Assembly: GCA_903813345.2 (NCBI GenBank)
Contig: CAIIXF020000001.1
Span: 6,696,001 to 6,760,000, forward strand
DNA length: 64,000 nt
From: Owenia fusiformis
Lineage: Eukaryota
Direction of reading: 5' to 3'
Both the position numbers and the translations under genes were made by a program. Numbering within the stretch: position 1 is the stretch's first letter; the number at the start of each line of letters is the position of its first letter. Shown in pieces: positions 1-64,000 of this stretch. The notes under the pieces were generated by a model. The model saw only the letters and a program-made list of their open reading frames with translations. It ran no database searches and was not told the DNA's origin.

Positions 1-618
1 ATTTGCTTTATCAAAAAAATCATCATTTTCTCGAGTCCTATGCCAATAAGGCATCAACACGTAAAAGTTTAACTGAATCTGACAATTAGTATTAGCTGAG
101 TTATTGAAATATTAATTTTCATGAAATAAGGTTGCCATTTTTAATTCAGCAGTCATTTTGAAAATTTCTTCTTGAAGTGATTTCTTTGTCCATATGGCAT
201 CTTATAAAATTTGAACAAAACCTGTCAACTGGTATTTGAGCTATTAATATTACAAAAATTACATTTTTAACAAAAAATGGTGGCCATTTTGAATTTAGGA
301 GCCATCTTGAAAATTCCTCCTGAAGCAGTCTTATGTCACTAAAGCATGTAACATGTTAAATGTGAACCAAATCTGTTGACTGGTATTTGAGTTATCAAAG
401 ATTACATTTTTTCGAAAAAATGGTGGCCATTTTGAATTGAGCAGACATATTGAAAATTCCTTCTCGAGCATATAGTCCTACATCCATACGACATATGCCT
501 ATAAAACCAAATCTGTCAACTGGTATTTGAGTTATCGCTGGTTAAACGAATGTAAGGATGAATCCACAGATCGACAGATTGCTTCTCGATATCCCTATGA
601 ACTTTGTTGGGATAATGA
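1..618 (+). mobile_element. HINE-like (Helentron-associated) non-autonomous element with ~145-bp internal tandem repeats, truncated by the window start
   Basis: Diverged repeats 'ggtggccattttgaatt...ttgaaaattcct...ctgtcaactggtatttgag' at ~130, ~280 and ~422, followed by a gaca-like tract and a terminal imperfect hairpin (tatccc...gggata) plus A-rich end. Confidence 0.5.
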
Positions 619-2429
619 CACAACATGCAAGTATGTATAACCTGATAACAGATCCAGTAGATGCTTTTGAAAAACACAAGGGCTACATGTTATTAATAAT
701 AGAAACAATATCTCTTTTATTGTTTTATCAGAATTATTATACCAGATTGCAATAAATAGTTATGAATGCATGTTTTTTGTATTTGTGGGTATTTTCTCTC
801 CCATGCTGAGGAGGGTCCCTGTAAATTGCAGCCAGACTCCTGAGGTCAATGCAACCAACTCCTATATATTGTTGCTACAAATTGTAGCTCCATTGTAACC
901 AATTTTAACCAAGAAGAGTTAGGGTCACTCGGAGGCTGGTTGCAGTTTGCATACTTCGTGCTGAGAATCATCACTATGTGAACATATTTCTGTAATAGCA
1001 AACACATTAATTATTTCTATTTTTACGTTTTATAACCCTAAGTAGCAAATGAAACACAACATAAATCTGGTTGTACTAAGTTTCTGTTTACTTAATTATT
1101 TATCAAGATATATTGTTTTACTTGACATGATATTAAGCAAGTATAACCGATTTAGAGAGTCAATCTATACCTTTCCCAGTTCAATTGGCAAACAACAGTT
1201 TTTGCATGTTTTGTAAAATATCAACACTTCGTGGATCTATAGCACTCAATGAGCAGTATTAGACACATTTTCTCAGCTGTATTAATGATTTCAGATTGGT
1301 ATTGTCTAGAACTGGAGATACAACATTTCAAAGTGTTTCATCTCTTTGTTTGAGTAATGCCGCTATTCAAGGGTGTCACTCAATGTCACAGAGATGGAAA
1401 TTGTCATGATGAAATTTGCATTCCTCATCATTTAGAGAGATGAAGTGAGATACAGTGATTGTGATTACACAAGCTTTTCAATTTTGTCAAAGGTTTGCAT
1501 AAAAAGGTCCTGTAAGTTTGAACGTGCCGATTGAACAGGGTCTAAAATAGTTCTTTGGCCACTCAGCTCACATGGTAAGGTACATATGGTCAATAAAAGT
1601 GGACGCCATAATATAGTTAACTTTAAAAGTTTTAAAATTTAAAGGAAATCAATGTAATGCTTTCAGGCTTCTTGTATAATTGCAAGCAACTTAATGGGGT
1701 CATGACCAAAAATTTAAAAGCTGATTTTTAACAATATATGTGGACATGTGTTAAAACTTCTATAGTCACATTATTGAAGTGAAACAAATTGAATTGAGTC
1801 AAAGGATTGTGCCACCAATGTTTAAACTTCTAAATGACAAGTGAGTGACAATCACAGCTTACCCATGTGACCTAATAATGTAACCCACAAACATGACAAA
1901 CTCATAATCTAATCATTGCTGAAAAACATTACTACATGTACATATGAAAGGCATATTATGTACAACTTCTGTAAGGGAAAGAATGAGGCCTTTGATCGAC
2001 AAATCCCATCAGTTTATAAACAGACAACTTAAAGTATGATTTAATTGATTTTTCATAAATCATACAAATATAGAATAATAAATGTATCCGTATTATACTG
2101 TTTACTTCATGATTAAGTGATGCATTTATTGCAAGACAAATGGAACAGACGATTTATTACCTCATATGCGTATCAATAAATAGCAAAAATTGTTAGAAAA
2201 TGTAAGAGGGTACATGTAGGACATCAAATTTCTGTTCATAAATATTGTCTTTTCTTCAGATAAACTTGCTAAATCATACATATACCAATGCATAGAACTT
2301 GTCAAAAACGCAATAGTACATGGAAATGACTGCCCTGATGGCTGCAAAGTAATCAGAATAGACTTCAAAATCAGGGTATCACTATTTTATTATTTAACTT
2401 TGATTTTGTTTAGAAATTAATCAGAATTA

Positions 2430-2850
2430 CCCAAATGCGAGTAGGTAGTTACCAGTTTCACCACCAGGTGGCTGATTCGGGTCAATTAACATGGCAGGTA
2501 TATAAGAAAGTTCCCTTAAACTTAAATATTATCAATTTAAGTGGCTCAATTTTCATATAACCCTTATGTGTCTGATACTTATACTAATGAAAATATATCC
2601 AGTAAAGCAAAATATTATCTGTCCACTAAAAGAAAAGATATTTCATTTTTTGTGATTTTATAGCATGGGGTCTATGGGGAATCTCCCCGAGCTAGGTCAC
2701 ATTTTCAAAGAAAATTAATTTTTCAAAGTTAATAAACACTTTTTAAAACCACATTTCTAGATGTAATTTTACATGTAGATTTCAAATATGATATTACTTT
2801 GACTGAATTTTTAATGACGTAAATCAAGATTATTTCTACTCGCATCTGGG
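2430..2850. mobile_element. ~420-bp non-autonomous TIR element, copy 1
   Basis: Termini cccaaatgcgagtag...ctactcgcatctggg; an inverted homologous copy lies at 9641-10065. Confidence 0.7.
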
Positions 2851-3510
2851 TTATTCAAACATGACCATGCTATATCAGAGCTCTCATCTAATCATAAATG
2901 CAGCATAGCTGTTCTCTAATTCTCCATAGATGGTTCATTATGCACTCTGCACCCGGGAATCTATGTATTGTGTTGGCAAAAATAACAACAAGTTGGTTTT
3001 TCATTCAATCCCCAATTCCCTGACCAATGCTTTCATTTTTTAAGTCTCAATTGGAATAAATAATGATAGGTCACTCAATATGGTGAAATTCTGCACTCGT
3101 TGGACAAAATGTCTGTACAAATGCTTTGTACGACATTACAGTATGTCCAAGTCATGCTGAATTTCTGCATATTGAATGGCCTATCATTATTTTTATTTAT
3201 TCTTTAAATATGAGATTAAGAGAGTTTTGATTATGAGACTTCTGTTGCATATCTATTGAGAGGTCATAAAGTTAAGTGACTTATTGAGTAGATCAATCAT
3301 CTGCATACGGATATGTTTTCAGGTGCAAACAATCAAACTGTACTTTAGTTACCATAAATAATACATGATTATACACCCCCGACAACCAGAAGTCAGTCCT
3401 TTGAAACTATGTGTTAAAAAAATTCTCAATTGCAATTGTGAAAGAAAATAAAGATTCAAATATAAAAGGTTTTAACACTTTGCCAAACTTATGTAGGTGG
3501 GGGATGAATA

Positions 3511-4145
3511 CAGGGTGTCCCGAAAGTATGGGGCCCCCCTAGGTAGACATATTCCACTGTCCTCATAGTATGTGTCATATATCATTTTAAAGCTCATCCA
3601 AAGTTACATTGATTTGCCAGGTATCATAATTTAACTCCCAAATGGGAAAAAGTTACAGTCATTTTAAAAGTTAGTGTTTTGTCAAAATAAAGTTCAATTC
3701 TACACCACATTACTAGTCAATGAGTCCCCCCTTGACCATGTTAACAGCAGCAATTATTTTCAGATATAACCTTAAAAGCCCTTCGAATAGGGGTGTGGAA
3801 TTTTATAACCCTCTTAAAACGGCACTTTAGAAGAGTTTCCCTAGAGTTTCCACCCTCATCGTTCTCTTTTTCCAACTCAATATCCATCCGACCCGAAAAG
3901 AATTGCTGCTGTTAAGATGGCCCGGGAGGACACATTGACTAGTGATTTGGTGTAAAATTGAACTTAATTTTGACCAAACACTAAATTTTGAAATGCCTGT
4001 AATTTTTTCACATTTGAGAGTTGAACCATGATACTTGGAGAATCAATGTAACTTTGGATAAGCTTTAAAATGATATATGACACATACTATGAGGACAGTG
4101 GAATATATCTGCCTAGGGTGGGCCCCATACTTTCGGGACACCCTG
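3511..4145. mobile_element. Tc1/mariner-type MITE with long TIRs, copy 1
   Basis: TA|cagggtgtcccgaaagtatgggg...ccccatactttcgggacaccctg|TA; arms are inverted over roughly 250 bp; second copy at 16040-16681. Confidence 0.85.
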
Positions 4146-5659
4146 TACACCTACTAATGTGAAATATCAATGAATAGGCCAACCAAAATTATTCTTTTCA
4201 ACAAGGATTGCCCCTTAAAGTGTTCAAACATTAAACATTGGGGCATTTGATCAAATATGGAAGGGGTGTACATAATCTTAATGCAAGAAACAATAACATT
4301 TCAATAAGATCATATTCAGCCAGCAATTGTCAAGGGGGTGCAATTTTTTGGTTTGCATCCAAAAAGGGGGCCATGGGGATTTACCCCTGAAAATTTACAT
4401 TGTATATGGTGCATTCTTAGTATTTCAAACTATACTTTGTTAATGTTTTTTCCAACAAATTTTACAAAAATCACACCCCCTGGCTGCACCGATGTTACAT
4501 TTCAAAACTTTTCTCATATTCTACTTGGCCACATTAAGCAACCATATCAAGACAGCAATGGGTTACAAACAGTATTTTATTTGATCACAAAACATCACCT
4601 CTAGCTAGGAGCATACAAAATGTTTGGATCTTTGCCAATTTATAGGCGCCATGCAAACCAAATCGAAAACATTGATAGCTTTATGTCATTATAGCCCTGA
4701 AGAATGGGAGACAGCATCATCAATCTTAAATAAGAATGTTTCTATGAAGTCTGTCCATCATTATGATTACTATTGCGCCATCCTTTGTAAAATGAGCCTT
4801 TAACACCAGTCTGTATTGTGTTTAAACACAATCTGTAGACTTGAAAGGAATATCTCTGTCTATGGCTATCCCTTGGAAGATGCCACCTGCTATTATCTGT
4901 GTTTTGTTGGACAATATACCTGAAATGAAATAATAAGAATATATTCAAATGACAAGTACAATAAGTAATTAATGAATCTAATATGAAATTGAAGTGCTAT
5001 CACTTCATCAGGTTGTTGAATATATAAAGGTAACAAGGCCAAGTTTTATTAATTTGTATTTTTAACTATTTTCATTAACGCGAGACTAATGTTTCTTCCA
5101 CGGATGACTGAGCACTGACAGTTATTAGATAAATGAGCAAAAAAAAGAGTTCCATGCTGGAAGAAATGGTTTCTGCATTAATCATTTTCCTGAAATAATT
5201 AATTTTCTAAATACATATTGACATTCAATTAATTGTTTACTCATTCCATAATCTGGGGACAATGAGTGCTTTTTATCCTACATTGGTAGACATTGGACAA
5301 AAGAGACACTATTCGCTCATCCTTGATGATCTGGATCAAACTGTTTTTCTTGTTATGGTTGAATAAAATTCTCAACGGTAAAATAACATTACATAATAAA
5401 AAGTATATACAAACTATTTGATTTCAATGTTTAGATTTGTTAATACAGGAAGTTGTTAATGTCAGAGATTGTAAATAATTGTAATGGATTGTAAACATTA
5501 TGCCTGTGAATTTCAAAACACGAATGCCTGAAACTACTAGGGTCTGAGCAAATATCCAACACAAATGTTTGAGAATATTAGGGACTGTGAATATCATGTC
5601 ACATCATCATTTGAATGCCTTTCAAGGAAATTTCAAAAAAATATGAATTCGGTTGAATA

Positions 5660-6287
5660 TCAGAGACTGTCACATGATTGAATGTGAAGATAAGAGACTG
5701 TGAATATCATAAAATACTAATTGGTTTGAATACTAGAAACTGTGCATATCATACACATGATTGAATGAGAATGTAAGAGACTGTGAATATCATAAAAACT
5801 AATTGGTTTGAATACTAGAAACTGTGCATATCATACACATAGTTGAATGAGAATGTAAGAGACTGTGAATATCATGAATACTAATTGGTTTAAATACTAG
5901 AAACTGTGCATAACATACACATAGTTGAATGAGAATGTAAGAGACTGTGAATATCATAAATACTAATTGGTTTGAATACTAGAAACTGTGCATATCATAC
6001 ACATGATTGAATGAGAATGTAAGAGACTGTGAATATCATAAATACTAATTGGTTTGAATACTAGAAACTGTGCATATCATACACATGATTGAATGAGAAT
6101 GTAAGAGACTGTGAATATCATAAAAACTAATTGGTTTGAATACTAGAAACTGTGCATATCATACACATGGTTGAATGAGAATGTAAGAGACTGTGAATAT
6201 CATAAATACTAATTGGTTTGAATACTAGAAACTGTGCATATCATACACATGGTTGAATGAGAATGTAAGAGACTGTGAATATCATAC
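5660..6287. repeat. 82-bp minisatellite (~7.5 copies) built from two related 41-bp halves
   Basis: Unit gagaatgtaagagactgtgaatatcataaatactaattggtttgaatactagaaactgtgcatatcatacacatgattgaat; consecutive starts at 5931 and 6013. Confidence 0.9.
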
Positions 6288-6593
6288 ACTTGGTAAAATA
6301 GTTAAAATAATATAGAATAAAATGTTTAATATACTGCTAAATAAGTTGCATTAAGAGAGAATCGTAGAGAATATTTTTTCCTGTATAATAGGCAGTTATT
6401 TCTTTTATTATAGCGGAAAAAAATATAATACGTATTTTTAAGAATTATTTTTGATTTAATAATATTATTCGTGTATTATTTAAAGGGAACAACATATAAT
6501 ACCATATAATATAGAATAATATTCCTGTCAGGAGCAAATATTATGTTGGCATTTGCAATCAAAAACCGATTATACGCTGTTATTTTCAAGCCA

Positions 6594-8420
6594 TTAATCC
6601 CTAATTATTCAATTCCTATGAAATGAGTTTCATTCATACTGAGAATTAATCCATTTGTTATGGTTAATGGATTAATCTCTACAGCTGATGGCTCTTAATT
6701 CCACAAAAATAATTTGCAAAATAAGTTTTTACATACACATTTGATTATATAATGTCCCTATTGTTATGATTAACATTGTGTTAAATTTTTGATTCAATCA
6801 ATTAATTCATTGTAAAGTTAATTTTTGAATTCTTAATTAATTGGTTTTCCTCACATTTTTATTCCATTGTTTCCTTGTCACATTAAGTTTACAACAAACA
6901 ACACTTAAAGCCCCCTCTTACACAAACACCTTTAATCACTTCACAAACAACACAAAACATATATGACACGAAACTGCTATATATCAATACATTACGAATT
7001 TGGTATTGGTCCGTGGGGGGGGTCGTTGGGTTCAAGTAAATCCCCTTCCCCCCTTGCCAAGATTCTTTCAAAATCCTACATTTTTTACCAATCTGAGCAC
7101 TATTAAGTGATTTTGGGCCAAAATTATCAATTGTGACCCCTTGGTTTGTTTTGAAAATTGATCCCCTGGGCTAAAACTTATTACGAGCCTGTAATATATT
7201 GGATGTGTTGCTCCGATTTCTTCTGGCAAATCACTGATAATAAATTAGGAAACGTGCATTAGATTAACTGATACAAGTGGTCCATGCTAAAACAAAATTA
7301 AAACTTGTATTCTCTCACATTTCACAATTCATGTGTTTTCTGTTATCCATATAATATCTGAGATATAAACCAGGGATATAAACAACAGATTAGTCCATGA
7401 TGCAATACATTTGTTTCTACTACAATTGGACCATTTCTTTTAATTAAAGCTGGTTTTATTAACCTTTCTTTGTTTTCCATTTCTAAATACATATACAATA
7501 TGTTTAGTTGTTTGATAATGAAAATAAAGAAGCGGGGACATTTTACATTTATTCTTAATATTTTATCTTACAAAGCGATGATTATGCTTTGAGCAAATTA
7601 GTGCATGGTAGATAAATATGTAAATAAATAACATATTGGCATATGGTACATGTATGTCAGAGCAATATGATAAGCAAAACTTTAATCCCCAATTATTCAA
7701 TTTCTTTAATATGAGTTTCGTTAACACTGATACTAATCCGTTTGTTAGAGGCAATGGATTAATTTCCAACAGCCAACAATTCTAAGTTTCACAAAATTCA
7801 AAAATTCAGTTTTTCATATTTATTTGATTGTATAATGTCCCTAATGTTATGATTAACATTGTGTTAAAATTTGGATTAAATTGATTGACTCAATGGAAAG
7901 TTGATTTTTAACTAATGGATTTCCTTACATTTTCACTCCATTGTTTGTCAGCCATATTAAGTTTAAAAAGCTAAAAACATTACGCATTTAATACAGGCCT
8001 GTACCTAACGAGTGACGACCCCCCCCCCCCTTGGCCAACAATTTTTTCAAAATCATGCAGATTTTCATCATTCACATTCATGTATTGAATTCAGAGCAAT
8101 ATAAGTAATACTTTAATCCCTAAGTTTTTTCAATTTCTATGAGATGAGTTTTGTTCACTGATTACTAATCTGTTTGTGAGAGTTAATCCGTTTGTTGGAG
8201 TTAATGGATTAATATCTAGAGCCGATTGTTCTAATTTCCACAAAAAATTATAATTTGCAAATTAAATTATTCATATTTGTTTTATTGTATAGAATCCCTC
8301 TTTCTATGATTAACATTGTGTTAAAATTTGGATTGAATCGATTAACTCATTGGAAAGTTAATTTTTTGATTTTTAATTGATGACTTTTTCACACTTTTAC
8401 TCCATTGTTAACATTAATTT
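6594..8420 (+). repeat. Three diverged direct copies of a ~290-bp segment
   Basis: 'ttaatccc(t/c)aa...atgagttt...atggattaat...atgattaacattgtgttaaa...ctccattgtt' recurs from ~6594, ~7682 and ~8113. Confidence 0.7.
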
Positions 8421-9545
8421 CAATCAAGTTAAATTTCTTTCTTCTAAACATTTATTTGTAAATATTTTTCAAATAGAAATATAACAATCAAAATAAAATA
8501 AGTGTGACATGTGTAAGTAATAGAGATGAGAAGGCCAGTAGAACGGTTGATCCTATTAACCATGCCATGCTGTGCATTCTTTGTTTTGTTTGGTTAAGTA
8601 ATTAACCAGATGTATTGTACATCAAGTTGGACGAGAATAATCGAGTATAATATTTTTAGAACCCAAATAATACAATATAATTTGATATATTCTGCTTAGA
8701 TTGGAAAATACTAGAAAATAATATTTTTTAGAATGGAAAAAAATTCTATATAAACTGCAATCATCAGTTTGGATTGATAAATATGACCAAATAATATTTT
8801 AGAAAGACTGAATAAATATAAATTGGCGCAAATAATTCTAAAAAATAATATTATACTGGGAATAAAACATCCTGCTACATTTTCTTATTGAGATAATCGG
8901 ATTTGGTAAATGTTTATATGTACAAATAATATATTTGGATCTCACTTATTTCTAATTATATTATATTAATCTCTATATAATATAGTATATTATGCTGATT
9001 ATATTTTTTTCCTTCATAATATAATATAATAATTACAATACTGAATGGAAATACTGTATTATTACGCATCTTTTTACACAAATATCCGAAAATAAAACAT
9101 CTTTATATATATTATTTTATTGATTTCACCAAGTGATACATACGAATACCTTTACAATATCAAAAAAATATGACTTTTGAACATAAGTGATTGTGAACCT
9201 CAAGGGCTCAAGAGAACAACAGAGTTTTTGAAAGTTAATGATTCAATTATCATTCTATGTGTATCTATATTGTTTTGTTAATTGTATTGTATTGTATTGT
9301 ATTTTGTTTACCACCAATTAAGGTGAGTAATACCTCTCGGGTATATCCCGTATATATATATGGTCAGAATTTACGTAATTAACCTTAAAGATAGAACCAG
9401 AAACCCCACCTTGAAGGAGCCCTGTGTTCTTTTATGTGCACTTATACATAAAAATACAAGTCCACACCACAGCCTTTTGTACGAGTTGTGGACCACTCAG
9501 TCAAACACCCTGAAGTACTTTATGCAAACAAGCAAATTAAGTCTT

Positions 9546-9615
9546 GCCTGAACCGGGGATCGAATCCGGGCTATTGTGTAAGAGGTACACAAGCTACCGT
9601 TGAGCTATACGGGTG
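9546..9615 (-). pseudogene. Degenerate tRNA-like sequence (possibly Val-TAC derived pseudogene or SINE head)
   Basis: Minus strand reads tatagctcaacggtag (A-box-like)...cttacac...ggattcgatccccgg (B-box/T-arm-like); the acceptor stem is mismatched. Confidence 0.45.
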
Positions 9616-9640
9616 GACTATAACTCTCAAGAATAGACTT

Positions 9641-10065
9641 GATGCGAGTAGAAATAATCTTGATTTACGTCATTAAATATTCAAAATTCAGTCAAAGTGA
9701 TGTCATATTTGAAATCTACATGTTTAAGTACATCTAGAAATATGGTTTTGAAAATTGTCTATCAACTTTGAAAATTTAATTTTTTTGAAAATGTGACTTC
9801 TTGTTCGGGTTGAATCCTCATAGACCCCATGTTACAAAATCACAAAAAGTGAATTATCTTTTCTTGTATTGGACAGATAAAATTTTCTTTTACTGGGCAT
9901 ATTTTAATTTGCATAACTATTAGATACATGAGGTTTATATGAAAATTGAACCACGCAAATAGATGTAATTTAAGTTAAAGGGAACTTTCTACAATACCCG
10001 CCATGCTATCTGACCCGAACGAGCCACCTGGTGGTGAATCTAGTAACTACCTACTCGCATCTGCG
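9641..10065. mobile_element. ~420-bp TIR element, copy 2 (inverted relative to 2430-2850)
   Basis: gatgcgagtagaaataatcttgatttacgtca...ctacctactcgcatc is the reverse complement of copy 1. Confidence 0.7.
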
Positions 10066-10609
10066 TTATTGGGGATTGTGAAAGTCTGTGCATGTAAAGC
10101 TTACAACGGGAACTTTTGTAGCACCAACTTCTTTTTGGTGTGAGCATGAGAAGTGATGCAAATGCAATATTGTTAATTCAAGGAACTTTGATGCCAGAAA
10201 TGTAAGTATTGAAAATGTTGTTCTACATTCTCTATCACTAACTTGAATTGTGAAGATCATGGATGGATTATGTTCATAATTGAGTGTCATCTTGTACTTT
10301 ATTTTTTATTGCATTGATTTACAATTTAATTATATCTCATAATATTGATAATTATTTACAGGTAATAAGAAAATTCTAACATTTCTACCTGAGTTATGTG
10401 ACATATATTGCCAGGTTTTATGATATTAGTTAATGCCTTACAAGCATTTACTAGTATCTACTTATTTGATATTTTTAGAGATAATGATTTATAGCTGAAA
10501 TAAAAGTAAAAATTTTCTGGCACAGAATATCAGACAGATACAAACATATAATAATCAATTATCAGTCTATAAATATACTTTACTTTTTCTTGCTTGTCAT
10601 TCACTTCAG

Positions 10610-11539
10610 AATACGTTGCTATTTTTGGGTTGGAACATGGTATACATGGACATGTATTATCAGTTTAGACTTTAAGACTAGGAATGGTAAGCCCAACGTC
10701 TCCTGATATTTTATAACCGTACATGTATGTATAAAAGAAGAGTAGAAAATCAAAATAAAAGTAAAAAATGGCCACCAATTTTCAAAATAGCTATCCTATA
10801 AGGCAAATGTCTCCAAATATCTCTTACAAAGCAAATTGTCTCCAAATATCTCTTACTCTGTTACTTTTAGCAATACAATAATACCATCATGTAAATTGTC
10901 AAGAGAAAATATGTCATACTTCTAAGTTACCATATAAAAATAACAAAATTGGTGCAAAATTGCCTGGTCCATTACTTTAAGAGCTGTACCAAAGATATAA
11001 AACAACATGCAGAAAAATGGATGGACAGACAGACAAATTGAGGGATTGACTGAGGCATTATCCTTCTGTACTTCGTCCAGTGGAATAATCAAACACTAAA
11101 ATGAAGTGTAAAAAGGAAATAGAATGCTTGAAAGATATACAGAAGAAAATAGGGCATCAAAAACTGCAAGTTCAAGGAAACAAGCCCCACCATTCTCAAT
11201 AAATGATCAAATGCACAAAGAAAATTACCTCCTTCCATAACATCACATACAAGTAACAATAACTATTACCACTTCGTCTAAATTAAATTAGAAAACTACT
11301 TGAGGATCGTTAGAACACCGTGACAAACCATTATATTAAACTAGATACAAACTTGTGTTGACATAAAAAGAATTTGTTTTACAGGCATTTGTGGTGTGCA
11401 CTGTTTAGTTGGTATGACAACATCTTGTTCTTCTGAGCTTACTGATGTGATTGATTATTATGAAAATGAATTGACTGATAGTTATTTAAAGATAAACCCA
11501 TTGAATTACTATTCAATTATGTGTGAACACTTTTGTTGA
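10610..11539 (+). CDS. Possible 3' two exons of a small Cys/Trp-rich protein gene (upstream exons not found)
   Basis: Putative exons 10610-10686 (ttcag|, |gtaag) and 11385-11539 (ttacag|) join in phase 1 to give IRCYFWVGTWYTWTCIISLDFKTRN-G-ICGVHCLVGMTTSC...YYSIMCEHFC*. No start codon identified. Confidence 0.3.
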
Positions 11540-11712
11540 ACTAATCCAAAAATCAATTAAATTCTATTTAGTATACAATGAGGTTATTGCACTATACCTG
11601 TACTTTTGAGTCATGCAGATCACTAAATTAAGAATAAGACTCACCAGTTATAATATCTAGCTTACAGACCGGTTTGCAGTTGCTTGTTAAACAATGCATG
11701 TAATAATTATAT

Positions 11713-11820
11713 ACAAGGCATTCATATGCAAAATGTCACCACCTGCCATTTGTTACAGATGCCAGACAAAAAGTTGGAGACTATAACAATATGTTATCAG
11801 TTCTGGTGGTGACATAATAA
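11713..11820 (+). mobile_element. Short ('empty') copy of the acaaggcatt...gtggtgacataataa HINE-like family
   Basis: Shares the 5' end acaaggcatt..atgcaaaatgtcaccacc and 3' end ggaga(c/t)ataacaatatg...ggtgacataataa with 58807-59981 but has no core repeats. Confidence 0.7.
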
Positions 11821-14642
11821 CTGATGGTTACAAACATCAAAAATTCAAAAAACATCACAAATTAAGACCAATGTTTAATGATGCTTGTATACACCCATCA
11901 AACAGCACTTGTGGGATTTCCAAAAGGTATGGATATGATAAAATGTTGACATTCCTTTTTTGATATTCATTATTTTTGGGGGAGTTTTGGATAACACAGG
12001 TAAATGATTAAGAGAACCATTGGGATCAGACCAATAAGGCAAGTGATCAAGTTACTTCTTTTTTGAAATGTAAACCTTATTAAATTAAAGAGCTGTTCCT
12101 GGAATATTGTGGTGGCAGAGCGTGTTAGATATTGGTTCTCAACTTGCCTTTCAATCTTTGGCCTTTCTCTTTTTTGCCCTTGTGCTTACTTTTATCTATC
12201 AGTGTCATCATAATTCCTTTTTCATTCTTGATAAAAAACTTAAAGTATACTTTGTTGTAACAGTTGTTACTGTTAGGTTATAGAAATTTTGCTAACACAA
12301 TTATCATGCACTAAATTCTACACACTTTCAAAAGCATGCTTAGCATCATCTCTTGTGATACTGAATTGAATCACTCAGTTGTTAGGTTCAGATTCATCCT
12401 TTCCATTATCCTTTCAAACTAATATTATTAATCGTCATCTTATCAACACAATATTAAGAATCTATAATTGCAGTGTAATAATGTGACAATAAACCATTCA
12501 TAAAAATGATGCATGCAAACAATATAAAAAAATAATACCACAACTTACGGACATTATTTAACACTTGCAGATTATCTCAATGTTGTTGGTCTAGTTCGGT
12601 TGCATGGTACTATAACATATCAATATCTTATCAGTTCAGAGCTTGCTGAGTTAACCTCCATTTTATAGCTTGATTGAATTAATGTGAGTTTAAATAAAAA
12701 CATATACTGATTTGTTTAATCATTTCAATAACCTAGATCAATTTTGTGTGGGTGTAGCTACCTTTTTATAAATATTTTTGAAGCATCTGTAAACTTTATC
12801 CAATAAATAACAAATTGTAATTGTTTCCTATCATGTCATAAAGTCATAATATTTAATTTAGTAGGCTTATATTTGTGTATTTAAAATATTGCTAATCTAG
12901 GACTATTCAACAATTTCTCTTTAATTGCATGATGGCTGGTGGAAAGTCTTATCTAACTTCTTTTACTCAATGATAAGAAAATAAAATGATGAATGAATAA
13001 TAAGTCTGAGATATAAAAGAAACCGCAAAAACTATACCAATCCAGGATGTGTTCATGAATAAAACTGCAAAACAAATACAATAAAAGATATCTTTAAATC
13101 ATTTATTGTGAACCAGGTTAAAAGTTGAGCAATCTGAAACCTGATATATGATAACCATACGGCGATCACTACCAGATATAATTAAAGCTGGAATTCAATT
13201 ATTCAGATAATATGGCATCAGATGAAATACTAATAATTGCGGATGTGGGGTATGGAAATTCAGCCGGGACAATGTGTGGGATAGATGCTGCTTGAGATTG
13301 AGGAAGATATATTTAGATTAAGTATCTATTGTAAATCAACTAATCCTACTAAAGACAGACTAAAGTCTACATTGCATTGTTTTTGACTGCTATTTTTGGA
13401 TTCTCTTCTTTGCACTGGCAGAATTAGGCTGAAGTTAAAGGTAAGTTGGATTTTGATGTCATTTAATTAAGAGTCGAGAATTAAACTTTATATGTTGGGG
13501 AAAAAAGAATCCAATAAATCAATTCAGGGAAAATTACAAACATGAAAATTCTTATGAAGATATCACTTTTCGAAAGCAATACAAGCCCTGTAAATCATAT
13601 AACTATAATATAAAGTAATGTTAATATAAAACATAAAAAATTTCTAAATAAATTATTGAACAAAAAGATAATATGTAGATACACTCTAGATATTATGCGA
13701 TGATTGAAAAAATATTGTTTCTGCTCCAGCTATTTTTGCTGTTTTAGATTCTTTATTTGGCACCCACTGCACTTATATCTGTTTAATTTCTCATAAAATC
13801 TTTGCCCATTAAATCCAAGAAAATTAATTAATTAATTCAACAAGGTACTACCTCATAACAAACTGCTTAATCTATCCTAATATAAATTGTACTGGACATG
13901 ACATAAAAGAACATAAGGTTGAATAACTTTAATAATCATTATCTCTATTAATAACAATGAAAACATACAATATAGGAATTAGTATAAAAAATTTCTCATT
14001 TATATTAATAAAAAAACTTTTTTATATCACATTCTTGATGGACAGAAACATATTCATCAAAACAATCACCATTGTGTAAATGACCGACTGAACTGCCATA
14101 TCAGTGAATAATATTTTTACATCTGTAAAGAAATACACTCAATGTCCATCAATCAACAATTAAATATGTCAATGACGAACTGCGTAATCACAACCCACTA
14201 GTTTTATTTTTCAATCTAATAATACATTGAATATAATTTATAGCTGGTTAGCTGCCAGTTTGGTTACTCTATGTTGTTCTCATTAAAATACAAACGTCAT
14301 AGATTTGGATTATTTCCACTAATCCATTATATTTTTCTTAAAGACATTCAAAGTATAATGTGGAGGATAAATACATTAATGATCCCACATTCAAATCTAA
14401 ATGCGACCTTGTGAGGGAGTAATTTATCCTCATGTCACTACTGGGTTATTAATGGTAATTTTACAGGCTACATTGTGAGACTGTAACATTTATAGACAAT
14501 AAGATAATAATATAATTCTGAGTTATGGAAAATTCTTGCATCAAGCAGAGAATATGGCACACCTTAGAACCTGTCACATGCTGTGATAGAGAACCTAGAA
14601 ATGATTTGTGATCATTTATATAGCTTTTTGACATTGTAGAGG

Positions 14643-17600
14643 ATGGAGTTGAAAGGACTTTACACCGTAACACTAGCACTGGTGCACATAGTATTGGGTA
14701 AGTCAAACATATTTTCGAGATTAAAAGGAAAAGACAAAAATGTTACTTGACTTGAAACAGTGTTTGTATATTTTCATACAAATTATTGTACATACAATAG
14801 TTATTATACAATTTAATTAATAGCAAAATAGAAAGCTGAGAAAGGATTACATATAATTATCAATTGTGACGAAATGCCGTCTGACATTAGTAACTGGGTG
14901 TAAATTCTAAGTTAGCGATCTAGAAGATGTGAACTAATACACTGATCACTTTATGTGTGTTTTTGGTGAGGTAATTAATAAGACCAAAACTCACAATTCA
15001 AATTGTGATGTGGAAAAAATGGCGGATATATGATTTCAAATTTTATGATTACGACATGACCAGTTGTTCATGCAAGAATTTATCTTTAAGGACAACTGAA
15101 ATAGCTTTTCTCAACTTGCAGCTACAAAAATGTGGTATTCTCCATTGTAAGCCCATCGTAGAGTTCTTGCGATAGCCATTATAAAATAAATGTTAGATAA
15201 CTGCAAATGGTCATAGATAACGAAATAAAACTAACTGATGAATCAAATTGGCCCCCACGTGATTAGTAACGTCATATACAAAATATAACTTTGGTTTATT
15301 GGTTCCATAGTAATCACAACGTCACGGCAACCATAGGATTGTTGTGTAAACAAATAACAAAACATTTTGGCATTATGACGTCATGATCTAATGGACCAAA
15401 AACGGGCCACGTGGGGACCAGTGAGAGATCACGTGGGGGCCAATAATGTCACAACCAATTCGAATATTGCTTATTAAGCAGCTATAACGATTGTTAGAGT
15501 GAAATAGTTTTCACACTACTGATGAGAAAACATGTCCAAATACATCTATCAAAAAAGTATACTGATTCCTTTAGGTTAAAAATACCATTTCATATCTGCT
15601 TTAATGGAAGGTCACGATATAGTATCCTTAGAAGAAGGTAACTTGATAGTAATCACTTAGCAAATATCAATTGTTTTTATTATACCATTTGCAGCATCAA
15701 TGTATAAGATTCCCTCTTGTTGAATATTTTATCCACTGAAGGTTTATTAAAAGTACTTGATAAGAATGAGAACCAGGCCTTTAAAAAGAGGGAGTTATTA
15801 ATTTCAGTCTACTACACTATCAAATAATTGCACGATAGCTGACCTTGATAATGTTAAAGCAGACAAGGTCATGAATCCTATGAAATACACATCAGACACA
15901 CATTAGACAAATAAAATCATCATTAACTATTAAAGTAGCATTGACATTGATCAACCTTGGTCATAATGCCTTGAGACCATTGCAAAATGACATCAAGAAA
16001 AACAAATTATTGATAAGAGTACCAAATTTCTATGGTGTACAGGGTGTCCCAAAAGTATGCCCCCTCCCCTAGGCAGACACATACCAGTGTCGTCATAGTG
16101 TCATATATCATTTTAAAGCTTATCCAATGTTAACATAGATTCGCCAAGTATCATGGTTCAATTCTCAAAAGTGAAAAAAAATGAAATGGCATTTCAAAAT
16201 TTATTGTTTGACCAAAATTAAGTTCAATTTTACACCAAATCACTAGTCAATGTGTCCTCCCGGGCCATTCTAATAGCAGCAATTCTTTTCAGGTTGGATG
16301 GATATTGAGTTGGAAAAAGAGGACGGTGAGGGTAGATTCTCTCAGGAAACTATTCTAAAGTGCTTTAAAAAGTTTTAAGAGGATTACAAAATTCCACACC
16401 CCTATTTGAAGGGGTTTTAGGTCAAAACTGAAAATAATTGCTGCTATTAACATGGCCAAGGGAAGACACATTGATGAGTAATGTGGTGTAAAATTGAACT
16501 TTATTTTGGCCAAACACTAAATTTCAAAATGACTGTAACTTTTTCACATTTGAGAGTTGAACCATGATACTTGGCAAATCAATGTAACTTTGGGATGAGC
16601 TTTAAAATGATACATGACACATACGTTGATGAAACTGGTGTATGTCTGCCTAGGGGGGCCCCATACTTTCGGGACACCCTGAATATAAACTAAATGTACT
16701 GCAATGGACTACACTGATATATTTTTCCTATTCATCTGAAACTTTTGAAATAAATATATCAACAATAATATCCAACTGATTAATGATTAAATCTAATTCA
16801 GATTGATGCATTAGAGTATGCTCAGTATACACATCACATATGTGTGGGTGGACAGCTTGTACAATTGGCAGAGAAGTAGATCAGTATATAGTAAATAAAC
16901 AAATAGTTTATATAAACTGTCATTATTTACAAATCACAATTTCATGTATTGAGATACTCATATTCAATGACTCTGAATATTTTCTGATCATAAAAATTAA
17001 AAAGTGTGTTTTTCTAATATAATTACATGAAACTTTCAGAAAATAAAGATCAACATCTTAACAATTTTGTGTTTCAACAGAAAATAATATATTTTAGCTA
17101 CTTTTCTAAATAGTTTTTAATACGGGGTCGCGGCCACCCAGAACGGTATTTGAAAAAAGCAAATCACATCACAACTGTTATAATATGGCAAATACTTTAG
17201 GTGCAGGTGCACAACCTAACACCAGTCATGATATGAGAGAATTTCCAGTTTTCAATCTGAGTGTCATCTGCCATCATCATCTTCACATATTAAGACCTAC
17301 TTTTCAACATATTTTCCATGAATTTGAACACATTTTTCAGACCACTTTACCAAAGAATGGAAGACATTTATGAAACCGCCATTGCTTATGTGATACAAAT
17401 GCTGCTGGGGTGCCACTCTAAACCTCATCCAATGAGTAAAAAACGTTTTCTTTCAACCCTTCTTTCAACTTGGAGAAAAAGAAGAAAATCACACAGAGCC
17501 ATAAGACTGTATGGTACATATGGTAGCTGTTCATGGTCAATAACAGTGAAAATATCTCGTAGTATACTTTGTTCCACTTTGATTTCTATCCTGTTCTCCA

Positions 17601-20600
17601 TTTCAGCAGCCATCTTGGAGCAAAAATGATACCAAAATGAGGGTTGCTTGTCTGATGTCATTTTCTTAGAATTAAACATATACAGCCATTGTCATATATG
17701 ACATGATAATTAAAACACAATTAATTGATTGCTTAATAACATTGGTTTAACATTCAAAATTCAAAGAAAGATAGTGGTCAAGACTTGTGAAACAAGTGAA
17801 ATGGCAGGAACATTTAGGGCTGAAAGTTGTCATGTGCGAATACCGTTCCTGATGGCAGGGTCCCTATATTAAAAACTATCAAGAAAAAAAACTTGTTGTT
17901 GTTGGTCTTTATTATTGGAAAGTTTAAAGTAATTTTATCAAAAACTTACAAAATTAGAGTAGGGTGTCCAAGACTTTTGGATCACCCCTCGTATAGGGCA
18001 AGTAAAGGACAAACATGAGTTATATAATGTGACTGACTCAAAGGGACTCTATGGGCACCCTCATGGAAACCCTCTTGCTATCCAATTTTCAATTGGGCCA
18101 CTTTCGGAATTTTATTTCTAAAAGTCCCTGTATGAAACCTTTTAAGATACTAATCAAGGCATGGTTAGGATGAGGTGAACTGTTAAGGAAGTAGGTGGAT
18201 GAGTAAAGAATTAGTAGAAGCATGCTTTGAACTATTGGAATGAGAGGAAACTAGTAGAATGGGTTTAAACTGACTGCAGATGGACTTGAACTGCTTGGAA
18301 AAGTTGTCAGGTTAAGGTGGACAGGCAATTTTACGCAATCTGAACTTGAAAAGTGGTCTATCTACTTTAGCCCCTTTATCCTGTCCATGAACAGACCTAA
18401 CTTAGTCAAATTACGTCTTAGTCATATATACAATGTCATTCAAAACAAAATAAGCACAGGGTGTCCAAGAACTCATGAGAATATTTTGAGTCAAGGGTGA
18501 TTTTTCTTCAAAGGTGTAGTTTAAAAAAGGGCATGTATTAAAGATTTACTTTCCTGTTATCTCAAAATCTGCTTGGAACTGTACCACTGCATGGATTTCA
18601 ATGGGAAATTCCTCAAAGAGAAAATTCTAGGGATTATAAGGAATGTGTACAGTTTATACCATTTGAGAAATTATTGGCACACATACAGCCTATTTAAAAC
18701 AGCATTTATATTATTCAAAAGCATTGATTATCAATGATTCCCAGCTCTCTGAAGTTTGAAAAATTAAAATACCTCGGCGCGGTGTTAATTCATAAATAAT
18801 CCTTGAAAATGAGAAATATTTTTGGGGATTATATGGTGGAATCTTATAGTCAATAAAATGTTTTAAAGTGTATTGATGTTTTTTGGATGAAAACATAAGC
18901 GAAATGCATGATACATGAATCAAGATGCAGAATTCTTGAAGTCTTAAAAACAATGAAAAACTATTCTCATCAAAACAACAAGTGAGTGCCAGTTTGAAAA
19001 CAAATGACTTTGATGAATAGGTTTCAATGTGACTACCAGACCATGAAACATTTATCTATTGATATTAAGTCTATACATCAAACGCTGTGTTTACCTATCA
19101 CGCTACCACCCCTCATTTGTTAGGGCACTGCCCTCTTTTTCAAATAGAGCTATATAATTGTGTTAAATGTGCCATAATTCAAAACCTCTACAAAGACAAT
19201 TAAGTATATCACAGTGACATCATTCACATAAACTGAGATTTCTGAAATTTTTTAAAGATTTATAATGCAGAAATGTTAACTGTCTGCACAATAAGATTAA
19301 AACAAGTGTCATTCCCTTTCCAAATTATTGTGAAATTAAACCCCCAAAATGAAAGCATTTTCACGAAATACATGTGAGTGCAGAACTCTTGGACTTTTTG
19401 AAAATAAGTATGACAAGTTTTCAGTGAGTAAAAAATGTTGTAAATTTGTAAGTGAATTTTAAACATGCAGTTACCCTCAATTCATGATACCCTCCCAATC
19501 TAGGTCACTGGGAGCAATAAAAATTGCAAAATAATTCATTAAATAATTGCAAACAAATTTCTGCAACCTTTTTCAGGAGTTGCTGTACAGACAAAATGCA
19601 AGTGTGGCAAACCACCTCCAATCAAACAGGGAAGCATAAAACTATCAGATGGGAATAACTGTCGGTCAATCGCAACATATACTTGCAAGAACAGTGAAAG
19701 GTAAATACATTTTATAAATTGAGAGATTTTAATATAGTGAAACTATAGTTAATGTTTTAGTTTATAACTATAGGTTATAAATATAAATGAACTAAAGTTA
19801 TCAATTTTGCTGATAAATAAAGCTTACTTATAAAGTAAAGGAAAACTCTAGATTAATAGTTTTGGCAAGATATCTTTCATTTAAGTTCCTTTAACATGTA
19901 CAGAATGAATAACTGAAAAAATCATCAGGTCTTGTTGTGACATAAGACACAGTAATGTGTCCAAAACAGATAAGCAAATCTTCACATGTAAGATAGATGA
20001 TTTTGCAGACAACATAATGCAGGATAATGAGAGACAATTACCAAACTTTAAGTAACATGTACATGTAGTCTTGTAAAATAATAAAAAGTTTTAAGTACTG
20101 ATGAGAAATTGTAAGTTTCGTTGGACCTGTTTCTAGTGGTCACCCTGTAAAGTATATTTTTAGATCATAGCAAAATTATCTTGACTGATTTTTTCAGACG
20201 ACCAATACCACGCCGAACTTTGAAGTGCAGAACCAATGGTCAATGGCACACAGGCGACATCAAAGTAGTGAAGTGCAAGAAACAAAAACAAAAAAAGCAA
20301 CCTACTATCCCTGATAATGCTGTTAAACCCCAACAAACTGCCATAGACCCACCTCGTGAGTCTCTTCCTAATGAGAAGATGTCTGATACTGTTCAAGGTT
20401 TTTTTGGTGGGTTGGATCTTAACTACGCAGAATCAACATCTATACATTATTATAATTTCAAAAGAACAATACAAACCTGCATATTTATTTAGCAATGTTC
20501 ATTGTCTATAAAAGAATGTTGATTTTGATTCTGCACTCACTCTTTCTCTCTAAATTTAAATGTCTATAATATCTTACCTACTTTTCTTCTCAAAATTGAA

Positions 20601-23600
20601 AGCAATATATTCAAGATAGAACATTTGCAAAATCAATATATATTGCACCTTCAATCCCTTGTTGATTAATGAATACATTGATATGACAAGCTTATATCCC
20701 TCTTACAAACATTTATGCAAATCATCAAGTTTCAGTTAGGTCAAGGTCTACTGAATATCATCTGTTTTATTTACATATCTAGATTAAATCTACTACCTTA
20801 TAAGTTTTTCTTGTCTTGTATGATTTTTTATTATCAATTCTTAATTTATTCTCTTTTATTTAAGAGGTTAGAAACATGTATACATTTCTTTGCATTGTGT
20901 AAATGGTACATGGGCTCAACTTTTTTCCAAATCTATTCACTGGTTCCCTTCTAATAGCAGAGGCAAGCAAGCTTTCACTCATTTACAAATGCTAAAAGGT
21001 TTAGTTACATTCTTATAAGTTGACTCAAAGATACACAATGATGCCTTGCTGAGTCCACTACTTTTTTTACCTGATTACATGACTTTAATGTAATGTAATG
21101 TAATGAGTCATTACTTCCTTGATAGTGAATATTTTTTAAATTTACCCCTTACATTCTTGTAACAATAGCGATAAGGTCTGGTAAAACAAGGAACAAACTG
21201 TGGGATATCGTTCAACTGAACATTGTTACATATCTTTAAACCAATGTATGAAGGTAACCAAACCTTAAAAGAGTGTTTAAAAAAGGTTTTCCTATTAGAA
21301 GAACAAGACAGGAACCAATGGTATTGCTAAAGCTATGTAGCAGGTTTTGGCTTATCCCAAGGGAATTTCCAGGAACACAATATGCACTTTATAGTCATAG
21401 CCACCTTTGGTAAATTTTCTTCAGTTTATTCATTTACTATCACCAAGCTAATATGATTACTGGTATATATTGTATATAATATTGGGTTGCTAATATTTTT
21501 TTGATTATTGAACTGGTGATATCTGATTATCCCTGATCCAAATGTTTTATCGGTGATGTAAAGGTCGGTGATGTACTTTAGCCTTTACATTCTGTCTACC
21601 ACCCTCATAGTCTTGAAAAAATACGTTTGTGTTTAAAATCATCCTCAATTCATTAAGCCATGGACTTAAATCCTTACAATTTTTGTAACACTCAAAGATT
21701 ACTGCCCAAGAAATAAGATTGCCAATCTCTATTTTAGCATAGTTAATATGTAATGTAACAAAATTGATCATAAAAAGAGGGCTTTGTATAAAAAATCTCG
21801 TACCTAGTACCCACATATGTGATAAAAGCTATTTTGGCAAACAATAAAAAACTCAAACTAACAATTCTGGCTTTACTTTATGACTCTATATCTATCTATC
21901 TTTGACTATATGAATTTCACATCTATAAATACCATGAGTGCATTAATAGTAAGTTGGCATTAATTAAGATTGAATAATATTTTAGAACTTTAAAAATTGA
22001 ACCCTTCAAAGACTGTATCACGAATCACATATGTGGGTACAGGGGTACATGTTTTTTTATACAAAGCCTAAAAAGAGATACACTACATTTAACAAATGAA
22101 TAACAATTAAAATGTCTGTTTTATTCAGGGAGGGATTGTGAGAAAGGCTGTAAAATACCGGTGACACCAAGGAATGGGCGAATAGTGAGCACAACAAATC
22201 TAGCGGAACCTGAAAACAGACTTTGCGCAGATGTTGTTTTCTTTCAATGTCGTGAAAATTATAGGCTACACCCAATTAATGGTTCTTCAATAAAATGTGA
22301 TGACAGTGAGACTAACAGATGGTCAGATTATCCACCATTATGTATACGTAGGTACATTATGTATACACCATATCTGAAGAAAAAAATTTAGTCTGACGGA
22401 ATAGTAATGTCACAACTTTTAGACTATTTATTCAAGTTGCCCAAAATGAGGAACACAACTATTCAGGAATTTTCTGCTATTGCCCTTTATTTCAAAGATA
22501 TTCCCTAAATGACTCCCCTAAAGCCTATAAGCCTCTTAATACTCCTCTGGATAACCTGCTCTAATCTGCACTAATAATGAATGCAACTCAAGCAGGATAA
22601 ACAGGGTGTGCTAAAACAGTCATTATTGTTCCCCAGCTGAGTGTGTAGTAACTTTGATGTGATGTCAAAGTAACAAAATGGAGTAACTGCCTAGGTTTGA
22701 GTTCAGTAAGATTTTTGTTTTCTCGATTTAAATCTACATGTTCACTTACAAGGCAAAGTTAAAGAATATACCTTTGGTACCTTAGTGATGTTTTAGTCAA
22801 AATAACTAGATGGGTAACAGATTGGGTCTCCTTGAACATAGAATCCTGTCAGTTAGTTTTCATGAAAGGAATATTCAATAATGAGGGTCAAAGAAAATGA
22901 ATACTAAAACTGGATTTTCTCTTATGACTGGGGTGTTAACACTAAATTATGCTATACTTCCAGCTGAAAGCTGTGCCTCCAAACAACACATGTGTCAACA
23001 TGGTGGAAAATGCATTATTGATGGGGAAGGAAGTTTTTACCACTGTATGTGCCCCATAGGTACAAGAGGGGATTTCTGTGAATTTGGAGCCCCATCAGGT
23101 AAGTCATCATCAATGCATATACAAGTACATGTATAATATATTTTTATGTTACATTTATGTTATCACGCATCAACATAAATGCTCAAGTTAACAGGGTGAC
23201 CAAAAATGCAACCTTTCAATTTTAGAATAAATATCTTATTTTTGAAGAACCTTTTTGATTTTTTGTGTACATAGATTGCTAAATGGAGAAAACAGCAGTG
23301 TAGTTTTCTAAACAAACAATGATTTCCTTCTGGGTATGTTCTTGTATTGGATTGTCCAAAAATCTTTCAAAAGTCAAAATTTTTCTTTCAAAATTTTTCA
23401 GACATTGGGATTCCTGTCATTGTCATTATCCGAGTCATTTCTGGATGGCACTCAAACTATTGATCAATAATAAATCCTGTTTTCAGACTTTTCAGGAATA
23501 AGTTGGTCAATACGAAGTGACTTTCTAAAATTGCATTTTCATGATTTGGCTTGATTTGGAACAATCCTGAATAGAAAACATGATTTCTCTCAATCACAAA

Positions 23601-24360
23601 ATGTGAAAGGAGTATTCCACTGTTTGCTCCACTGATCACTCTATACACATATGAAAAATACCAAAATTTAGTAATTCAAGTTACTCAAACATAACAGAGG
23701 GCTGCAACTTCTGGGGTCACCCTATAAAACATATTAAAGCAATAGCTCAAATCACTTTCACCAAAATCATTAAATAATCTGATTTTTCCTGATAATGAAT
23801 ATTATTTCAATTCTCTTAATTCAGTTATAATATAAATATGTTCATACACATAATTTGATAAAACACATCATCTTAAGCATGTTTCATAATGATTCAACTT
23901 TCTTTCAACATAATTTATTTCACCTTTCAGATTGAACCAAGTCCAACAGTTGAAACTTGTTGAAATGAAATCAAGTTGAAAGAACATTGAACATATTATA
24001 TAAAACTACTTAAATGGACATTTAATGTAATAGATAATCAGCTGTCATACAATATAGTTACAGCCTTTTTTAAAATTGGTAACATATGAAAAGGGGAATC
24101 CCCAAGTACATGTATTTTCACATCTGTGAATTGCTGTAACATTTATAGAATAAATATGAACCATTACTGTACATCAATAATGGTTTGTCCATTGATTTAC
24201 AGACAATCCATGTGACGGCTATAAATGTGTTAAGGGAGTGTGCAAAATTGACAGAAATGGAGAAGCATATTGTAAATGTACCAATGAACATGCAGGTTCT
24301 GTATGCCCACTATCTAGAATATTAAATGCACTTTCCACAGACACTGATCCAGGAAAATAA
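14643..24360 (+). CDS. Secreted sushi(CCP)-sushi-EGF-EGF protein, paralog A (~282 aa)
   Basis: Exons 14643-14697 (MELKGLYTVTLALVHIVL, signal-like), 19577-19700, 20198-20355, 22129-22347, 22964-23098, 24203-24360. All introns GT-AG, phases compatible, total 849 nt. CCP Cys/Trp pattern and EGF patterns CQHGGKC...CMCPIGTRGDFC and CVKGVC...CKCTNEHAGSVC. Confidence 0.8.
16040..16681. mobile_element. Tc1/mariner-type MITE, copy 2 (intron 1 of paralog A)
   Basis: cagggtgtcccaaaagtatg...catactttcgggacaccctg; homologous and inverted relative to 3511-4145. Confidence 0.85.
17123..17866. mobile_element. Probable degenerate TIR element
   Basis: Imperfect inverted termini ggggtcgcggccacccagaacggtatt / aataccgttcctgatggcagggtccc; no recognisable transposase inside. 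Confidence 0.35.
21780..22068. mobile_element. PIF/Harbinger-like MITE, short copy
   Basis: ggctttgtataaaaa...tttttatacaaagcc termini, shared with 24959-25456. Confidence 0.65.
23192..23724. mobile_element. Degenerate Tc1/mariner-type non-autonomous element
   Basis: Imperfect TIRs cagggtgaccaaaaatgcaacc / ggctgcaacttctggggtcaccct. Confidence 0.5.
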
Positions 24361-24958
24361 CACATGAACTAAATCCAAATAGGAATCAACATGAAAATGA
24401 TTTTTGAGATTAATGATGTATGAGCATATACATCATGTATTCCCGGTGCTTTAAAAGAACTTCATACAAAAAATGCTGAACACTGAAGACTATACCGTGA
24501 TGGATGACTTGTGGAGAACACAAACATAAGGATTACAAATAAGAAAACCAAACTGTTTAATCCAATTGCAAAAAAAAGAATAAAAAAAAAATGTTTTAAC
24601 ATTATGTTCAGAATATGTTAAAGGCTACACACATTGTAATAAACACACACATTGTAATAAACAATAGAATAATGATGTTTTATTGGGTTGTGACTGGAGC
24701 AATGAATGCAGCCTGAATCAAATTGTGGTATTTACCTCTGTGAACAGAACAAATGGAAGCTGGGAATAGTGGATTAGCCATCCACAAGATCAAAAATCTG
24801 TAATGAAAAATCTAGTACATTCATAACATAATGCAACTTGACTACAAGATTCTTCATGTTGAGTGCAACATCATTAATTTAGTGCAATTCAGGTTTCATA
24901 AACAATTCATGATTTCCTATACAATATGTATAATAATTTACAAATGTTCTCTAAATTA

Positions 24959-25456
24959 GGCTTTGTATAAAAAAAACTCCTACCTCATACCCACCTACCC
25001 ACCTACATGGAACATGATACAGTAATTGAAGGGTTCAATTTTAAAGATAATTAAATCTCAAAATAGCTCAAATTATTAACATTTCTACAATTCCGGCTTT
25101 AATTTATGACTAGACAGATGACAGATCCATAAATAAAGACATATACATGTACATAATGTGTAATGACCCGAGGTCGCCCCGGGGGGAATAAATAACTAAC
25201 AACCACGAGCATAGGTCTAACAAGCCAGATAAAGAAATTGAAAGAAAGTGTGCTAAATTCGATGCCCCGAGTGGGAATTGAACCCAGCTGGGATGTAGTA
25301 GCAACTTGCTATCAAGGGTCCTTACAAATGCATCTATAATTCATCATAAACTAAGATTTAATAAACTAAGATCTTTAAAATTGAACCCTTCAAAGACTGT
25401 ATCATGTCCCACGTACATGGGTGGGTATGAGGTAGGAGGTTCTTTATACAAAGCCT
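24959..25456. mobile_element. PIF/Harbinger-like MITE with ~85-bp TIRs and an internal tRNA-like segment
   Basis: ggctttgtataaa...gaagggttcaattttaaagat / atctttaaaattgaacccttc...tttatacaaagcc. Confidence 0.7.
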
Positions 25457-27426
25457 CTAAATTAACGATCTCAAAGTTTCGGTTTTGTGCATAACTGTAG
25501 TGGTAATTTGTAAGACAACCCAGGAGTGGGATCAAAAGATTTCTCCACTGTTTCCAACTGTGGGATCACACTATTTTTGGTAAAAATACAAGGAAAAAAA
25601 CTCACTTTATTTACTTTAAGTCGAATTATTTATTATATCAAACCTAAAAGCTACTTTCTATTTCAATACAAGCCTACTTCACTTGTATAATGCATTCATG
25701 GTGTAATGTATACTAATATTTGCCTTGTAATATTTGCTCTGTGCTTATCTCTTACATATGTTGTGAATATCCTGCTAGTAAATTAATTTTTATGTGTGCT
25801 GTAAATTGTACGATATAGAGATTTCTTTAAACTAAATCACCATGTATTGTTATAGTTAATTAGAAACTTATTTAATATCACCACAATTTTTGTGATACAT
25901 CCGGTCGCAGTGATTATCACTAAGAAATGTGTCTAAACATGTAGAGATTCATAACAAACAAGAGTTTATATGGAAAATTCCCTTATATATATAAAACAAT
26001 GCAACAAGTGATGATAAAGTGTATAAAAAATTTATAAACATTAAACTGATATAGGAGAGTTGTGAAATCTTTCTATAATATAATACAGATGTGATAAAAT
26101 GACAAAAGATTACATTTTATCTCTAAAAATAAAGAATGCTAATCAATATTGCTTCCAACAAGATAGGTGTAACAGGTGGCAAATGAATGGTTTATTTGTG
26201 AATAAAGTGAGGAGGGAGGAAAATCAAACTAGTTTCTTCAACTTTTTGCCTTTTTATATCAAAATTTGGAATGATTTGAGTCAGTAAATATATTGTCTAT
26301 GGTAAGGGCCTGCCATTGCCAAAATATTTCAGCTAAAGTATATATTTTTGGTTACTTTTTAAAATATAACAACTCAGCAACGAGCTACTATGTGTAAATC
26401 TGAAGCTCATTAAGATTAAAGATGTAAAAAGTAAATATTCTTCAGAATAATAATTGTGGGCATCCATATTATAGACAAATGGAAACTAATGTCTCTCTCA
26501 TACCAGAATATAAATGTATGACAGTTTAGAACTTAGTACGACAAATTTATGGTTACTATGGTAACCATTGTCATGGGTATAAAACAAGCTCAAATATATG
26601 TCCTTATGTTGTGAAAGTTTCATGAAGAAAAAAGCAAGAGAACAAACTATATAGCAATACTAACTGAACCCTCTATTGTGAAATTAGCATGATCCTTATT
26701 GTAGCCATTTTACTTGAAATTCTCTGATGTTGTTTGCTATAAAGTAGTTTTAATTGTAGATGAACACTAAAAAGAAATTCTAATTAAAAAACAAACATTG
26801 AAAAGGCAAAGAAGAATATGTACATGTTTTCTGCTGTTTTTTGTGATATATACACTAAAATCTCTATTGTGCAAGGTGAACCCCATCTAAACCAAAATAA
26901 AACTATTAAAATTTGGGGCTGATCAATTCCCAGAGGTTAATGGAGCCAATGGAAGGAATAAAAATTGGATCCATTAAAAATGATGAGCTTGTGGAAGTGT
27001 TCATTTCTGAGGGGTATTGGGTTAAGAGGTTTTTGTATATGACATTAACATCAAACACTCAAATAATTTGCACAATGGGTTTTATCGACCAATAATTGAA
27101 ATAGATTTTAGTTGTCATTTTAATTGGAATTCTGTGTAAAACATCATTCAACAAGTAATAAATCATTATTGAACAATTTACAGATAATATAATTGGGGAT
27201 TTTACTGATTTGATTTAACATAATATGCCATATGATATGATTAATCACCTCATTTTTAATAACTAAAATTATGCAAGTTCAAAGTATTAATACATTAGCA
27301 ACATCCATTTGCAACAATATTAATTGAATCAATGTTATTCTTTATACCGAGAATGAACTTTTTAATTATGAAAAGTGATATATACCTGTTTTCTTGTGAA
27401 TTATTGTAAACCTTGCTTCTGCCAGA

Positions 27427-30400
27427 ATGGATACAATATTAAGGATAATACTTTGTTCCTGTGCACTGATAGCTTCAGGTAAACATTTGTTTGAAACACT
27501 TTTTGAGGTTAGTATAACTTTTAAATTTAGGCCAAATTAATAATGAGTTATAAGTATGAATGACTGACCATATAAGAGTGGACCATAGGATATGCTTTTT
27601 TTAGCATAGACCACAAGTGTTTCCTCAATAGATTCGACTTTTTCTGTTACCTTATATCTATGTCTGAACGTAATTTCACCAACCGTGCTTCAAGAAAACA
27701 GACAAGAGATTTTTTTATATTTAATCAGAAAACTTTTGTCCTTCGTTATTCAGGTCAAGCCTCTCGCCTTAAAAAATGTCGCTGTATACCTGTTCAATTG
27801 TTACGACATGGAAATGTGACACTATCTGATGGTAGACTCTGTGGTAGTGTGGCAAAATACACATGTGGCCCTGGCCTAGCACTAATTGACCCCTCAAAAA
27901 ACAAAAAGACATGTGTAGATAGAGTGTGGATTCCTAGGGGTGCAATCAGATGCAAATCGTTTGGACAAGGTAATTTTGACATAGAAAAGCCTTAATTTCG
28001 TTTTATTATTGGTATATTAAGTTAGTCAGTGAGAATGGTATGATAAGCAATTTTCCTGTATTATTAAAAAACAGAATTTACAGCATCCGATTTACTTACA
28101 GCACCACCAGATATAAGAAATGGAATACTTCATGAACAAGCAATAGGAGAACAAAGAATTGGTCCCCAGTCTCAGAGATACTCATACAATGACTTTATGC
28201 CCCTTGCATGTACTTGTGGTTATCCAATACTTCCTGAAGGTGCATCAGTGTATCCAAATAAGGACCACTATAAATGTGGAGAAAGGGTTTCTATGGACTG
28301 TGGAAAAGCAGATTCTAAGAGTTCTATCTATTGTTCAGGTCAAGGATGGAACTGGAATGAACAAGTGAACTGTTTACGTAAGTTTTATAACATTCATAAA
28401 AGTGAAACATTTGATATAAATGTGCACCATGTAACTACATACGTAAGTTTGTATAAGTATATGAAAATATGTGTAATTGAAATACTAATGTTGTATAATG
28501 TTTCAGCATCAAAGTGCAAAGGTTTCCAGTCTCTGTGTCAAAATGGTGCACATTGTACCATTAATGGGGAAACTAGTTATCCATATTGTGAATGCTTACC
28601 AGGAACATATGGCATGTTTTGTGAAAGGTGAGAATCAAAATATGCTTAATATTTCACTGATAATAGCTTGATCATTGTACTGACTATTAAATTGAGTTTG
28701 TAAACATAAGGAAATATTATTGTAGAGTTTAATAGTTTCATGGTTAATCAGAATTTGAATCATTTTATACTTTACTATCTAAATTTGCTCAATGTTGCCA
28801 TATAAATTTAAAAGCTAAAATCTCATCTTGATTGGGGGAAAAATAAACAATGGAAAGGTTGTGACCAATACTAATTTGTTACATTCTGAAATTAACGATG
28901 ACAAATATTAGTACATTGATTTGTTGTTTTATTGATCTCTTCACTGCTTTGTATTCCGAGTTTAATGACATTCAACAATTACTACCTACTGGTGGATGCA
29001 AACCATGTTTTCATCAGCGATAACAGTAATCCTTGCAAAATCTGACATCAACATCATGACATCAACTTGTACATTTATCTCATGCAATAATCATGTCAAT
29101 TCATTTCTTTGTTCTAATAATATTATATCATGAATATTTCTTGTCTCTTATTAAAACGGCTGATATTGGAGTATTATTAATGAAGATTTGTACTACTATT
29201 TCAAATATATGAATTGACTTTATTGTGTATTCAATTATTGATCTAGTACTTGATCAAGGTAGCTGAACTCAATGGACTGTTAATTTTACTAGACTACTAT
29301 TATGAGGCCAGACAGGGCCTCCTATCAATTTTATCAATATTATAATCTTTTATTATTCCCCATCCTTTTTCTATCCTACTTCCAACTAGCTTTAAACTAT
29401 CTCCTACATGTTCCTACTAAGGATCTGGGTCAAACTTGGCAAGACATTTTTTTGTCCAGGTCAACGTCAAAATATAGGTCATATTGAATTGTTTTCAAGA
29501 TTCTCAAAGATTGACACTACACTTCAATAATGTTTTTGCAGATAGATATTAGTATTTTAATAGTGTTTGCTTTTCTTTAAACATCATCTACAAGTTCTCA
29601 GAAGTTCAAATCTGATCTGACCTTAAATAATTTGACCGTATGACCTTTGTAAGATAAAAAGTTGATTTTTCAAATTGATTTTTGGATCAAAGTTAGGTTG
29701 GCCTAAGGTCAAGGTCATCAGAGAAGGCCACAAACAATGTAATCCAAGTTTCTCAAAGTTTGAGACTACAAACAAATATTTTGGGTTGAAAATCAGGATA
29801 TACAGGGTGTCTCAAATCATTTACCCAAAACTGTGTCAACAGCACAGATAAACCAATCTATATTTTCATACATTCTTTGCATGGTCATGTAGCCAAAACA
29901 TGAAAGTTTTCTCCCAATACACCATTTTTATTTCAGTCTTGAATTATTGATGCTTTAACCCTTTACCTTTTACACCACATATTCAATGTAACCCCATATT
30001 TCGTGAGTATCCTTACTGCTACATTGTTCATCACATTTGATAGTAATTCCATTAGAATGTCTTGGATTTCCCTTTAGATGTTGCCCTTAAGTTGTTCTAG
30101 GTATTTTTGCTTGGAATGAGCATTAAAACACTCATTCGAAAAAATTCAGAGAAAGATATTTGAGGATGACGATGGTAGAACAAACACAGAGAATCAGATC
30201 AATTATCAGCAAATGATTCAGGAGTTACCTTCCAGAGTTACGCAGGATAGCCTGGAGACCAAATGATATCCAAATGAAACACAGTGGTCTCAAATTGATT
30301 GAGCCCCTCTACGCACAACAAAGGCTACACTAGAATCACAACCAATGCAGTTTCTTGAACGTCTGACCTCTCTGTATAAGGGGGCTATAAGACATTGTGA

Positions 30401-31511
30401 GGGCCTCCCTATTCAACAGATTGACAGCCCATACTTTTTTCTCCGGGGCTTTTTGAAGGACCATTTTTTGTATGCTAAACCCAAGCTAAGAGACCTAGAA
30501 CAACTTAAGACCAGCATCCGAACAGAAATCAAAGCATTCCACCAGAAATACCAAATGTGAGGAACAATGCAGTAGTAAGGATATCAGATATGAGGTTAGA
30601 TTGATTATGTAGTGTAAAAGGTAAAGGGTTAAAGCATCAAAAAGGCAAAACTGAATTAAATACTGGGTATAAGTGAAAAAGCTTACATGTTTTGACTCCC
30701 AAGACAATGCAAAAAATGTCTGAAAATATTGATTGGTTTGTTTATGCTGTTGATATACTTGAGATGACTAAGGTTCGAGTTGACTAAGGGTTGAGATGAC
30801 TTGGGGTCGACTTGACTAAGGGTTGACTTGACCTTATGAGTTGACTAAGGGTTGACTTGACTTGGGTTGAGTTGACTTGGGATTGAGTTGACCAGTTACC
30901 ATATACTTTTGGGTACATTTTTTGAGACACCCTGTATATCTTGATTTTCAACCCAAAATATTTGTTTGTAGTCTCGAACTTTGAGAAACTTGGATTATTG
31001 TTTGTGACCTACTTTGATGACCTTGACCTTTGACCTTTATAATTACTTTTCAGACCCTACCAAGTATACACAAAATTTATTTACTTGTATGTTGATTACA
31101 AACTGAACAAGTGAAATGTTTGTGGCAATTATGTTGATATTACATATTTGTTCTGTGACAAATAGTTCAACTTGGCCCATATCAGGTCTGGTAAAAATCT
31201 TATTACACCAGCTCTCAAATTTTAGATCCACCCACCACACTTACTTTACAAAAATACCGACTTAATATTTTGAAACATTCTCTATAGTAGAGCATCAGAG
31301 TTTTGAAAATGTATATTTATTTAATGTTATACAATATGTAAGGTTAATGAATTGATTAAGAGAAAAAGAGAAGGTTAAACTTCTCAAATAAATAACTTCA
31401 ACACTTAACACACTATGACTAATGAACAATTTATATTTCAGGAAAGGTCCAGGACGAGGCGAAGACAATCACAACCTCCCTCCTTTGAGGCCTTTTCCAC
31501 CAGCAGTGTAG
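27427..31511 (+). CDS. Secreted sushi-linker-sushi-EGF protein, paralog B (~244 aa)
   Basis: Exons 27427-27478 (MDTILRIILCSCALIAS), 27754-27969, 28102-28377, 28507-28627, 31442-31511. GT-AG, phase-compatible, total 735 nt. EGF CQNGAHC...CECLPGTYGMFC; Pro-rich tail LPPLRPFPPAV*. Confidence 0.8.
29803..30934 (+). mobile_element. Decayed Tc1/mariner-superfamily transposon with long TIRs and transposase remnants
   Basis: TA|cagggtgtctcaaa...tttgagacaccctg|TA; ~170-bp diverged TIRs. Remnant peptide YFFLRGFLKDHFLYAKPKLRDLEQLKTSIRTEI resembles the DFFLWGYLK..VY...P C-terminus of these transposases. Confidence 0.8.
30761..30900. repeat. 140-bp insert of ~15-bp repeats (gagttgactaagggtt-like) with an 8-bp flanking duplication
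   Basis: atatactt at 30753-30760 and 30901-30908; the insert interrupts the right TIR of the mariner-like element. Confidence 0.7.
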
Positions 31512-33240
31512 ACCTTGATGTGAGGAAGCCCTTATAAATGATATTCACATTCCTGGTAAATGTGATGTTCGCAAATATCATTTCACTGGACTACCCAGCT
31601 ATGTTGTATATACTGTAAATGATTTGAAATATATTTGGCATTATATACATATATTTGACATTATACACATCAATGAAAAACTTCCTATTAAAAAGGTTCT
31701 GTGTGTAACTAAGGAACACTTGAGTAACTCATTGCCCATTTTGTCATCCATAATCCATAATGGAACAATAAATTCAAAAAATTCAAGACAAGATGTTGTG
31801 TTTTTAATATAAACCAAGTTACCTTACAATACACAGACAACCAAATAATGCCAGATAAAAATTGAGTGATAAAAATGCAGTTAGGCTGAATCAGGAAGAA
31901 TAAACAGTAGACAGTTACAATAGACCAAATCTATAAAAACATTGCAATATCTTAATTAATGCATAACACATCACGGAAAATGCAAAGAGATACATTGTTG
32001 AATGACATCTCAATGAAATTTGCATCAAACAATTGTATTTTATTGACAAATTTCTCTTTCATTTTAATTCCATTCTGATTCAAATTATTCCATTACAATA
32101 GCTGAACAATAAGCATCTTTAATTATCCTCCTTATTTCTATCATGACTTATTCCAATATATAAAAATTGTTTCAATTTGTATAGCTAATCACATTATTAA
32201 ATGAATACTTGAAAACACCTGGGAATAATAACGAGGAAGCACAAAGGGCAACAATTAAATTTTCGTCGTCAGGAGTAAAACTAAAAACTAAATGTCATGG
32301 TGGTATTGAGCTTTCTTTGTCTTCCAAATGTTTCTCTTGATATTCTCTGAACAAATCAGTTGCTTCACCAAATCATACTTCTACTTCAAGGACTAACTGC
32401 ACTGCTGCATGACAAAATGTGTCAGTTAATCCACTGACACATTTTCCATATTCAAATGAAGAACTGCTTTTCAATTTTGAACTTGAAGTTTCATTTCATC
32501 CGATTCATGTTCATCATCATTTCAATAATAAAATTGTTTTCCCTCCCAGGATGGTTGCTTGTTGTATATTAAGATTTATAATTGTAATTTATTTTTCCCA
32601 TGTTTTTCATGGGATATGCCTTGATGATTGTTTGACAACTTAAGTTAATTTGACCTCTAATAATCATATGTTCAAACCAAATGTAAAAGGAGCAAAAAGT
32701 ATCATAGATATTTACAATAATCATAAACATTATAGACCTAAACCAAAAACAGAATTATAATATTTAAACAGAAATATTCAAGCAACCAAACAACCAAACT
32801 ATAAAACATCAATCCATCCAAGATTCTTAATGTATAAGATAAAGTTATTAATCAACGTACACCCACAAATATTGCTTTTGGGGAAGGCTAAAAGTACCAT
32901 AGATTTTGTTTTTAACCGATTTAGAATAAATTCTATTACTTTTTCGGGGAATACATGTAGGTGAACACCTGAAAAACAATTAATTATCATGTCTTGTACA
33001 GCATCAAAACAGTGACCTTGCTCTTAAATACTAAACACCAAAACAAAACCCATGATCAGCAAATATAGTGAACATGTCATTGTATACTTTATTATATGTA
33101 TGAGATGACATAAATCAATAGTAATATAATCCAACAGGCATGATTACAGTCAGGCTTTAAACATATTTAAAATCTTATCACACTATGGCATATATTAACA
33201 CTCAGGTATAAATTTACATAGTTTCTACTATATTCTTAGG

Positions 33241-36200
33241 ATGTGGGTTATTCAACCATATGTGTTATTTATATGCTTCTTATTTATTGGTAAGTTTTAG
33301 TTTTTAGTATAGTTTTAGTATTTGCTAGTGGTGGCAATATAATGGATATCATATGTCTAAAAAGATGTTGACATCAAAATTGGCAAAACAACTATAAACA
33401 GAGAGGACCAATGCGATGACATACTTCAAAGAAATAGACAAAAGCGTAAGTAAGGAAACACGAAAGGTGATTTTTCTAGGTAATATACACCCCGAATAAC
33501 AGTAAAATTCAGTTAAAAGAATAATCTATTAAAAATATAACATGCTCATTAAAAGAATGTGTTTTCTCAGCTTCTCATCTATTTTTTCCTCTTCAACTAA
33601 GGAAAGCATTAAACTTTTCAATAAAAAATGAATAAATAGTCTGATTTTCAAAATGTATTTTGAATAAATATACAAGTGGAGGTCTATAAAATCAGATATT
33701 TGAGTTATGCCCAAGCACATGGATGCATGGTCAGATACATAAGGGTTATGTACTGGGAGGTTTTGGATATGGAGATATGGAGGTTCTGGATATAGAAACC
33801 TCAAAATCAGGATACGGGATATATCTTTCCAACTTATCTCCCTAAAACTCTACTTGGCATAGGATAAAGCCAGCTTCTCCATATTTCTACACATGCTTTA
33901 TTTGGTGGGAAAATAAGTACCAATCCAATGAACAAATTCATAATACAGATCAACAATCCTGATAATGAAAATCTTATTGAAATACTTTTTAGGTGTCTTA
34001 ACAGCTGATAAACATTGCAAATGTGGTAGGTCAGCCAAGCTAACATATGGCCGTAAAGAGATGACAGGGGGTCCCAATACATGTGGAACTAGGGCAAAAT
34101 TTATATGTAAAGGACAAGGATTTTACCCATTCCCATACTCTGAACAAATCTGTACAGAGGAAGGATGGATACCAAGCAGCTCTACGCCTATCTGGTGTGA
34201 TACAGGTACTTATTTACAGAATATGTTTTTAAATGTGAGTTGATTATTATATCTAACAAGGATGAAATGCCCTGCATGTTTAACCAAACATCATTTTCAA
34301 ATAAGTGAAAAATTAATTTATCCCATAATTGGATGTGTGTGAGGCATAAAGCAGGATTATAAAATATTTTTATTTTCAAACTTTTAGACAAAAAATAAAA
34401 TTAAGGATAGAAATCCAGTTTCGTGTAAAAAGTGACATTTTTGCAAAAGTATGAGTATATTAGCGTAAGCTCTTTTCATGAAGAGGCTAATAGAATTCAA
34501 AACATCATCTAAAAATGAATGTATAAAATGGAATGAATGATCAAATGATACCATGACTATGGAACAAGGACATGAATTATTTGCATCATGCCATCTATTT
34601 GAAGAATGCTATTTGATAGCATATAATTTATTGATGGTGGATTTAATATTGTGAATTTATAGACCTGGAAAGACAACACCTCTGTAGAATTTGAATTTAT
34701 ATTTTCCAAATTCCATTGTGGTGGTTCTTCAATTATATTTATATATGTGTAATTGACATTTGTTATCAAAGAAATTCCAACAAGGCCAGCTCATGTGTGC
34801 CAATTTGGGAAAAATCCGATGATTGGTTTTCCTGAAATGGCGATGAGCAAGATTTATCGAAAAACTTCAAAATAGCCACCAGAAAACAAGATGGCCAACT
34901 AAAAGTTAATCAGCTCTAGAACTTAAAATTCTCTTATCATGCAAATTTGGAGAAAATTCCATGAGCAGTTTTCCTGAAATCATGATGACAAGATTTATCT
35001 AAAAACTTTCCAAATGGCCGCCAGAGAACAAGATGGCTGCTCAAATGTTAATCAGCTCTCGAGCTTGATATCCTCTATCATGTGTGCGAATTTGGAGAAA
35101 ATCCGATGAGAGGTTTTCCTGAAATTGCAATGACAAAAAGCAGGACAATCACGATAACGATCACGCCATCATCATGACGACTATATCCCACTGATGGTGT
35201 GATACAAATAGTTGTATAATTTATTCTAGTATAGTGACACAGCTAAAATAAACCAATCTCTTGTACAGATTATGAAACTGGCATTCTTATACATCATTCT
35301 CAGATTTCATACAGTATTCATGCATCTTGAAAGTCATATAGTTTCTGTGTGATTTTATAAAAATTCAAAAATGTTGATAAGATATGTATGAGCTACCCCT
35401 AAACATGCTGTATTAGTCCATTTGTCATTTTCTTAACGTACGAATATTTAAAAACATGATGTTTTTCTGTGCAAATACTATCATTAGGGTTTATTGGAGT
35501 GATTTAGCTGGGTTGCCAAAAAATTAACGTTGGGGAAATTTTTTGTATCTATCACCATGGTAACATACCAGGTACATGGTGGTATCCCAACACTAAGTCA
35601 ATAGTCAACGCCATGTTAAGCCAATGCACCCCTCCCTAATTAGCCGATATACTTTTTTCCCCAAACTAACTTTTTGTCCAACCCAGTAAAATCACTTCAG
35701 AAAACCCTTGTTATTATAAATTAACCATAAAACATCTTGTTTTTAACAATTCATAGGTTCACTATAGTATGTATAGGGGTGACAAATGGACTATATAAAT
35801 AAAGCATAGTAAACTTGGAACTTAGTTCACCACTAAAAATACCCTCATTTGTGATCACCCTCAAATCAGCCATGTCAATGTTATGCAGAGACATATAAAA
35901 CATGTGTAAGGATAATATAAAGTTCATTTGTGAAGTTCATTTACGAGATTAATACTTAAATACCCCTACTACACATGTAAATTACCTTTGATAAAAGTTA
36001 CAAATACACAATGACAAGCAAACATTTAAAACTATATGAGTAAAGCCCAAAATCCCAACACTTATTCCAAGATATCTATAATTGATTCGCTATTTAAAAA
36101 GTTGAAATTTGATACATTTAGCAAAATGCCCTATGTTAACATGTGAACATGGAGCATGTAAAGGTGGAGCTGTGTGTGAATGTGAGCCAGGATGGATAGG

Positions 36201-37314
36201 GGACAGGTGTGATCTAAACATAGGTAAACTACACAACTGTATTGGCTTAACTAGATCTGTTTAAACATAGGTAAACTACACAAATGTATTGGCTTAACTA
36301 GATCTGTTTACCAAATTACCATTAGCATATCTGTTCAAATAATTCATAAACAGATCTAACAGATTTTATCATTCCTATTCATTTAACGATTTATTAGTAG
36401 TTTCTCATAAAAATATATATCTTGCTAATTGGTTGAATTTTCTAACAGAAATCACATCATCCCCTCATCTTATTTCGTCTAATTTATGGCTGTAAATATG
36501 GGACGGCAGACACATTAGACTGCATTGATCGTCGTGCCCTTTCCAGAGATGCATTCGAGTGCAATAATATTTTAATAGCTATTTACTTTTCTTTCTTTTC
36601 TAAAGAACATGAGTGTAGACACATTGAATGCTTCAATGGTGGAACATGTGACTTGTACAAGGACATAGGCATGCCTTATTGTGTCTGTAAGCCTTTCTAT
36701 GGAGACTATCAATGCTCAACATATAATTGTAAGAAATGCATTTTATTATTATTGTAACAAAGGCTCACCTTAATCAGTGATCTCCACATGATTTTTTCTC
36801 AAGTGGGTGCAAAATTCTCATTTTCACAATTCAGACCAAAATTGGTCTTTCATGATTTTTCCAATTTTCAAGTGAGTGCAAATGGATTTTCAGGTGGATG
36901 CAAGCCTATTTTCAAAACCTCAGGTGGGTGCTGCGCCCACTTGCTTTGATGCTGGGGAGTTCACTGTTTATACATGTGAAACTCCTATACTCAATGCTGA
37001 AATGTCTCAATACACAAATCCTATTCAAGTAATTGATAGTTAGTGGGACAAATAATTTTTCTTGAATTCCAAAAATATTATCAAACCTTTGTGCTTATGT
37101 ACATACTAATTCAAACAGCATGTTAACCATTTTAGCTGAGGATCCATGTTTTGACATGATATGTGGTTTTGGTGAATGTGTCTACGATGAGGAGAACAAC
37201 ACAAGAAAATGCAAGTGTGAGAAAAACTGGCACGGGCCTCAATGTTTTGAATATACAGTACCTCAGAACATTGACTGGGAAAGCCTTGGCTGGGATAACA
37301 TGAATGTACGCTAA
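33241..37314 (+). CDS. Secreted sushi-EGF-EGF-EGF protein, paralog C (~221 aa)
   Basis: Exons 33241-33289 (MWVIQPYVLFICFLFI), 33993-34205, 36122-36223, 36606-36728, 37136-37314. All introns phase 1 and GT-AG, total 666 nt. EGFs CEHGAC..CECEPGWIGDRC, CFNGGTC..CVCKPFYGDYQC, CGFGEC..CKCEKNWHGPQC. Confidence 0.85.
34779..35208 (+). mobile_element. HINE-like element with ~145-bp internal repeats
   Basis: Starts aacaagg; repeats tcatg..aatttgg..aaaat(c/t)c..atga at ~34791, ~34937 and ~35078; ends with a short-motif tract and imperfect hairpin. Confidence 0.55.
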
Positions 37315-40094
37315 GTTTTCAGTGTCGCAAATGTGCATGACATCATAAACAGTATAATGTATATTACATTGAAATAAATAAATCAGGGATAGTTAATCTG
37401 GAGTGTTTGTACAGTCATATATTAGGCACAATTCATCTGAAACATTGTGCATATTCATATTTTATATTATAACTGTAACCTGTGACACTTTTTCAAATAA
37501 ATGAACAAGGAAAATGCTTGTATTCATGCAGAATTCACAAATAGATTTTGATATCTAAAAATAAACTTTTCTGCACCCCCATGTATCCAAATATTAAACA
37601 AGACTTCCTGTAAATATTACCAGAAATGAAGGGACTGTTGATGGACCTGGCTTAATGGTGACTGCACTTTATCCGTAAAGAACATTGTGTGGAAAACTTT
37701 AAAAAACAGACATCTGAAGCAAGACCATTCGTTATATTCAAAATAAAATGTTATATGATTAACATCTGAGAACATTTATTATGTTTAAAGCCATACCTTA
37801 TGAGATAGTGAAAGGTTCATGATCATCATCCCCTCTCCCAGCATGTTTGGCAGCTCCAAATATATCTAGAAGATAAATCATAATAAATCAATTATTTCCA
37901 CTTTGAACAATCATTCTAAAAGATAATGAGCAGATCCTTTATAAAATTACAATTGTAGAGTAAATCTTTAAAAGATCAAACTCACATCACTTACTAGTCT
38001 TTAAAACTCTACCCAATTGACATAACATTCTTACTCGTATCGTAATAATTGAAAACAGAGTTCATCCAAATACAAGTTAGTTGGCATTTGGCTCTGTTAT
38101 GTTGTTACTTTGGGCTGTGGATTCATGCACATAATTAATCAGTTCAGTGTCAGCTATTGTCAAGCAGATGATGCCATCTATTCATTGTAACAGCATTTCT
38201 AAAATGTTAAAACATAGTAGTGTCAATGATAAATATTAAAAAAATAACCAGACATGAACATGCAAAATGTCACCACCTGCAGTTTGTTACAGATGGTGAA
38301 GTCGGAACACCTAATTCTGAGCGCCAACGGGCCAACACCATCCACAAAAAGTAGGATCTATCATCACTTTTTGTGGTGACATAAAAAGTGTTTTTATTCT
38401 CAGTTAGATTATAATACAAAACCACAAACCAAACATGAAAATACTCAAAATGACTCAAAACTCTAAACAATATAAATAATATAAATAAATAATATAGTCA
38501 TGTAAAACCACAAAGTACTCAGGTTACAAGTATTTCATCAATTGTGGTTAGAATGATGGTCTACAATTTCTATCGAGATTGCCAACTCTTAGACTGTATA
38601 TTACCTCAGACTGGCAATCTCTAGGAAGCATCATTGTCTCTATCTCCCTCTACTGATGTCCACATTCATTTTATAGCCCCTTTGAGGAATAGTATTTATC
38701 ATATTATCTTCACATATCTTTTCATGTCCAGTTCTTGCTGAAACACACATTTTTAATGGCATTTATTAGAAATAGAAAAACAATAAAGCAGAGAAAAGAT
38801 GGACAATCCTCGATTTAATAAAAAGGACCTACGGTCCTGTGCTCACACAGGGTTTTGTGAAGCCAATGATGATTGACTTTATACATGAGAAAGTTCCCTG
38901 AAAATGACAAAGTCCTACTTTTTGTCAAATTTTATAGAGTAAACCAAAAACTGTAATTTCAAGAGCTTTTATTATTTACAATATACACCACGTTCCTGCT
39001 CTGAATTTGTCATTTTATGGGTTGTTTATACACTGTTAACTTACAGTTAATAGTTCGAGTGGCTCTGAGGCATATATACTGAAAAACACGAGATTGGACT
39101 TAAAATTATGAACTTGGATATCTCAGTCGGTAAGTTTACAGCTTATATTCTGCTTTTAGTAAACCACCTGGCAGATTTGACCCAGTCTTTTTAACCATAC
39201 ATATATACGTCACCGAATGGAACTAGTTGAAAGGTCTTGCCTACAGGTGAGAAAGCGAACATGATGTATTTCCCATCCGCCATTTTTTTGTTATTGTTAC
39301 TGCAAAATTTTGCAAATCGCCTTGACGTAACCGTCATGCTATAATAGCGTGTATACTGTCTGAATATATCTACCCTGTGGAGTCTAGTTATGAACTATTC
39401 TCTGCCTAGTATAGACTACATTACAGCCCAGCCCCAAATATTGGTGCCTGTGACAGGCCGTGTAATAAATCATTTCAAATCTACCACGGTGACCCTTCTT
39501 CCATATTTCGATGACAAACTCTGATTGGCTCAGTGAGATCATGGGCTTTCAACTAAGCCCATGGTGAGATCAAAGATGTATTGTAAACTGGAAGAGTGAA
39601 GACGAAGCTCTCTTTTAAGAAGTGAAGTCGAACGAATGCAAAGGGTAGAATATATCATGCTTATACAATTATGTTCACAACAGGTCGCAAAAATTAGTTA
39701 AACAATAGCTCTGTTCACTGTGTTCATTACATATTACCATCCAAAATGTTTGACACCTGTCATTATTTCTATTAATTTATTTATATTTATTTGTAACTCA
39801 TTCTTCACTTATTATGGTAAATCATGCAATCAAAATTGCAATTGTGTAATAATAATTAATGTAGCCATATATGTTTTTATCTTGATCTGACAGATGTAAT
39901 TGCTGTCAAATGAAAGATCCAATAACAGCTTTTGCGACAAGTACATACTCGTACCGGAATTATGAAACAAAGGACACAAAAATCTTTCATCATCTTCAAC
40001 TACCACACATGTTGCATCAGTAGATAATTTAAAATCGGAGAATTTATTTCCTATTACCAAAAAGGCACATATAATCAAATCAAATAAAATAGAA

Positions 40095-41432
40095 ATGGAA
40101 TTGATATCAGTGTGCATCTTTTTTCTGCTTTTGTTGGAGGATGCTATTTCGACTCAGTTAATAACCACAGGGGTAACAGTAAAAGCCAACATGAATGTTA
40201 AGATAACTGACGACCCAGATGAAACAATTATGAAGATTAACACGTGGAACCATTGCATGCTGCTATGTGTTCATAAACAAACCTGTAAGGAGTTTAACTA
40301 CCATGGTGATTCCTCCAGATGCGAGATGTATACGTCAGCGGGTTGCAAGAACTTTGATAATTCAACAGGGTGGAGATTTGGTTACATCGAAGCAGGTTTA
40401 AAAATTACATATTACTGATGATTAGGATAATTTTATTAATATTTTGAATTTGAAACTGTATGTACATGTTATTTTGCAAATACTAATATGCCTCCTTGAA
40501 CTCAAATTTTTTAGATATTCACGGGTTGTCATCGAAAAATTTGTCCAGCTTGATGAAGCATGGTATTTCTTGTAAAAACACTAAAAAAACTTCACAAATT
40601 ATTTTTTAACTCATACATCATTATTCCAAGGAAAATTAACTACTCCATGCAATGAGTAGTTCATCTGTTTAACTGCTCCATTAAGCTGGACAATAATTAT
40701 TACAGATTAGACTGATGTTTTACTATATAACCAAAGATTTCTTGAACTCGACCTAGCTTAAGTCAAAATAATTTATTTCAGATCAGCAAAGAAATACAAC
40801 AACCAGGAACATCAATGTAGCGCTTAATAAACCTACATATCAGTCTGGCACCTATAATGGGATTCCTTATGGGGAGCCTGCTGGTTTCGCAGCAAATGCA
40901 GTAGATGGTAGTACAAACACAGAGTATAGGTCTGGTTCATGTTCGCATACAAACCATGAACTAAATCCATGGTGGATTGTAGACCTTGGAAAGTCATATC
41001 ACATTGATCGAATTGTTATTTGGAATCGAAAATTGAAAGGTAAGAGGCCATCTAAAATTGAATTTTGGTATAGCTATTAAACATTGGTGAAAGCAATTAA
41101 AATTGAATTTTGTTACCACAAAGTATATGCATTGACAACCACACAGCACTGCTTGATTCAGCTACATGTAACTCAATGACATTTCTATTTCAAAAGCACA
41201 CAGACTCCATGACTTTTCTATTGACACCGCCTGTCACTTTGATGGAGTGAACCCAGACAACACAAACTGGACGAGACAGCATCTGCATGTTGGAACATTG
41301 GATGTTAATCCTAAAGTCATGCCACTTCCTAATTCCGCAGTTGGCAGATTCGTAAAGATAGAAAAAACAGTTCCTACGTATGCAGATAAGAACATCTTAT
41401 CTCTATGTGAAGTTAAGATCTATGTAGTCTAA
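40095..41432 (+). CDS. Secreted PAN/apple + F-type lectin (fucolectin-like) protein (~264 aa)
   Basis: Exons 40095-40395, 40782-41039, 41197-41432 (phase 1, 795 nt). Signal MELISVCIFFLLLL; PAN CMLLC...CKEFNY...RCEMY; FTL motifs NVALNKPTYQS, AVDG, CSHT, PWWIVDLG, WNR, GRFVKI, LSLCEVKIY. Confidence 0.9.
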
Positions 41433-42141
41433 TATGCTAATATCTGGCTGTCAGGTAAAAGAACTTTCATCCAAAAGCCACAGACTGTTACAGAAGGGAT
41501 TCATCTCAAAAAGCAAGGATCAGGTCAGCTAATTAAGTAATCAGCTCAAAAGCTTTTCTTATGTTTTCACTATGCTCACTAATATATTTTCATATACATT
41601 CTGAGGTCAATTGATTAAAGAGAGAATCAGAGATAGCGAGCAGGCTAAACAAAAAATTGTTCCAATTTTAGAATATTTTTGGCTCATGTCATTCCTTGTC
41701 ATGTCTATTTTCTAAAAATCACAAAAGTGCATACTTTATTCCAGGAAAACTAAAGATTTTTACAATAATGTATTATTTTTCTATAAGAATGGTTACCATT
41801 CTTATTATTTGGGAGAATTTAAACATTTTTCACTCATTTTTGCACTATGAATCATTAATAACTTCACCAATTTATAACATATTGTGAATCTTTTAGGAGA
41901 TATTGTATTTGATATTGTAAGGAACAGATTTGTAGGTCAATTATACATGTTGCTTGTAATTTTTTCACCCCCTATAGATCAGATTCTGCCTTTAAGAGAC
42001 CTTGCAGTTTTTAGAGTTTCAGTCATGTTATTTTGAGGTTATACTACATTAAAATACAAAAAGAGACAGATACGTTAACCAAATCACAAAGAATCTAAAA
42101 CATAAAAAGTTAGGTCTCTCTCTATAACTATATTTTCCATA

Positions 42142-42713
42142 TAAAAAACGATTTTCAGTTTGGAGAACAAAAATCATTTGCATATTTCGACGTTATCGAT
42201 GTTGCCAAAAATTTTCATATTTTTATGTATTATTGTATATATAAATGTCCTCTTTTGTATACAGTTTTAATGATGGCAATATTCTTAATTTTTTCATAAA
42301 AAATATTAGTGAACAAAGTATACCCTACATCATTTTCATTATTCATACCAACTTTTGATCAACATGTATTGCATAATTTTGTTGGACGGATGTAAAAAAA
42401 TTAACAGATAATGTATTTTGGCATGTTATGAGCATAAAATGAAAAAATCATTTGAATATGCTTATTAAAAATATTGAAAAACAATAAATTCTTAAATCAA
42501 ATCAACAGGATTATTCAAAACATGTTGTACGAATCATGAAAACGATGATACTCTTTTTATGAAAAAAATTAAAAATATTCCCACCATTAAAACTAAAGTA
42601 TACAAAAGAGGACATTTAAATATACAATACATAAAAATATGAAAATTTTTGGTGACATGGATATCATCAATATGCAGATGAATTCGGTCCTCCAAACTGA
42701 AAATCGTCCTTTA
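42142..42713. mobile_element. Foldback MITE with long TIRs
   Basis: acgattttcagtttggag...aaatgtcctcttttgtatac / gtatacaaaagaggacattt...ctccaaactgaaaatcgt. Confidence 0.75.
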
Positions 42714-42933
42714 CACCAGTGTCATTTTTAATGTTTATATAAACACATTCATATGTTAGCACTATCTAACTAGAGGTGCCAATGATCTTAACATCTTCTT
42801 GCAAGGTAGAATGAGATGAATAAAAACATCGCCAAATACGTACAATTCCTAAGAAAAGTAAAATAAATTGTATAAAATCAAGAAAATGTATTTTAACAGA
42901 CATGCATGGATTTTCAATCATTATGTCCCACTA

Positions 42934-43554
42934 CAGGGTGGGCCAAAAAACGCCACTTTTTTTCAAGACACTACAACTTTTTTATTTTCCAACCTACATA
43001 CCCCAAATTTTGCAGTTATGTAGTGCCAGGGGTTGTTAGTAATAATATAATGTAACAAGTCCTTCAACTTGGATTATATTTGATCTAAAAGGGGGTTTCA
43101 ATTGGTCTGCCATCCTAATTGATGATAAATTTTAGTTTTAGTCTCCTTGCTGATATTGCAGTATCAATGAAATGTTAGTTAAGTTTTTTTTCAACCTGTC
43201 TTAATTGCCAGCTTTAGTTGAGCAATTTTCTAGATTGGGTGCCTACATACAATCTCCTGGAGACCTTCCCAGACCCTATACTCACTGGGGTTTGCATCAG
43301 GGCTATTAGCTTGGCGATCATCAGGCCGTATCAGTTCAGGAACATTTTGCAAATTATGCTTATTTCTAATGGCATACCACATGTTTAAGTGAGACGCTGG
43401 TGACATATTCTATTCAAGTAAAAGTGTGTAATTCATGATCCATGGCTAGATAACAACCTAAAGTTTCATTTGGTATGCAAATTATGATTTAATGTCAAAA
43501 ATTAAAAAAGTTATAGCATTTTGAAAAAAAAGTGGCGTTTTTTGGCCCACCCTG
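42934..43554 (-). mobile_element. Internally deleted Tc1/mariner transposon with a transposase C-terminal remnant
   Basis: TA|cagggtgggccaaaaaacgccactttttt...aaaaaagtggcgttttttggcccaccctg|TA. Minus strand reads ANSPDANPSEYRVWEGLQEIV (the SPDLNP motif region) with downstream stops. Confidence 0.85.
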
Positions 43555-44890
43555 TATAAGGACGAGGACATAAAAAATATGTGCACTGAAAATACTTGTA
43601 ATGTCTACCCAAATAATTAGGGGCTTAATATGCAAGGTGAAAGGAGACTAGTACAAATAAATTGGCAGGTATGGCATAATGCAATGGGTTGCTTAGAGAT
43701 ATTCCTATTCCTTCAGAGCATTCCGTTTTTAATTAATAAGATTCATTAACTTTTGGTGTAAACTTTCTATAGACAAATCATCTGATCATAAAAAATGCAT
43801 TTCCATTGCCTGATGGAAACCACAAATAAAAGAAAGTGTCAAGTTAAGAGGCAGTGTCTGACAAGTGTACAATAAGACTGTAGCCCTCTTGATATTTTTG
43901 CATTAGGATATTGTATGCAGAAATGAATTATTAACTGGATGGTTGGAAATTGAACAAAAACCAAAAACCTGCTTTGAATCTGATTGGCTGATTGGGTTCA
44001 AATCAAGTGACATATGAGATTCAAAGTGATGGAAAATCCCCTTGATGGTGGAAAGCTCAAATTGTGTTCAATTCTGACAGTTAATGGTCATTGTATTGAC
44101 TTTTCAATATACCACAAGTTGGTCTCAAGATATATCTACGCAATCATTGTAAATTGAGTTCAGTTCTGACAGTTCCCTGTTCTGTTTTGTTCCCTGTTCT
44201 CAATAGGAATATCTCTTGAGTTAACATTCCTAGGGAATAACCAAATAGGTATACTCTACCCATTAATTGCTGTAGGAGGGAAAGTCGCGGGGGTACCTGG
44301 CCCTGTTGAAGCCTTACAGCAGCTAGAGAATGCATATTTGTTATAAAGATTACTTCACTCCACTGAGGGAATACTTGTGCATATTCTCTACAAAGTTCAA
44401 TCTTGTTAAAGTTTCACACAGGCATTCCCAATATAGGATGAAATATTTGTTTTATTATTCACTGTTAATTGTCTCTCATTTTGTAACATAAATGAACCCT
44501 CTTTCTGATGGCAATATGAACAAATTCAATGACAAACAGAGTGTAGAAAATTTCCAATTCCAAAATGAGGCTCAAATATCTGGAGCATGTGAAGAGGTTT
44601 AATTCTAGTGGAGGGATATAACAAAAGGAGAGGAAAATATCATGTAATAACTTAGGGTCATGTGGCCTGGGTTCAGCCAATCACAGAATGAGAAACATAA
44701 CAATGGGATAATAATATTTAACATCAAATAACAAACCCAAAGGGATTCACTTGAAATCATTACAGGTCTAATTAAATCATAAAATATAGGGGTGGCCAAC
44801 TTGACAAAATAAATCAGATTCTTGTTATTGTTTTTTGAAAGTTGACAGGTTTACTTCAAATTTCAAAATCCCTGAAGAATGGTGTTTTAA

Positions 44891-45075
44891 TAAAGGACCC
44901 ATGGTCCTGTGCTCACAGAGTGTAGTGGATATGCATAAAATGAATGTGGATATGACTCAATCCGAATAGCAGTTTCAATTTATGCGGCCAATGTTGACGG
45001 ATGGACGGATGGACGGACCAACGGACGGACGGACGCCTGGTCGATCCCATAGGCTCACTGTGTGAGCCAAAAAAC
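44891..45075 (+). mobile_element. Short HINE-like element with a (GGAC/GGAT)n microsatellite
   Basis: aaaggacccatggtcctgtgctcac...gacggatggacggatggacggacc...ggctcactgtgtgagcc hairpin, then aaaaa; a similar 5' end occurs at ~38822. Confidence 0.6.
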
Positions 45076-46204
45076 AAAACAAATCTTTGTGCAATGAACA
45101 AGCATTGAATTTGAATGGTGTATAAATTCTTGTACAATTGTAACATTGATTATTGTGGTTGAAAGTTGTTACTTCTTACTCACCCATTAATAGACAAGGA
45201 CAAAAAGATAGTGACATTCCTATTATTGCATCTTCAACCTACAAAACAAAAGTGATTATTAAAGTACCCATGTAAAGTTTGAAAATATGTTTTTATCATT
45301 CATTTACTATTTTTTATGAGTTTAAAATTGACTTTAGACTTTAGAAAAAAATTTGTAAGCTTTTCATTTTTAAATATACGAATTTCCGGCCATTTTCAAA
45401 TTAAAGTTGAATTCTTTTAATCATCAAATATTCCACTATACAGGGTGTTTCATAGGTATGCAATTGAAATTGCAAAGTTTCAGAATCCAGGGGTGTCCTT
45501 GAAAAAATATTAAATCTAGTTACCTTTGGACCTGTATGTCTTGTGTTTCATCTTCATCCATTTCAGACCTGCCATACTTCACATATCTATGGTTTTCAGT
45601 TATTTTCAAATTGCTTCATGTACCCAAAACATGTTTATACTACAATGTACTCTTAAATTGATCATGACATGCCATGTCTAAAGACACAATATGATGTATG
45701 GAAACAACTTAACATGAAGGAAAAACATCTCCCATTTCTACTTCATCACAAACATCACATTGTAATAGCAAGCTATGTAATACTGCAAATCTTTATTGGC
45801 AATCTCATTGGTTCTAAGACACTAGATACATGTATATAATAACACAGAGGTATTTTACAATCAAATGTAACAATATATAACAGAAAATACAGAAATACTG
45901 TAAATTAAAACTTTTAATAAACAACAATATGTTAGCACCGCAGAATAAATACTCATATCTAATTGTTCAATTGGGGGTAAACAATTTGCACAGATTACTC
46001 CAACCTATAAGTGAGCATAATGATATGAATTTTATCCTGTAAATAACATATAATGTAATCCATTATACCAAGAAAATGTTCCTGAGCCAGTTGAGTATAA
46101 TGTTTACTGCACTATTGAAGTCATACACAGTTGCTTGGTGTTCCATCTATATAACACATCATTTCTTCTCATGATCCTTTTTAACATGAGATTCACCATA
46201 GAAT

Positions 46205-49200
46205 CTAACTGAAGAAATAGGTGGAATCAAGCACTTCAGAGAGATCAAAGTCACCTGGAATACAATATACAACTTTAACATTTCTCTCTCACAAGTAAGA
46301 AAGTACAAAGGGCAACATATTGAAAAGTGAAGTTTAGCAATTGGCCCTATTAATAATGATTTGTGATAATGCTTTGACTGCCTCCCCTCCAAATATATAT
46401 ATTTTTTTAAATCATGTATATATTTCTTATCTTATAACTTTGTATACATCAAGTCATTTTACAATATTACAATATTTGTGAAAAATGATACAATTTCAAT
46501 TCTTTAACATTATTACAAAAGGTTACAAATATAACGTACTGGTTGCTATGCTAACCATTTAAAATATAAACATATTTTTCATTTTTGCATCATAATCATA
46601 CACAATGTTCCTTCCTTCATTCTTGGAAGAAGGAAGGAGCGTTGTGTATGATTCTGTAAGCCTGCGATATGGAGGATGCATTTTTGATGATCTCAAAGAA
46701 CTTCCAAATAAGACTGATACTCAAAGAATTGCAGAAAAAGAAACTGACATTATGACTTTAAAAAAAAAATTACAGCAAACACAGAGTAATTGCAAAGATT
46801 GGAAAAATGAAAATGGTGGGAGCAATCAGTGGTAATCATGGCTGAATCTTACATGTTTAGCAACTCTATTATGGGACAATTTGCTTTACTCTACTACAGA
46901 TTGAAGGAGTTCTCACCTCGACTTGGAAGATTTGATGTGAGATTATCTAGGAATTCTCGGGCTAACCTCTCGGCCTTGTACCTTGAAGTCCTCTCACCAA
47001 ACATGCTGCAATCAAAAATTAAATACATGTATGTCTATTTATACATGCAGATCATTGGTATAGTGTTGCAAAAATAGCAAGAGGACCGTGTCATAGGTAC
47101 AGCACTCTACTGCTGAGCTTTATGGGATAGTACTTTACTTCTAACATTAATCTACATACAGAAGGAGTGAGTAGCTCCCACAATTCTTTCATATTCTATC
47201 ATACTCGGGGATTCCCCAGTATATGATGTCCAATCAAATTGCAGGATATGATAAAGTGAACAATCATGAGCACCAAAAGTCATCTTTCCCCCATGGTTCA
47301 CTTTATGAAAGTTACATGAAATGTGCATAGTTCAACCTCAGTCTATGGGCACTTGACCGAGTTCTTTAAAACTTTGAAGTAAGAAATCATACTAAACGCA
47401 GTAACAATTGAGGCAAAACCAAGAGATTCTGGCTTTTCTTTAAAATTCCAATTTAGATAAACTTGTTTTATGTGGTGGTGACATAACAAAACCATCAATA
47501 GATGGATCAATAGATTTACAACAGCATAATACAGAAAATCAAGTCTCACCTGTCATGCTTGAAAGATTTAAATCTCTCAATGAAATGTTTGGACAGATCT
47601 TCAAGTATTGGTTGGTTGTGGAGGGCGAGAAATTGTTCTCTACATATTCTATTCATGATCTCTACATCACATGGATGGGTCCAGAAACAGTCATGGACAG
47701 AAGCAAATGTTATACCAGCCCTAGAAATAGTGGTAAAAAGGTTTTAAACATTAAGAAGGTAAGTGTATAATAATACAATACAAGGCATTAACATGCAAAA
47801 TGTCACAACCTGCCATTTGTTACAGATGCCGAATGCTGTTTGCCAAACACTGACGGCCAAGTGCCAACCACAAAAAGCCAAACATCATCCACATTCAACA
47901 AAAAAGTTGGAGACTATAACAATATGGGCATAATAAATCATTCGCTGATTCAAATAAACTAGAAAAACAATAATTGTTCTGAAGAATATCTTTTGAAGGT
48001 TGAAAGTCTCATATATTCTTTGAGAAAACATTGGATATATAAAGTTTATATTTAATTATGTATGTTTTTACCAGTAAATGAAGTCAAAGTGTGCATTTGG
48101 GTGATTCCAGATTGTAATAAGAATTATATATCCCTTGGCACGAATATACTTGATATATGTATGCCACATGGGCCAGTTCGCTAGTTCACCACCATTGTAT
48201 AATTGAATGAAGACAGTGATCAGATTACTGAGTATGAAATATATGAATATGCATATATACCTGAGGCAGTGAATGGAGGTTAGCATCATATGAGTAGAAT
48301 CTAACGAATGGATGAAGTTTGGAGGGAATGCATTCTTCTGCTTTTGTGAATTTGGCTTTCTGAAAATAAATAAAAATACAAGTAAACTGAAAACCACATA
48401 GATGAATCATGCGCAACATACTACAAAAATGAGGAATCTAATAGGCTTAATAAAATATATGCATAAATTATTTATCTTTAATGCTTTAGAAACAAAACTA
48501 GATTGCAATGTCACAGATCACTAAAACCAAATGAGAACAATAAGACAGACAGAAGGACAGATAGGGGGGGGGCTTTACTATTCCCAAATGGACACATATA
48601 TTGAAACAGAGAAATGGAATTTTAACATGACAAGATGTCACCACCTTGTTGCTCACAATATTTTGAGTTCAATCTTAACTTGTAGATGATTTTGAAAAAA
48701 TAAATTGTTCAATTTGAAGCAAGTTGAAAAAATACCTTTTTTACCCCGAGAGGGTCATTTGAAGGTGAAATCTAAAGTCATATGTGAACTTCTGAGAACT
48801 TGTATTGTAGATGATTTTGAAAAAATGGTCATTTTGAAACAAGACAAAAAAGGCCTTTTTGACCCTCGAAAGGTCATTCAAGGTTAAATTTAAAGATCAG
48901 ATTTGAACTTCTGATCACTTGTAGATGATTTTTAAAAAGATTGGTCAATTTGAAGCAATTTGAAAAAATACCTTTTGACCTTTTTAATAAAAACCCACTG
49001 TTCCTTTAATAAAGTATCGCAAATAAAAACCTTAAAGGAATGTTGAAAGAAGGGAAGACCTACACTGGTAATGATACTCAGGAGAGAACCATTGTAGGTG
49101 TATATTTACAAGATGAATTACGCCTGACATCCATTCAAAAAGGACTTCACACAAAGGCCAAGTCTTTGATCAAGAAATCAAAGCTTGTGGTTGTTTCAAC

Positions 49201-51848
49201 AATAGTCTACCAACAAAACATCCCTTCCGATAAAGCGTTATCATTATGGAACATTTATCTTGTAATGATTCTGTTTTTCATTTTCTGAATATTAGAGAGT
49301 TAATTTCCGTCCAGCCAACACATGAAATTTTGAGAATATATTGCACTAACTAAACTGCAACACAGAACTATGCAATTAATATAACTATTAATATAAACTT
49401 ATTACATTTAATCAATGTTTTATACTTGAATATCAAATTTTGTTAATTTCACACACTAGACTCAAATGTAATATATTTCATGTTCACCGTCACATTTACT
49501 AACACATGAATAAAAGCAGCTAACGACACCTGAATGTGTACTTTAGCATCGTGAATGTTTTGAAACTGTTAACCATTTGAATCGCTTAATTGATTGCTAT
49601 TCAGAAATAGATACAAAGCCATTAAATCTCCTTTCAGTATAAAACAGTATTAAACCTTTAATAAATAGTATTTCATTAAACTCATCAAAGAGAACACCTA
49701 AGCTAGCTAGTCTCAAGATTTTCCTGCTGTTAAATAGAAGGCACAGTAATCTTGTCTCAAGATTTTCTTTTGTTTCATCTACCAAACAATGAAATGATGT
49801 AAAGTTCAATATGCGAGATTCAAAGCTTTCCCATTTAAACTCATAGTTCATTCAACAAAAACAATAGTTTTCGGATGAAAGGTTTTAAGCAAGAAAAACA
49901 GCAACTCTGCAGAGTAGCAAATCCCATTGAACAAGACATATTTTATGAAATCATTCTTCATTCGGGACATTTACATTGTCTTATTTTGGCCCATGACATA
50001 ACGTGATAAGAAAGAACATTGGGAGGTTTAAAGAAAACGTTGAGATGCTGTTTCTATTAGTTCTGGACTATACTGATAAAAAATCATAGAAAAATCACAG
50101 TAAATTATAGAAAGGTGTCTCAACTGCTAATATACAATTCTTGCTGAATTCAACCTGGATGAAAACAATAGACCTGAAAAGCTTAAGGTCTGGTACTTCC
50201 AGTATGGAACCATTTAAATTGTTCATTTCCCATGTATGACTTTTCCATGACCACAATAATAATATGACACTTACTGTAAAGTAATCCCTCCTGCTTTTTT
50301 GATGACTTTATAGTATGGCTGTATGACAGGGAGACCTACTGGCGTGACCCAATCTACAGGCTGACTGTATGTTTTGGCAATCAGTTCGGCTGTAAGTGTT
50401 AGCCAATCCTGGGAACAAAGGCAACTCAATAATAACAGGACTTAATTCTGGTAGTGTACATTCAAAATACTGCCAATATTTTTTCACTAATGGTGAGATT
50501 TGATTTTAATACTGTATAAACAAGATTTTAAAGGTCTCGAGTTAAAAGTTTGAGCATCCAACTCCTCTTATTATAAAAAATCTAGAGCAAACGGTAATAA
50601 ATTTTTTGATTGACTCTCGTACTTCTGGTTTTATAACCAAAGGACAAGGTGCGATTATTGGCAAATATCCCTATGGTCAAAATGAATCATTCGTAGGTGT
50701 AACATGAAGAATAAAATGTCATATAATACTTTGGAAAATATTAAAGTGCTCAGACACACATAAGCTGAGATAGGGATCATTTCGTTCAGTAAGGTTGTTT
50801 TGACTTACATGGGGCTGTGCACCATTGACTTAACATGAGGATATCAGTAGATCCCAATAGAGGCCATTGGTTTCCATTGATTATCACAGAAATACCATAA
50901 ATACACTATGACCTGAATCGATTGCAAACTTAATAATTTCACAATACGACACAAATTGTTTATCTCATCAAATGTGCAAATATGAAGTTTGCAATCGATT
51001 CAGGTCATACTTAAAATTAAAAGATTGTACATTTTTCATCATTTTTTTCCCTACAAAATGGCTATGGAAAAATGCTCCAAAAACAACTTTTACACTTATG
51101 AAATATCATACAAGTTTGTAAAACCAAAGATTATACTATTATATTTCATTATGTAGTAACATATTTGGATAAGATGCAGGGATGCGTAGGATGTAAATGG
51201 ATTTTGACAGACACAAAAATACTTCCTGGTCTGGAATCTATGCCTCTACACTTCATGATTGAATTATGACCCTAATAAGTGGCCTATACTTCAATACAGT
51301 GCTGAATATAGGTTAACAAGATACTAGTGTGCATATAAATGTAATAATTGAAGCAGAATACTCATTTTGAAAAATCAGATGAATTATTTTTTTCCCATGG
51401 GGAGATCCCAATGGAGGGTGTATAAGGTCCTTTATTGTGTGAAATATCATTAGGAATAAAATGCTTTGTAGTGTGAGGATTTAAAATAGGATAATATGTA
51501 AATTTATGTCATTTGCAGGTGGCAGAGGTACAACTTCTTTTTATCTCAAGAAAATAGGCACATTGGCCTCTTGATATGAAATGAGATCCATTATAGCTGC
51601 TAATATCAGTAATGATAGACCTTGCCCATAATGCAGCTAAATTAAACAAACAAACAAACCTGTATTTCTTTGGTAGCTGGGAACATTCCCTGTAGACACG
51701 TAAAGGTTTTATCTGCTAAGTAAATACTCGCTGCCCACGCTTCACTTTGAGGGAACTCTGGAATGTCCTTCAACTGTCGCAGAATCTGTGCCTTAGCTCC
51801 ATATTTGGTAACACCGTAAACTGTGGTCATGACTGTCTGTTTAATCAC
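46205..51848 (-). CDS. POLRMT: Mitochondrial (T7-like single-subunit) RNA polymerase, last six coding exons; 5' part not found in window
   Basis: Exons 51660-51848 ([14 protein letters not shown], motif B), 50275-50408 ([13 protein letters not shown]), 48261-48359 ([20 protein letters not shown]), 47550-47720 ([11 protein letters not shown], motif C), 46917-47005, 46205-46254 ([16 protein letters not shown]). All GT-AG and in phase. Confidence 0.95.
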
Positions 51849-54086
51849 CTGTAATTACAAAGGAGAATGTTTATAGTTTAATAAAACAAATCTTTCCCAA
51901 TAAAATGGACATATCATTCCCATATTATTCTAATACCCTGTTATTCACAAAGTTCACAAAGCTCTCCTTTATGAAGCCATGACTGGTGAACATGCAGTTA
52001 AAGTGATCACTTAAATATTATTTGGGAGAGCCTAGATTAGAATTTAATTGGAATGGACAATTCATGGAGTCATGACATAAAACATGTATGGATTTTAGAA
52101 TAAATGTAGTTACATGTATATCAAAGGTAGTCATACATACAAAGCTCTAAAATTACCAATAAGGTGAATATGATTTAATATTAAAGAAGTAATCGAGCAG
52201 AAAAATGAAAAAAAATGGGTGCTGCTGTGACTTCATTTTACTAATAACTAGAAATTAGTTAGGAGAGTATAGGATAGAGAACATATTTATTTCAAAACAG
52301 CACAACAATTTTTTTTCATTTTTGTACTACCTCTCTGACGATGTTAAAATAGTTCTAAAATTCCTGGGGCATGATCTGAGAAAGCTTCAGAAACTAGTTT
52401 GATCTGTAATACTTAATCAACAACGCCAAAACTTTGATACAACATAAATCATAACATTTACAAATGATTTTACCATTGAAATTGGTAATCAATGTTGTAT
52501 TTGATTTGTTTTTTAGGTAAAATCTCCTCGGAGCAACAAATTGTAAAACGTCAAGATTGATAATCACTGGGTTCAACATTACTACACGATTTCAAGATGA
52601 CGGTGTCAAATATTATGTTGATTTCTGGCGAGTTAACCAATATCATAACTTGCTATCTAAAAACAAGATAAAGAAATATGTAAGAAATTCAATTTTATCG
52701 AATAAAACATCACATCGACATGTGGGTTTCGTTTTAAGGCGTTGAAAATTATGAATATGGGGGTGACGTCACTGCATAGCTAGGGTGTTAATAAACAATT
52801 TCTGATCGGAAGACCTTGCAAAATCCTAAGTTTTCACTTATTTAAAACAGTTTGTTACGAATTACTTAATAAACTTAAAGAACTGCATGAGGTGAGCACA
52901 GGAGGCACAGATTGCACTGAACGAAGGCTAGGAGACTGCTTATTCATGCACATACATGTAAGTGTGACTAAAATACATTAAAACACTATTACGAGGACGT
53001 ATAATTTAATGAAACCATCCAAATTATATATTTATATAAACTAAAACCTATTTTCATAATTAAAAGCCTAAAGTTGAACATCTGTCAAAGTATTGGTCCT
53101 ATTGCTCGAGCACTGATCAACCTTTTGCAAGTGTTTAACTACCTTAACATTCCCTCTAGAAACAAAATTCCTTGTCCCATATATCTTAACAATCATCATT
53201 ATCAAATGATATCCATATTATCATGATGAAGAATACATGGAACAACGGAACAAAGAACATTCATTACTATGGAAAATGAGTGGATAGGATCGTCCTACAC
53301 TGATGTGGAAAATGTGTAAAAGTCTGTAGGCTTGAGCTCAATTTAATATAATATGCAATGAGATAATACATTCTTAATACTTACATCTGAAGTGTTTCTA
53401 AGAAATCAGGTAATCTATTGTCATTTATATATTTTGTTGTTTGTGATATATCATAGCTTTCTATATTTCACAATAATTATCATTAATATTCAATAATAAT
53501 AAATATATTATGCTATTTTTGTCAGATGGATGTGTTGGCTCTAAATCTTTCATTCCTTGTTAATTACATAGAAAAGTTGCTTATGAAAACAATTGAAGAG
53601 GCATTTCTGCTGACAAAGGTAATCTTCAATAGGTCAGGTGAAGTTCTGTTTGGTTAAATATGATCCGTATAAAAACTGTATGGTACTGCACAACATATTT
53701 AATCGAATTGATTAGAATACAAATCTGTTCATATAATCACAATATATAGTTAAACATTTGAAACTCCAAAAATTACACTGGATGAAAAGAATATACCATG
53801 TATGACTAGGAATACAGGAAATCAATTCCTAAATTGAAAAGGGTCTCTTCCTCCATCCCCAGAAATCGAAACAATTATTACATTACACCCCCCCCCCCTC
53901 TTTCTCTGTGGTCTTATATGAACAGTGGATCAATTATCTCCACACATCCAATGACCTGTGTATTTTTCAGTGAAATCTTAACTGGATTTTCTTGTTCCTG
54001 AAATGGTTTATGAAGTTCATATATTTAGAACAAAACATTGATAAGCATCAGAATGAGACCAGGTACTCATAAACTGTATTTTGATT

Positions 54087-54695
54087 GGGGGTCATTAACA
54101 GAACTTTCGTAAAGTTACGAATTCGCAAGTCAATTGTTAATTTTACGAATTTGGTAAATGTGCATTAACAGAACTTTTGTAAAGTTACGAACAATTCGCA
54201 AAGTTACGAAAAAATGACGTCACGTATGCTTTCATTCGTAACTTTAATAGCACCTCAGACCCTTTCATAACTTTGCGAATGGCACATTTCTCATCCAATT
54301 CTTATGTAAGGTATACAGGTTGGCAAAAAGAAATTGTTCTCTATATGCATGCTGAGTTTCAAGCTAAAATATCTACCTATTTGTACATGATAAGCAAATA
54401 TGTTCCTGAGCTGGGAATCTTTGAAATCGCGGAGACAGGTTTGATCACAGCGCGCAATGATATCAAATGACATCATATTTTTATTTGAGCTAAATAAGAT
54501 AAAAGATGACGTCACAATTTGAAATTCGTTTACGAACGATAAAACTTATGAATGACTTACGAAAGTGTTCTGTTAATGGCCGATTTGTAACTTTATGAAT
54601 TCGTAAATCATTCGTAACTTTTTAAATATTTACGAATTTCATAAAGTTACGAATTACGAATTCGTAACTTTGCGAAAGTTCTATTAATGACCCCC
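54087..54695. mobile_element. PIF/Harbinger-like MITE with multiple subterminal ttacgaa motifs
   Basis: gggggtcattaacagaactttcgtaaagttacgaattcg / cgaattcgtaactttgcgaaagttctattaatgaccccc. Confidence 0.75.
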
Positions 54696-55456
54696 TGGTT
54701 AATAGAGCATACCAAATAAGGTGTTGAAATTAAGTATTTCAATAATCGTATTCAGGTGTTTGCACTTTAAATTCCAATCTTTCAATCTAGAAAACTAGAG
54801 CTTTTGTCATCTGATAATGAGTTTCTAAATTTATCTATCATTGCTACAGTTCAAAAGCAATTAATCATTTAATTAAAAATAAGAACTTATCCCATGTCTC
54901 AACAGCCCAACATCCTGTATTAATGTATCTTAAAGTTTAAAATTAGAAAACACATTAAATCTGAATTAATATATTAGATAAGAATATCCAACCATTAAAA
55001 GGGAACAATGGAAGGGATTATGATCAAAGAACTAACACATTTTAATTGATATCACTTAATATATTTTATTCTAAAGAATCTATTAGAATGTGATATAATT
55101 CCCCAAAGCCTCTTCAAGGGTATCTTTGTTGAAATGACATGAACAGTTAATCCATTGAAATAATCTATGATCCCTTGTTGATGATCAACACTTGAAAATA
55201 TCTTAAAATGAACTTGATCGGGTAGTGAACATTAAAAGGAAATAGCAAGGCAGAGACCTCACTTTGATAAACAATCCTTGAAATTAATTGCAATTTTATT
55301 TGTTTCGAGGATATTTTGTAGGCTTATTCCCTTTTTCTTTTTTACAAGTATGCATGGTTTATTTAATTATAAGAAGACTTGCAGGAGAGCAGGTATGTGA
55401 GATTTGATTATAAAAAGACTTACTGGTAACAATAAAGCTGTCACATGACAAAATAA

Positions 55457-56064
55457 ACAAGGCATTAACATAACAAAATGTCACCACTAATATTATGACT
55501 TCAATCTTAAGTCAGATTCGAATTTCTGAGAACTTCTAGATGATTTCGATAAAAAATTGGTCAATTTGAAGCAAGTTGAAAAAAGACTCTTTTTGAACTT
55601 GAGAAGGTCTCTGAAGGTCATATATCAATTTGGTCAATTTGAAGCAAGTAAAAAATACCTTTTTTACCTTTTTTAACCTTGAGATGGTTAATTATTTCTT
55701 TGACCTTGAGAAGGTCATTGAAGTTCAAATCTCAAATCTATAGTCAGATAGACTATTGAGAACTTGTAGATGATTTTGAAAAAGAAATTTGGTCAATTTG
55801 AAGCAAGTTGGAAAAATACCTTTTTTGAACTTTTTTGACCTTGAAAAGGTCATTGAAGGTCAAATCTTAAATCTTAAGTCAGATTTGAACTTCTGATAAC
55901 TTGTAGATGATTTAAAAAACTGAAGTCAGTCTAAACAGTATTTGTTAAGTTATTGGAAGTTGTATAAGAATTTGTTACAGACGCCGCCCACCGATCACCA
56001 ACCACCACTGCCGATTGTAGTCAGAAAAAATGGAGACCATAACAATATGTCACCACTTTTGACA
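55457..56064 (+). mobile_element. HINE-like element with ~3-4 internal repeats
   Basis: acaaggcattaacataacaaaatgtcacc start; gtcaatttgaagcaag repeats; ggagaccataacaatatgtcaccac end. Confidence 0.75.
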
Positions 56065-56719
56065 TCACTTTTTGCTAATTTGGAAATTGGACACTTATAT
56101 TTGCCATTTGTAATTTATTTAGAATACACGGTCACTAAACACAGGTTGATATGCGGGGGAGGTGACCTTCTCAGTAAAGCAACCATACATTTATAAGGGG
56201 GGGGGGGCATTACATCACAACGTCACATTTTTTATATCACATTGCTATCATGTAACATGATATTTGAAACATGATTCATAATCAATTTTTCATTCATTTT
56301 ACCAATAAATTGCCAGAAATTTTTCCTTCTCAATGATTCAAAAGATTCTCCTAAAAATGTTCATCTAACATACTGTTAACATCCCTTTCACAGTTTCAAT
56401 CAATATTTCACCTAGATTCTGGTGTCTTTCTACTGGAGCACCATAAATGATTTGACTTATGTATGCTTACATATTTAACCTCATATTTACTGTCATAAAT
56501 TTTAATACAGAAGAGAAGAAAATAATAAAATGCTAATATTTCTTATTATAGAATTGCACTATGTTACACTATAAAAATGAATATAATGAATGGCTTTGAG
56601 ACAAGTTTTTTCCATTAGTTCCATCATTCACTTATTTGTGATATCAGAGATACCGTAACCAGCTTTGGACCACTTGAGATGAAGTTTCACATTCATCGCA
56701 TTAGATTATATTGCTTTAA

Positions 56720-57321
56720 AGGAATATTCCTTGCCAGACCCTTTCTCTCTTGATATGGTAGCTATAATCATATTTATAGTTTCCATATTTAGCAAAACAT
56801 GGGAAAATGTTTTAATATGGTCAATATTGATAATTTAAAAATCTAGTGCTTATTTCCAGTGAGCTGCCATCTTTTAAGATTTCTTGCAGGAAGTGATGTC
56901 ATCAACTCTCAACTTCTATAACCTTGCCCATAACAGCATAGGAAAGTAGCACAAAATCACTTCTAGACAAGTGATCATTACTTTCTGTGCAAAAATATTT
57001 TCAGGGCTTGTCAACTTAGAATAAAAGAAGAGATTTTCAGAAGGATTAAATAAGATACAAAGTTGAAAAAGAATATTTAGCTGGTTTTGTAATTCTTAAT
57101 AGCTCCTCACCTAATGCTATATGCAAAGTTGAGAGTTGATGACATCACTTCCTGTGTGAAATTTTAAAAGATGGCAGCTTACTGGAATTGAGCATCACAT
57201 TTCTAAGTGATCAAATTTGACCATATCAAAACATTTTTGCGTGTTTTGCTAAACATGGCAAGCATATATATGGTTATAGCTACCATATGAGGAGAGAGAT
57301 GGTTTGGCAAGGAATATTCCT
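56720..57321. mobile_element. TTAA-flanked MITE (Kolobok-like AG..CT termini), ~200-bp TIRs
   Basis: TTAA|aggaatattccttgcca...tggcaaggaatattcct|TTAA; inner arms caggaagtgatgtcatcaactctcaactt / aagttgagagttgatgacatcacttcctg. Confidence 0.8.
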
Positions 57322-58224
57322 TTAATTAAATGTGCAGTTTGATCAAATACGAAGTGTTATTGAGTGAAATAAAGAATGCAAATATTTACTTTTTATATTA
57401 CTTTATTTCAAAATCACAAAACAAAAAATGTTTATAGTATAAACCCCAGAAGATTTAAAGATTACAGTGTTGCGGAGCTTGGCTCAATAAGTTCAGAAAA
57501 AATGGAATTATTATTCCAGTGATAAGTTACCACTTCCTTTCATTAGAAGATAAACTAGAATTTTCATCCTAGAAATAGTTTAATCCTAAGGGAATGAAAA
57601 ATTAAGACATGGAAATATGTGTTTTTCATTCTCTGTTATAAAATAAACAAGGCTCTTTAATGTTAAGTCATCAGAAAAATATTACAAACTGGTTTTTATA
57701 ATGTGTGGATGCTTAATCAAATGTGAATTCCTTTCATCAAATACACCAGGTTCATACGCTATAAAAATAACTGGTGGTTACAGATAAACTAGAGGTACAT
57801 GAGATTTGACAACTCAGATTTTATAAGGTGTACTATCTAATCCTTTTTGCAACAGCCAATATTTTTTTATTCACATTCATCTAATTGACAAATAAATAAA
57901 ATACAATAAGACAAAACACATCAAAGTAGCGATGATACCCAAAAATAGATTTTTATACGATGAAGGAAACTTGAGAATTTGAAATAAACCTTTTCAGAGG
58001 TTTAAATTAAAGAATGTTTTGGACATACATACATACAAACAGGCAGATAAAATGAACAGACAAGCAGATACGCAACCACTCAACCAAGTTATCGTCCACA
58101 TCTTTATTGGCAGGGACTTAATAAAGAGCTGAGTATAAAAGATAAACACCATTTAATTATCAATATTACAAACTGAAAGAGTGAGATAAATTGTCTTTGT
58201 ATTCATAATTTCCATTGATGTTAA

Positions 58225-58416
58225 AGGGGCAGCAAATAACATTTAAAAGAATTTAAAAAGTTGGAAATAATCTTTTCACAAAATGTGCACATATTTTCTT
58301 CACAATCCTAAAATGAATACAAAAAGTAAATAAAGTAAAAACTTTTCTGAAAATTGGCATGAAATGAAAATAATATTGTAAAATTGTGACAATTCTTTAA
58401 AAGTTTTGTTGTCCCT
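58225..58416. mobile_element. Small TTAA-flanked MITE
   Basis: TTAA|aggggcagcaaa...tttgttgtccct|TTAA. Confidence 0.5.
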
Positions 58417-58806
58417 TTAAATAATCTTTAGTACTATGAATAAGTTGGGATTATCTCTGCTATGGCTAGTATATATAGGAGCAACAATGATTACATTATC
58501 ACTACAAAACAGTGAAGTGAAAACCAAGTGAACTGATGCACAGAGATAGGGATATTTACAGTTATAATATTGAAACAGTCTGCAAGTGCATTGAAGCAGG
58601 TAAAACCTTTGTTGCATTTTCATTAAATAATAACATAAGACTGAACATGTCATTTTTTAAGATTGCAAGCATTTTACAATGTTAGGGATAATAACTTTGA
58701 CCTTTGAATTATTTATTATATACTGGAGGAGTTAAATTGTACGTCGATTTGTAAAAGGTTACATTATTTTAACTGAAATATTTAAAGTATAAAAGTATAA
58801 GGATTG

Positions 58807-59981
58807 ACAAGGCATTAACATGACAAAATGTCACCACCTAAAGGTCAATTTGAAGCAAGTTGAAAACAGACCTTTTTGACCTTTTTTGACCTTGAGAAGG
58901 TCATTAAAGGTGAAATGTCAAATCTAGAGTCAGATTTGAATTTCTGAGAACATGTAGATGATTTTGAAAAAAAAATAAGTCAATTTGAAGCAAGTTGAAA
59001 AAAGAACTTTTTGACCTTGAGAAGGTCATTGAAGGTAAAATGTCAAATCTAAAGTCATATTTGAATTTCTGAGAACATGTAGATGATTTTGAAAAAAAAA
59101 TTTAGTCAATTTGAAGCAAGATGAAAAAATACCTTTTTGACCTTTTTTGACATTGAGAAGGTCATTCAAGGTCAAATGTCAAATCTAAAGTCAGATTTGA
59201 ATTTCTGGGAACATGTAGATGATTTTGAAAAAAAAATTTAGTCAATTTGAAGCAAGTTGAAAAAAGACCTTTTTGACCTTTTTTGACTTTGAGAAGGTCA
59301 TTGAAGGTAAAATGTCAAATCTTAAGTCAAATCTAAAGTCAGATTTGAATTTCTGAGAACACGTAGATGATTTTGAAAAAAAAATTTAGTCAATTTGAAG
59401 CAAGTTGAAAACAGACCTTTTTGACCTTTTTTGACCTTGAGAAGGTCATTGAAGGTCAAATGTCAAATCTTAAGTCAAATCTTAAGTCAGATTTGAATTT
59501 CTGAGAACACGTAGATGATTTTGAAAAAAAAATTTAGTCAATTTGAAGCAAGTTGAAAACAGACCTTTTTGACCTTTTTTGACCTTGAGAAGGTCATTGA
59601 AGGTCAAATGTCAAATCTAAAGTCAGATTTGAAGGTCAAATGTCAAATCTAAAGTCAAATCTAAAGTCAGATTTGAATTTCTGAGAACATGTAGATGATT
59701 TTGAAAAAAATTTAGTCAATGTGAAGCAAGTTGAAAAAAGACCTTTTTGACCTTGAGAAGGTCATTGAAGGTCAAATGTCAAATCTAAAGTCAGATTTGA
59801 ACTTCTGAGAACATGTAGATGATTTAGAAAAAAATTGAAGTCAGTCTAAACAGTATTTGTAAAGTTATAGGAAGTTGTAAGAAATTGTTACAGACGCCGG
59901 ACGCCAACCTCCAACCACCAACCGCCGTCACAAAAAAAACGGAGACCATAACAATATGTCACCACCGTGGTGACATAATAA
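58807..59981 (+). mobile_element. Full HINE-like element carrying a 7-unit satellite array (126-178-bp units)
   Basis: 5' acaaggcattaacatgacaaaatgtcaccacc; units start at about 58844, 58979, 59105, 59241, 59389, 59537, 59715; 3' hairpin tatgtcaccac-c-gtggtgacata then ataa. Confidence 0.85.
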
Positions 59982-60681
59982 ACTGTATACACATATCTAG
60001 GGGTGATATTTCATGAAAATTGTGAATTTGAAGAATCTTATCAGACTCTACAGGTAGAGCATCAGGTGCTATGATTGACAAATGTAAATTGAACAGAGAA
60101 AATGGTTGTGTTTTGCCAGTGCTCCATTATGGGCTTTGAGTTTTGGACCATATGATTATAGAATATTGTAATGTGATTTATGATAGAGTGCAAAATATAT
60201 GATGGTGTATAAAGTATCTTTTCTAGCATATTTCAAGAGGGTTTTTCTGAAATAAAATATATGACAGCCATTTTAACTTTTTAGCAGCAGTTTTAAAATT
60301 TGCTTCTCGAGGGGATTACAAAACCCATAAATTTGGGAAGCAGTAACTGAGTTATCACCTGGACAGACAAACAGATAGAAAGTTTCCCTCTATCTCCACT
60401 TGAACTTTGTTTGGTGGGATAATTATGCATTAACTGCAATATTCAATACATCAATTTAGCCATAGTTTGACTTGTATTTAATAAATGCATTCTTATTTTG
60501 TTGTTTTTTCAAATAGGCAACATATCAAAGAACGGACTGGCGCAAATTTAAGATACAAACGCAGAAGAGCTGAAATTATTGATATACAGTGAACTGAACT
60601 GAACTGATTATTTTGAATATAAATCACACCTGGAACAATCTACTCGTACAAGGATTTATTAAAGACCATAAACAAAATAAG

Positions 60682-62700
60682 ATGAACATGTACAACAAAC
60701 TAAAGTGGAACATGTTGATCCTGACAATTATGAGTACACAATCTACTGACTCCAAATATAAGACCAATTCTACAATATCAACTACTACAGAGGCTACTGG
60801 CGATGTCGCCATATTGGATGGTTCAATTAATCAAAATAAATCAGGAGTTAGTGCAAACCCAAATGTCAATGAAACAGAACAGCCAAATGTAAGTGCAAAC
60901 CCAAATGTTAGTGAAACAGAACAGCCAAACGTTAGTGCAAACCCAAATGTTAGTGAAACAGAACAGCCAAATGTTAGTGCAAACCCAAATGTTAGTGAAA
61001 CAGAACAGCCAAACGTTAGTGCAAACCCAAATGTTAGTGAAACAGAACAGCCAAACGTTAGTGCAAACCCAAATGTTAGTGAAACAGAACAGCCAAACGT
61101 TAGTGCAAACCCAAATGTTAGTGAAACAGAACAGCCAAACGTTAGTGTAAACCCAAATGTTAGTGAAACAGAACAGCCAACCGTTAGAGCAAACCCAAAT
61201 GTTAGTGAAACAGAACAGCCAAATGTTAGTGCAAACCCAAATATTAGTGAAACAGAACAGCCAAATGTTAGTGCAAACCCAAATGTTAGTGAAACAGAAC
61301 AGCCAAACGTTAGTGCAAACCCAAATGTTAGTGAAACAGAACAGCCAAACGTTAGTGCAAACCCAAATGTTAGTGACACAGAACAGCCAAACAGGAGTGG
61401 CCAAAAAAAACCAATACGTTTGAAAAGAAATGTGTATGAAACACTTTTAAACAAAGCTAAATGTGAAAACAATCCCGTTAAGCCTCTGTTCATCAATGAA
61501 ACATACGTACTAATTACTCGGGAAGATTATGGATGGCTAGTGCTCTGCATGAACAAAATCACCCCAAAAAAAGTTTGTCTGCCACCATACAACCCCAACA
61601 GTAGAAAATATGAAATTTATACAACAATGGGGATCATAACCGAGATTTATCTCTGCATTCCTCTATGTCTGCTTGGTATCGTTGGCAATGTTCTCTCATT
61701 CATAACTCTTTCTCGTGAAAAACAAAACACTAGCATACTAATTTTAAAATCCCTAGCTATAATTGACAGCCTATATTTGTTGTTGGTGGTTGTGTTTGAA
61801 CCTTACTACACTGCATATCATGATACTGATTGGTTGGATAAATCCTCACTTGACAAAGTCTCGCATTCATTCACAAAAGCTGCTACATATGCAGTGCCAG
61901 TCATTAACATGGCCCAAATGTGTAGTGCTTGGCTCATGGTTCTCCTCACCATTGATCGCTATGTTGCTATTTGCCATCCTTTCAAGGCTATCATTTATTG
62001 TACGTTAAGACGTGTTAGGGTTGGGATCTGTATCATCATCTTTACCTCGATTGTATATAACATCCCCATGTTCTGGGAGGTCAGTTTCACACAGGTCTAC
62101 CATGAGTGCCTTAAATTGCATATGTTCACAAAAGGGGTAGTCCGTGGCTCGGTGGGCCAACATATCCTTTTCAGAATCATCTATGGCCTTGCAGGCAATC
62201 TCATATTCCGTAATCTCCTCCCGGTTCTACTTGTCATTTCTTTCAATTGTCGCCTTATCCACTCTTTGAGAATCGCACGGCGTAACCATGACAAAATGAC
62301 AGCAAAACAAGATAACGATCTTGATAACCGAGATAAAAATATCACAGTTACTCTTGTGTCTATCTCATTTGTTTATCTCATCTGCATTCTACCAATGTTG
62401 GTTTTGAGCATGCTTGACATCCATTACAAATCAGTGCTTACACACAAAAATGACTATATTATTGATTATTATTATAAAGATGAAGGAGAAATTGCATCTT
62501 GGAAGGTCTACCTTAAGTTTGAGTTGGTTGTTCGCTTGTTGGTACGTGTCAACTCTGCCGTTAATTTCTTAGTTTATTGCACAGTCAGGAAGGGATTCAG
62601 AGGGAAACTAAAAAGCCTTTTCAAGAAAAGCATCAAAAGGGAAAGCTCTGTTCAAACCTTTACAAGTAATGTCTTAGAAAAATCAAATCAGAGAATTTGA
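60682..62700 (+). CDS. Rhodopsin-class GPCR, FMRFamide/peptide-receptor-like, single coding exon (~672 aa)
   Basis: First ATG at 60682 within ORF 60613-62700; splice acceptor at 60516. Seven hydrophobic segments with GIVGN (TM1), LAIID (TM2), IDRYVAICHP (TM3), YNIPMFWE (TM4), CILP (TM6), NSAVNFLVY (TM7). Confidence 0.92.
   Translation: MNMYNKLKWNMLILTIMSTQSTDSKYKTNSTISTTTEATGDVAILDGSINQNKSGVSANPNVNETEQPNVSANPNVSETEQPNVSANPNVSETEQPNVSANPNVSETEQPNVSANPNVSETEQPNVSANPNVSETEQPNVSANPNVSETEQPNVSVNPNVSETEQPTVRANPNVSETEQPNVSANPNISETEQPNVSANPNVSETEQPNVSANPNVSETEQPNVSANPNVSDTEQPNRSGQKKPIRLKRNVYETLLNKAKCENNPVKPLFINETYVLITREDYGWLVLCMNKITPKKVCLPPYNPNSRKYEIYTTMGIITEIYLCIPLCLLGIVGNVLSFITLSREKQNTSILILKSLAIIDSLYLLLVVVFEPYYTAYHDTDWLDKSSLDKVSHSFTKAATYAVPVINMAQMCSAWLMVLLTIDRYVAICHPFKAIIYCTLRRVRVGICIIIFTSIVYNIPMFWEVSFTQVYHECLKLHMFTKGVVRGSVGQHILFRIIYGLAGNLIFRNLLPVLLVISFNCRLIHSLRIARRNHDKMTAKQDNDLDNRDKNITVTLVSISFVYLICILPMLVLSMLDIHYKSVLTHKNDYIIDYYYKDEGEIASWKVYLKFELVVRLLVRVNSAVNFLVYCTVRKGFRGKLKSLFKKSIKRESSVQTFTSNVLEKSNQRI
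60847..61392 (+). repeat. Coding minisatellite, 13 x 42 bp (VSANPNVSETEQPN)
   Basis: 546 nt of near-identical units gttagtgcaaacccaaatgttagtgaaacagaacagccaaa(c/t), in frame within the GPCR N-terminus. Confidence 0.95.
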
Positions 62701-64000
62701 AATATGTTTACATGTACCATTCCTCTTGGTTATGGAACAATCACTTTGAAAAGAAAGCACAGGTTTATCATCTAAGTGAAACACAGACTGATGGTTATGC
62801 ATACCACACAAGATATTCCAGTGAAAATTTCACTAAAAAAAACAAGGCCATATGATATGTGGAGAAAAGCCATTGCACTGTTCATAAAAGACAAAGTGAG
62901 AGGCAAATATAAAAACTAAATGCTTACTGGTATATAGTAACATGAATGGTGCAAACCTGATCCATAGTGCGAAGAGCTCCACCCATTTTGTGGGGGGCCT
63001 TCGTAAAAAGTTCTGAAATCAGGGTGCTTGCTAGGATTTGGACCTTTTTGTTATAATTGAATTGTGAACCACATTATTTTCCTATATATGAAGAACATTA
63101 AGCTGATCTGGATGTAAACCTAAGTGATCCCAAATCAGTGCTTATTTTGCACCCTATAATAGAATAATATCATTATGTATACACCTATTTTATTCAGCTA
63201 TAGCGGGCTGCATTAAAACATTGTTCAGTAAATAAAACTAGGGTTATATTTCAGTAGTGTATTCCAGGCCCAGGATTCCAGGCTTGGTTAAAGACATCTG
63301 GGTGGTCAACATGTATCTATTATCTCCTAGTTTAAGGCAGCATTACTTGTGATTAGTCAATTAATCGAGTATGATCGAGTAAATAATTAAGTTTTGTAAC
63401 TCATGCTTTGTAACCACCTTGATTGAACATAGATGATAATACCAAGATGTTGCCGGGAAAATGTTTTCTGATGGGAAAAAGTGTAGAAGATAATAACTAC
63501 TTATATGAATAAATGTTTGTAATTCCAAGCTTTCTGTTTAATATGCTACACAAGCATTTATATTGCATCCATGATGTCTATCTGAATGAATGCATTGTAT
63601 CATAGATGAACAACTATTTATTGCTTATAATAAGTAACATGCTGCAAGTTAAGAACCAAATTAAATTCAAAATGTGAACTGTAAAATGATAAAGTAATAT
63701 TAAACCTACAATAATACCAATGAAAAACAATTTGTAAATAGGCTGTTTCTTGTTTTTATGAAATGGCCTATATGACAGATTAATGTCAAAAGTTTGTAAA
63801 ATTCTGTAAAAATAGAAACAATAATAAAATGTTGGGTGAAAAAGAATTGAATTTCTGTTTGGAGTATCTGATTGATCCAGTTTTAATTACTTATGGTGTT
63901 GTACCATACTGAAGACAATCCATCAAAAACTAATACCCTTGAAGCCCCATCTTTCTTTGGTTATAAAACAGAAACATGATATAACATAATTGAGTAATTG

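Follow-up and report, generated by a model that had tools for sequence, protein, structure and literature searches.

In the protease-activated receptors PAR1-4, extracellular serine proteases make the cut at the cell surface, and the residues of the tethered ligands are conserved. Coding VNTRs are also known in receptor genes: DRD4 has a 48-bp repeat in the third cytoplasmic loop, and GP1BA a mucin-like 39-bp repeat. GPR37, a human orphan receptor of class A whose ectodomain is long, is described as being processed by furin and ADAM10, and its furin cut at Arg54-Asp55, in a highly conserved region, was shown experimentally (PMC12315979). Lineage-restricted expansions among class-A GPCRs in Lophotrochozoa have been read as candidate chemoreceptors (PMC11886862).

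The gene described here lies in a window of 64,000 nucleotides from Owenia fusiformis (contig CAIIXF020000001.1), to which all positions below refer. Like GPR37, as this receptor is described in PMC12315979, its product is an orphan of class A in which a long ectodomain carries a furin site, with N-terminal shedding as a possibility; however, the Owenia motif is a putative site missing in the closest paralog, while GPR37 has no tandem repeat of sequons. As in PAR1-4, a cut in the N-terminus would expose a new end tens of residues ahead of TM1, but the residues past the site are poorly conserved in the Owenia receptor, and its protease would be an intracellular convertase, implying constitutive processing, unlike that of PAR1-4. 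With DRD4 and GP1BA it shares an in-frame minisatellite that changes how long a disordered or glycosylated part of the receptor is, whereas its own repeat belongs to a class-A GPCR's distal extracellular tail and codes for sequons of N-glycosylation, its length variation being putative. Finally, as in the lophotrochozoan expansions of PMC11886862, the receptor belongs to a species-restricted group of paralogs; the main text of that article contains no mention of Owenia, N-terminal tails, signal peptides or glycosylation. Among the matches listed in a search for literature on Owenia fusiformis GPCRs, none was about the receptor family by its title or the start of its abstract, and a literature search for tandem sequon repeats in GPCR N-termini gave no relevant work.

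We propose that this is probably an intact, low-transcribed orphan class-A GPCR from a species-restricted FMRFamide-receptor-like/Srw-like expansion, the tail of which was recently enlarged by a 42-bp minisatellite. The features of the locus are as follows:

60590..63169, no strand assigned: span covered by run X1 contigs (depth 4.5-13), with the unique flanks 60012-60345 and 63352-63685 at about 0
60682..62700, plus strand: one uninterrupted frame that codes for the receptor and aligns with paralog P0004; an in-frame stop is found upstream at 60595-60597
60682..60744, plus strand: short start resembling a signal peptide (aa 1 to about 21), read from the sequence, with Lys6, Lys8 and the core MLILTIM, then STQS
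60745..60846, plus strand: unique S/T-rich stretch (aa 22-55) with sequons N29 and N52
60847..61392, plus strand: minisatellite within the coding frame, made of 13 42-nt units that each encode VSANPNVSETEQPN, with 24 sequons inside
60889..60894, plus strand: donor-like GTAAGT opening copy 2, just after AAT; the other 12 copies have GTTAGT
61393..61428, plus strand: basic linker RSGQKKPIRLKR, its start straddled by the sequon N237-R-S, with RLKR at 61417-61428
61429..61620, plus strand: juxtamembrane module (aa 250-313) with Cys261, Cys289 and Cys299, the sequon N272-E-T and C-x-P-P-Y-N
61621..62637, plus strand: seven-helix core and helix 8 (aa 314-652), with DRY at aa 425-427, a beta-hairpin in ECL2 and NFLVY for NPxxY
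62638..62697, plus strand: cytoplasmic tail (aa 653-672), of low pLDDT

The open frame runs from 60682 to 62697, followed by a stop codon (to 62700), and encodes 672 aa. This reading is based on the frame itself and on the alignment of paralog P0004, which extends from the KLKW of the start across TM7 and includes the tail. The model of the gene in a public collection ends at aa 554, where it is apparently cut short. An earlier note on this DNA had seen a weak signal-like start, and the label is a fair one: the start MNMYNKLKWNMLILTIMSTQS has two Lys, a hydrophobic core of seven residues and then small polar residues, and the KLKW of this short leader aligns with a clearer signal peptide in P0004. 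The Ser/Thr-rich stretch that the same note placed after it is present at aa 22-55. Overlapping the array are two antisense ORFs, 221 and 187 aa long; as by-products of the stop-free repeat, they were rejected as genes. An Rfam scan of positions 53000-64000 matched nothing.

The seven-helix core carries the class assignment. Pfam 7tm_1 matches aa 337-628 (E 9.3e-17), scoring 61.8 bits where the cut-off is 30.5, and the AlphaFold2 model (pTM 0.85, mean pLDDT 85.9) has seven long helices and a beta-hairpin in ECL2, with two helices after TM7, at 379-386 and 388-403 in P0002, the second of which we read as helix 8. Foldseek matched many class-A structures with probability 1.00, the matches being peptide GPCRs; the best fold matches were 8wz2_R (E 6.2e-10) and many NTSR1 chains, and the best sequence matches among solved structures were GPR139 (E 8.7e-11) and NTSR1 (E 1.2e-9). 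In the ESM Atlas, the corresponding clusters bear the names putative FMRFamide receptor, dmsr-1-like and TRH-receptor-like. The description as a peptide-receptor-like GPCR, made earlier from the sequence, is upheld: the protein is class A by 7tm_1, and its nearest solved relatives are GPR139, NTSR1, the motilin receptor and the QRFP receptor. The Arg of the DRY motif is found in all 153 family rows, and N336 (N1.50) and D362 (D2.50) are invariant. TM7 reads NFLVY, with F in place of P, and NFxxY is the form in 128 of the 153 rows. Cys414 and Cys476, the residues of the TM3-ECL2 pair, are both present and may form a disulfide bond; C3.25 is found in 24 rows of the family and absent in 129. The gene is therefore an intact rhodopsin-class (class A) orphan GPCR. 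It is akin to the FMRFamide-receptor-like/DMSR/Srw-like, GPR139, NTSR1 and QRFP receptors in sequence, in fold and in the ECL2 beta-hairpin, but it differs from these receptors by an identity of 16-22%, a long tail, and the family-wide replacement of NPxxY by NFxxY and loss of C3.25.

The nearest named relatives are from the same species. Among the 20 closest, 13 carry a species name, and all 13 are from Owenia fusiformis; the receptor's own protein and P0004 (Owenia fusiformis) are encoded on the same 62.2-Mb contig, several paralogs share chromosomes, and their accession numbers lie close together. As far as the sequences tell, these same-species paralogs point to a lineage-specific expansion of class-A GPCRs. 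A receptor that evolves quickly and possibly serves chemosensation would fit such an expansion better than a neuropeptide receptor of the conserved kind. Many of the paralogs have the same layout, in which a signal peptide is followed by a long, variable, sequon-rich tail, a juxtamembrane Cys module and the 7TM core, and we therefore regard the glycan-rich tail as a family trait. Of 13 listed relatives, the 12 whose start is intact all have hydrophobic leaders, as judged by eye (P0048, the remaining one, is an incomplete model that lacks its start), and the N-terminus reaches at least 100 aa in 17 of 147 aligned relatives, each with 2-12 sequons. Of 20 long N-termini, five have internal repeats with a z above 3, built from unrelated units (P0001, 40.8; P0009, 9.8; P0124, 8.7; P0004, 3.7; P0015, 3.4).

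The module next to the membrane is the conserved part of the ectodomain. R249 and TM1 (about aa 314) are separated by 63 aa that include Cys261, Cys289 and Cys299, in agreement with the three-Cys segment of some 65 aa noticed earlier. N272, T274, C299 and P302 are invariant in an alignment of five paralog sequences. Across the family, 116 of 153 rows have a Cys within 35 aa ahead of TM1, and a juxtamembrane Cys is paired with an ECL2 Cys in 58 of 61 rows of the alignment.

Upstream lies the array. Tandem Repeats Finder gives a period of 42 nt and 13.0 copies over 60847-61392, with 96% matches, 0% indels and a score of 1008, which bears out the 13 copies of a 14-aa repeat that the earlier note had counted. 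The 42-nt consensus, allowing up to 3 mismatches, matches 13 times, always within the array, for an expectation of 0 from 100 shuffles. The array is young, because six of its 13 units are identical to the consensus and only 12 substitutions separate its 546 nt from it. The whole protein has 30 sequons (N-x-S/T, where x is not P), of which 28 precede TM1 (aa 29-272); 24 of these are inside the array and one more, N237, is at its end, in keeping with the figure of about 25 proposed previously for the repeat. The copy number of the array is probably variable. Among 8000 candidates scored (369-1176 aa) from a collection of 5.8 billion sequences, neither aa 1-320 nor the repeat was found outside the receptor's own protein.

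Does the array serve the receptor at all? It could be a neutral, length-variable coding minisatellite, tolerated in a disordered tail, functionless and possibly slightly harmful, in which case the receptor would work or decay regardless of it. The extreme youth of the array is consistent with this, as are the very low expression of the gene and the lack of a match to the repeat unit in any other protein among those scored. The 12 differences from the consensus comprise six synonymous and six non-synonymous codon differences, a split that contains no selection signal in either direction and no sign of purifying selection. However, the frame is kept in all 13 units and 24 of the 26 possible sequons survive, the rest of the gene retains every class-A hallmark that we checked, and, sequon-rich tails being a family trait, additional sequons fit a role that already exists. 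On balance, we consider a functionless array rather unlikely.

The boundary between the array and the Cys module raises another question. The motif RLKR, at aa 246-249 and ahead of TM1, was correctly reported in the earlier note and is a full furin consensus, R-x-K-R. It would allow the removal of a pro-region at RLKR-N by a furin-like convertase of the secretory pathway, after which either the shed glycopeptide or the new end NVYETLL... would regulate the receptor, through release of a shield, as a cap or as a tethered agonist. Cleavage at this place is possible, because the complete consensus stands in a linker adjoining a stretch predicted to be disordered: the 24 residues after RLKR have a pLDDT below 50 in the AlphaFold2 model. 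The motif has additional Lys upstream (KKPIRLKR) and is located 63 aa ahead of TM1, and since no Cys lies between the leader and RLKR, the cleaved fragment would be free. In shuffled sequences, R-x-[KR]-R arises at least once with a probability of 0.006 when the entire N-terminus is taken, 0.02 when the repeat is left out and 0.044 within aa 238-313. Basic clusters also separate glycan-rich and Cys parts in P0016 (PKRRPRRP) and in P0048 (KKRR, after a sequon repeat), and the cut in GPR37, as described in PMC12315979, is a precedent for furin processing of such a receptor.

Conservation argues the other way. The earlier note had looked to the relatives for conservation of RLKR together with the Cys segment; the Cys segment has it, with its four invariant positions in five sequences, but RLKR does not, as the site fails in P0004, the closest paralog (64% identity) and the sole close relative in the comparison. 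There, IRLKRNVYE is aligned with IPLERSRYD, so that PLER occupies the site and the last Arg alone is retained, whereas the GPR37 site is described as belonging to a highly conserved region. Searching for orthologs in other species found none, and an ESM Atlas search with aa 238-315 gave no usable match. More distant relatives contain furin motifs in 3 of 109 N-termini, against a shuffle expectation of 0.42. This apparent family-wide enrichment disappeared when we used permuted motifs of equal composition, which occur in 1, 1, 2, 1 and 3 of the same 109 N-termini, and it was dropped as support; permuted motifs being equally frequent, the frequency of furin motifs in these tails reflects basic clustering. 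The motifs of the relatives moreover occupy unrelated positions (aa 31 of 192, 102 of 125 and 45 of 58).

The first ten residues past RLKR are weakly conserved with P0004, with Y252 and one acidic residue in common in a shallow alignment, and the would-be N-terminus is modelled by AlphaFold2 with a confidence of 42-47 and without docking into the pocket. The tethered-ligand reading is unsupported, as is the pro-region mechanism advanced in the earlier note, RLKR being absent from P0004 and furin motifs not being specifically enriched in 109 relatives. A role in processing may nevertheless be retained for RLKR, because the motif is uncommon by chance in the non-repeat N-terminus (0.02-0.04) and marks precisely where the variable tail gives way to the conserved module. 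Overall, we judge regulated removal of a pro-region at this site to be unlikely. Less likely by a good measure is a further proposal, in which the glycan shield encoded by the minisatellite and a newly gained furin site would make up a pro-domain that can be removed, turning this one paralog into a new, self-processing receptor. The surface receptor may then be either masked or clipped, and the exposed Cys module, which may be tied by a disulfide to ECL2 if the Cys pairing seen family-wide applies here, may act as a built-in cap or agonist. Were this true, regulation of the PAR or GPR37 kind would have arisen de novo within a species-specific receptor expansion.

Is the array present in transcripts? 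The contigs of run X1, the kind of which we guessed, join 60590-60915 to 61378-61679 and cover 61754-62864 unbroken, and 60590-63169 is likely the extent of the transcript. The joined contig collapses the array by an in-register skip of 462 nt, that is, 11 x 42. In three RNA runs from the same species (6-12% of the data), the depth of bins within 60346-63017 does not exceed 0.9, and it is 0 in the unique flanks 57674-58675, 60012-60345 and 63018-63351; these runs place just a handful of reads on the gene, which does not suffice to establish joints, strand or the ends of transcripts. The gene is transcribed at a low level. Transcripts starting or splicing downstream of the repeat, which the earlier note had raised against its own proposal, are not borne out by the X1 contigs and the few RNA reads, which cover sequence upstream of the repeat and inside it, and no GT..AG joint was seen. 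That the array lies outside the mature protein, spliced out (from the GTAAGT of copy 2, for instance) or bypassed by a downstream start such as Met290, is very improbable: although a consensus donor hexamer opens copy 2 and the ESM Atlas has a version starting at aa 290, the frame is open through the 13 units into the 7TM core, the sole in-frame acceptor option (AACAG-CC) lacks a pyrimidine tract as read from the sequence, the X1 contig leads from 60590 through copy 1 into the array and on to 61679 by a join that is in register and not GT..AG, the KLKW start is aligned in P0004, and the public gene model counts the array as coding.

The receptor is best seen as an ordinary lineage-expanded orphan with an unusual, repeat-built tail. 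According to this preferred reading, members of the expansion would often combine a signal peptide with a long tail rich in S, T, N and sequons, poorly conserved in sequence, and with a conserved module N-x-T ... C-x-P-P-[YF]-N directly ahead of TM1. Very recent slippage or unequal exchange of the in-frame 42-bp minisatellite would have lengthened the tail of this member, supplying 24 of its 28 extracellular sequons. We infer the use of the signal peptide, the glycosylation and the surface topology: the short signal peptide would bring the 313-aa N-terminus into the ER, where many N-V-S sites of the tail would be glycosylated. The role of the tail would be set by its composition and not by its sequence, the candidates being a part in folding and in delivery to the surface, a defence against proteases, and a steric screen over the lid that the Cys module forms. 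RLKR would perhaps be clipped by a furin-like convertase, yet as neither a conserved nor a required step.

The locus would bear on the origin of protease-regulated GPCRs only if cleavage at RLKR is real and functional. If the ordinary reading holds, it is a clear example of the remodelling of a receptor ectodomain, in which a 42-bp in-frame minisatellite contributes two dozen predicted glycosylation sites in one step, within a receptor family whose tails retain composition but not sequence. The NFxxY form of the family, its loss of C3.25 and its conserved juxtamembrane Cys would be of use in annotating annelid GPCR expansions. Should the copy number vary among individuals, the array would also provide a natural length series for the N-terminal glycan load on a class-A receptor.

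The receptor gene lies in AT-rich animal DNA (G+C 32% in the window) and reads as a single open frame:

60595-60597, forward strand: in-frame stop codon upstream of the receptor frame
60682-62700, forward strand: receptor open frame, 672 codons, uninterrupted, by frame reading
60847-61392, forward strand: 42-nucleotide unit in 13.0 copies, 96% matches, no indels
61417-61428, forward strand: RLKR, preceded by KKPI

A Pfam 7tm_1 match over residues 337-628 (61.8 bits, cut-off 30.5) identifies the product, by its sequence, as a rhodopsin-family receptor. The AlphaFold2 model of residues 250-672, built from an alignment of 84 rows, contains seven long helices, an ECL2 beta-hairpin and helix 8 (pTM 0.85, mean pLDDT 85.9). 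The sequence collection's version of the protein, P0003, stops at residue 554 (..NRDKNI), ahead of TM6. There is no stop codon in the DNA at this point: the frame runs on to residue 672, aligning through TM6, TM7 and the tail with the closest paralog, P0004, and a contig of X1, a sequencing run whose kind is guessed, is unbroken here, with no splice seen. We therefore prefer the 672-residue reading; the public model was probably cut short, the affected DNA being 62341-62700.

The gene's own protein shares a 62.2-Mb contig with P0004 (548 residues, 64% identity), a protein assigned to Owenia fusiformis by its source. Searching 1.84 billion representatives exhaustively with HMMER returned 5013 matches with E values of 1e-3 or lower, including 27 at 1e-30 or lower; among 20 top matches looked up, all 13 that were named came from O. 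fusiformis. No sequence of identity above 64% and below 100% turned up in the collection or the HMMER matches, which left no ortholog for comparison. Lineage-specific class A expansions, read as candidate chemoreceptors, have been described in Lophotrochozoa (PMC11886862), and the species-restricted Owenia paralogs fit this pattern; Owenia does not appear in the main text of that study. Among solved receptors, GPR139, neurotensin receptor 1 and the motilin receptor come closest by sequence (E 1e-10 to 1e-9); by fold, the closest are those for QRFP, NTSR1, and the opioid and orexin receptors. Nearby Atlas clusters carry the names FMRFamide receptor, dmsr-1-like and TRH-receptor-like. The label 'peptide-receptor-like', proposed in the earlier note, is thus a fair one.

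All 13 matches to the 42-nucleotide unit in the window fall in the array, and shuffling predicts none. Each unit encodes VSANPNVSETEQPN; six units carry the exact consensus, from which 12 of the 546 nucleotides deviate. Ahead of TM1 there are 28 sequons (N-x-S/T, x not P), 24 of them within the array, and two more sit on cytoplasmic loops. From RLKR (residues 246-249) to TM1 there are 63 residues with three cysteines (261, 289, 299). The repeat, the sequon-dense N-terminus, the basic site and the three-Cys segment had all been described from the sequence in the earlier note, and the whole list is confirmed.

Is the repeat retained in the transcript, or do transcripts begin or splice downstream of it, as the same note had considered? 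The sequencing-run index listed no run recorded as RNA for this stretch. We aligned three RNA runs from the same species, reading 6-12% of them, and X1 as well. RNA-run depth on the gene was 0-0.9 per bin, with small non-zero values in bins 60346-63017, array included, and zero at the unique flanks (57674-58675, 60012-60345 and 63018-63351). X1 contigs covered the gene at a depth of 4.5-13, against 0.06 at 60012-60345 and 0 at 63352-63685:

60590-60915 joined to 61378-61679: X1 contig, two joined stretches
61754-62864: X1 contig, unbroken
62864-62971: X1 contig
62976-63169: X1 contig

From coverage raised locally at the gene in a run of 368 million letters we infer the pattern of a transcript. 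The join in the first contig, in register with the repeat, omits 462 nucleotides, or 11 units; it is no GT..AG intron but either an assembler collapse or a short allele. The array's second copy opens with a donor-like hexamer, GTAAGT (60889-60894), after AAT, the other 12 copies having GTTAGT, and the sole in-frame acceptor option within array units is without a pyrimidine tract. No spliced form from this hexamer was seen in the RNA runs (at 6-12%) or the X1 contigs, one of which enters the array.

Elsewhere in the window, a satellite-like array of 136-148-nucleotide units (6-10 copies per family in the repeat search) occupies 58781-59900, with a second, partial block 3 kb upstream at 55500-56010. 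It is very high-copy, with a depth of 235-480 in the subsampled RNA runs and many 'goes back' or 'skips' joints (for example, 58842 to 55786); Rfam returned nothing at either block. Two short elements (54087-54695 and 56716-57325) end in inverted repeats, with arms of 45 nucleotides at 91% complementarity and 200 nucleotides at 85%, and look like MITE-type repeats because many slightly divergent RNA reads fall on both. At 39966-40418 (forward strand), an open frame encodes a PAN/Apple domain (PF00024, E 1.5e-7) and probably belongs, as an exon, to the gene of a secreted or adhesion protein. Two Cys-rich open frames at 27576-28631 (forward strand), with no Pfam match at threshold, are probably exons too; one terminates, by eye, in an EGF-like CxCxxGxxGxxC pattern.

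Could RLKR end a functional pro-region? RLKR, after KKPI, is by itself the full R-x-K-R consensus, the 24 residues downstream of it have pLDDT below 50, and shuffling produced a furin motif in 0.6% of trials with the whole N-terminus, 2% with its non-repeat part and 4% with residues 238-313. There is no cysteine between the leader and RLKR, and cleavage would thus set the fragment free. Furin processing of a class A ectodomain has a precedent in the orphan GPR37 (PMC12315979), and cleavage at RLKR is possible. However, the GPR37 site is described in that source as highly conserved, whereas RLKR is absent from P0004: IRLKRNVYE aligns with IPLERSRYD, which retains Ile, Leu, the last Arg and Tyr and loses Arg246 and Lys248, leaving only the last Arg of the motif. 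Among 109 relatives with N-termini of at least 30 residues, three have a furin motif beyond residue 20, at unrelated positions, versus 0.42 expected from shuffles. We dropped this apparent family-wide enrichment, since five permuted motifs of equal composition occur in 1, 1, 2, 1 and 3 relatives from this set, for the most part within the same basic clusters, and there is no specific signal. With the P0004 alignment, the single conservation test at hand, failing to support it, we regard a functional pro-region as unlikely. The first residues after RLKR, weakly conserved and modelled without confidence, also speak against a conserved furin role, and neither alignment nor model gives any hint that they dock as a tethered agonist; the tethered ligand (NVYETLL...) suggested earlier is very improbable.

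The family has other hallmarks. In an alignment of the receptor with 152 relatives, NFxxY stands in place of NPxxY in TM7 in 128 of 153 rows, the TM3 cysteine (3.25) is found in only 24, and 116 have a cysteine at most 35 residues before TM1. A juxtamembrane cysteine is present in 58 of the 61 rows carrying one in the ECL2 column, a co-occurrence that suggests a juxtamembrane module tied to ECL2 as a lid, perhaps through an N-terminus-ECL2 disulfide. The receptor studied has Cys414 plus its N-terminal cysteines, five extracellular cysteines in all.

In the 13 relatives inspected, a hydrophobic leader starts all 12 that have an intact start, and all 13 carry an extended region with abundant S, T, N and sequons, unrelated in sequence between paralogs; most have a Cys-containing segment just ahead of TM1 (for example, C-x-PP-[YF]-N or CC-PP-[YF]-N). 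N-termini of at least 100 residues occur in 17 of the 147 rows with Asn at position 1.50 (from the 153-row alignment), with 2-12 sequons each, compared with 28 here. Internal repeats with z > 3 against shuffles are found in 5 of 20 long N-termini, with a different unit in each, and the P0004 tail holds a degenerate repeat of about 22 residues, sequons included. The N-terminal 320 residues of the receptor matched only themselves among 8000 scored candidates. Two other Owenia paralogs have basic clusters: P0048, a partial model, opens with an 11-residue sequon repeat (TEYMVTYNRST), after which come KKRR and then a Cys-rich WPF-repeat region, and P0016 has PKRRPRRP directly ahead of its Cys segment.

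On balance, we favor an ordinary orphan receptor, one of a species-specific expansion, in which a coding minisatellite has recently enlarged the glycan-rich tail. The simplest reading of the family is that it would retain a glycan-rich, disordered distal tail in which composition matters while the sequence turns over by tandem duplication, the receptor studied here being the youngest and most regular case.
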